Below, piece after piece: positions 1 through 64,000 of a DNA stretch of 64,000 nt. This DNA is from the human T2T-CHM13v2.0 reference genome, Homo sapiens: NCBI RefSeq assembly GCF_009914755.1, contig NC_060947.1; one strand, 5' to 3'. The stretch's first letter is position 1; the number at the start of each line of letters is the position of its first letter. The notes beneath the pieces were generated by a model that searched no databases, was not told the DNA's origin, and worked only from the letters and a program-made list of their open reading frames with translations. The position numbers and the translations under genes were made by a program.

Positions 1-73
1 AGTAGAGAGTCATAGAATATGAGTAAATACTAAACTCATATACACGATGCATAAAACACTATTTCCCTGTAAA

Positions 74-182
74 GCAGTAGACAATGAAGGTTCCTGCTCA
101 GAAACCATGGGGTATGAGCAGACAAGCATGCTGCATGCTCAGACAACCATGGTGCATGAGCAAAAACCTACAATATAAAAGC
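74..182 (-). ncRNA. MIR767: microRNA precursor mir-767 (5p at 134-156, 3p at 100-122)
   Basis: Reverse complement of 134-156 = UGCACCAUGGUUGUCUGAGCAUG (miR-767-5p) and of 100-122 = UCUGCUCAUACCCCAUGGUUUCU (miR-767-3p); the arms pair; location in GABRA3 intron 1 matches the known cluster. Confidence 0.97.
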
Positions 183-669
183 AGGTGGGTGTGATACAAG
201 AGTGAATAACACAATGAGGAATATGCCCAGATGGACAGGACATATGAATAAAGGAAACATAACACATGAATACAACTTATTTAGGCAAACAGCATATGAC
301 AATGATGCTGGAGGAGATATCATGGCACATACTCAGGCAATCATGGTGCATGAGCAACTAACACTAATATTTGACTGTTAAACCACGATGTACACCCAGA
401 TATCCCAACAAAAATAAGCTGATGACCATAATATAGGAGCAGATGAACAAGGATATTGAAGAAGATGCTGATAATAAAATAGCAGAAAACGATAGTGCAG
501 TAGCTAATAGAATACTACAGATGGCAACGATTCAAATGACTGCCATGGCATATACTTATATAATGATGCTTTAAACACTATCACAAGTATCAGCATTTGA
601 CCATAATGCACACTTAGAGAACTCCAGAATTTGAGCTGACAATTATTATACACGATCAAGGGACACAGT

Positions 670-726
670 ATCATTATCATCATTGTCATGTCATCATCAT
701 CATCATCATTGTTATCATCATCATCA
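670..726. repeat. (CAT)n imperfect microsatellite
   Basis: tcattatcatcattgtcatgtcatcatcatcatcatcattgttatcatcatcatca; abuts the 3' end of the minus-strand MIR. Confidence 0.9.
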
Positions 727-744
727 CTACCTGCCAGGCAGTAT

Positions 745-935
745 TAAAAATATTTTATGTATAATAGCTTATACAATCCTCACAATAACCTTACTACTTT
801 TTTTGTCATTTTGCAGGAAACTGAAGCATGAAGATACGAATTGATGTGTCCATTTCATGAACTGATGTGTCCAAGATCTCATAGCTAGTAAGTGGATAAT
901 CCAGGATTCAAATTCAGTCATTTTGGCTCCACTAT
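745..935 (-). mobile_element. MIR SINE fragment
   Basis: aatcctcacaataacc...ggaaactgaagc...tgtccaagatctcatagctagtaagtgg...ggattcaaa resembles the reverse complement of the MIR core. Confidence 0.75.
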
Positions 936-1064
936 CCATTATTGTAAATATGACAATAAATGACAATATGCTGTGATTCTTCTGACAGACATGATACCAG
1001 ATTTTAAAACAGAGCAGAAAAATGAGTGGCTTTGTTCCAGAAGCAGATGGCAATGTTGCAAAAG

Positions 1065-1145
1065 TAGACACCATAGCACATGCTCAAACATCCGTGGTGC
1101 ATAAGCAGCCACCACAGGAGTCTGAGCATTTGACCACGATGCACA
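1065..1145 (-). ncRNA. MIR105-2: microRNA precursor mir-105-2 (5p at 1111-1133, 3p at 1074-1095)
   Basis: Reverse complement of 1111-1133 = UCAAAUGCUCAGACUCCUGUGGU (miR-105-5p) and of 1074-1095 = ACGGAUGUUUGAGCAUGUGCUA (miR-105-3p). Loop GCUUAUGC and 3' flank CUAUGGUG match my recollection of copy 2 rather than copy 1, which should lie just left of the window. Confidence 0.95.
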
Positions 1146-2615
1146 CACAGAAGATCTGCAACATGAGCTGATACCAGGTTATAGGGAGTAGACAGATGAC
1201 AAAGGACAGAGAAAACTCATCACAATAGTGAAAGACATGGTGTAGAAATTAATATACATAGTACAAAATACTCATTCCCAGTACAAGTAGACAATGATTG
1301 TGTATTTTCACACAAGTGTGGTGTTTAAGTTTAAATACGTAGTACAACTTCAATCACAGTATATGAGCACAAATTCATTATGTATGTTTATATTATCATG
1401 GAGAATAGGTCAATTCATACATGAAAAAGGGGATAGATATGGTATCCCAGCAAAGAATCACAGAGTAAAAACTGCTCAGGTGATACAAAAAATACGGGTA
1501 TGTATGGCATTTTGTCAAAAAGAAGATCAAAATAATACAGGATGTTCAGATGAATAAGATGCCAAAAAGCATGTTTTAATATGTGTTCATGAGGTCCAGT
1601 CAGACACCTACAGGACATAGGCTATCAATTATGACACAGGTGCAGATGGACATGATATGGAAATAAAACATGGTGTGATTCTTACTTGGGTAGATATGGT
1701 ATGTAATCAAAAATAACCATGCAAGCAATTAATGACTTTGGCCCAAGAGAAGATGACAGTGGTACAAAAAAAAGACTCACATGGACATAATGACTCATAA
1801 AAAAAATAACCATGGTGATTGACTCTACACATTTGTGTTTGGGCATGATATAAATCCAAACGATCCCATTACACAAACTAACAGCTATGATACAGTTAGT
1901 AAGCATGATACAGGAACAGACAGCAAATATGGAGAAAATACCCATTCTGCAGGAGCCAGTGACCACAATTCAGGAACTAATATTCATGTTATTAAAGTTA
2001 TCATTCTCCACACAGAAGGAGATTATGTTTATTTTTTACACATTAATGATGGGTGAGCAATATCTATGATGTATACACAGAGAATCAATTAGTATACACA
2101 TACAATACACAAGCAGTTGGCTATCCTTCAGGAGTGGTATCCATTCAGACGCATGTCCCTATCCGATATCCACAATACTGAATCAAGTTTTCAGTTAAGG
2201 ATAAGATGACAGTGGTGCAAAATGACACCTCATGCCATATGCTCAGATGGCTCTTTTGTTTGAGCATCTGATCATGGTGCACAACTTAACAACCATAAAA
2301 TGTGAGGTAATGAATGATAATAGAGAAGACTATATCCCAAGACTATATCGCTGTAAATACGCAAAATACAGGAACAGTTGGATATAGTACAAGAGCAAAA
2401 AGCAATGTTGAAGTAGGAGCCCGACATGACTGATATATGAGCTAGTAACATGCTGCACAGTGTGATAACCATGACATAGAAGTTGGTCAATCACAGATCA
2501 ATCTCAAACATCAGTGATATATGAACAGAGAACTAAGCTGTAGTGCTTCCTCGGATGAACACATGCCTAATTTAAAAGCTATAACATAAAAGCAAATGTC
2601 TCCAAATGTAAATGC

Positions 2616-3063
2616 TATTATGGGTTGAATTGTGTTCTACAAAAGAGGGGCACTGAAGTTATAACTCCCAGTACCTGTGGATGTGACTTTATTTGGTAAT
2701 AGGGTCTTTGTAGATGTAATCAAGTTAAGATGCCTTTATAATGGATTAGGGTCAGCCCTAAATCCAATCACTGGTGTCTTTATAAGAAGGGGGAAATTTA
2801 GATATAACAGACAACGAGAGAAAACCATATGACAATGAAGTTAGAGATTGGAGTGATGCTGCCACAAGCCAAGAAACACTTGGGATTACCAGAAGCTGAA
2901 AAATGCAAGGATGACTCCTTTGCTAGGCTCGAGAGAGAGCACGGCTTTACTGACACTTTGATTTAGAACTTTTAGCCTCCAGAACTGTGAGAAAAACATT
3001 TCTGTTGTTTTAAGCCACCTAGTTTAAAGCACTTTGTTGTGGCATCCTTGGGAAACAAATACA
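2616..3063 (+). mobile_element. MaLR solo LTR, MLT1B/MLT1C-like
   Basis: Starts tattatgggttgaattgtg; contains gatgtaatcaagttaagatg and ccagaactgtgaga; ends gggaaacaaataca. Confidence 0.85.
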
Positions 3064-3891
3064 GATGACATTGTTACAAAAGGACTCTGAGACATGTTTA
3101 AATGACTGCATGGTGTATAAATATCTCCCCCTGTAGTTTTACCACCTGAACAAAAATCACACTCAGAAAACCCCTAAATATTATCAGGAAGTCATGATGT
3201 ATGAACTGACAGCCATAGTACAGTGTGCTCACAATCATCTATTATTAGAAGTAGAGAGTAGTAGAATCATCCAAATACCTTGTGACTATAGTCAACATTG
3301 TACATGAGGATACTACATTGATATGTTAAACAATGCAACATGCCAAGAAAATAATTCATGAGTTGGAAATCACAACACAATAGCCTTAAGCTCCGGGACA
3401 GGTGTATACCATCATGGTAAATGTTCAGATAAACTTTAAACAAGGTAAATTGCACCTAACACAGAAGTCACTGGCTCTGGCTTGATACATGGGCAAATAT
3501 AACTAACATGCTTGAAAATCATGACATATGACATCATAAACATGGTTCACGTTCATGTGCATAAACTCTTCTTATATAGGAGCAGATACTTATAATTCAG
3601 GATCAGAAGGCCATGGTGCTTGCTTGGATACCTAAGCATGCAGAATCATATTACAGTGACAAAGGGCAATACTTCAGGGAAAGATAACCATAGAATCACG
3701 CAACATATCATGTTAACACAGCATTGGTGTGTGAGCCAAAGGCCATGGTGCAAGAGTAGGTTACCCTAAGTCTAAAGGCATACAATCTCTGCAGAAGCTG
3801 GTCCCAGGGAAATGCACTGAGGAGTGAAGGCATATTTGGCTTCTATAAGAGACGGCTTGTGAGAACCACACTCTTTACACCTTCTGTGGCT

Positions 3892-4003
3892 TCAGTGATC
3901 AAATAACTTATGGCCAAAACTTGGACACTTTGGAAAAAGCAAACTTTAATATGCCAAGATAATAGGTGTAAACCAGGACTATAGTAGACATATGGTCACC
4001 CTG
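3892..4003. mobile_element. hAT-Blackjack non-autonomous element (MER94-like)
   Basis: aaaacttggacacttt...ggtgtaaaccaggact...catatggtcaccct terminal motif. Confidence 0.55.
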
Positions 4004-4424
4004 CCTATGGTCATTTAAGATTTCTCTTCAACCTGATAACCAAACAAAAATCTTTTTCCTTTTTAGAATATCCTGCAAATGCTATTTCTAACAGAAGCAG
4101 AAGCCACAGGTGACAGGTTATGCTTCAGGTAGGAAATGTTCTTGATCACATCAAAACTCTAGATCTCGGGGAGTAAACAAACTCTACTTATTACTACCCT
4201 CTTAAAGTCCTCTTCACTCCAGACTATTTGTATTCCGAATAAACATTTAGTACTTCAGCCATTCAGCAATATTGAGAAAAAATCTTGAATGATCCATCTA
4301 TGACTTTGCCTCGACCATTAACCTTTCTAAAATATACTTATTTTCCCCTATTTTATTTTTCTTTTCTTTCTAATTTTCTTACACGAAAGGAGAAATTTCT
4401 CCTGTTTATTATGTCTCTTCAACT

Positions 4425-4560
4425 TCTCTCAGAGCACCATTTCTCACATTTATGGATCGGGCACAATAACCACCTTATCGAGCTGTCGGGATTAAATAAG
4501 ATACTGTCGAAGTATCTATCCCAAGGTGAAGCATGTAGTAGGTGCTTGGTGACAATGTCA
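4425..4560 (+). mobile_element. MIR fragment
   Basis: ctcagagcaccatttctcacattta...gggattaaataagata...gtaggtgcttgg; degenerate MIR 3' half. Confidence 0.5.
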
Positions 4561-5329
4561 TCAACAGCACTATTACTCTGTCATCAAGTCCTTTGCTGCT
4601 GGGCTATCACAATTGACACCCTCTAAGGCTACCCTGACTGTTAGGAATGGCCCAGGGCCATTCTGCAGTCTTTATTTGGGTGACTTTAGTTATAATCTCT
4701 TCCCTCAGGATCAGACCATTAGCTTTTATGTCTACTTGTGGCCACAACTGCAACCTCCTTTCCTCTTGGTTTCAATTCTGCCTCAGCCTAAGGAAACAAA
4801 AAAGATTCCCAAGCATGCCTAAGTCCTGTTTAAATGGGTTAGGCTCTGAATAAGGTCAGATAGCTCAAGTGGCTTGGCTTTCATATTATATCTGCCAGCT
4901 GGAGTTTTTCCACCTTTTTTTTTTTTTTTTGGCTCTACAGCCCTGTTCTGTTCCTAAGGGCCAGGCCCACAAGGGATACTTCAGAACCACCAATCTATTC
5001 CTCCAGATGACACAGCAGACCCTAAAGAGAATTGCTCTAACTTAAATAACTTCTAACCTCACCATTTTTCTGGCCCTTCCCAGCCTTTGGCTGTGGTTCT
5101 TATGAGAGGGAGGACAGTGTTGACCCATATGTCATTGGTTCTAAACTAGCTATGATCTCTTTGTTACTGCCACCCATCTAACAACCTGAGGCTCTTAGAA
5201 AACAGAATGAAGGGTATAGAAAAAAAACTATTAGGAAAGAGACATATTTTTCTCCTTTTATATAAAAAGTACAGAAGTTTTGAAACAATTCAGATTTAAT
5301 TTGCTGATATATGTTTCTACTTAGACAAA

Positions 5330-5605
5330 CATTAAATTCTATAACATACATAATGTCAACATAGGAAAATACCAAGTTTGTGATTGCACATACCAATAAA
5401 TAAATACATTTGCTCAAGAATATTTTTAAAAAAAGCATACAACCATGTTGTGTGCTCAGAATACCATAGTACACAAGCAAACAAGCATGGAAGAGAATCA
5501 GGTGGTTACAGTTAAGGAACACAGAAAAGAAGCAATCATGGTGTGGGAATGTGTCTCCAAGATGTGTGTGGAGATAGTCATGATATATCAATATGCACTC
5601 AGCCT
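5330..5605. repeat. Outlying island of the same 21-bp repeat
   Basis: AGCATACAACCATGTTGTGTG|CTCAGAATACCATAGTACACA|AGCAAACAAGCATGGAAGAGA (5434-5496) in exact 21-nt phase. Confidence 0.65.
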
Positions 5606-5864
5606 GCAAGGGGATAAAACATTTTACTTTCTCAGAAGAAGCAAAAAGAATTTGATTGATGGCTTGGGGAGAACTAATTTCTGGTCAGATAATCTAGTTC
5701 CCAAGAGGCAAGCTTCCTACTCTATCTAGTAAAGACTCACACAGATCAGGGCTGAGGAAAGAGACAATCTCAGTCCTAATTCTTGGAAGTATCTTAAGAT
5801 AATAGAGGTGTGCCATCACAGCCACTCAGGCTAGGTGAGTATAATGCTCAAACAGACACAAGTT

Positions 5865-6430
5865 TAATCCATGTATTCATGTTCTCAGAAAATATTTTAC
5901 AATTGTGCTAAATTCAGACAACACAGTATTCAACAAAATAAGGATTCTCAACTTTAAGGGGTTGATAGTTTACTGGAAAGAAATGCTAATTATTATGAAG
6001 TATGATTTGGGGAATAGAGGAAGATATCACTGGGAAGTTTCTGAGTAGGAACTGGTGAAGCTCAGATTTTAAAAAAAATAAAAAGAAGCGGAAGAATTTT
6101 CTATCACATATGAAGACCAAAGGGAGCCAAAGATCATACTAGGCTAGAAAATATGAAAGTAGTTCAGTACTTCTGAAGCAAAGAGAAATAAGAGGAGAGT
6201 GGATAGAAATAAAACCAGAGAGGTAAGCAGAAACAGTTCATGTGTGGTCTCACAAGCCACTTCAAAGAGTTTAGGTTTGATTTTTAGAGAAAAGAGAAAC
6301 CACTGAAGAATGCTGTCACACTAGCAGATTTGCATATTAGAGAGAGCTTTCTGATTGCTAGATACAGATTGGATTTAAAAAGACTAAACTAGAATCAAGA
6401 TTGGAAGTGAAATTGATGCTGGGACATTGA
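5865..6430 (-). mobile_element. L2 LINE fragment
   Basis: Purine-rich degenerate sequence with motifs typical of reverse-complemented L2 3' region (gagtttaggtttgat...ccactgaagaat...agatttgcatattag). Confidence 0.55.
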
Positions 6431-6852
6431 GTAAGAGGATCCAGTCAGACATAGCGAGGTGATTTTGCAATAGCTAGAAGGAAGACTGCAAAACTCTACA
6501 GGAATAGCTTTGAAGTTCTGAGCACCCCTAGAGCCCCAACCTAAGGGAACCCTAGTGACTTACCTATTTGGTAAAGACATCATCAGACAGACAAACACCA
6601 CCTTCTGTAGTATGAATCAAGGCCTTTATGTTGAAGAGCTAAAATGGACAACATACAGTGGGGACCTCAACATTGCAAGTGAAAATATGAGGCAGAGAAA
6701 CTGGGGAAAGGGGTTCTCTCTTTTTGAGCAAAGAGGATACACACACGTCACTCTGAAATATATAAAATATTTTCTCACGTTAATTTATGTTTTATTAATA
6801 TTAGTTTTATTTACTCATTTAGGAACCTAGACATTAAATTTAAATACAAGTA

Positions 6853-7189
<337 letters not shown>

Positions 7190-7209
7190 TTAAATAGTGG
7201 CTCTCTTAG

Positions 7210-7848
7210 TGTGGTAGCAAGATTTTGGTCCCCATGATCTCTGTCCCCTAGTATTATCCCTATGAATATGTAAACATTACACAACCAAAGAGACTTTGCA
7301 TATGGAATAGTTGATAATCAACTGACTTTAAAATAGATATAGTATCCTGGATTACCCAGGTGGGTCCAATATAATTACATGAGCCTTTAAAAGCAAAAGA
7401 GGAAGGGCAGAGTAAGAGATCAGAGAGATGGGGCAGAGGAAGAGGCAGGAGAGATTCAAAGTGTAAAATGTCCTCAATCCTCCATTGATGCTTTTGAAGA
7501 TGAAGGGATCCCATGATCCAGGGAATGTAGGTGACCTCTAAGAGCTGATAAAGAAAACTCTGGCCAACAGCCAGCAAGGAAACAAGGACCTCAGTTTAAC
7601 AACCACGTAAAACAGAAGTCTGTCAACAACCTGAGTGAGCTTGCAAGCATATTCATCACCAGAGCCTCCAGAAAAATAATGTAGCCCTTACAATATTTTG
7701 ACTTCGTCTTTGTGAGACTCTTTAAGAAAAGGACCCAGGTCAGCCAACCAGACTTCTTATCTATAAAGCTGTGAGATATAAAACGTGTGTTTTTTTAAAC
7801 TGTTACATTTGTAGTAGTTTGTTACATCAGCAATAGAAAGATAATACA
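7210..7848 (+). mobile_element. MaLR solo LTR, MLT1E-like
   Basis: tgtggtag...ataataca termini flanked by a perfect 5-bp TSD CTTAG (7205-7209, 7849-7853); internal cctggattacccaggtggg and gcaaggaaacaaggacctcag. Confidence 0.88.
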
Positions 7849-7913
7849 CTTAGGCTCTTTATCTCTAACAGGAGGATAATAGTTCTTTCTTTTGGAATGT
7901 GTGATGATTTAAT

Positions 7914-7918
7914 GTGTG

Positions 7919-7952
<34 letters not shown>

Positions 7953-7962
7953 AACACATATA
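7914..7962. repeat. (TA)n(CA)n compound microsatellite
   Basis: Direct reading. Confidence 0.9.
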
Positions 7963-8064
7963 CTCTACAAATTGATTAGAGTACACAGCATGCACTGAGT
8001 ATCCAATAAGTGGCGGCAAGTGATGTTACATTAATATAATAAATTATATCTGTGCTCTTATGAT

Positions 8065-8265
8065 GTATTTTGCCATTCATTATCAGATTTTATCCTTATC
8101 ACAATCATGATAGGTAAGCAAGGTAAGAATTTTTCAACTTACATAACAGATAAAAATCTAAAACACAAAGAGGTTTTTACTTGCTCACAAACCAATTACT
8201 AATAAGTGTAAAAGAAGGGACTGAACTGAAAACCTCTGACTCTTGGTCAAATGATATTTCCATAG
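8065..8265 (-). mobile_element. MIR fragment
   Basis: atccttatcacaatcatgataggtaag...cagataaaaatctaaaacacaaagagg...acttgctcac...gactgaactg. Confidence 0.55.
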
Positions 8266-10170
8266 TTTACTTAAAATGTAAATATTTCTGGAAGAACTTT
8301 CTATGATGGCGAAAATTCAGTTATACTATTGGGAGTGGGAGGAATACTTTTTGCTCGAGTTGTTGTTTGATGCCTCCAATGTAGCACAGGGCTGGCCTAG
8401 GCTCTTGGAATGAATATTTGCAAGAAATGTAATTTCACAAAGGGTCTGCTTGGAGACCATTGTAGGAGAACAGCGACTATAGGATAGAGATTTGGATAAG
8501 GCCATGTAGAAACCAGCACTAAGGGATTTAGGAATCTGCTATAGCTCTCTGAAGAGCAAAAACCATGTAGTTCTTAAGTCCAGAGCATTCTGGTTTCAGC
8601 CAAAGCCATTAATCCTCTCTGCTTCCTCCTTCTTCAGCTCACCCACATACCCCTCCCAATAGCTTCACAGTTCAGCTTTATTTCAAAGTTCAAGAATCTC
8701 AGATATAAATGCAGCATGATATCTGAAGCTAGAAAGCAACCACAGGTAGAAGAAGCAAAGGCTACTTTCATATGTCCAAATGAAGAAACACAATAGTACA
8801 GGACCTCCGTAAGGAATACTGTTCATATCTGGATAAATGGTGAACTAAAGCAGAATCTCCTATTCCAGAAGCTGATGGAGGAAAACTTTTCTCTATTCTG
8901 CAGACTGTGCCAACGCCTTAAGCCAATGCTTATCCCTCCAGCCGTCACACACTGTCTACATGTCAAGGTGGGGAAGGACACTAGGAAATTCATGGAAATT
9001 AGCATACAGCGAAAACAAGATTGTCTGTGTGATGTAATCTCTTTTTGCTACACAGATAAATTTAAGGAATAGATTTTAAATTAGCCGTAAGTTTTGGAAC
9101 ATTTCACTTCCTCTACTGAGTCTCAATTTCCTCATTTATAAGATGAATTGGTCAAACTAGATGATGACTAAACTTCTAAGTCTAATAATCTATAATTCAG
9201 AGAAATGTCAACTGAGAATGAAGCAGGAGCATAAAAGCAGCACTGGGTCCCTATGCACCTTTCTTTCCCTATGTCTCAGTTTTACTTCGAATCAGAAACC
9301 TTCAGGATAATAAAGATATACAACAGATATGGAAGTAAAATATTATGATAAAAATGTTGAAATAATTAACTATATAAAAATATTGACTATATAGCATGTG
9401 ACAGATACTGTACCAAGAATGGGGATACAAATATAAAACAGGAAAAATGTCTTCCTGGGGACAGACAAAAACATAACTAACATTTACCATAAAACATAAT
9501 TAAATATCAAAGACAACACTTTATGCACTGTATTGTTGTCCACTTGAAGAAGAAGCCAACCATAATTTGAGAAGGCCAAAGAGAGTATAAAATTGAATAA
9601 AGGAGGTTACATTTTAGTGAAAACTTGGAAGCTATATTAACATAAGAAGAAATAGGATGGACATTTTATAAGAGTTAATACTTTATTTATGTGAAGTCTA
9701 CAGAAAACTTTCTACTTAGTAGTGAAACATTAAAAGGAGTCCCTCTAAAGCTGGGAAGGAGATAAAACTGGCTGCTAACACTAACTTTATTCAATATAGT
9801 ACTAAAATTTCTGGCCAATGAATTAAGCTAAGAAAAAAGAATGAATAAATATTAGAAAAAAGAGAAAAAGTGTTAGTTTGCAATGGAATAATAGTTTACT
9901 ATAAGATGGACAAATAATAAATAAAAATACACTAGTCAATATCCTTTGCAAACATCAACAATAACCAACTAGAGAATGTAATGGAAGAAAAAAGCCATTC
10001 ATATTAGCAAAAAAACTATAAAACTTAGAAATATATATAACAAAATATACACAAAATTTACTAGAAGAAAACTAAAACTTTATGAAGAATTTCTGCTTAT
10101 GGCTATAATGGACAACTTTATATAACAGACCAACTCATCCACCAAGAAAATCTAGAATACTTCCATAAAA

Positions 10171-10215
10171 TGTGTGTGTGCTTGTGTGTGTGCACACGTG
10201 TGTGTATGTGCACAC

Positions 10216-10240
<25 letters not shown>
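10171..10240. repeat. (TG)n microsatellite with interruptions
   Basis: Direct reading. Confidence 0.9.
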
Positions 10241-10246
<6 letters not shown>

Positions 10247-11378
10247 CACCAGGGAGCCAACGCAAATAGGATTTGAAGGGCCAAGATTTTGGAGTTAAAG
10301 AAAACTTGCTGAGGTGAGCCTGATATACTATACTTCTTAACCCCTGTCAGAATTTGCTGACTGGTAAGTTACCAAGTAACTAACACAGCCAGAAAGGCTG
10401 AAAAGTCAAGCAGAAAGCAATGATTAAGAGACAGAGAAGTGGAACACAGTTTCCTACAGTATCACAGAGGTGGTGAAACAAAAATCAAAGTTCAGGGCTT
10501 TATATAACCCAGGTTTTGAAAAACCAAGATCCGGGAGAAAGCAGAAGAGCCAAGAAATGAGTCTGACAGTCTGAGCCACATTTTCCAAGGAGGCATTTAC
10601 TGATTTCTAAATGGTTGTGTTGGAGAACTCAAGCAGAAAAAAAGATGTTAAAATGATTACAAGCTACTCATCAGCAGTATCATGGAGTTTGGGGCCCAGT
10701 AAGGTCAGTGTCCCTGGTAAACCCCCAAAATTTCAGCTGGAATGCTTAAGGGCTACACAAAGAGTAAGGATGGAAAAGAAAGATATGATCCTCTCTTTAA
10801 AAAAGATAACAGAGGACTTTGGGTTCCAGACAAGATGAAATACAATCATTTTCCCCATTCCTCTCAAGTTTTTACAATTAAAACTCTAGACAAACCACAG
10901 CAGAAAATTATAAAAAGTTGCATATAAGTGGAAAGGAAAAGGCAGACTGGCTAGGGACCTTGAAACTTAAGAAACAACATGGCAGGGAGTTCCCTGCATT
11001 TTCTTTTTACCTCCCCCATACCCCAAACTAGGAGTTAGAAAAGCTTGTAACAAAGAACCACCAACAGAGGCAGACAAAAAAAAAGTCCCAAATAAAAGTC
11101 TGCTCTCTCTAGCCAAAGGACCAAGAAAGGGACATCCCAGAAAGACAGAAAACTTATTGACAATACCTGCACTACCCTAGCCAAACACCACAAACAGTCC
11201 ATCACCAGCAGTGAAAGAGGAGGCCAAGTGAGGGGCTCAAACTTTCAACTCCATCCAGCAGTACAGGTAGTCTGAGGTGATGATTCCCTCCTCTGTGGAC
11301 AGAGCACTGGCAGAGGCTGAGTGAGGAGTCTAGACCCCAAACCCTTTCAACCAGGAGAAGCAGGAGAGCCAGGAAGTC

Positions 11379-11380
<2 letters not shown>

Positions 11381-11412
<32 letters not shown>
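11381..11412. repeat. (TTA)n microsatellite
   Basis: Direct reading. Confidence 0.9.
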
Positions 11413-11520
11413 GGTTCTCAGTGTCTAAGGAAATTTCTGTCAAATCACTAGCTAAGTTAAGAAAACACAGACTTCAATGACCACAAAACACATAGAGTGC
11501 AGTCTTAAAAAATAGTTTAG

Positions 11521-13201
11521 AGGACGGAGGTGGAGCAAGATGGCTGATTACAACCCTCCACTGATCGTCCCCCTGCAAGGAACACTGAATTGAACAACTA
11601 TCCACGCAAGAAAGCAACTTTATAGGAAAAAAATACTCATGTAAGAGATCAAATTATCTGGTTTCAATATTTAATATAATATCAAGGGAGGAGGCATTGA
11701 AGAGGATAAGAAAGACAGTCTTGCATTGCCTACACCACCCCTTCCCTCTCCCCTAACTGTGCCTTGTGGAGAGAGAGAATCTGTGTGCTTGGAGGAGGGA
11801 GAGCAAGGTGAGTATGGGTCTTTGCATTAGAACTCAGTGGCCCTGTCACAGTGGAACATAATACAAGGCAGAATTCTGCTGGTGCCACGGTGCATCTACA
11901 CCAGCCCAAGGCCAGAGGGTACTTACGCACCCTTGCAAAAAAAAAAAAAAAAAAAAAATGCAAGTCCCAGTCAGCTCCACCATCAGCCAACAAAAGTGGC
12001 CTGGGGCCCCAAATAAACTTAAGTGACTGTCAGGGCACAAAGACTGCAGGCCTTGGGCAAGTCCTGGTGCTGTGCTGGTCTCAAAGGCAGTGGACGTGGA
12101 CTGTGCATGACCCAGTGCAACAGCAGCTATGATGTATAGGGCCTGTGTCACACTTTCCCCAACTCCAGGCAGTGCATCTCAAGGAAGACAGTCCTTCCAC
12201 TTGGGGGAAGGAGAGAGAAGAGTACAGAGGATTTTGTCCTGCAACGTGGATACCAGCTCAGCCACAGTAAAATAAACCACCAAGCAAATTCCTGAGGCGC
12301 CTAATTCCTGGCCCTAGCTCCTGGATGGCATTCCTTGACTCACCCTGGGCCAGTAGGGAATCGCAACCCTGAAAGGAAGGACCCAGTCCTGGCAGGATTC
12401 ACCACCTACTGACTAAAAAGCTCTTGGGCCTTGAATAAACATTAGTGGTAGCTAGGCAATAGATTCCATGGCCCTTGGGCAAGATCCAGTACTGTGCTGG
12501 CTTCAGGTGTGACACAGCACAGTCCTAACCATGGAGGCCATGAGAGTGTTCACATGACCTCTCCCCTAACTCCAGATAGCCCATCATGGAGAGACAGGCT
12601 GCTTCTAATTAATGGAAAGAGAGGGAAAGTAACAGGCTTTGCGGGGTAATCTAGGGAATTCTCTCTTATCTTACTTAAGCCCACCAAGACAGTGCCTCTT
12701 GGGGTCTGCAAGAGTCACATCATTCCCGAGTTTAGTGTGCTCCCAAGTGCTGATACAGCTGCAATGACCCCAGGCTTAAATCACAAGATATATGAGAGAG
12801 AGGACCAACAAAACAACCAGAAAACAAACGACAAAATGGCAGTAAGAAGTTTGTACTATTAATAATAACCTTTAATGTAAATGGACTAAATTTTCCAATA
12901 AAAGATATGGAATGGCTGAATGGATTTAAGAAAACAAGACCCAAATCTATGCTGTCTGTAAGAAATTCACTTCGCCTGTAGAGACACACGTAGAATGAAA
13001 AGAAAAAAAGGATGGAAAAAGATATTCCATGCAAATGGAAACCCAAAACAGAAGGATTAGCTATCTTATATCAGATAAAATAGATTTCAAGACAAAAAAA
13101 AAACTATAAGAAGAGAAACGGAAGGTAATTATATGATAATAAAGGGGTCAGTTCAGCAAGAGGATATTACAATTTTAAATATCTATGCACCTAACACTGG
13201 A

Positions 13202-13232
<31 letters not shown>

Positions 13233-16200
13233 TATATGGCAAATGTTATTAGAGCTAAAGAGCAAGATAGACTCTAATACAATAATAGCTGGGGACAACT
13301 ACTTCCCACTTTCAGCATTGAACAGATCGTCCAGACAGAAAATCAAGAAAGAAACCTCCAAGGTAATCAGCACAATAGACCAACTGGACATAATAGACAT
13401 TTGCAAAATATTTTATCCAACAGCTGGAGAATACACATTCTTCTACTAAGCACATGGAACATTCTCAAGGATAGACCATATGTTAGGCCACAAAGCAAGT
13501 CTCAAAAAATAAAAAAATTACATAAGCTATCTTTTTCTTCCATTCACATGGAATATAACTAGAAATTAATAACAAGAGGAATTTTGGAAGTATACAAACA
13601 CATGAAAATTAAATATGTTCCTGAATGACCATTGGGCCAATAAACAAGTAAAAAGATTTTTAAAAAATTCTTGAAACAAATGAAAATGAACACACAACAT
13701 ATCAAAGCCTATGGGGCAATACAAAGAAGGAAGTTTTTAGCATAAACACCTAGATTGAAAAGGTAGAAAAGCTACAAATAAATAACCTAAGGCTTCATCT
13801 TAAAAACTAGAAAAGGAAGAGCAAAACAAACTCAAAGTTAGTAGAAGAAAGGAAATAATAAAGAGCAGAGCAGAAATAAATGATATTGACACTAAAAAAA
13901 TACAAAAGATCACCAAAATGAAAACTTGTTTTTAAAAAAATAAACAAAATCAACAAATATTTAGCCCAACTAACTTACAAAAAAAGGAAAAATTTCAAAT
14001 GAATAAAATCAGAGATGAAAAAGGAGACATTACAAATAATATCACAGAAACTAAAAGGATTATTAGAGATTATTATGTGCAACTATATGCCAATAAATTG
14101 GAAAACCTAGAAGAAATTGATAAATTCCTAGACATATACAACCTACAAAGATTGAACCATGAAGAAATCCAAAAGCTGAAGAGATCAATAAAAAGTAATG
14201 AGATAGAAGAAGTAATAAAATGTCTTCCATCAAAGAAAAGCTCAGGACCTGATGGCTTCACTGCCGAATTCTATCAAACATTTAAAGAAGAACTAACATC
14301 AATTCTACTGAAACTGTCCCCAAAAAATGCAGAGGGAATACTTCCAAACTCATTCTATGAGGCCAGTATTACACCAATACCAAAACCAGAGGAAGACACA
14401 ACAACAGCAACAAATTGCAGGCCAGCATCACTAATGAACATAGACGCTAAAATCCTCAACAAAATACTAGTAAGCTGAATTAAACAACACATTAAAAAGA
14501 TCACTCATCATGACCAAGAGATGAGTCAGGAATAAAAGGATGTTTCAACATATGCAAACCAATCAGTGTGATACATTATTATCAATAGAATGAAGGACAA
14601 AAACCATATGATCATTTCAAATGATGTCAAAAAAAAGAGCATCCAATAAAATTCAACATCCCTTCATGACAAAAACTCTCAAAATCCGGGTACAGAAAGA
14701 ACATATCTCAACATGATAAAAGCCATATATGACAAACCCACACTAGTATCATACTGAGCAGGGAAAAATGGAAAGTCTTTCCTCTAACATCTGGAACTAA
14801 AGAAGAATGCTCACTTTTGCCACTTTTATTCAACATAGTACTGGAAGTCCTAGCCAGAGCAATTAGACAAGATAAAGAAATAAGGGGCATACAAACTGGA
14901 AAAGAAGAAGTCAAATTATCCTTTTTTGCAGATATAATCTTATATTGTTAAAAACCAAAAGATTCTACCAAAAAAAACCATTATAACTGATTTTTAAAAA
15001 CTCAGTAAAGTTGCCGGATACTAAATCATCATGCAAAAATTAGTAGCATGTTTATATGTCAGCAGTGAACAATCTGAAAAAGAAACAAAGAAAGTATTCC
15101 CATTTACAATAGCTACAAATAAAATAAAATATCTAGAAATAAACAAAAAATGAAAGATATCTACAATGAAAACTGCAAAATGTTGATGTAAGAAATTGTC
15201 AGACAAGAAAATGGAAAGATAGTTCACGGATTTTAGAAGAATCAATACTGTTAAAATGTCCATTCTATGCAAAGCAATCCACAGATTCAATGTAGTCCCT
15301 ATCAAAATGCCAAAGATATTCTTCACAGAAATAGAGAAAATAGTCCTAAATGTATATGGAACCACAACCACCAAGGACCAGGAGAAGTCAAAGTCATCCT
15401 GAGGAAAAAAAAAAAAAAAACCTGGAGAAATCGTATTACCTGACTTTAAATTATACTACAAAGGTATAGTAACTAAAGTAGCATGGCCCTGGGATAAAAA
15501 CAGACATATAGACCAATGGAATAGAATAGATAAATCAGATATAAATCCATGCATTTGTGACCAATTCATTTTTGACAAAGATGACAAGAACATACACTGG
15601 GACAAGGACACCCCTTCAATATATGTTGCTGAGAAAACTGGATATCCAATATGCAGAAGAATGAAATTCAACCCCTGCTTCTCACCATACATAAAAATAA
15701 AATTGGCCAGGCATGGTGGCTCATGCCTGTAATTCAAGTGCTTTGGGAAGCTGAGGCAGGAAGATCGCTTGAGGCCTGGAGTTTGAGACCAGCCTGGGTA
15801 ACATAGTGAGACCCAATCTCTACAAAAAATAATTTTTAAAAAATTATCCAGGCATGGTGGTACATGCCTGTAGTTTCTGCTATTCAGGAGGTTCACTCTT
15901 GTCTAGGAGTTTGAGGTTATAGTGAGCTATGATTGCACCACTGCACTCCAGCCAGGGTGACAGAGTGATACCCTGTCTCTAAAGAAAGAAATCAATCAAT
16001 CAAATCAAAATGGGTTAAAAACTTAAATCTAAGATATGAAACTATAAAACTATTGAAAGAAAACATTAGGGAAACACTCCAGGACATTGGTCTGTGCAAA
16101 GATTTATTGACTAAGACCTCAAAAGCACAGGCAAACAAAGCAAAAATGGACAAATGGAGTCACATAAAGCCAAAAGTCTACATAGCAAAGAAAACAGTCA

Positions 16201-17270
16201 ACAAAGAGGCCACTTGTAGAATAGAAGAAAATATCTGCAAACTACCCATGTGAAAAGAGATTAATAACCAGAATATACAAGGAGCCCAAACAACTCAATA
16301 CCAAAAAAAATCTGATTTATAAATGAACAAAAGATAGGCAATAATGAATGCTGGCAAAGATGTGGAGAAAAGGCAACCCCCATACACTGTTGGTGGAAAG
16401 GTAAATTAGTACAGCCACTATGGAGAACAGTACAAAGATTCCTCAAAAAAATAAAAAGAGAACTATCGTATGACCTAGCAATCCCACTGTTCATTATATA
16501 CCCAAAAGAAAGGAAATCAATCTAACAAAGAGATATCTGCACTGTTATGTTTATTGCAGCTGTATTAACAATAGGCAAAATAGAGAATCAACCTAAAGTC
16601 CATCAATGAATAAATGGGTAAAGGAAATGTGGGACATATATACAATGAAATATTATTTGTCATAAAAAAGAATGAAATCCTGCCATTTGCAAAAACATGG
16701 ATGGAACTGCAGGACATTATTCATTATGTTAAGTGAACTAAGCCAGGCATGAAAAGAAAAACTTTGCATGTTCTCACTCATTTGTGAGAACTAAAAATTA
16801 AAACAATTCAACTCACCAACATAAAGAGTAGAATGAGGGTTATCAGACGCAGGGAAGGGTTGTGGGGGGAAGGATAAAGAGGTAATGGTTATTGAGCACA
16901 AATATACAGTTAGAAGGAACAAGAGGTAGTATTTGATAGTAGAACAGAGTGAATATAGTTAACAATAATTTATCGTGTATTTTTAAATAAAAAAAAGTGA
17001 AATTGGAATGTTCCTAACACAAGGAAATGAAAAATGCTTGAGGTGATGGGTACCCCAATTATGCCATTTGATCAATAGACATTGTATGCCTGCATCAAGA
17101 CATCACATGTACCCCATAAATATGTATAACTATCATGTATCCATAATAATTAATAACAAATTTTATATTTAAAAAACAAAAACATCACATATACTCTATC
17201 AACATATAGAACTATTATGTACCCATAATTATTTCAAATAAAAATTTTAATTATTAAAAAATTAAATAAA
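11521..17270 (+). mobile_element. L1MA-type element (L1MA4/5-like 3' end) with 5' UTR, ORF1 deleted and degenerate ORF2
   Basis: 5' end ggaggtggagcaagatggc. ORF2 relics 13243-13449, 13999-14478 ([36 protein letters not shown]) and 16053-16253. L1MA 3' UTR ggaatgttcctaacaca...catgtaccccataaatatg. Confidence 0.85.
15705..15991 (+). mobile_element. AluJ inserted in L1MA ORF2
   Basis: ggccaggcatggtggctcatgcc...gatcgcttgaggcc...gtgataccctgtctct. Confidence 0.9.
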
Positions 17271-17279
17271 TTGTTTATA

Positions 17280-22435
<5,156 letters not shown>

Positions 22436-22625
22436 AAAACATTTTAAAGGTAACATTAACTAGGGCTTTCTCTATTTCACTTAAAATGCCCAGCATTCAA
22501 ACAGCAATTACCAATAATAAGATAAGACTCAGAAAGGAAAAGAAAATACTAGAAAAAGTCTCAGATGCAATCTATGTACTGTAATAATTGCATGGCCAAT
22601 TAAATAATGATGATTCATTTTTTAA

Positions 22626-24690
<2,065 letters not shown>

Positions 24691-25367
24691 AAAAAATAGA
24701 TATTATAGAATTAAATATGTCATAACTGGATTTCAGGATGTAATAACTGTAACTAATAGTACCGGCCATCAGATACCAGTAAAGATACATATGATTGCAA
24801 CAAAATAATTAACAAACTTAACCTAAATGACATACTTAAAACATAACACCCAAAAGTGCAAGAATTGCATTTTTTGAAATACATATTTAACCTAAACAAA
24901 ATTTACTGTTGAATGGGCCATGAAGCAGACCACACCAATTTCAAATGATTGGAGTCAAAATATATTCTCTGACCACAATTTAATTAAGTTAGAAAAAATT
25001 AATAACAAATAGAAAATCATCTCAATTTGGAAATTAAGCAAATTAATTCTAAATAAACCATGGTGCAAAGAAGAAATCCAAATTAAACCAGAAAACATCT
25101 TGTACTACCTGAAAATGAAAATATAGCAAATCAAAATTTCTGGGATACAACAGAGCCATTATCAGAGAGAAATTTATAGGCTTAGATACATGTATTTGAA
25201 AAGACGGAAGTATATAAATCTGTGATCTAATTATACATCTAAAATAGTAGAATAAAAGCAAGTTAAAACCGAAGAAAGTAGAAAGAACAAAATAACAAAT
25301 ATAAAATCAAAAATCAATGAAATAAAAAATCTGTAATAAAGAGGCCCAGCAAATACAAAAGTTGGTT

Positions 25368-25975
25368 GATTCCTCAGGGATCTAGAGCTAGAAATACCAT
25401 TTGACCCAGCCATCCCATTACTGGGTATATACCCAAAGGATTATAAATCATGATGCTATAAAGGTGCATGCACACGTATGTTTATTGCGGCACTATTCAC
25501 AATAGCAAAGACTTAGAACCAACCCAAATGTCCATCAATGATAGACTGGATTAAGAAAATGTGGCACATATACACCATGGAATACTATGCAGCCATAAAA
25601 AAGGATGAGCTCATGTCCTCTGTAGGCACATGGATGAAGCTGGAAACCATCATTCTCAGCAAACTACCGCAAGGACAAAAAACCAAACACCGCATGCTCT
25701 CACTCATAGGTGGGAATTGAACAATGAGAACACATGGACACAGGAAGGGGAACATCACACACCAGGGTCTGTTGTGGGGTGGGGGGTGCGGGGAGGGATA
25801 GCATTTGGAGATATACCTAATGTTAAATGACGAGTTACTGGGTTCTGCACACCAACATGGCACATGTACACATATGTAACAAACCTGCACGTTGTGCACA
25901 TGTACCCTAAAACTTAAAGTATAATACAAAATAAAATAAAAAATAAATGTAACACACAAAAAAAGAAGAAAAAAG
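25368..25975 (+). mobile_element. L1PA4/5-like 3' fragment
   Basis: ORF2 C-terminus ([22 protein letters not shown]), 3' UTR ggagatatacctaatgttaaatgacgag, and A-tail. Confidence 0.88.
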
Positions 25976-27444
25976 AAAATTAAAAGCCACCAGCAAGCCT
26001 GATGAATAACAAATGAAAAAATGAAAATAACCAAACAACTACTGTTAGGAATGGAAAGGAGGGCATCATTACAGATCCAATAGACACTAAAGAGAAAAGA
26101 GGTATCATATTTTTAAAATGGACTTTATGCCAAAAAACATGAAAATTTAGAAAAACGTATTTCTTTGAAAACATAACTTAAAACTGACAAAAGAAGGTAA
26201 TAAAAACATCCCAATACTCCTATAACTCTTAAAGAAATTGAATCTATCACTAAAGACTTTCCCCCAAAGAAAACTTGAGTCCCAGATGGCATTACCAGTG
26301 AATTCCTCTCAACATTTAAAGAATAAATAGCATCAGTCTTACATAATATCTTCCAGAATGTAAAGAAAAAAAAATAGTTTTTCATCCCAATTCATTTTTC
26401 AAGCTAACATAACCTTAATCCCAAAACCTCACACAAACTTGACAGAAAAAAGAAAACTGACGGCCAATCTCACTTATAAATGTGGGTGCAAAAATTTTAA
26501 AACTCACACATATACACACACATGCATACACATAGTTCCCATCCTGTGTTGCAAAATAACACGAAGAGTAGGATTTATATAAAGAATAAAAGGCTGGTTT
26601 AACACTTGAAAATCAGTCAATGCAGTTCATCATATTAACAGAATAAAGGAGAAAAATATATGATCAACTCAATAGATGTAGAAAAAAAATCTGATAAAAT
26701 TCAATACCCATTAATGATTTTTTAAAAAGTCTTTGCAAACTAAAAATGGAAACTTCTTAATCTGATAAAGGGTATTTTAAAAACTCTATAGTGAAAATCA
26801 TACTTAATGGTGAAATAATGAGAAATTTCCCCCAAGGTCAGGAATGAAATAGAAGATGCCTATGATCTCTGCTTACGTTCAGCATTGTACTAGAGGTCTT
26901 AGGCAATACAATAAGGCAGGAAAAATATGAAATTTGTAAAAACTTAAAATCAAGAAATGAAAATTAAATTATTTGAAAAATTAATGAAACTACAGATAAA
27001 TTAGTAGCATTAATAAATGGATTCATCAGTAACTCTGAGCACAAGATCAATATTCTAAAATTGATTATATTTTAAATACCACAAAAAAATTTAGAAAGTG
27101 ATTTTTTTTACAAAGATACATTTAAAATAGCATCAAATAACACTAAAAAATAAAAACATAATAAATGGACAGATATATCATGTTCCCAAATTAGAACACT
27201 ACAATTTGTAAAAATAATAATTATCCCAAAATTGACCATAGATTTTGTGCAATTGCAAAACAAATTCCAAGAGGTCCTTTACTGTCTGGGAATTGGCAAT
27301 CCGATTCTAAAATTTAGAACGAAAAGGACAAAAGAGGGATTATACTACCAGATTAATTAATTGGTTAACTTTTGGATATCCACATAGAAATGAATAACTC
27401 TTGAATACTACCACACATCATACAAATAAATTAATTATATTGAT

Positions 27445-27714
27445 TGATATGGTTTGGCTCTGTGTCCCCAAACAAATCTCACCTCAATTATAATCCCCAT
27501 AATTCTCACGTGTCAAGGTCGGGACCAGGTGGAGATAGTGGATCCTGTCGCCCTGTGAAAAAGGTGCCTGCTTCTCCTTTACCTTCCACCATGATTGTAA
27601 GTTTCCTGAGGCCTCCCCAGCAATGCGGAACTGTGAGTCAATTAAACCTCTTTCCTTTATAAATTACCCAGTCTTGGGTATTTCTTCATAGCAGAGTGAG
27701 AATGGACTAACACA
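27445..27714 (+). mobile_element. THE1-type MaLR solo LTR, internally deleted
   Basis: tgatatggtttggctctgtgtcccc...ccatgattgtaagtttcctgaggcctcccc...ggactaacaca; TSD ttgat/ctgat. Confidence 0.9.
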
Positions 27715-27729
27715 CTGATATTTACACAT

Positions 27730-27732
<3 letters not shown>

Positions 27733-27764
<32 letters not shown>
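27733..27764. repeat. (CA)n microsatellite
   Basis: Direct reading. Confidence 0.92.
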
Positions 27765-27766
<2 letters not shown>

Positions 27767-27811
27767 GGCACCTATATATACAATTAATATATACCTTTCG
27801 TTATATAGGTA

Positions 27812-28011
27812 CAGTAAGTCCTCACCTTAATGTTGTCAGTAGGTTCTTGGAAACTGCAATTTTCAAGGAAACAACATACTGTAAGCCATAGAAATTTACT
27901 CGTTTATATCAATTAGCTTATGGTAAAATTGGTTTTGTTATATAGTATGCTGTTTCCATGAAAGTCATAGTTTCCAAGAACCTACTGATGCCATTAAGTG
28001 AAGACTTACTG
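27812..28011. mobile_element. Tc1/mariner-Tigger MITE (MER6-family-like)
   Basis: Terminal inverted repeats cagtaagtcctcac.../...gtgaagacttactg extending ~70 bp; TA target duplications at 27810-27811 and 28012-28013. Confidence 0.85.
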
Positions 28012-29360
28012 TATATATATCCTTAAATATATACGTGTGTGTTTGTATAATGTAAAACAATAAAGCTTCTAGAGGATAACATAGGATAATATCTTCATGA
28101 TACTGAGGTAGGCAAGTATTTCTTAAATGGAACTAAAAAGTATTAACCATAAAGTAAAAGTCTGATCAACTAGACTAAATTAAAATTAAGAATATCTGTT
28201 CATCAAAAGACAATACAAATAAGAGTGAAAAGGCAAGCCCCATGGGGTGGGAAAAGATAACATGCAATACATATATTTGACAGAGGACTAGTATTCAGAA
28301 TATAAAGAATTATAAATCAGTAAAAAGCAAATGGTGACAATTGAATAGACTAATGAACAAATTATTTGAATAAACTTTTCAAAAAATGTTTAAGAACATC
28401 CAAATGGCAAATAGCATATGAAATTATGATCAATCTCAAAAGTCATCAGGGAAATGTAAATCTAAATTACTATGATAAGATACCAAAACAAGCATATTAT
28501 AATATCTAAAATTTAAATGTATAACAGTAGTAATTGGTGGGCAGGATGGAGAGCCATAAGATCTTTCATACACTGCCAGTGGATGTGTAAATCTGAACAA
28601 AAACTTTGGAAACTTCTTGGCAGTATCTAATAAGTTGAAAATATGCATACCCTATGACCCCAAAATTCTCATCTTAGTTATACAGACAACAAAATGTGGA
28701 CATGTGTTCAGCAAAAGAAATGTATACAAATGTTTTATTGCAACATTACTTATAATAGTATCAAACGAGATAAAACTTAAATGTCCATCAACAGTAGGAG
28801 GGATATATAATTGTGGTATATTTATAGAAGAGACTACTACATAGCACTAAAAATTAATGAACTATAGCTTTTGCAACAACGTGGATGAATCTCAAAATCA
28901 TGTTGAATAAAACAAGCCATACACAAGAAAGTACATACTGGAGTATAAAGAATATTATTCGACTTATATAAAGTTTAAAAACAAGTGAAACTACTATAAG
29001 AAATCAGGATATTAGTTATCTTTGTGGGGGGAGTATGGACAATGGCCAAGAAAGACATAAAGAGATGGTTCTGGGGTGTTAATTTTTTTTTTATTTTCTG
29101 ACCCTGATAGTGGTTACATTTAACAAAAATTCATTGCGCTGTACAATTAGGATTTTGCATTTTTTCCATATATGCTATACTTCAATTTAGAAAGTTTTCT
29201 TTAAACAAAACATCTATTGAAAAGAAGACCCGAGTAAATGGAAATATAGCACGTTTCTGACTGGAGAGAGCGAAATATTTTATAGATACTAGTGGTTTCA
29301 AGATTTTCTATAATGTAATGTACTTCTAATAAAATTCCCAACACAATATTCTTAAAGATT

Positions 29361-29645
29361 GAGGAAATGTTGCTCAAAGGATACAACATTTCAGTTCAAC
29401 GGTAGGAATGAACTTAAGAGATCTATTATACAACATGGTGACAATAGTCCATGACAATCTATTGTATATTTGAAACTCGCTAGAAGAGTAGATTTCAAGC
29501 AATCTCACCAAAAGGATGTGAGGTAATACATATGTTAATAAATATGTCTATTTAGACATTCCACAATGTATACATATTTCAAAACATCATGTTGTATGCC
29601 ATAAATATGTACATTTTTCATTTGTCAATTAAAATAAATTAAAAA
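29361..29645 (+). mobile_element. L1MA (MA7-9-like) 3' end
   Basis: aaaggatacaacatttcagtt...gagatctattatacaacatggtgac...aaaacatcatgttgta...ttgtcaattaaaataaa. Confidence 0.8.
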
Positions 29646-30439
29646 CTTGTCAAGCTTAAGGTTTATAAGAAAATGCTTGTAATTATATTTTGAAAAATGC
29701 TATGAGAAGATATTTCATCTAATAATGAACAACAAATACTATAAAACTAAAGAAATGAAGCATTGTAGTACTAGAATATTTGTGTGTCATGATGTGTATG
29801 CACCAAAACACTGGTGATAGGTGTTGCCTCCTCACAGGGGAACTTGTTGACACTTGGGCACAAATGGTAAAGAGATTTACTTTTCACTGTAGACATCTTT
29901 GTACTTAATTATGACCCTTGCGCATGAATTAGTTATTTTAACAAACCTGACAAATTTAAAGTTTGGTACTGAGGTAAAAATAGAAAAAGAATAAGTGAAA
30001 TTAAATCAAGGGTTCCAGGAATAGATTCATATGTATACAGGAATTTAGTGTAGGATGAAAGAACAATTTATGACCAATGAGGAAATTATGAAGTATTCAA
30101 TAAGTTGCACTGGACAAATGTATCCTTTTAGAAAATAAAGTTAGGCTTTTATGCACAATGGAATAAAATGCTACTAAATGTGAACAACAAATACTGAATA
30201 TATTAAAATATTTAGGAGCACATTTTTATGAACTTGGGAAAGATGAAGATATTTCTGTACACTTTAATTTTACACTTCTCTGTAACAAAAAAATCAATAA
30301 TGTTTGAGCTAAGCAACAGACTAGGGTTTAGAAGAAAATATCAACATTCCTGATATATGAGGAGCTAATATGAATCAGTAATTAAAACATCAAAGAAAAT
30401 ACAAAATTGAAGAAAGGATGTGGACAAATAATTACCAAG

Positions 30440-30535
30440 GATATTGGTATTACAATTGGATTACAAATGGAATATACAAATGGATAACAAATGTAATATT
30501 ACATTTGGATATTACAAATGGATAACAAATGTAAA
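30440..30535. repeat. Short degenerate tandem repeat (TTACAAATGGA-like units)
   Basis: tattacaattggattacaaatggaatatacaaatggataacaaatgtaatattacatttggatattacaaatggataacaaatg. Confidence 0.7.
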
Positions 30536-30759
30536 AATATATTCAACCTCAATAGCAATCATAAAAATACACACTAAAACAATATTTTAAAACTGTGGGA
30601 AGATAACTAATATATTAATTTGAAAGTTAGCTATTTTAGGGTTGTGGGAAAAGAACATGATTCATAGGGATTGTAATAAGAACAATTTTTGTATTGTGTA
30701 TCTTTATTTTTCATTTTATTTTTGAACTGTGTGATTGAATTAATTTTCTCTAGATCCCA

Positions 30760-31240
30760 GCATTCTCCCAAAATCAAATAATCTTCCATCATTCCCTATC
30801 TCAGTGAACAGTACCATCATCTACCCAACTGCAGAATCAGAAACCGACAAGTCATCTTTCACATCTCCCTTTCCAACAGCCCCCATGTCTATTTCGTCTA
30901 ACTTTTTATCAATTTTACCCCCTAACACCCCCTCAAAAACATTTATTTCTCTTCACATTGTTCACCACAACACTAGTTCAAGCCATTACAAACTCACTCT
31001 TGGCCACTGCTAAAGCCTCAATCACACAATAACTAAGCATCTACTTTGTATATGACACTGTGCTAACTGGTTTTCTGGAATCTACTGTTGTCTCCTTCTA
31101 ATCCATCCTACACAGTAGCCAAGTTTAGCATTTCATAACCTGATTTGTCAGCAGCTCCCCCACCACTTGAAATGCTTCAATGGCTTCAAGAGTAATCTTA
31201 AAAATAATGAAAATTATTAGCATAGGCAAAACTTAACATT
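30760..31240 (+). mobile_element. L2 fragment
   Basis: ttccctatctcagtgaacagtaccatcatctaccca...ccttctaatccatcctacacagtagcc...cttcaatggctt. Confidence 0.65.
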
Positions 31241-31394
31241 GTACATCTAAATGATGTCAGGCCAATTTTCCCCTACCCCACCCCAAAGTAGCTGCCATCA
31301 CCATCGCCAGCTACCCTGGTATAAGCTGTTTTTATCATTCATCTTCACTACTATAATATGCTTTTGGTGTGCCCACAGTGGTTTTATTTAAATG

Positions 31395-32340
31395 TTTTCT
31401 TTGTTTTTACTTTTTGTTTGGCAATAATTTCAAACTTCCAAACGAATTCCAGAAATAGAACATACTCTTTGTCCATATGCACAATTTCTTAACATTTGTC
31501 ACATTGTATCTGTATACTTGCAAATACTTCATTGTATATTTTCTTTTTCTTTTCTTTTTTTTTTTTTTTTTTTTTTTTTACAGGGTGTCATTCTGCCACC
31601 CGGGCTGGAATGAAGTGGCACAATCATGGCTCATTGCAGCCTTGACCTCCCAGGCCCAGGCTCAAGCAACTCTCCCACCTCTGCCTCCTGAGTAGCTGAG
31701 GCTACAATATGCTCCATCATGCTCAGCTAAGGTTTTTTTTTTTGTAGAGACAGAATCTTGTTACGTTGCCTAGGTTGGTATCAAACTCCTGGACTCAAGC
31801 AATTACCTACCTCAGCCTGCCAAAGTGCTGGGATTACAGGTGTAAGCCACCATGCCTGGCTTGTATTTTTCTAAAGAACAATATCACACTTGTATATAAC
31901 CCACTTATATACAATTACCAAAATCAATAAACTTATCATTGATACAACACTGTCATCTAATCTAGAATCCATATGTACGTTTCAACAATTGTCCCAATAA
32001 CGCTCTCTATAGTGATTTTTACCCGTCTAGGTAAATGTGTGATCCAATGTAGGATCACACCTTTGGTTATCATATCTCTTTAGTCTCCTTTAGTCTGGAA
32101 CATTTCCCCAATTTTTCTTTGTCTTTCATGAAAATGAAATTTTTAAAGAGAAAAGATCAGAATGTCCCTCAATCTGAGTTTGCCTGACGTTTTCTCATGA
32201 TTAAACTAGGGTTATGGGTTCGGGGAAAGAACACTATCTAAGTAATATTGTGCCCTTAGTGCATCACATCAGGAGACACATGATTGTTTTTTATGTTGTG
32301 ATGTGATGTTTGATCAGTTGGCTAAAGTGGTGACTTTCAA
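31395..32340 (-). mobile_element. L1MC4/5-like 3' fragment (reverse orientation), split by an Alu
   Basis: ataatttcaaactt...caattgtcccaataa...gtctcctttagtctggaacatttccc...gtgcatcacatcaggagacacatg. Confidence 0.7.
31541..31860 (-). mobile_element. AluJ
   Basis: Poly(T) followed by reverse-complement dimer ending catgcctggc; TSD-like ttgtatattttct / ttgtatttttct. Confidence 0.9.
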
Positions 32341-32399
32341 CTTCTGTCCTGGTTTCTGCTTGTACTCTCGCACCTGGAGGAGAGCTGTCCTTATCTGCT

Positions 32400-34385
32400 T
32401 ATCTATTCCTACTCTGTCCCCTTTCCCTGATGTACTTCTTGAATAAAATATGTTTCTTCTTATCTCAGAGCCCATGTGTAGGCCCAGAAAACTCTTCCTC
32501 CTCTCAATTTGCATGGCAGGCTCCTTTTCATCCTGTAGGTCCAGGTTAAATAGTATCTTTTTAGAAATCCCATCTCCTTTGCTTTCCACGAACACAGAAC
32601 TTTGTGTGTTTTCTTCCTATGACTTCTTATAATTCCCAATTATTTATTTATGTAATTAAAATTATAATGTCTGTCTTCCCCTACTAAACTATAATTGTGG
32701 AAATGAGGAGCTAGTATTATTTAATGCCATCCAAGAAAGGTCAGATTCTCTCCCTTAACTCAGAATCTGGCATTTTAAGACACAGCTAAGAGTAAAGGAA
32801 ACACTTTTGAGTCACACAGAAACCAAGTTCAAATCCCAGATCAGAATAACTGCATATGACCTTGGACTTCCTCATATGCGAATAGTGGATACCATCACCT
32901 ACCTCACTGGGTGGGTAGGATTATATTCTTGTAAAACAAACTAGAATCATGTTTAGTATGTAAAGGAAGCTGCACAAGTGATAGATAGGGTTAATCTTCT
33001 TTCTGGATTAAGAGATATCCAGTCTTCATAAGAAGCACTCTTACAATCATACTGCTTAGTTTGCTATGTATTCACAAGTACAGGTGAATTGATTAACTTG
33101 CAAGAGTTAGTTGCAAGTCTCTAACAGTCAACACTTCATACTCAATTCTACTCTAGATCCAACCCTGTGGTGGGCATGGTGAGATTCTATCTCACTTCTA
33201 AGAATTCCCTTGATGAAAATCAGTTTCTCCAAACAGGTAGGTATACCTCCGCTGTACTTTCTCTGTCACTTCCTTTCTCCGTACTTTCTTCGTTGCATTC
33301 CTTATTCGAAGTGGTTTAGCATTAGTTGTTTCTATGTGTCTGAGTTTATCTCCCACTAGATTTTGGCAGAATAATAATAATAGAAAAATGATAAGAGCAA
33401 ATATATCTCTAACACTTAACTATCATATTTCATCTAAGTTGCCACAAATTTTCAGATACAACAATATTTTTTATGCCACTAGCACATTAAATGTGCTGCC
33501 AAATAAACAATGATATGTCATTGATAGCTAAGAGTCATACTTATTTGGGAAATATTAAAATATGGGAAGAGACTGGGCTTCTTAAAATTGTTGAAACATG
33601 ATCTGTGTTAGGCACTGTTCTAAGCACTTTATATTTATTAAGTTATTTAACCCTCACAATAACCCAATACGGCAGGTATGTTATGCTGCCTCCTCATTAC
33701 TGTTCTCCATCTCCTTTGGCACCACCATAGATGAAGTCATCATTATTATCTCTCACACCTAATTCTCCCTCTATAGCTACTTTTGACTTCTTTGACAATA
33801 AATCCATTGCCTGCTGCCAGAATCAGCTTTGAAACCTGCAAATCTGACTATGTCATTCCCTGTTTAAAGTCCTTTAATGACTCCTCTATGACCTTGGAAT
33901 AAGGCCCAAACACTGCATTGTACTCTGTATCTCTATTTTCACATCTCATTCTGTACACTCCAGCCATACTGACCTTCTCTTACTTCCTAGAATGCAGCAT
34001 GAATTTTGCCATTATCAGGGCCTTCATGCAACCTTTTCCCTCTCCCTGGAATATTCTTACCCATCTCTCTCCCTATCACTACTGAAATGGCAAACAGCTA
34101 TAGATCTTTACATTCTAAGCTTGAACATTACTTCATTAAAGAAAATTTACCTGTCATGTTCCCCACTAACCTAGGTCTGCTTTTTAATTTCTTTATAACA
34201 CTTTCTGCTACTTTTCCACAGCATTCGGCTCACCGGAAAATTACTTTTTCAAAGTATGCCTTCCCTTTTAGATTGCGAACTCCAAAAAAGCAGGGGCCAG
34301 GTCTATCTGAGTCACCATTATATCCTTAACTTCTAGCACAGTCAGCTGATATATTTCATATACTCAATAAATAGATGCTAAAATG
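32400..34385. mobile_element. Cluster of L2 and MIR fragments
   Basis: MIR-like 32790-32980 (ccaagttcaaatcccag) and 33600-33680 (ggcactgttctaagcacttt). L2-like 33690-34385 (aaatctgactatgtcattccctgtttaaa...tactcaataaata). Confidence 0.6.
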
Positions 34386-37300
34386 AAAGCTAAAACTTTC
34401 TGTTTCTCACCAAGAAAACAACGAATGCCCAAGGAAGAGGTTCATGAAGTGGAATTTGAATTTATCTGAGTTCTGCAGAGATCAATAACACAAGAGATCT
34501 AATAAGCAAACACTGAATTTGTCAGCTCTGGCCACAACATCTACAGCCAAATCCTGGCTGGCGCTTCAGCACACCAAAACATCTGGAGAGCTGTCACCCA
34601 TCCATATATATTGCTTATATTACCCTAAACATCTTTTTATGAGAATACAGGTAATAGCTAAAAGTATTCTTGTACTTGCCCCTGCAATGTACTTGGCAAA
34701 GCAATGACGCCACTTAGAGATTCACAGACCTACCAATTAGATACAATAATTTAAGAAGTAAATCACCAAGGAAGGAGAGACACCCTGTCTCATTTGTATA
34801 ATCTCCGCAGGCTGCTGGCCCAATATACAACTGGCCCCGTCCTAACAGTGCACTGACTCATAGTCCCTTCTAACTCAGCACCCAGATTCCAAAACATGCA
34901 CCCTGCAGACAGTGATTCAGAGCCCTGGCTGCTATGCGGTGGCGTCCCTCCTCTCATCCAAAGAGCTACTCTCAATAGTAGTCCCTGGGGCTGCAGTCAG
35001 ACAGATGAAGCTGTACGCTAAAGAGTAACTGCAGATTTGTAGTTTGTCCCCAGGGTACAGGAGCTATAAACAGGAATGTGCAATGTGCATAGTTCAGGCA
35101 ACCTGCCTTTATCTAAAAGTGGAGAATCTGCAGACTAGACACAAAAACAGAGGAAGGTTGCATTAATATATACCAATTTCAGCCTCCAGCCCCCACTGAG
35201 CATATAACCAGGAGCATTGTTGTAGCATAGATACTGCCCAGGATCCCCAAATGCTTGTGGAAACTGTGTCATTTATAGATTCCTAAACAGGCACTCAGAA
35301 AGCAGGAGGCAATCACTCCACAAGTAAAGATGACAGTGAGTTCTAAAATTGAGTATTTACTTATTTCTGCTTGGGTGTTAATGCAGCTGGAATGCCACTT
35401 GTACAATGAGATACTTTTTTTGCAAACATTTGGCAAGCATACACCCACTACTCAAGAGCAAGAGAGGTTTTTTCTCAAGTTAGTCCCAGCTGAAAACTGA
35501 GAAAGATGGATTGAAAGCAAGCCAGAAATTGAAGAAAAACAATAGACCACTGAAAATGAAGAATGCACTTAATGGGTCACCAATGTGGAAAGCAAAGAAA
35601 GAAAATGGAGTGACTGATTATGGGATCCCAGCACAAGAACACAGCCAAGCCCTTGTGTCACTGGAATAAAGCAGAAGATTGGAGATTAAATATGAAAGAA
35701 TTGAATTAAAAGAGAGGTAAGAACGATATCTGAGTCCCCATAGGTGAGTGAGACAGGTCAGGAAAACTGGTAGGAAATAAATTTAAAGAAGGAAATGCAG
35801 GGAAAAGTACAAGTTCAGCCAGACTTCCTAGTGTTTGCTAAATATTCCTTCCACTACTTCTATTAATCTACCTCCAATATACCTCTCAAACCCATGGTCT
35901 CTCTCTCCCTCCCTCCCTCCCTCTCTTTCTCCAGATTACCATTTTAGCCAAAGCAGCATTACTGGCCTCACATTCACTTCAGCCGCCCTTCTGCAGCATT
36001 AACCTATTCTTCACACAGCAACCAGAGGGGGCCATAAAAATGCGAATCAGATTGCTTTACTCCCTTGCTTAAAACTATTCAAAGGCTCCCTACTGCTCTT
36101 GAGGGAAAGACTAAACTCCTGAATTTGACCTACAAGGTCCTTTAAGATCTAGCCAAATCACGCCTTCCCACCTTAGAGATGACCTCAAACCATGGCAAAA
36201 CCTCCATTGGCTCCATTCACCCCTCCTGAAACAATCAGAAACATTGTCTTCAACCTAAAAATAGTTGTTTTGTCATCTAATTTTCCTATTTCCATTTAAA
36301 GTTCAAACATCAATCTGGCAACCACAACTTCTTCACACTCCTGTCTTCTCTTCTTCCTGTCTGTCACAATAAGACTCTCCTCCTGAGGTAACCATTGCCA
36401 CTCACCTGACCTACAAAACTTCCTTTGATACCAATGGGGGCCCTAGGTTTAGGCAAGTCCAATGTTCCTGATCCCAGAGTCAAAAACACCTGTCTGCTTA
36501 ACCTAACCTGAGTGGATCCATATCTCTGTTGCTTCACAACATAGACTGATACTCAGATATGTGAATGTTGCAATCTATGATTACAGATTAAGTATAGAAA
36601 ACTAATCATAGAGAATTCTTCATAACTAAGTTCCCAAATGTTGAGTAGCCATTATTTGAAGGAGAATTTATTATCCATCTAAAAATCCTGAAGGATTATC
36701 ATGTCAAGCTAGTAATTTGAGTTCACACAGGAAAAAAATCCCCCTCTCTCAGCTTCAAACATAGAATATAGTGATGACAACTAAATCATAAAACATACAT
36801 TAAAAAATAAAAACACAACCACAACTGTTAAAGAAAAAATAAAATATGTCCATGCAGCTGAAACAGAAAAATGAACTCAGCAATAGGCTGGGGATGGGGT
36901 TGGAGAGAATAAAACCACTTACCCACTGGGAAACAGGAAGAGGCAGCCAGAAGTTCAAGTACTGTGGGGTAACATAAACCAATAATATTGAATATATGGT
37001 AGGGTAGCAAAGCTAGATCACTGCAGGAAACCAGACGATGAGGCAGGGAACTCCTAGGCAGAATAACTCTAAAAATGCTATGACCAGCCCAGGAAGCTGA
37101 GACTGGCAACTGGGGTGTTGCCCAGGTAGGCAGTAGAGATAGTTATGCAACTAAGACTTGCATCACGCCAAGCACTGCCTCAAAAACTTGACCTTTGATA
37201 TCTTCAAGGAATAAAAGCCCCAAACTGACAACATAAAAAGTGGTTCTGAACTAGGGACTGATCACAGTATTGCATCTATGAAAAAAGGACAAGTTGCCAT

Positions 37301-38136
37301 AAAAAAAGGAAATTCAAAGGATATATATTTTTAAATCATTACAGTGTAAAATCATAATACGGGAAATGCAAAACTCTATAGAAGTGTGGGGAGATAAAGT
37401 TGAAGATATCTTCCAAAATATACAGCATTTAGACAATGAGATGGACAATAGAAAATGTAAGAAAATAATAAAATCAGCCTAGTAGGGCCAATATTAAAAT
37501 AGTAGGAGGGAAAGGGAAAGAGATACAGATAGGGACAAAGAGCTAGTGTGAGAATGAGTAAATGAGAGGGAAAGAAAGAATAGCAATGAAATAATTCAAA
37601 AAAAAATCCCATAGGCTTTTTTTGAAAGTCAACTGAATATCAGCACAATGGATGAAAATAGATCCACAAGAACCTACAACAGTGTTAGAACACAACAGAT
37701 GAAAAGAATATCCTACATGTTTCAAGAGAAAGAAAGACGAAATTGAGCACAGATGTTCAAGAATAATTTCAGATTTCCTAGCAGATACTCTGGAAGCTAG
37801 AAGGTAGTGGAGCAATGTTTTCAACTCAAGAGAAACAGGAAGGAAATCTAAGGATAGTGATGGAGATTCCAGGATGATATCTATGAACAAAGCAGAGAGA
37901 GAAGCCAGTCCAAATTTTAATAGGGGAAAAGAGTAAAGAAACAATTTCAATAAGAAGATAAAACTAATAAAATATCTTTTATGTCTGCATTTACTGAGAA
38001 AACATGTCAACACTGGAAGAGAGTTTGAGCTTGAAGTAGTGATAAGTAGTACATAAATGATAAGCACATTTTAAAAAGACAATTATTCCAGTGAAAACTA
38101 AACTTTGCACAGAAAATGAAAAGTAATGCTCTTATA

Positions 38137-38650
38137 TATGGTAGGCAGAATAATGGCCTTCCAAAGATGTGAATGTCCTAATCCCCAGAACCTGTAAGCA
38201 TGTTATGCTACTGGACAAAAAGTGATTAAATAGCAGATGGAATGAAGGATGCTAATTAGTTAACCTTATAATAGATTATTTGGATTATCTGAGTAAACAC
38301 AATGTAATCACAAGGGTCCTTAAAAGTGGAAGTGGGAGGGAGAAGAGTCAGAAGTGGGAGGCAGAAAAGTCAGTGTCAGAGTGATACGATGTGAAAACGA
38401 CTTGCCTGGTCATTGCTGACTTTGAAGATGGGGGAAGGGACCAGGAGCAAAGGAATGCAGGAAGTCTCTAGAAGCCGGAAAAGTCAAGAAAACAAGTTCT
38501 CCTCAGAGCTTCCAAAAAGGAACACAGCCCTGCCAATGTCTTGATTTTAGCCCTGGAAAACCTGCAAAACTATTTAAAAACTAAAACTGTGTTGTTTTCA
38601 GTCACTAAGTTTGTGGTAATTTGTTACAGCAGCAATGGTAAACTAATACA
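38137..38650 (+). mobile_element. MaLR solo LTR, MLT1D-like
   Basis: tggtaggcagaataatggcc...cctaatccccagaacctg...ggtaatttgttacagcagcaatggtaaactaataca. Confidence 0.88.
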
Positions 38651-40691
38651 ACATGTTATCTGGCTCAGCTGTAAGTGGCACTGATATGGTCATAATAACA
38701 TAAACAAAAAATTAAATCGAAGTTATACTGAAATTAAAAGAGTATGGGGATGGGAGAAGAAACTTATATATGTTGTACAAGTAGGGCAGATTTCAAAGAA
38801 TCTGAACACTTATCTTCCAGAGTAGGAAATTAATAAATTTGCATAAACATTTTAAATTAAGATGGATCAGTATATGCATGTTATTTAGAAATACGGTATA
38901 AATACCAAAAGAATAATCTGAAATGGTGGAACACGGTTGCTTCTAGGAAGCTGGGCAGGGATCTGCTGTTGTTTTTAACAAATCTTGGAGAAATATTTGA
39001 TTTTAAATTAAGACCTCATATACTTTTAACAAAAAGCAAACTTTAAAAAAAAATCATATGCTTTCAACAAAAAACAAAACTTGTTCAAAATCATAAAAGA
39101 ATATTATGAACAACTTTAGCCATTACGTTCAAAAACTGAAGAAATTGACAATTCCCTAGGAAAACAAATAGCAAATAGCAAACAAAAAACAAAACTAAAT
39201 GGATTAGAACAGAAATTGAACCAGGAGGCTAAACATCAAATCTCCCTCCTAACACTCTGCATACAATAAAAAAAGAATGGGATCACACCAGGATCTAAAA
39301 TCAGTTTTATTAAACTAATAAAAAATAATTAATTCTTATCTTCTGCAAACAGTTCCAGAAACTGGAAAAAGATGAAAGCTATAAAAACTACCTTTTAGCT
39401 TAATGCAATATTCTTATCAAAATTGAACAGTATTGGTAATATCAACCTAAGAACCTAGATACAGTTTTTTAAAGGGAAAACAAATAAATCTAGCCACATA
39501 TGATCTGTAATCAAGCAGATTTTTCTCTGAAATGAAAGGAGAGCTTAATATTGAATAACCTATCAGTGCAATTCACAGTTCCAAAAAAGATGAAGGAGAG
39601 AAAAGGAGTTGAATTACCACTAGTAATTTTTTAAAATAGATTAACATATTATAAAAAAAAGAAGTATAGGAGCATCTCAACAGATGAAGAAAAAAATCAT
39701 GCAATGAAATTTTCCTCTCATTCATGGTAGAAATCTTAGCAAATTAGAAATACAATGAAACTTATTTTATTTGATGAATAATATCTACCAAAAAACCTAG
39801 AGGAAATACCATACACAATGGAGACACATTAGAAACAATCTCACTCAAGTCAGAAACAAGACAAAGACTGCCCCATGCCTATCAGTAACCAATGTTTTAT
39901 TGTGTATCTTAGCCAAAATAACAAGAAAAGAAATAATACCTTAACATAAGGATCTTAAAAGGAGGGCAAAATCGTTTTCATTTGTAGGAGAAATGAAAAA
40001 AATTCAAAAGAATCAACAAATTATAAGAATGAATAAGAATTTTCAAGAATACTAGATGCAAGACCAACTTACAGATATCAATTAGAAAATATAATAGAAA
40101 AAACAGCCACAAAACAAAAATATGATTATCAAAAACTATGTAATGTAGCTTAAAAAGTGCAGATAGGGGTAGTTACAGCATTAAATCTTATATTAGATAA
40201 GAAAAACTCAATGGTTTAAAATTCCACTTTAAGACACATGAAAATGAAGAGCAAATTAAACTCAAAGCAAACAAAAGGAAGGAAATAATAAAAATAAGAG
40301 CAGAATTCAATGAAATAGAATGAAGGAAGACCAAAAAAAAAAAAAAAAATCAATGAAACTAAGAGCTGGTTCTTTGAAAAGATCAATAAAAGTAGTAAAC
40401 TTTTACACAGATAATGAGAAAAAAAAAGAAAACAAAAATTAACATTTATTAGAAATGAAGACAAGTGGGTCACTACAGATCTTACAAAAATTAAAAGGAT
40501 AATAAGAAAATATAACAAATTTATGGAAATGAATTTAATAATGTAGATGAAACAGGCAGAATATTTGCAAGACATAATATCAGCTCTCACTTGAGAAGAA
40601 ATAGATAATCTATAGCTTTTTATCTATTAAATATATTAAATGTATAAATTCACAGTTAAAAACCTTGGCTCAACTGGTGAATTACACCAAG

Positions 40692-41087
40692 TGTGATGGT
40701 CAATACTGAGTGTCAACTTGATTGTATTGAAGGATGCAAAGTATTGATCCTGGGTGTATCTGTGAGGGTGTTGCCAAAGGAGATTAACATTTGAGTCAGT
40801 GGGCTGGGGAAGTCAGACCCACCTTTAATCTAGTGGGCACAATCTAATCAGCTGCCAACGAATGTAAAGCAGGCAGAAAAACATTAAGAAGCGAGACTAG
40901 CCTAGCCTCGCAGCCTACATCTTTCTCCCATGCTGGATGCTTCCTGCCCTCAAACATAGGACTCCAAGTTCTTCAGTTTTGAGACTCGGACTGACTCTCC
41001 TTGTTCCTCAAGCTTGCAGACAGCCTATTGTGGGACCTTGTAATCATGGAAGTTAATACTTAATAAACTCCCCCTCTGACTAATACA
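40692..41087 (+). mobile_element. ERVL solo LTR, MLT2A1-like, internally deleted near its 3' end
   Basis: tgtgatggtcaatactgagtgtcaacttgatt...gactaataca with a perfect 5-bp TSD CCAAG (40687-40691, 41088-41092). Confidence 0.92.
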
Positions 41088-41778
41088 CCAAGTACTTAAG
41101 GAAGAAAGAATACTAATTCTACACAAGCTGTTTCACAAAAGACGGAAAAAACACTTCCCACCTCATTTTATGAGACTAGAGTGACTCTTTTCCAAAACCA
41201 AATAAATGCATTATAAGAAAAGAAAATTAAAGACCAATATATCTAATGAATGCAGACACAAAAAAAACTGTAAATAAAAATAAGCCGAGATATATATAAC
41301 AAGAATAATACATCATGACCAAATAGAATGGTTCTATGGGAAATGGTAGAATGGTTCAACACTTAAAAGTCAATCACTGTAATTCACCATAGCAATAGAC
41401 TTAGAAAGATCGTTTCAATAGATACATAAAAAGCATTTTAAAAAATTCAAGATCATCAGCATACATTCATGATAAAAATCCCTCACCAAACTATGGATAG
41501 AAGGGAACTCCCTCAAACTTATAAATGGTATGTGATAAAAATCCAAAGATGGCACCACAGTTAATGGCGAAAGACTGAATATTTCCTGCAATAAAATGAA
41601 GATCAAGGCAAGGAGATCTGCTGTACACTTCCATTCAACATTCTACTAGAGGTCCTATCCAGTTAAAATACAGTAAAAATAAAATAAAATAATATAAATA
41701 CAGCAAGAAAAAAAGATATGATTTGGAAAATAGGAATTAAAACTGTGTTTACTACCAGACAGCATACTCATCTGTGTA

Positions 41779-42380
41779 GAAATTAGTTCAGCCACTGTGG
41801 AAGACAGAGTGGCAATTCCTCAAGGATCTAGAACTAGAAATACCATTTGACCCAGCAATCCCATTACTGAGTATATACCCAAAGGATTATAAATCACTCT
41901 ACTATAAAGGTGCATGCACACGTTTGTTTATTGCGGCACTGTTCACAATAGCAAAGACTTGGTACCAACCCAAATGCCCAGCAGTGATAGACTGGATGAA
42001 GAAAATGTGGCACATATACACCAGGGAATACTATGCCGCCATAACAAAGGGTGAGTTCATGTCCTTTGCAGGGACATGGATGAAGCTGGAAACCATCATT
42101 CTCAGCAAACTAACACAAGAACAGAAAACCAAACATCACATGTTCTCACTCATAAGGGGGAGTTGAACAATGAGAACACATGGACATAGGGAGGGGAACA
42201 TCACACACCGGGGCCTGTCAGGGGGTGGGGGGCTAGGGGAGGGATAGCATTAGGAGAAATACCTAATGCAGATGACAGGTTGATGGATGCAGCAAACTTC
42301 ATGGCACATGTATACCTATGTAACAAACCTGCACATTCTGCACATGTGCCCCAGAACTTAAAGTAAAGGAATAATAATAA
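41779..42380 (+). mobile_element. L1PA7-like 3' fragment
   Basis: ORF 41924-42166 (ORF2 C-terminus); 3' UTR ggggctaggggagggatagcattaggagaaatacc. Confidence 0.85.
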
Positions 42381-42934
42381 AATACAGAAAATACCAAGAA
42401 TCTAAAAACAAACAAAACAACTACTAGAACTAGTAATTAAGTTTTATAAGTTCATAAGATACAATATCAATAGACAAAAATTAATTGTATTGCTATGCAC
42501 TAATAATAAATATCAGAAGTTAAAATTTATAAATTACCATTTATAATAGCATCAAAAAGCACGTATTACTTAAGATAAATTTCACAAAATATATGCAAGA
42601 TCTATACACTGAAATATACAAAACATTGTTAAGATAATTTAAAGAAGAAATAAACAATAAAACGTTATACCATCTTAATGTATCAGGAGACTCAAGGTAG
42701 TTAAGATGTCATTTCTTCCCAAATTGACCTAAAGATTTAACTCAATCCCAATAAATCTTTCAGTAGCATTTTTGGAGGAGAAAGGGAAAAGCTGGCTGAT
42801 CAATTTATCTGGAAATACAAAGGACCTAGGATAGCCAAAGACAGTTTTTAATTGTTTTTCAAAAATAATTTTTAAATGAAGAACAAAGTTAAAGGATCCA
42901 CAATGCTTTACTTCAAGATTTACGAAAATGCTAT

Positions 42935-43119
42935 TGCAGTTTCTCAACCTCAACAATATTAACATTTTGGGGCAGAGCAATACTTTATTGTTTGGGTAGC
43001 TGCCTGGCCTCTACCCACAATATGCCAGGAGCATGTCCCTCCATTTGTGGTAACCAAAAATGTCTCCAGACATTGCCAAATGTCCCTGGGGGGAATATTG
43101 CCCCAGTTGGGAACCACTG
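42935..43119. mobile_element. MER20 (hAT-Charlie)
   Basis: cagtttctcaacctc...aaaaatgtctccagacattgccaaatgtccctggg...gggaaccactg. Confidence 0.88.
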
Positions 43120-45744
43120 AATTATAATAATTGATGCAGCATGTTAGTTTCAAGGTTACACAAACAGATCAAATAAACAGAATAGAGTCCAGAAGTAGAT
43201 CCATCCATACACAGTCAGTTGATTTTGGACAAGGGTGCCAAGGTAATTCAATGGGCAAAACATACTCTTGTCAACAAATGGGGCTGGAAAAACTGGACAT
43301 ACATAAGGAAAAATATATTGTATATGCCTGGAACATTACCTTGCTCCAAAGGCAAAAGTCATCTAAACATGCACCAAAGACATAAATCAAAGAACAGAAA
43401 CTACAAAACTCTAGAACAAAACAAGAGAGAATTATTTTGAACTTAATTAATGCAAAGACTTCTTAGAATGCAAAAGGTACAAGTCATAATAGAAAACCCA
43501 TTAAGAAAATGAAAAGACAAGCCACAGAAGGGCAGAAAATATTTCCAAAACACATATCTTCTAAAGAATTTGTATTATATTTAATATTATATATTGTATT
43601 ATAGAATGACCCAATAATAAGAACACAAATATCCCAATTTTAAAATGGGCAAACGATTTGAATGGACATTTCTCCAAATGAGATACACAGATGGCTAATA
43701 AGCACATGAGAAAATGTTCAGTATCATTAGTCATAGGAAAATGCAAATTAAACCACAATGAGCTACCACTACGCACTCACGGGAAAGACTGACAAGGCAG
43801 GATACAAGACTAATCTTCAAAAGTCAATAGCATTCCTATATACTAGCAATGAACAACTGGAATTTGAAATGTAAAATGCACTATTTATGTTACCACCAAA
43901 ATCTGAAATGCTTAGGTATAAATCTAACAAAATATGTATATGATATCTTTAAGGAGACTATAAAACTCTGATAAGAGAAATCAAAGAAGATCTAAATACA
44001 TGGAGAAATATTCCATGGTCATGAATAGGAAGACTCAGTATTGTTGGATAGGAAGATTCATTATTGGTAAGGTCAGTTCTTCTCAACTGATATATACATT
44101 CAATGCAGTCCCAACCAAAATCCCAACAATTTATTTTCTAGATATCAATAAACAGATGCTGAAGTTTATATAGGAAGACAAAAGACCCAGAATAGTAAAC
44201 ACAATACTAAAGAATAGGAATAAAGTTAGAGGACTGACACTACCTGACAGGAAACAAGGCAGTGTAGTGCTGGTAAAAGAATAGATGAATACGTCAGTGG
44301 AACAGAATAGAGACCCCAGAAATAGATAGACCCACATGAATATAGTCAACTGATCCTTGACAAAGAAGCAAAGATAATATAAGGGATAAATGATAGTCTT
44401 TTCAACAAATGGTGCTGGAATAACTGGTCATCCACTTGCAGAAAAAAGATGAATCTTGACAAAGACCTTACATTCTTAACAAAAATTAGCTCAACATGGG
44501 TCATAGCCAGTAAAATACAAAACCAAAAAAGTCCTAGAAGACAAAATAGGGGAAAAGAAAGAATGATCCATGAAAGTAAAAACTGATAAATTGACCTTCA
44601 TTAAAATTTAAGATCTTTGCTCTGTGAAACGCACTGTTAAGAGTATGAAAATACATGCCATAGACTAGGAGAAAATATTTGCAAAACATATATCTAGTAC
44701 AGAACTTATATTGAAAATATATAAAGGACTCTTACACTGAACAATAAGAAAACAGCCCCGTTAAAAATGAGCAAAAGAACTGAAGAGACAGCTCAGCAAA
44801 ACAGATAAGATTGCAAATAAGCATGCAAAAAGATGCTCAACTCGTATGTCGCTAGGGAATTGAAGACTACAGCAACAATGAAGTATCACTACACACCTAT
44901 TAGAATGTCCAAAATCCAAAATGTAGACAACACCAAATGCTAGTAAACATGTGGAGCAACAGGAATGCTCATTTATTGCTGATGGCAGTGCAAAATGATA
45001 TAGCCACTTTGGAAGACAGTCAGGCAGTTTCTTACAAAGCTAAACATAGTTTTACCATATGATCCAGCAATTGCACTCCTCGGTATTTACCCAAATGAGT
45101 TGAAAACTTATATCCACACAAAAACCTGCTTACAAACACTTATAGCAGCTTTATTCATAATTGCCAAAACTTGGAAGTAACCAAGATGTCCTTCAGTAGG
45201 TGAATGGATAAACAAACTGTGGTACAGCCTATGTGTCTATCCACACAATTGAATATTATTCAGCAATAAAAAGAAATGAGTTATCAAGCCATGATAATAC
45301 ATGGAAAAATCTTAAATACATATTGTCAAGTGAAAGAAGCCAGCCTTAAAAGCTACATACTGTAAAATTTCAACTATATGACATTTTGGAAAAGGCAAAA
45401 CATTAAAGAGAGTGAAAAGATCAGTGGTTGCTAGAGGTTCAGGCTGGAGGGAGGGATGAACAGGTATATAACAGGAGATTTTTTAGGGCAGAGAAACTAT
45501 TCTATATTATACAATAATGGTGGATATATGTTATACATTGTCAAAATTCATAGAACTGTAGAACACAAAGAGTGTGCACAAATGCAAGCTATAGACGTGA
45601 GTTAATAATAATATATCAATATCAGTTTATCAGTTGTAACAAATGCACCACATTAAAGACGTTAATAATAAGGGAAACTGGGGTGGGGGATGGGGTAACT
45701 CCGTTGAATTTTTTTGTAAATCCGAAACTGTTCTAAAATAAAGT

Positions 45745-46057
45745 TTATTATTATTATTATTATTATTTTTTGAGATGAAGTCTCACTCTGTCACCCAGGC
45801 TGGAGTGCAGCGGCACAATCTCAGCTCACTGCAAACTCCACCTCCCAGTTTCAAGTGATTTGATTCTCCTGCCTCAGTCTCCCGAGTAGCTGAGATTACA
45901 GACGCCTGCCACCACACCAGGCTAATTTTTGTATTTTTAGTAGAGACGGGGTTTCACCATGTTGGCCAGGCTGGTCTCGAACTCCTGACCTCAAGTGATT
46001 CACCTGCCACGGCCTCCAAAGCACTGGGATTACAGGCATGAGCCACCGTGCCTGGTC
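45745..46057 (-). mobile_element. AluS
   Basis: (TTA)n/T tail then reverse-complement dimer with ctcctgacctcaagtgat. Confidence 0.92.
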
Positions 46058-46511
46058 TAGTTTTTTAAAGATGAAAATACCAAGTGGTGGTGGGGATAAT
46101 GAGCAGCTGAGACTCTTACACACTGCCGGTGGGAATGCAAAATTATATAGCCACTTTGGAGAATAGCTTGACAATTTCTTATAAAGTTAGACATTTACTT
46201 TGCATATAACCCCAGGAGTCCCCTTCTAGGTATTTACCTAGCATAAATAAAAATATATGTGAAGCAAAAACCTGTACAAGAACATTTATAACAGCATTGC
46301 GACATGGCTAAATAGTGGGAAAAAAACAAATGTCCCTAAACTGTTGAATGAATAAATTACTCAGCAATAATAAAGAATAAACAATAATGAAAATATGCAA
46401 AAACATGGATGAATCCTAAAAGTAAGTGCTAATTAGAAGAAGCCAGACACAAAAGACTACATACCAAATGTTTCCATTGATGTGATAGCATAAAAGAAAC
46501 AACACTTTGAG

Positions 46512-47662
46512 GACAGTAAACCTAAGACCTAAAACCATAAAATTCCTAGAAGAAAACCTAGGCAATACCATTCAGAACATAGGCATGGGCAAAGACTTCA
46601 TGTCTAAAACACCAAAAGCAATGGCAACAAAAGCCAAAATTGACAAAGGGGATCTAATTAAACTAAAGAGCTTCTGCACAGCAAAAGAGACTATCATCAG
46701 AGTGAACAGGCAACCTACAGAATGGGAGAAAATTTTTGCAATCTATCCAACTGACAAAGGGCTAATATCCAGAATCTACAAAGAACTTAAACAAATCTAC
46801 AAGAAAAAAACAACCCCATCAAAAAGTGGGCAAAGGATATGAACAGGCACTTCTCAAAAGAACACATTTATGCAGCCAACAAACATATGAAAGAAAGCTC
46901 ATCATCACTGCTCATTAGAGAAATGCAAATCAAAACCACAATGAGATACCATCTCACACCAGTTAGAATGGCAATCATTAAAAAGTCAAGAAACAACAGA
47001 TGCTAGAGAGGATGTGGAGAAATAGGAACGCTTTACACTGTTGGTGGGAGTGTAAATTACTTCAACCATTGTGGAAGACAGTGTGGCAATTCCTCAATGA
47101 TCTCGAACTAGAAATACCATTTGACCCAGCGATCCCATTACTGGGTATATATCCAAAGGATTTTAAATCATGCTACTATAAAGACACGTGTACATCTATG
47201 TTTATTGTGGCACTGTTCACAAAGACTTGGAACCAACCCAAATGTCCGTCAGTGATAGACTGGATGAAGAAAGTGTGGCATATATTCACCACAGAATACT
47301 ATGCAGCCATAAAAAAGGATGAGTTCATGTCCTTTGCAGGAACATGGATGAAGCTGGAAACCATCATTCTCAGCAAACTAACACAAGAACAGAAAACCAA
47401 ACACTGCATGTTCTCACTCATTAGTGGGAGCTGAACAATGAGAACACATGGACACAGGGAGGGGAACATCACACACTGGGGCCCGTCAGGGGGTGGGAGG
47501 CTAGGGGAGGGATAGCACTAGGAGAAATACCTAATGTATGTGACAGGTTGATGGGTGCAGCAAACCACCATGGCACATGTATATCTATGTAACAAAACTG
47601 CACGTTCTGCACATGTACCTCAGACTTATAGTATAATAAAAAAAAAAAAGAAAAGAAAAAGA
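46512..47662 (+). mobile_element. L1PA7-like 5'-truncated element (~1.15 kb)
   Basis: ORFs 46507-46842 and 47000-47434 are the ORF2 C-terminus; 3' UTR and poly(A) at 47638-47660. Confidence 0.88.
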
Positions 47663-50104
47663 AAACAGATAGATGGTTTCCTGGAATTGTAGGTAGAAGA
47701 AAAGAACTGGCTGCAAAGGGGCCCAAAAGAACCTGTTATAGTAAGGGAAATTTTCTCTATCCTTATTGTGGTGGCACCGGTGGTAGTGGTTACACAATCA
47801 TATACATGTGTCAGAACTTAAACTGTACACTTACAAAGGGTAAGTTTTATTTTATGCTAATTATACATTAATAAATCTGACTAAAAAATAAAGTTGCCTG
47901 GGACTAAATCTAATATGTAAGAGTATTATCAATAAATTTACCAACCTTCATCAAAGGTTGCAAAAAGTCCTGAATAAATGCCAAGATATAACATATTCAT
48001 GAATAGGAAATCTCTGTCAAAAGGATGTCAATTCTTCTTCAAATCATTCTACAGATTCAATATAATTTCAAGAAAAACAAACATTATTTTCTTGTAATTT
48101 GATAATTTCGTTTTAAAATTAAGGTAAGTGAGGAAAGGACCAAAAATAAGATAATCCAGAAAAAACAAGAAAAGTGGTGTGAGTGTGGATGAAGGCAGTG
48201 AACAGTAACTTGACTTTACAAATATCAAATTCGTTATAAAGCATTTGTAGGTAAAACAACACAAGTGTAGACAAATAGATTAATGAAACACAATAGAGAG
48301 CCTAGAAATAGACTCAAACACATATAAAAATTAGGCAATGTGGTGGAGTTTGCGGTCTAAACTAGTTGTGTATAAATGATATTTAAAACAAATAGTATTT
48401 TACATGGAAAAAAAACTGCTTAATATTTTACATCACATACAAGAATAAAATCCAGATGGATTAAAGAACTAAGTGTAAAGAAAATTTCTTGAACTCTTCA
48501 GCAAAATTTTGGAGAACATTTTTTATGATCATAGCATCAGGAATATCTCTTAAAGCATGATACAAAAAGCACAATTCATGGAGGAAAAGATTGATAAACC
48601 TGATATGAAAATGTAAAACTTCTGTAATGATAAAGGACCCCATAAACAAAATAGAAAGCGAAGTAACATTATAGAAGCAGATATATGCTATATATATCAC
48701 AAATAATTAGTATCCAGAATATATAAATAAGTCTTATGAATCAGTAAGAAGAAGCAACTGAATAGAAAATTCAGCAAATGTGAGTGGCCCTGAGTGTCAC
48801 GTTTGGAGGGATGTGGAAAGGAATGAAACGGGGGCTAGACACAAAGAAAGTTAAAGTTTATATATAATGTTTCATTTATTTTATTAAAACATATCAAAAG
48901 CCAAAACGACAAAATGCTAACAGTTGTTCACTCTGAGTAGTATATATGTGGTTACTTGTTCATTGTTTTGAAAGATTCTCTGAGTTTCCCTTAAATTTCC
49001 AAAATAAAAAAAGGGAAAAAAAACAAGAAAATAACTTGTAAACTATACATTTATAATAATAAATTTCAGCAAAGTGAAAAAAATAGAAGTTAAAATCATA
49101 AATACTAATTTTCTGCATAATCAATTAGCAGAAATAATGGTAGAAAGATCCCCTTCACAAAATTAAGAGCATAAAATAAATGTTACTGCTACCCATTCTA
49201 TACAGATAAATTTAGGCTTAGAGAGACTACACAGCTAGTAAGTAGAAGAGCTGAGGTAATAAAAATTATTTTAAAGCTACAATAATATTTAAACTTTGTA
49301 ACTAGGACAGGAAGAGACAGACTAAAAGAAATGAAGAATAGATAAATTCCAAACAGAATCTATTATATATTACAATTTGTATATATTACAGAACAGTGGG
49401 AATGAATGAATTATTCAGTGTTTGGTGCTATGAAACAATTGGCAGGGAAAACAATTTAGAAAATTACCTCACACTACACAGCAAAATAAATTCCAGAGGG
49501 ATTAAACATAAGCAATAAAAACTAAAACAAAATTCATTTAAGCACTTATCCAATTTTGAATGAGGAAGAAATTCTTAAACACGAATTCATCAGAAGAAAT
49601 TACAAATGAAAAGATAAATATAATTACATAAAATTAAGATTACTATGCATAAAAGTCAATTTAAAATGTAAACTTTTAAATGTAAACATTTAAAATGTAA
49701 GTGGGAGAATATTTTCCCTACATTTGACAGAAAGAGGTCTAATGGGTCAACTAAACATACATTGCCCATACAAATTTAAAAAAATGTAAGTTCTTAATGG
49801 AACATGTACAAAGATCATAAATAGATGTTTATAGAAAGGAAACAAAATTAATCAAGAAATATAAAAAAGTATTCAATCTCATTATAATAAAAGAAACACG
49901 TATTAAAACAGTAAGGTACCATTTTGCCCCTAACAGATCGGTAAAAATTTTAAAAGAATGGCAATGGCCAGCACTGTCATGGGTGTATGAGCAGTAATCA
50001 ACAATCTTATACAGTAGAGTGGAACACCTTCACATAGATATCAAGAGCCTTTAAAACGTTAGTATCTTCAGGCCCAGTAATGTCTTTCATAAAAACTCAT
50101 CTTA

Positions 50105-50420
50105 ATAATTCATTCAACAAATATTTAGTAAGTATCTACAATATGTCAGACCTTATTGTAGGTTCTAGCGGATATAAGAGTGAACAAAATGGAGAAAAAA
50201 ATCCCCGGGCTTGAGGGACTTACACCCTAAAACAGGAATCCAAACAATAGATGTAATGTATCTAGTCTATCAGGTGATGACACAAACCAAAGGTTTAAAA
50301 AAGTAAAGCAAGAAAGGGGAAGAGTGAGTGTTGGAAAAGATGGGTTTGCATTTTTATGTGAGATCATTTAGAATTCAAATGTGACATTTGAATAAAGACC
50401 TAAAAAAGGTGAGGTTCAAA
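50105..50420 (-). mobile_element. L2 3' fragment
   Basis: attcattcaacaaatatttagtaagtatctac...gtgaacaaaa, the typical reverse-complemented L2 tail. Confidence 0.75.
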
Positions 50421-50829
50421 GAAGCAAAAATAATTTAAACGATCAATATGTGATCTGTCATACAATTATGGTAGAAATTGAAAACTGAAAAGTATGCAGC
50501 CATTAAAAATTGTTTGAAGGCTGCTGACCGATGTGGGGAAATGCTCACAATATAATACCAATGAAAAAGCCAGATCAAAAATAGTACATATAAGATGTGA
50601 TCCCGATTATATAAACACAGAAACACATCTGAAAGGAAATACAGCAAGGTATCTCTGGACTAGGGATTTAGAGGTGATTTTTTTTTTAAATGTCTCTTCA
50701 TTTTCAAAATTTTCTGTAATGCGGTTGTTTTACTTTTATAATCAGGAAAAAACAATGTAATGGTAGATATTACAATCTTAAGGTATATTAGAAAATATAC
50801 TCAATTTTTTAAATGGAAGTGCTAGCCAT

Positions 50830-51250
50830 CCATGCTTAAAGTACTGGGTCCCGTTTTGGACATCATATATTAAGAGGGACACTGAAGATAGAAGTGTCTA
50901 CTGTATAAGTTTCTCAAAATATATATCACATAAGCTCAAGAACTAGCAATATATAGACTGAAGAAAAGATGAGAAGAACAACCATGGTTAAACATTTGAA
51001 TGGCCACTACAAGGAAGGGGAACAGCAATTACACAGTATAGCTATTGCTCCAAGGTGCAAGATCAATAGGTTGAATTCAGAAGACAGATTGCAGGTCAGT
51101 ATGAAGAATAACTTGCTAACAACCAAGCTGTCTGTTATCTGGTGGTGTTAAGCAACCTTTCCTGAAACCATTCACACTGAAAACAGATGACCATATGTAC
51201 TGGGTGATAAGACTGCCATCACATGATTGTTAAGGGCCCTGCCATTTCTG
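50830..51250 (+). mobile_element. Possible CR1/L3 fragment
   Basis: Degenerate ttttggacatcatatattaagagggac...agacagattgcaggtcagtatgaagaataacttgctaaca. Confidence 0.4.
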
Positions 51251-51402
51251 AACTCCTCTTTTACTATTTTGAAAGGTTATTTTATGCTATGGTCACTTAC
51301 ATAATTCCATCTCCATCCACCTCCCCTTCCCTTAAAAACTATATATAATACTTGTGTTTTTTTTTTTTTTTTTTTTTTTTTTTTGTTTGTTTGTTTTTTT
51401 TT

Positions 51403-51730
<328 letters not shown>

Positions 51731-54472
51731 TCAGTTTTTAAAGAGAAAAGTACCCTTCAAAATATATATCCTGGAGATTTTTATTCCCCCTTCTGTGTAT
51801 ATTCAGGAGACATATTTTGTGCAGACATCAATACGTTTAAAATCATGCTTTTAAGTATAAAAATGCTTTTATATTACCAACTAGTATTTCCCTTCACATA
51901 CATCTTCCCCCCAGGAAGAGACTACCTGGACCATTACATTTCAGAATGAGATAATCACCTTGTGTGTATTTAACAGTATTATGCCCCATCTTATTCTCAG
52001 TGACTTTAGTTTATTTCAAACCAGCAGTAATAGAAATACCACCTAATATCCAACTTTACTATATATTTTACAATACGGTCAGTTCTTTCCTTAACTCTCA
52101 GGACAGTTACAATTTCAGTCACCTCAGGAATAAAAAATGGAAGGTGCATTTCAATGACCCCTTCCAAAGTCTGTGAATACTCCCACCAAAATTATCAACC
52201 TTCAGAATTCTGTATAAAGTTATTAGTGTTGCTTATAGAAGTGACCAAACCTGAGCTACCTGCACAGAACCATGATAACACAATATAGAGCAGAACATGA
52301 ACTATAGAACCTTACAGCTTGGAGGCTCTTTCTAAATATCTTAATGGATTCATGTCAGTCACCCTATTCAAAACCCTTTTCCAAACCTCCCCCCACCGTA
52401 TTTTACAGTTATGGAAACAGGCTCCAACAAGACAAGTGATATGTCACAACAAACCGAGTATCCAAGTCAGGACTAGGCTATCAGAAATCCCATTTTAAGA
52501 GGGATTTTTAATATCAAATTCTTCATATTTTTTATCAAGTGCCTCTTCCTATAAATTGCTGAATAGAGAGAGTTGGAGGACCTGGGAAAGGCACTGGGTC
52601 TTTGTGAATTTCAGTTAAGCTACATGACATATAACCTAGTTTTTAAGTAAGTCACTGCTCCTGTGGACATGAGCCTGGAGGGACCCTTCCCTTCCCTTAC
52701 TATTGAAGCACAGTCATCTGCCAAACATTTGCAAAATGCGTATGCATCATCCAACTGAAGTGTTGGTAGGCACTGTGACCATCAGAGTGGGAAGGACTGT
52801 TATAAACCAGATATCATCTATCACTACTCAACTCTGCTGTGAAGTTTAATAATGCTGACCACACCTTTCTTTTTAAAGCGGTACATTTTCCTCTACATAT
52901 GAATCACAATTTATGACTACATAGTTCAGTGGTCTGTCGAATAATGTCTATCTCACCATCTAAACCATGAGCCCAGGATGGCAACAACTTTGTCTGTTTT
53001 GCTCACCATTATATTCTCCATGCCTAGTAAATGTTATGTATGCAAGAAATAAATTAGAAGGTGCCTCTCCTCTCTTGGCACCTTCATAACACTGTACTCT
53101 TCTAATTTTCCTTCCATATCCCTGACTTTTTCTCCTTTGTAGCCTTCACATAAGGTTCATCGTTCTCTCCCATATCCTAAAAAAAAAAAAAGCATTCTTC
53201 AAAGTACCACCCCTGAATCTCTTTTATTCTATTTCAAGTATTGAGAGGCAATGACTCTCAAATCACTCTCTCCTACTGACTTCTTTCCAGAGTTCCAATC
53301 CCATATTTTCAAATGTGCTCAGTACCTTTTACTGGGCTACAACAATATTACTACCTGTGTGGCCTCAGGCAAATCAAGTCCCTCACCCTGTCAAGATGGG
53401 TTTGCTCATCCACAAAATGAGGGAGTTGCATCTCCTTTGCATATAAAGTCCTAATTTTCCCATCTAGCATTCAGTATGATTGACAGTCAAGCCCTCCATC
53501 TATCTTGCCAAACACATCCCACATAAGTATTTCTGCATACACTTTACTCCAACACAACTAGCCTCTGAATAGAATACCTTTCCCATCCCCCAATTCTGCA
53601 CACTCAAAGTTTGTCTCATCTTCAAAGCTCATTTCAAATGCCACTTCCAGGAAGGTGTCTTTGATCTCCTTAAAGCCCTTTGCTTCTCTCTTATGGGTGT
53701 AGATCTCATCTCCTAATACTATAGTTGTTTGTCTATTTCTTCTCTTTCCTACTTGACTGTGTCATCTTGGAGGGCAGAGGCTATTCTTAAATAATCCTGT
53801 ATCTCCCACATTATCTTTGGTTCATCATAGGCACTTAGTAACCTTATATTGAATAGATTCCATTTAAGCCATGTCAGTTATCCTGCTCAAAGCCCTTTAA
53901 TCAGTCCCACTCTTTCTAGAATAAAGACCAACAGCCTTATAATGGCCCACTCCAGCAATCCCTTCAAAATAAAATTGAGATACCAAGTAACCCTCTGAAG
54001 TAGTCAAGTTGGCTTTCTATCCACTGTAAGAAATTTTTAAAATGGGATGAATCCTGTTTCCCCAATGCAGAAGAAAGCCCAAATTACCTTTCCTTTATTG
54101 AATGTATGGCCCCACAACTAATGTCAAATGGTTCATTCATTTATTTAAAAAACATCTGTTAAGCCTCCTACTCTATGTCATATACTAGGCTAATGGCTAA
54201 CGGTATAATTAACTGAACTGATACAGCCCTTCACCCACTTGGAATATATAACTGAAAGCGTAATTTGTAGAAACTCTAAGGAAATTAAGAGTTTTAAGAA
54301 AAAACAAACATTTTATCTGTCACAACACATGAACAATGCAACTTTGTGTAAATGTTAAATTCTTCATTAAAGGAGATATTTAACTGTAGGGTAAAAGATC
54401 ATGACAGGTGATTTAGAAATTAAAGCTGGGTCTAATTTGGGCCTCTTAAATTAGATGGGCAGGTAGCCTAGA

Positions 54473-54787
54473 CCAGTGCACTCAAAATGTAGCCCGCCAA
54501 ATCAGTGCCTGTCTGTGAACTTTTATTACCAGGCAGTAAGGACCAAAGTACAGAAGTCAAGAGTAAGCACTTAGAAAATGTTACAGCAATTTGAAAAAAT
54601 CATTTTATGTCTGTAGAATCTAATAATACAAATGCGGGCTTATCTTTTGTATGTCTTTTCTTTCATTTTCTAGTAATTCATGGTTAATTTATTTTACTAA
54701 ATTAACAGTCTTCTGTGATGGATTAGGAAACAAACAAACAAATGACAACAAACATTTTCCTTCACTAGGGGAGTTTGACCAGTACTC
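54473..54787. mobile_element. hAT-Charlie non-autonomous element (Charlie18a-like)
   Basis: cagtgcactcaaaatgt...aagtacagaagtcaagagtaagc...ttttatgtctgtagaatctaataat...agtttgaccagtact. Confidence 0.6.
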
Positions 54788-54794
54788 TACTAGA

Positions 54795-54961
54795 GCTTTG
54801 CTACTTGAAGTGTGGTCAGTGGAACAGCAGTTTCAGGATCACCTAATAGATTGCTAAAATGCAAAATCCGAGGCCCCTGCCATAGACTCTCTGAATCACA
54901 ATTCGCATTTTAACAAGATTCCCAGGAGATATTTTTACACATTAAAGTTTGAGAAGCACTG
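54795..54961. mobile_element. MER5A (hAT-Charlie)
   Basis: gaagtgtggtc...aaatgcaaaat...gcattttaacaagattcccagg...ttaaagtttgagaagcactg. Confidence 0.85.
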
Positions 54962-55019
54962 GCCTAACGATTTCCGAAGCCTCTCATAACTCTGAAATCT
55001 TATAATTTACTTCAGATAG

Positions 55020-55200
55020 AGAATTTCAGAGTTGAAAGACCCTCAGAGACACAGTCCATCTCAACATCTTACAGATGGAAAAACTGAGGCACATGGAGGG
55101 GAAGTCATATGTCCAAGATAATCAGCAAATCATCTGAGCTAGGAATGGAACCCAAATTTGCTAACAGCCAAGTCAGTGTTCCATTCTAGCAACCACATAC
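55020..55200 (-). mobile_element. MIR/MIR3 fragment
   Basis: ttacagatggaaaaactgaggcac...gtccaagat...gagctaggaatggaaccca. Confidence 0.7.
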
Positions 55201-56354
55201 TCACCCCTTTCCACCCAGTCCCACTGCATTGTATCCCCTCAGTGATGTAATTATTCCTGAGGTGTTTTCTGATAAAACAATATATTCTTCTACCTTCTGC
55301 ATACTGTATGAACCTTGAACTACCACTATTTCAAATGTGGTACTTTTCTTCATGAAATTAGAAAATTTCATAATTTTCTTTATGAAAATTCCTGCCACTC
55401 AAATCTTCCCACACGCCTATTGTCCGGATGCCATATAGACATTCTGGGGGCTTTAGAAGGACTAGTACTAACCAATTTCTGGTCTTTAGGAATATGAAAG
55501 CGACCTTCCTTGCTCCCATCAGTCCAGTTGACACCAGATAGCAAGCTCATCCAAGGAAGAGAATATACACTATCAGGGCTGCTCTAGAAAACTCCGTAGG
55601 GTCAATTTGTGGCTAACAAAACAAGTGGGCTATTAGGCCATATTAAGAATAGTCTAATTTCCAGCATGAAGTAAATGATAATCCTTTACTCTGTGGTCTT
55701 ATTGGATCCAAGGGTTAAGAGGGAGGCATGATTGCTGTCTTCAACTAACTGAAGAACTATTATTAAGAAAAAGCAAATTTGTTCCAGATAGTCCCAAAGA
55801 ACCAACGAATATAAGTTACTGGGAAACAGACTTTGGCTTATGATGGGGAATACTTTCTGACAATCAGAGTTGCTCCATGACACAAAGAGCCACCTAATGC
55901 ACTCTCTGTCACTGCAGGGAGTTCAACTAGAAATCAGTCAACAAATTGGATGCTTAGGATAAATTCAAGAACTGAGTAGAGAAATAAAGCTTAATGAATG
56001 ACCTTTTGGGCTCCTTCCAGTTCCAAGGTTTTAGTATTCTAAAATTTTCGGCACAGAACAACTCCAAATGCTCAGGAAATAAGAATGAGGTCTGTTTTTA
56101 AAAGGTGCAGTTTGGAGCATGTTGGGTGGATGAGGCTATAAAAAGTGAAGTACGATTTTCAAGGAAAGGAAGCTGACCAATCAAAGTCTTTTGGGCAGCC
56201 CCTCCAGAAATCCAGGTGAAGCCCGGCTCCAGGCTGAGTTCCTGTTACTCTACACGAAAGCCAGGCCGCTACTTTCCAAAAAACCTTGCCAAGCCACACT
56301 GTACCTATTGTATCTACACTTGCCTAACAGACAAAGGTGCAAAATTCTCCCCAA

Positions 56355-56625
56355 GAAGGCAGTAGTGCTTCATGGTTAAGACCACGGATTCTGGAACCAG
56401 GTTGCCAGTTTAATTTCCAACTGAGACATGTAATTGCTCTGTAATCTTGGATAAGTTACTTAACCTCTCTGTGCCTCAATTTTGTGAGTAAACCAAAGAT
56501 AATAATAGTGTCTGTTATTCAATGCACTATTCTGCTACAGTAATTTAATGAAGTAATACACACCAAACACTCAGCCCAGAATCCAAAATATACTACATAC
56601 TCGATAATTTTAGCAATTAGTATTA
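56355..56625 (+). mobile_element. MIR
   Basis: ggttaagaccacggattctggaacca...cttggataagttacttaacctctctgtgcctcaattt. Confidence 0.8.
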
Positions 56626-57768
56626 GGGATGTCAGAATTACTACCACAGGCACAGCAGCGTCACTCACTTAGAAAGCTCCCATCAAACAATTGGATCCCT
56701 TCCCCTACCAGTTCTGAAGGGCTATACTACAAGAGCCTCAATCAGTCTTTGCAGAGCTCCAGACAACCAGAACTTGCTGACTCTCAATAAGCCAAACTAC
56801 TCACGTTAGTAATCCTACCTCATCACCCTGCTTTCCATAAATCCAACAGCCACCCTTCCCCCAGTCCTCTTGCCCATGCCACCCGCAGCCACAGCCACAG
56901 CCACAGTCAGAGGAGCAACAAACTGGGAGGCCAGTTGCAGACAAACCATCAGGTGTTTCCTCCCTTCCAAGGACACAGCTGGACTTAACATGATGCCTAT
57001 GAGTGAGATGGGGTGGGGTATCTCAATCTCTGATCTAGGATGTCAGCTCAATTATCTGGAATTGAGGGTGGGCAGGCAATGGAGCTTCTCGCCGGGAAAC
57101 AAGGCAAACCTCCCAAGTTTGTGGAGGAAGTCAGGCCCAACCCCACAGTGAGCCCCTCAAAGGAAGGGGGGAGGGCTCAATCTGCTTTAAAGGAAGCAGT
57201 TATTTACAACTTTCTACTCACTTGCATGTGGGGGAGGTAATGGGGAGATGGGGAAAGAGGCTGCAAGGTACCCTCCTTCTTTCTTATTTCCAGCAGTGAG
57301 AAGCAGCTGCGGAGAAAGAGTTAAAGAAGGGAGAAAGCTCCAGCCATTACTACATCCCTGGTGCCTAGAGCTGTCTGGGGGGTCATGACAGTGCTGTCTG
57401 CTTTGGCTAGGGGCCACTCCGTGGCTTTCTGCAGCAGCTGCTGGGGCCCCCCAAGCAATTTGCAAGGTCAGTGCTGACCTGCTTCCAAAGAGGAACAAAA
57501 CAATTCACTGACAATGAAGCAAATCACGCATATACCACATCGCAACCCCCCTTCCTCAAATCGGGTTTTACCCCAGTGTCTCCCTGCTCAGATGCCGCCT
57601 CTGGGCTTCCACCAGCCCCACTGGGGAACCCAGGATAGCATCACAGCTGCAGAGCATGCCTCGCCTCCCGGCCAACCCAAGGAGACTCTCAGTACGGGGG
57701 AGAGATGCTATCGCTAAAGGAGACCTGAGCTTGGGGGAGGGGGAAGAAGGAACATCAATGTTTCTTAC

Positions 57769-57941
57769 CGAGCTCTACAGTCTGAGCGGAAAGGAGAGAA
57801 GGATGAATGAACTGAAACAAGTTGGAGGTTGAGCCCTGACAGAGCTCGGCTTCTGGCTGCTTCTTCTCTCTCTGGGTCTCTCTCCTGGTCCCTCTCTCGG
57901 TCTGTCTCTCTGGTTTGCTCGCTAGCTTGCGCGCGCTCACG

Positions 57942-57989
<48 letters not shown>

Positions 57990-57990
57990 C
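57769..57990 (-). other. GABRA3: GABRA3 (GABA-A receptor alpha-3) non-coding exon 1; 5' limit approximate (within the GA repeat)
   Basis: Minus strand reads (GA)n-GCGAGAGAGCGTGAGCGCGCGCAAGCTAG...CCTTTCCGCTCAGACTGTAGAGCTCG|GTAAGA, recognised as the GABRA3 5' UTR. Canonical GTAAG donor at 57768-57764; no ATG in the exon. MIR105/767 lie downstream on the same strand, as known for GABRA3 intron 1. Confidence 0.9.
57950..57986. repeat. (CT)18 / (GA)18 microsatellite at the transcription start region
   Basis: Direct reading. Confidence 0.95.
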
Positions 57991-59904
57991 TGCCTCCCTC
58001 CCTCTCTGTCAGTTTCTCCCTCCCCTCCTCCCCTCCCCTTCTCCCCTCCCCCTTTGCTGGCTTTAGGTTCACCACTGGTGCTTAGCACGCGGCTGTGCTG
58101 GGGCTCTGAATACAGTACTGCAAGGCTTTAGATGTGGTTGTTTTACGAAATACTAAAGTAGTATTTTATTCCTTAAGGCATCCAACAGAGAAATAGAGGG
58201 AAGCCCAGAGAGAAAGGGAGGAGCAGAGGCAGCAAAGGGAAGAGAAAGAGAGCAAAAGGGTATGAGCGAATAGGAGGATAAAGGAAGTATGGGTTACTGT
58301 AGCTGATGTGTGATGCTTACTTGCTGCTCCGAGACTGAAGAGTGAGCTTCCTCCTTTTTCCCTCTGTCTCCCTTATATCCTTATGGGCGTGCCTTCTAAC
58401 CCAGGCTGCAAATAAAGGTTTGACAATCCTGTCTGTTCAGATTCCATCTCTGGGGACAATAATGAGCTAGAAAAATGTACATCAAAGGGGTTGTCATTCA
58501 TACTCCACTAAGAAGAAAGAGTTCCGCCACATTGATCCCCTGTTGACCTAACTTCCACCCCCACCCTCAACCAAGTAGAAGTGCAGACCCAATTCAAAAC
58601 TATCAGTTCTAGCTTCCCTGTAGGTAAGACAGACAAGCAGCAGAACCACAATGCTTTCTTTTCAAAAATTCCAAAGGGAATATAGATGTATGTAATTGTG
58701 TGAGCCTATACATGAGTTGCACAAGGACTAAGGTGGGGAGAAGGATAATTATTGACTCAAAGTATAAAAGAACTATATTCCCATTGGGTCAAAAGAAAAA
58801 AAGCAACCTAGGCAAAGCACAGTAACAATGCAGCATAGAGTGGAAAAAGACCTAGGCTAAAAATAAAATAAAGGAACTTGAGTTTGAGTTCTGCCTCTGA
58901 AAATTGCTGTGTTGCTTTCAACGAGTTCTTCAATCTGGCCCTCAATATCCTCAGTGACCAAATGAATGGTAATGGAAATAGATGATCTTAAAAGACCCTT
59001 CCAGAACTAACAGTCTAGGAATCTAAAGACAGGAAAATTCCAGGTAAAGGAGAAGTTGGCCCTTAGAAAATAAAAACTAAACTGCCACATTTCAAAAGTT
59101 CTCCAAAGGTGAGTCCCCAAATGCGACTCCAAATCACATTGATTCAACATTCCATCTTTTGTGTTTCAGGGATAATACCAATATAAGCACGTGAATAAAG
59201 AGCTGTTCCTATCAAAGAATTCAGCATCTGCTTACATATAATGATTAGTATAAAAGTTTTCTTAGTCAAACTCTTCATATTGTGATTTCTAGTCCTGTTA
59301 GAAAAATTCAGAGGGCATCTAATTGAAAGTGAGTTATATAGTGTGTTTAAGTATACTAGTGTCAATATACATACAGTGACTGGGACATAATAGGCATTTA
59401 CAATGTTGCCCATAGTGTGCCATTTCTCTTTAAACTACCATCCTGTTGGTTTTTTTCCCCCAAATTTCTAATGCTCTCTACTCCTGCCAAATGAAGTACA
59501 TGTGCTACACTCCTATACATCTTCAAAAGCATGTGTCCATACATTGAGTAGAAGATAGATAGGTACTCGTAAGCTTAGAGTCACTGAGCTAAAGGGACCC
59601 ATAAAGATAACCATGTCATTGTACAGAAAAAGAAACTAGACTAAATAGAAAATATAATTCACACAAGGTCATAGTGAGTCAGTGGCAGAATCAAGGCCAG
59701 TACTCAGATTGCTGACTGCAGGTACAGTATTTTTCTCTACAAAATTAACATGTAACTTGCACATAAAGCAAGTGTGTATGTGAGCATAAAGCTATAAATA
59801 CTTTTTCCTGCATAGGTACCCATTTTCATGTGTAGATTTGTTTGCATAAATGTCCATTGGATTTAATAGATTAGTATACTGGCAAAAAGAAATATTAAGG
59901 TTGC

Positions 59905-60345
59905 TGTATTAGTTTTCTAGGGCTGCCATAACAAATTACCATAAATTCAGTAGCTTAAAACAACAGAAATTTATTGTCTCACAGTTCTGAAGGTCAGAAG
60001 TCTAAAATCGAGATGCTGGCAGGGTCAAACTACTCCAAAAGTTCTAGAGAATGATTTCTTGTCTCTTCCAGCTTCTGGTGGTTTCCAGTGTTCCTTGGCT
60101 TATCACTGAATCTCTGCCTCGGTCTTCAAATGGTCTTCTCCTCTGATTTCTGTGTGCCCAAATCTCCCTCTTTTTTCTTATAAAGACACCAGTCATTGGA
60201 TTTAAGGCCCAACCTAAATCCGGAATGATTTCATCTCAAGATCTTTAACTACTTCCTTTTGCAAATACCATACCATTGAAATGAGGTCACACCCTGAGGT
60301 TATAGACGAACATGAATTTTGGGGGACACTATTCAGTCTACTACA
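59905..60345 (-). mobile_element. MaLR solo LTR (MLT1A-C-like)
   Basis: tgtattagttttctagggctgccataacaaattacc...ctcacagttctg...ggggacactattcagtctactaca. Confidence 0.88.
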
Positions 60346-60599
60346 ATTGAAAACTTTTCATCTAATAAAGATACCAAACAAACAAATAAACCATCTGGGT
60401 GCCACCATTTATTTTAAAGAAAAGATATTTTAATATAAATAAGTTGGATTAAGACACTCTCTGAACAAAAAAACTCTTCTCTGAATCATACAATTATACC
60501 TGTATGAAAACTTCACAGCATTTTCATAATTTTCCCACTTGACTGCAAACCAAAAACAAACAAACAACAACAACAACAAAAAAAACAGAATCCTTTATT

Positions 60600-61850
60600 A
60601 GGAAAACTTCTGGCAATGGTGAAGAAGCTTCTATCAGACCAACCCTGATGCAGATAACAATAATAAACAGTGGACCAAATATATAATAAAACAATTTAAA
60701 TGCACAGGAAAGCAACCCATAAACAGGCAAAAATTGAAAGGGAATTAATAATTGAAAGGAGGGAACAATACTAAGTGAGTTTTTCCTTTTCTGGAAATTT
60801 TTGTCTGATGGCAGCCCCCAGGCCAAAGCAGTGAATAAACTCTAGAGAAACTAGAATCAATGTTGCAACTGTTAAATGTTTAACAACTGGATCTTGAGGA
60901 AAATTAATAAAAAACAAATTCATAGTATTTGCCAATTTCAATGGTGTAAATACTTCTACCACGGACCATTCCATGAACATGGAGTTGAATAGAGATATGC
61001 ACAGTAGGCATTCACAAACCAGTGTTAGCCAGCTCCCACACACAACTGCTCACAGTCCAAGTGTCTGAAAGAACCAGACGGCAGAATTCAGGATGACCAC
61101 GGTAGTTGAAAAGCCATGAGAGAAATTCAATAATTTAAAAAACTAGGGAGAGGAAGCCCCAAATTCTGTGTATAAACTACCCAGCTGTCTGGTGAAACCA
61201 TGAAATATTTATGTGGGAACAGATTCCAAAAAGCCTAAATAAAGCTGAAAGAATTAAACAGAGTTTTCAGTGCTGCCAATGAGGGAGAGTTTGGAGTTTC
61301 ACTTCAGCCCCATTAACTGTCTACTAAAACAAACAAAATCAATGCTCTAGAGAAAAAAATAAAGGTATCCTACAATATATAATTCACTATTTTCAGGGTA
61401 CACTCAAAAATTACTACCAAAGCAAAGATATAGGAAAATATTACTCATATCCAAGGAAAAAATAATAATAGAGACCAGCCCTAAGGTAAACCAGATGTTT
61501 GAATTAGGAGAAAGAATTTTAAATCACATATCATAATTACACTAAGGGAAATAAAGAAAAACACATGTGTAATAAATGAACAAATAGGAAGTCAGAATAT
61601 CTGAAGTAAAATTCAGTGAGTTGGTGTTTAATGGCAGGTTGAAAATGGCAGAAGAAAGAGTAGTTTCACTGGAAGAAAAATCTAGTGATATTATCTAATC
61701 TGAAGTACAGATTAGAGAGAGAAAGATTGAAGAGGATGAGCAGAGTGTTAGAAATACATAGGATAATATCAAAGTTATAAACATAATTGGAGTCCCAGAT
61801 GGCAAACAATAAGAGAAGAGGAAGAAAAAACATTTGAAACAAAAGCCTAA
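60600..61850 (+). mobile_element. Old L1ME-like 5'/ORF1 region containing a MER63-like hAT insertion (~60860-61050)
   Basis: ORF1-like gaaagagtagtttcactggaag...ataattggagtcccaga. hAT-like aatgtttaacaactgg...ggtgtaaatact...gccagctcccacacacaactg. Confidence 0.55.
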
Positions 61851-63585
61851 CCACAAGACAATATCCCTGATAATTATTGATGGAAAAATCCTCAACAAAA
61901 CATTAGCAAACCAAATTCAGCAATACACTAAAAAGATCATTCATCATGACCAAGTGGGATTTATCCCTGGGATGCAAGGATGGTTCAACATACACAAATC
62001 AATCAAAGGGATACATCATATCAACAGAATGAAGAACAAAAATCATATGATCATTTCAATAGATGCTGAGAAAACATTTGATAAAATTCAACATCCCTTC
62101 ATGACAAAAATCTTAAAAACTGGGTGTAGAAGGAACATACCTCAACATAATAAAAACCATATACAGCAGACCCACAGCTAATATGATACTGAATGGGGAA
62201 AAACTGAAAGCCTTTCCTCTAAGATCTGGGACACAACAAGGATGCTCACATTCACCACTGTTATTCAACATAGTACTGGATGACTTAGCTAGAGCAATCA
62301 GACAAAAGAAAGATATAAAGGGCATCCACATTGGAAAGGAGGAAGTCAAATTATCTTTCCTTGCAGACATGATCTTATATTTGGAAAAACCTAAAGACTC
62401 CACAAGCACAGGAAATCAAAGCAAAAATGGACAAATGGGATCACATCAAATTACAAAGCTTTTGCCCAGAAAAGGAAGCAATCAATAATGTAAAAGGACA
62501 ACCCACAGAATGGGAGAAAATATTTGTAAACTACCCATCTGATAAGGGATTAGTAACTAGAATATATAAGGAGCTAACACAACTCTATAGAAAAAAATCT
62601 AAAAATCTGATTCAAAAATGGGCAAAAAAAAACTGGATAGACTTTTCTCACAATAAAACATACAAATGGCAAACAGGCATATGAAAAGGTGCAGAACAAC
62701 ACTAGTCATCAGGGAAATGCAAATCAAAACTACAATGAGATACAATCTCACCTCAGTTAAAATGGCCTATATCCAAAGGATAGGCAATAACAAATGCAGG
62801 CAAGGATGTGGAGAAAAGGGAATCTTTGTACACTGTTGGTGGGAATGTAAATTAGTACAACCACTATGGAAAACGGTTTGGAGGTTCCTCAAAAAACTAA
62901 AAATACAGCTACCTCATATGGTATCCAGCAATCTCACTGCTAGGTTTATACCCAAAAGGAAGGATATCAGTATATCAAAGAGATATCTTCACTCCCTGGT
63001 ACTGCAGCACTATTCACAGTAGCATAGATTTAGAAGGTACCTAAGTGTTCATCAGCAAATGAATAGATAAAGAAAATGTGGTACATATACACAATGGAAT
63101 ACTATTCAGGCATAAAAAAGAATGAGATCCTGTAATTTGCAAAAACATGGATTAAACTGGAGGTCATTGTGTTAAGTGAAATAAGCCAGGCACAGAAGAT
63201 AAACTTTGCATATTCTCACTTATTTGTGGGAGCTGAAAATCAAAGAATTGAACCCATGGAGATACAGTGTAGAAGGATGATTACCAGAGGCTGGGAAGGG
63301 TAGTGGGGAGGGATGGTTAATGGGTAGAAAAAATAGAATGAATGAATAAGGCCTAGTATATAATAGCACAACAGGGAGGCTATAATCAATAACAATTTAA
63401 TTATACATCTAGAAATGACTAAAATAGTATAATCGGATTATTTGTGAGACAAAGGATAAATGCTTGAGGGGATGAATACCTCATTTTGTATGATATGATT
63501 ATTATGCATTGCATGCCTGTATCAAAACATCTCATGTACCCATAAATATACCTACTACATACCCACAAAAATAAAAATTATTTTA
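61851..63585 (+). mobile_element. L1MA2/3-like 5'-truncated element with an internal deletion at ~62403
   Basis: ORF2 relics 61834-63022 ([36 protein letters not shown]); jump from aaagactccac to aagcacagg; L1MA 3' UTR. Confidence 0.85.
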
Positions 63586-63877
63586 AAAAGAATGGCTGTA
63601 TATTTGCAAATATGATGAAAAACCATCAAATTGAATATATTAAATATGTGCAGGTTTGTGTATATCAACTATAACTCAATAAAGCTGTTTGAAAAAAAAA
63701 CAAATATAATAAAACACATACATTTACAGATTCAACAAGCTCAATAAATTCCAAGCAGGATACCACACTCAGGCATATCATAGTCAAACTATTGAAAAAC
63801 AAATTTAAATAGAAAACTTTGAAAGCATTAGGGAGAAAAAATGCCTACTGAGGAACAGAATAAAACTGACCTGTGAC

Positions 63878-64000
63878 CTTTCTTTCTTTCTTTCTTTTTT
63901 CTGAGACGGAGTCTCGCTCTGTCTCCCAGGCTGGAGTGCAGTGGCGCCATCTTGGCTCATTGTGCAATCTCCGCCTCCCGGGTTCACGCCATTCTCCCGC
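63878..64000 (-). mobile_element. AluY-like right monomer (cut by window edge)
   Basis: T-rich tail then gagacggagtctcgctctgt...cccgggttcacgccattctc. Confidence 0.88.

What the first reader, a model, noticed from the sequence alone, without database searches (positions are those of the whole stretch)
1..3790. MIR767 and MIR105-2 are carved out of an ancient self-complementary 21-bp tandem array (a fossil miRNA-generating array)
Seen: the hairpins are not unique sequence but runs of 21-nt units sharing a consensus close to AGCAGACAACCATGGTGCATG, with alternating AGCA/CTCA unit starts. GCTCA-GACA-ACCATGGT-GCA-TGAGC is a near-palindrome: ACCATGGT is self-complementary and GCTCA pairs with TGAGC. 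Any 3-4 consecutive units can therefore fold back, and the period equals miRNA length. The same units continue degenerately for ~3.8 kb (cores at ~342, 1237, 1669, 1811, 2273, 3109, 3612, 3744). Inference: two miRNAs classed as separate families share one origin, and the array supplied hairpins of which a few were fixed. Established analogy: the eutherian 14q32 mir-379/656 cluster arose from an amplified repeat unit. I do not recall this being described for mir-105/767, but I cannot check the literature.
Basis: partly seen in the sequence, partly recalled or inferred. Interest (0 to 1): 0.82.

Follow-up and report, generated by a model that had tools for sequence, protein, structure and literature searches.

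The report
Decayed 21-bp repeat array spawning MIR105/MIR767
The human microRNA genes MIR767 and MIR105 sit inside an old, badly eroded array of 21-base repeats, are built from its units by one shared pairing rule, and are surrounded by about a dozen dead copies of the MIR105 hairpin.

Summary
A directional, very degenerate 21-bp tandem array (unit CAGACAACCATGGTGCATGAG) runs from about 5.5 kb left of the window to window position 5636. Two old insertions interrupt it, at 2606-3065 and 3803-5433. The signal persists outside the hairpins: lag-21 z is 3.4-5.1 and wraparound alignment z is 9-27 against shuffles. The array sequence has no other copy in the genome.

MIR767, MIR105-2 and MIR105-1 all lie in register with the array. 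Their base pairs follow one rule in unit coordinates, (i+j) mod 21 = 20 or 0. The fold axis is at the unit core in MIR767 and at the unit junction in MIR105, half a unit apart.

- The general unit is not a near-palindrome. Only ACCATGGT is self-complementary, and the reverse-complement consensus fails to align.
- The array as a whole folds no better than control DNA.
- The other hairpin-like sites are decayed copies of one ~110-bp mir-105 module, 11 in all, plus a ~2.2-kb block duplication. They are not independent hairpins.

Ten literature searches found no description of this. Cross-species dating was not possible. It is a new member of the repeat-derived miRNA clusters.

The parts
1..2605 (-). 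Main block of the degenerate 21-bp tandem array. It continues leftwards outside the window to about -5511. The miRNA-sense strand is '-'.
   Evidence: Wraparound alignment 31-3800 scored 436.6 against shuffles 61.3 +/- 15.6. It extends to -5511 with score 1044.6. Hairpin-free parts 1321-2199 and 2301-2600 gave z 13.3 and 7.8 against 40 shuffles. The forward consensus scored 972.0 against 24.2 for its reverse complement.
74..182 (-). MIR767 precursor. It consists of three near-consensus units (99-118, 119-139, 140-160) plus flanks. The fold axis is at unit position 10/11 of the middle unit. Annotated mature arms are 134-156 (5') and 100-122 (3').
   Evidence: Rfam mir-767 at 86-171(-), 111.4 bits (gathering 90). 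The units match the consensus at 18, 17 and 21 of 21 positions. Fold -41.6 kcal/mol, z -6.56, 0 of 200 shuffles as good. 30 of 39 pairs have (i+j) mod 21 = 20 and 7 have 0.
1065..1145 (-). MIR105-2 precursor. It spans four array units (1065, 1085, 1106, 1127). The fold axis is at unit position 20/21, the unit junction. Annotated mature arms are 1111-1133 (5') and 1074-1095 (3').
   Evidence: Rfam mir-105, 108.9 bits (gathering 68). Fold z -6.13, 0 of 200 shuffles as good. 22 of 29 pairs have (i+j) mod 21 = 20 and 7 have 0. 79 of 81 bases are identical to MIR105-1.
291..400 (-). Best-preserved dead copy of the mir-105 module.
   Evidence: Rfam mir-105 at 314-394(-), 44.1 bits, E 3.8e-7, below gathering. 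70% ungapped identity to 1042-1151 at lag 751, against at most 38% at +/-21, 42 and 63. It no longer folds: z -1.00.
509..618 (-). Weak dead copy of the mir-105 module.
   Evidence: Rfam mir-105 at 536-612(-), 24.7 bits, E 0.12. Identity 0.42 at the best lag against at most 0.37 at neighbouring registers, which is marginal. Fold z -0.18.
2201..2310 (-). Dead copy of the mir-105 module.
   Evidence: Rfam mir-105 at 2222-2283(-), 23.2 bits, E 0.3. Identity 0.48 against at most 0.40 at neighbouring registers. TGCTCA at 2240, TGAGCA at 2261 and CATGGTG at 2273. Fold z -1.86.
1..1345 (.). In-window part of copy B of a ~2.15-2.19-kb tandem block duplication. Copy A is window -2250..-850 and holds MIR105-1 and a dead MIR767 copy at about -2039..-1972.
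   Evidence: The global alignment scored 176 against a null of 4.3 +/- 1.8 (20 shuffles). It is collinear at lags 2132-2194, with 58-72% identity per 100 columns and 96% at the MIR105 block. The dead MIR767 copy folds at z +0.26 (last row).
2606..3065 (.). Old interspersed repeat inserted into the array. From recall it looks like a MaLR-type LTR; that label was not tested.
   Evidence: 6245 first-look candidates genome-wide. The 40 off-locus matches listed are 69-77% identical. No array signal inside: wraparound z 0.6, lag-21 z -1.5.
3066..3800 (-). Array block to the right of the inserted repeat. No hairpin relic was detected in it.
   Evidence: Wraparound score 102.2 against 21.4 +/- 5.7 (z 14.2) and lag-21 z 5.1. 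No other genome match. CATGGTG at 3109, 3612 and 3744.
3803..5433 (+). About 1.6 kb of non-array DNA inserted into the array. It has a single paralogue on contig C11. I infer that it is an old retrocopy fragment, from AATAAA at about 5398 and an A-run just before the array resumes.
   Evidence: 3803-4554 matches C11:8186094-8186833(-) and 4575-5422 matches C11:8185266-8186076(-), both at 75% identity and each the only off-locus hit. 3801-4600 has wraparound z 0.0. Sequence read.
5434..5636 (-). Last recognisable array block.
   Evidence: Wraparound score 45.6. 4601-5700 gave z 12.2 against 40 shuffles. 5434-5505 matches 117-188 (MIR767 units) at 69% over 72 nt. TGCTCA at 5411 and 5453, CATGGTG at 5537.

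Best explanation
Intron 1 of GABRA3 holds the remains of an old, locus-specific minisatellite. About 9 kb of 21-bp units lie head to tail in one orientation, spread over about 11 kb.

The unit carries an 8-nt self-complementary core (ACCATGGT). Its junction hexamer TGAGCA has as its exact complement the variant junction TGCTCA. Where the two junction types alternate, the transcript of the '-' strand can fold on itself with every pair obeying one rule in unit coordinates, (i+j) mod 21 = 20 or 0. That rule has two possible fold axes per unit. MIR767 folds about the unit core and MIR105 folds about the unit junction. I infer that the two 'families' are two registers of one repeat.

A ~110-bp, five-unit module that already formed the mir-105 hairpin was then copied many times within the array. 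A ~2.2-kb block carrying both hairpin types was duplicated once. Selection kept three hairpins and the other copies decayed.

Shown here: the array, its extent, its strandedness, the register of the hairpins, the pairing rule, the module copies and the block duplication.

Inferred: the order of events (array first, then hairpin, then module copies), and that the GABRA3 / CT-GABRA3 transcripts, read on the '-' strand, deliver the hairpins to the Microprocessor.
For: Array:
- TRF finds a 21-bp period. Lag-21 z is 7.9 overall and 3.6-4.6 outside the hairpins.
- The wraparound score is 436.6 against 61.3 +/- 15.6, and 1044.6 over -5511..3800.
- Hairpin-free parts give z 9-27, while the two inserts give z 0.6 and 0.0.
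- Without any alignment, AACCAT, CATGGT, ATGGTA and ACCATG are among the six most enriched hexamers in 6728 bp of hairpin-free array.
- Degenerate cores lie exactly 21 nt apart 6 times, against 0.1 expected.

Locus-specific: genome searches with 74-182 and 3066-3800 hit only themselves. 183-1064 hits almost only through its ATC microsatellite.

Hairpins in register: units in MIR767 match the consensus at 18, 17 and 21 of 21, and units in MIR105-2 at 14, 17, 13 and 11 of 21.

Pairing rule and the two axes.

Shared unit.

Module copies:
- Nine weak Rfam mir-105 hits lie on the '-' strand. Two reach 44.1 and 39.3 bits.
- Against the 1042-1151 module, 10 of 11 relic copies show a register clearly better than the neighbouring ones: identity 0.45-0.70 against at most 0.41 at +/-21k.
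- 73.2% of cells still pair when the MIR105 structure is laid on 14 aligned copies, against 28-46% when the partners are slid.

Block duplication.

Host intron and expression: Loriot 2014 (PMC4164501, passages seen) places both miRNAs in the first intron of GABRA3.
Against: - The excess over chance per unit is small. Hairpin-free units match the consensus at 10.73 of 21 on average, against 9.93 for best paths in shuffles and 9.61 inside the inserted repeat. Individual units are therefore not reliable.
- Lags 42 and 63 are weak. A once-uniform array must have suffered many indels, or it was never uniform.
- A lag-21 signal of z about 3 also appears at 4900-5350, inside the inserted chr11-like DNA. 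Window-level z of about 3 alone is not proof.
- The three units of MIR767 all resemble the same near-consensus unit of the mir-105 module. Lags 945 and 966 tie at 0.50 identity, and the flanking units match nothing. Whether MIR767 descends from a mir-105 module is open.
- RNAalifold finds no consensus structure in the copies, and 7 of 7 relics folded give z between -1.9 and +0.3. Nothing shows they were ever processed.
- No other species was examined.
Confidence: 0.75

Rival explanations
1. Hairpin first. A single mir-105-like hairpin arose in unique sequence. The whole region is the product of repeated segmental copying of that hairpin and its flanks, and the 21-bp periodicity merely echoes the hairpin's internal make-up.
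For: About a dozen mir-105-type module copies with a unique register are spread over -4600..2300. The copies share both arms, so their ancestor already folded. One ~2.2-kb block duplication is shown.
Against: - A hairpin gives inverted symmetry, not direct symmetry. Yet the hairpins themselves consist of direct 21-bp repeats.
- Stretches without any detected module copy are clearly periodic and match the same unit: 1321-2199 at z 13.3 and 3066-3800 at z 14.2.
- Apart from the A/B pair, no collinear large duplication was found in the 6 further block pairs tested.
Confidence: 0.15
2. MIR767 is a hairpin-shifted daughter of a mir-105 module, not an independent product of the array. Gain of one 21-nt unit after the module's fourth unit gave the old 3' arm a new partner and moved the fold axis.
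For: MAFFT aligns the MIR767 locus to the 13 mir-105 modules with a single gap of exactly 21 columns. The 5' arm of MIR767 matches the 3' arm of MIR105. Lags 945 and 966 tie, as expected on either side of an extra unit. Hairpin shifting is a described route of miRNA change (PMC3308325, passages seen).
Against: All three MIR767 units best match the same near-consensus unit of the module. The units flanking the hairpin (57-98 and 161-202) match the module at no register, at most 11 of 21. Generic unit likeness explains the alignment equally well.
Confidence: 0.3
3. The periodicity is chance, a base-composition effect, or a known interspersed or satellite repeat.
For: The region is A-rich. Shuffles of it score higher (61) than the rest of the window (at most 48). 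A z of about 3 occurs in non-array DNA. RepeatMasker/Dfam could not be run.
Against: - None of 30 shuffles reached a quarter of the observed score, and none of 40 shuffles per part came near it.
- Permuted consensus units scored 35.9 +/- 28.7 (max 151.0) against 436.6.
- There are no other genomic copies, whereas the true interspersed insert gave 6245 candidates.
Confidence: 0.03

Closest known systems
Eutherian 14q32 (DLK1-DIO3) mir-379/656 cluster, said to derive from an amplified repeat unit (recalled from the literature, not read here)
   Same: Many paralogous hairpins on one strand of one transcript, embedded in tandemly repeated DNA, with birth and death of copies.
   Different: Here the basic unit is only 21 bp, shorter than a hairpin arm plus loop. 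A hairpin therefore takes 3-4 units, and two fold registers exist. Only 3 hairpins survive, and 11 copies are dead.
Microsatellite-built miRNA families such as mir-297/466/467/669 (recalled)
   Same: Hairpins made from short tandem repeats whose units can pair with each other. Within this window, a (TA)n(AC)n microsatellite at 7893-7963 gives sub-threshold hits to the mir-297 and mir-466 models.
   Different: Those rest on 2-8-nt repeats of low complexity. This is a 21-nt minisatellite with a defined core and junction.
[quoted passage not shown]
   Same: The unit that forms the 3' arm in MIR105 forms the 5' arm in MIR767. The fold axes lie half a unit apart.
   Different: Direct descent of MIR767 from a mir-105 hairpin is not shown. 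Both may have been drawn separately from the array.
Rfam families mir-105 (RF00670) and mir-767 (RF01033)
   Same: The annotated genes meet both gathering scores.
   Different: Rfam lists the two without a common clan. The data here argue that they share a source.

Membership tests
Tandem repeat (minisatellite) array | Head-to-tail periodicity beyond chance, also outside the selected hairpins | tested here: met
   Lag-21 z 3.6-4.6 outside the hairpins. Wraparound z 9-27 in hairpin-free parts.
Tandem repeat (minisatellite) array | The same unit recovered without using the hairpins | tested here: met
   The majority consensus of 314 hairpin-free units is CAGATAACCATGATACATGAG, 18 of 21 identical to the TRF unit. 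The top enriched hexamers are core words.
Tandem repeat (minisatellite) array | Phase kept over several units (lags 42, 63 and beyond) | tested here: inconclusive
   Lag 42 is 0.294 and lag 62 is 0.299 against a baseline of 0.2775 +/- 0.006. Lag 63 is 0.279. This could reflect decay by indels or an array that was never uniform.
Self-complementary (palindromic) repeat unit | The reverse complement of the unit is a rotation of the unit | tested here: not met
   The reverse-complement consensus scores 24.2 against 972.0. By direct inspection of the consensus, only ACCATGGT (8 of 21) is self-complementary.
Self-complementary (palindromic) repeat unit | Stretches of the array fold better than shuffles or control DNA | tested here: not met
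   Array mean z -0.15/-0.13 against control 0.00/-0.14. Only the three annotated hairpins stand out.
Known interspersed repeat | Many dispersed copies in the genome | tested here: not met
   Only self-hits for 74-182 and 3066-3800. 183-1064 hits almost only through its ATC microsatellite. The method misses very old copies, and no Dfam search was possible.
mir-105 (RF00670) | Score at or above the gathering score of 68 bits | tested here: met
   MIR105-2 scores 108.9 bits and MIR105-1 scores 110.2 bits. The relics score 23-44 bits, below gathering, so they are not members.
mir-767 (RF01033) | Score at or above the gathering score of 90 bits | tested here: met
   111.4 bits at 86-171(-). A weak 22.7-bit hit lies at 282-365(-).
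Repeat-derived miRNA cluster (14q32 type) | Several paralogous hairpin-bearing repeat copies on the transcribed strand | tested here: met
   Thirteen mir-105-type modules were aligned, 2 live and 11 dead, all on the '-' strand. There is also a dead MIR767 copy.
Repeat-derived miRNA cluster (14q32 type) | Array and hairpins present in the orthologous locus of other eutherians and absent, or present without hairpins, in outgroups | not testable with these tools
   No other mammalian genome is held. Only Hertel 2006 (PMC1388199, passage seen) gives copy numbers: dog 3, human 2, others 1.

The most novel reading that the evidence does not exclude
A minisatellite older than its two inserted repeats acted as a birth-and-death source of miRNA genes. 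Its 21-nt unit carries a built-in pairing rule with two possible fold axes. One axis gave the mir-105 hairpin and the other gave mir-767, so two miRNA 'families' with unrelated seeds are registers of one repeat. On this reading the dozen dead modules were once processed miRNA genes. There is a hint: 41 further standard pair types against 34.2 +/- 2.6, reached by 3 of 500 shuffles.
Probability: 0.4. Interest if true: 0.65.

Novelty: new member of a known kind. Interest (0 to 1): 0.55.

Why it matters
This locus gives a concrete, checkable account of how new miRNA hairpins can arise from a short tandem repeat. The repeat needs a small self-complementary core and two mutually complementary junction variants, and the choice of fold axis then yields miRNAs with unrelated seeds.

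It argues that mir-105 and mir-767, listed by Rfam as separate families without a common clan, share a source.

It supplies about a dozen dated 'dead' paralogues at one locus for studying miRNA gene death.

Both miRNAs are studied in cancer (PMC4164501), so the structure of their host intron also matters for reading variation and small-RNA mapping at this locus.

Tried and rejected
- TRF at minimum score 30 finds only the 3 units inside MIR767. The rest is too diverged for it.
- A de-novo unit search over five regions timed out. It was replaced by hexamer enrichment and per-part shuffles.
- De-novo seeds in 4601-5700 gave only A/T-rich units. That stretch later proved to be mostly chr11-like inserted DNA, so I no longer count the lag-21 signal at 4600-5400 as array. 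It remains unexplained.
- Coding origin of the 21-bp (7-codon) period: only 5 ORFs of at least 90 aa in 1-5700, the longest 143 aa with a TTG start. Not pursued further.
- Further large collinear duplications: 6 block pairs tested, none above null.
- RNAalifold on the 14 module copies predicts no structure.
- Notes of earlier sessions were closed.
- Literature: 10 of 10 searches used. None returned a paper on the origin, repeat structure or kinship of mir-105 and mir-767. One search was badly ranked: none of its 15 listed papers holds either miRNA name.
- Papers behind subscription, MirGeneDB, miRBase family pages and Dfam could not be consulted. No supplements were opened.
Full report
**1. 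The observation**

I read window 1-4200. Tandem Repeats Finder at its lowest score threshold reports one 21-bp array, at 99-162 inside MIR767: 3.1 copies, 75% matches, consensus CAGACAACCATGGTGCATGAG.

The periodicity is not confined to the hairpins. Against 200 dinucleotide-preserving shuffles, lag 21 is the top lag in four of the five array stretches tested, second to lag 3 in 183-1064:
- 1-3790: z 7.9
- 183-1064: z 3.6
- 1146-2619: z 4.3
- 3066-3790: z 4.6

In 600-bp sliding windows over all 64 kb, 13 of 317 windows exceed z 3, and 11 of those lie in the first 5.6 kb.

A wraparound local alignment to the unit gives one continuous alignment over 31-3800 with score 436.6. The controls were far lower:
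- 30 shuffles: 61.3 +/- 15.6, max 97.8
- 30 permuted units on the real sequence: 35.9 +/- 28.7, max 151.0
- the rest of the window: at most 48.4

The motif occurs 12 times in the extended region against 1.1 +/- 0.9 in shuffles.

**2. Extent and interruptions**

The assembly is searchable. MIR105-1 lies 2193 bp to the left of MIR105-2, and I fetched 20 kb of left flank. With it, one alignment runs from window -5511 to 3800 with score 1044.6.

Scoring the parts separately against 40 shuffles each:

| Part | Wraparound z |
|---|---|
| -5511..-3961 | 27.4 |
| -3799..-2341 | 13.1 |
| -1949..-1221 | 9.2 |
| 1321-2199 | 13.3 |
| 3066-3800 | 14.2 |
| 2601-3065 | 0.6 |
| 3801-4600 | 0.0 |

The first null stretch (2601-3065) is an old interspersed repeat. 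It gave 6245 first-look candidates, and the 40 off-locus matches listed are 69-77% identical. From recall it looks like a MaLR-type LTR.

The second null stretch belongs to a 1.6-kb piece, 3803-5422. This piece has a single paralogue on contig C11 at 75% identity. It ends in AATAAA and an A-run just before the array resumes. I read it as an old retrocopy fragment, which is an inference.

A last array block lies at 5434-5636.

In total, about 9 kb of array is spread over about 11 kb and broken by two old insertions. By inference, the array predates both.

**3. What kind of repeat it is**

The array is directional. The forward unit scores 972.0 over -5511..2600, and its reverse complement scores 24.2.

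The array is very eroded. The 314 hairpin-free units match the unit at 10.73 of 21 positions on average. Units fitted inside the inserted repeat match at 9.61, and best paths in shuffles at 9.93. Their majority consensus, CAGATAACCATGATACATGAG, still agrees with the TRF unit at 18 of 21 positions.

Two alignment-free checks agree:
- The hexamers AACCAT, CATGGT, ATGGTA and ACCATG are among the six most enriched in 6728 bp of hairpin-free array.
- Degenerate cores lie exactly 21 nt apart 6 times against 0.1 expected.

Phase decays fast. The match fraction is 0.330 at lag 21, 0.294 at lag 42 and 0.279 at lag 63, against a baseline of 0.2775.

The array is specific to this locus. Genome-wide searches with 74-182 and 3066-3800 return only themselves. 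The search with 183-1064 listed 150 of 175 matches:
- All but one of the off-locus matches fall on the ATC microsatellite at window 664-734.
- One weak match falls at query 689-749.
- One match is to the MIR767 unit in the locus itself.

**4. The hairpins in the array**

Rfam finds:
- mir-767 at 86-171(-), 111.4 bits
- mir-105 at 1065-1145(-), 108.9 bits
- MIR105-1 at 110.2 bits

All three precursors lie in register with the array.

I mapped each predicted base pair to unit coordinates. All three hairpins follow one rule:
- (i+j) mod 21 = 20 for 30 of 39 pairs in MIR767 and 22 of 29 pairs in each MIR105.
- (i+j) mod 21 = 0 for 7 pairs in each hairpin.

The fold axis is at unit position 10/11 (the core) in MIR767 and at 20/21 (the junction) in both MIR105 genes. 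The two hairpin types are therefore the two possible fold registers of one repeat.

The unit that forms the 5' arm of MIR767 is the one that forms the 3' arm of MIR105:
- 134-162 matches 1079-1107 at 86% over 29 nt.
- It matches the MIR105-1 equivalent at 90% over 29 nt.
- Unit 140-160 matches at 17 of 21 and 18 of 21 positions.

**5.

The general unit is self-complementary only in its 8-nt core. The junction helix needs TGAGCA opposite its complement TGCTCA. TGCTCA occurs 11 times, against 3.7 +/- 2.1 in shuffles, and 6 of the 11 lie in hairpins or relics.

The array as a whole folds no better than control DNA. This was tested with 90-nt windows, step 15, and 15 shuffles each:

| Region | Mean z (+/- strand) | Fraction below z -2 (+/- strand) |
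|---|---|---|
| Array | -0.15 / -0.13 | 7.6% / 8.2% |
| Control 28000-36130 | 0.00 / -0.14 | 6.9% / 6.3% |

Only the three annotated hairpins stand out. With 200 shuffles each, they give z -6.56, -6.13 and -5.49, and 0 of 200 shuffles fold as well.

**6. Dead copies and higher-order structure**

The mir-105 model also gives nine sub-threshold hits outside the two live MIR105 genes, all on the '-' strand. The best are 314-394 at 44.1 bits (E 3.8e-7) and window -3901..-3818 at 39.3 bits. Its only '+' strand hit lies on MIR105-1 itself.

Self-BLAST links the 1042-1151 module to many places between -4600 and 2300. These are not just generic unit likeness. Ungapped identity to the module is 0.45-0.70 at one register and at most 0.41 at registers shifted by 21, 42 or 63 for 10 of 11 relics. 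The copy at 509-618 is marginal, 0.42 against 0.37.

I aligned fourteen sequences: 2 live mir-105 modules, 11 dead ones, and the MIR767 locus. With the MIR105 structure laid on the alignment, 73.2% of cells still pair. Slid controls give 28-46%, and column shuffles give 70.9 +/- 1.1, reached by 12 of 500. The common ancestor of the copies was therefore already a hairpin.

RNAalifold finds no shared structure today, and 7 of 7 relics folded have z between -1.86 and +0.26.

One large duplication is clear. Window -2250..-850 aligns collinearly with -100..1345 at score 176, against a null of 4.3 +/- 1.8. Identity is 58-72% per 100 columns, except 96% at the MIR105 block. Comparing 700-bp blocks around the two MIR105 genes in the same call:
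- 79 of 81 bases are identical within the hairpin.
- 373 of 552 ungapped columns are identical outside it.

The left copy carries a dead MIR767. Flank divergence of this size suggests an old duplication, not a human-specific one. That is an inference. Hertel 2006 (passage seen) counted 2 copies in human, 3 in dog and 1 in other mammals. Six other block pairs showed no collinear likeness.

**7. MIR767 and the mir-105 module**

MAFFT aligns the MIR767 locus with the modules using one gap of exactly 21 columns. This fits gain of one unit followed by a hairpin shift, a process described in PMC3308325 (passages seen).

However, all three MIR767 units best match the same near-consensus module unit. 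Lags 945 and 966 tie at 0.50, and the flanking units match at no register. Direct descent is possible but not shown.

**8. Mechanism**

The region lies in intron 1 of GABRA3, read on the '-' strand. This rests on the hub annotation and on Loriot 2014, PMC4164501 (passages seen). The intron transcript carries the array, and three stretches still fold into Microprocessor-type hairpins.

Shown:
- the array, its register and its pairing rule
- the dead copies
- the block duplication

Inferred: the order of events, namely array, then a foldable five-unit module, then module and block copies, then decay of all but three.

**9. Known or new**

Ten literature searches found nothing on a 21-bp array or on kinship of the two miRNAs. 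One search was poorly ranked.

I could not consult Dfam, MirGeneDB, miRBase family pages, subscription papers or supplements. Rfam lists the two families without a common clan.

The general kind is known from recall: miRNA clusters that grew out of tandemly repeated DNA, such as 14q32 and the microsatellite-built mir-297/466/669 group. I file this locus as a new member of that kind. Its notable twist is a 21-nt unit whose two fold registers give two seed-unrelated miRNAs.

No other species could be examined, so the dating remains open.

Noticed in passing
window 3803-5422: A 1.6-kb stretch has exactly one other copy in the genome, on contig C11 at 8185266-8186833 (minus strand), at 75% identity. 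It ends in AATAAA plus an A-run and sits inside the array. It looks like an old 5'-truncated retrocopy. The parent gene was not identified.
   Followed up: partly
window 4900-5350: Lag-21 autocorrelation of z about 3.0-3.2 lies inside the chr11-like insert, with no likeness to the array unit. It may be chance or a feature of the parent sequence. It remains unexplained.
   Followed up: partly
window 2606-3065: An old interspersed repeat with 6245 first-look candidates genome-wide. The copies are 69-73% identical over about 400 bp. It is absent from the hub's list of the longest masked stretches.
   Followed up: partly
window 664-734: An imperfect (ATC)n microsatellite lies inside the array (TRF 670-726, 19.3 copies). 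It is the source of nearly all off-locus genome hits for 183-1064.
   Followed up: yes
window 7893-7963: A (TA)n(AC)n microsatellite gives sub-threshold Rfam hits to mir-297, mir-466 and mir-1277 on both strands. It illustrates how simple repeats mimic repeat-built miRNA families.
   Followed up: no
window 7013-7162: An Alu-like element gives a Metazoa_SRP hit at 65.8 bits (below the gathering score of 70), plus sub-threshold mir-3135 and mir-1268 hits.
   Followed up: no
L004 7961-8046 (window -2039..-1954): A dead paralogue of MIR767 in the left copy of the 2.2-kb duplication. It keeps TGAGCA, TGCTCA and CCATGG in the same order and spacing as MIR767, but folds at z +0.26.
   Followed up: yes
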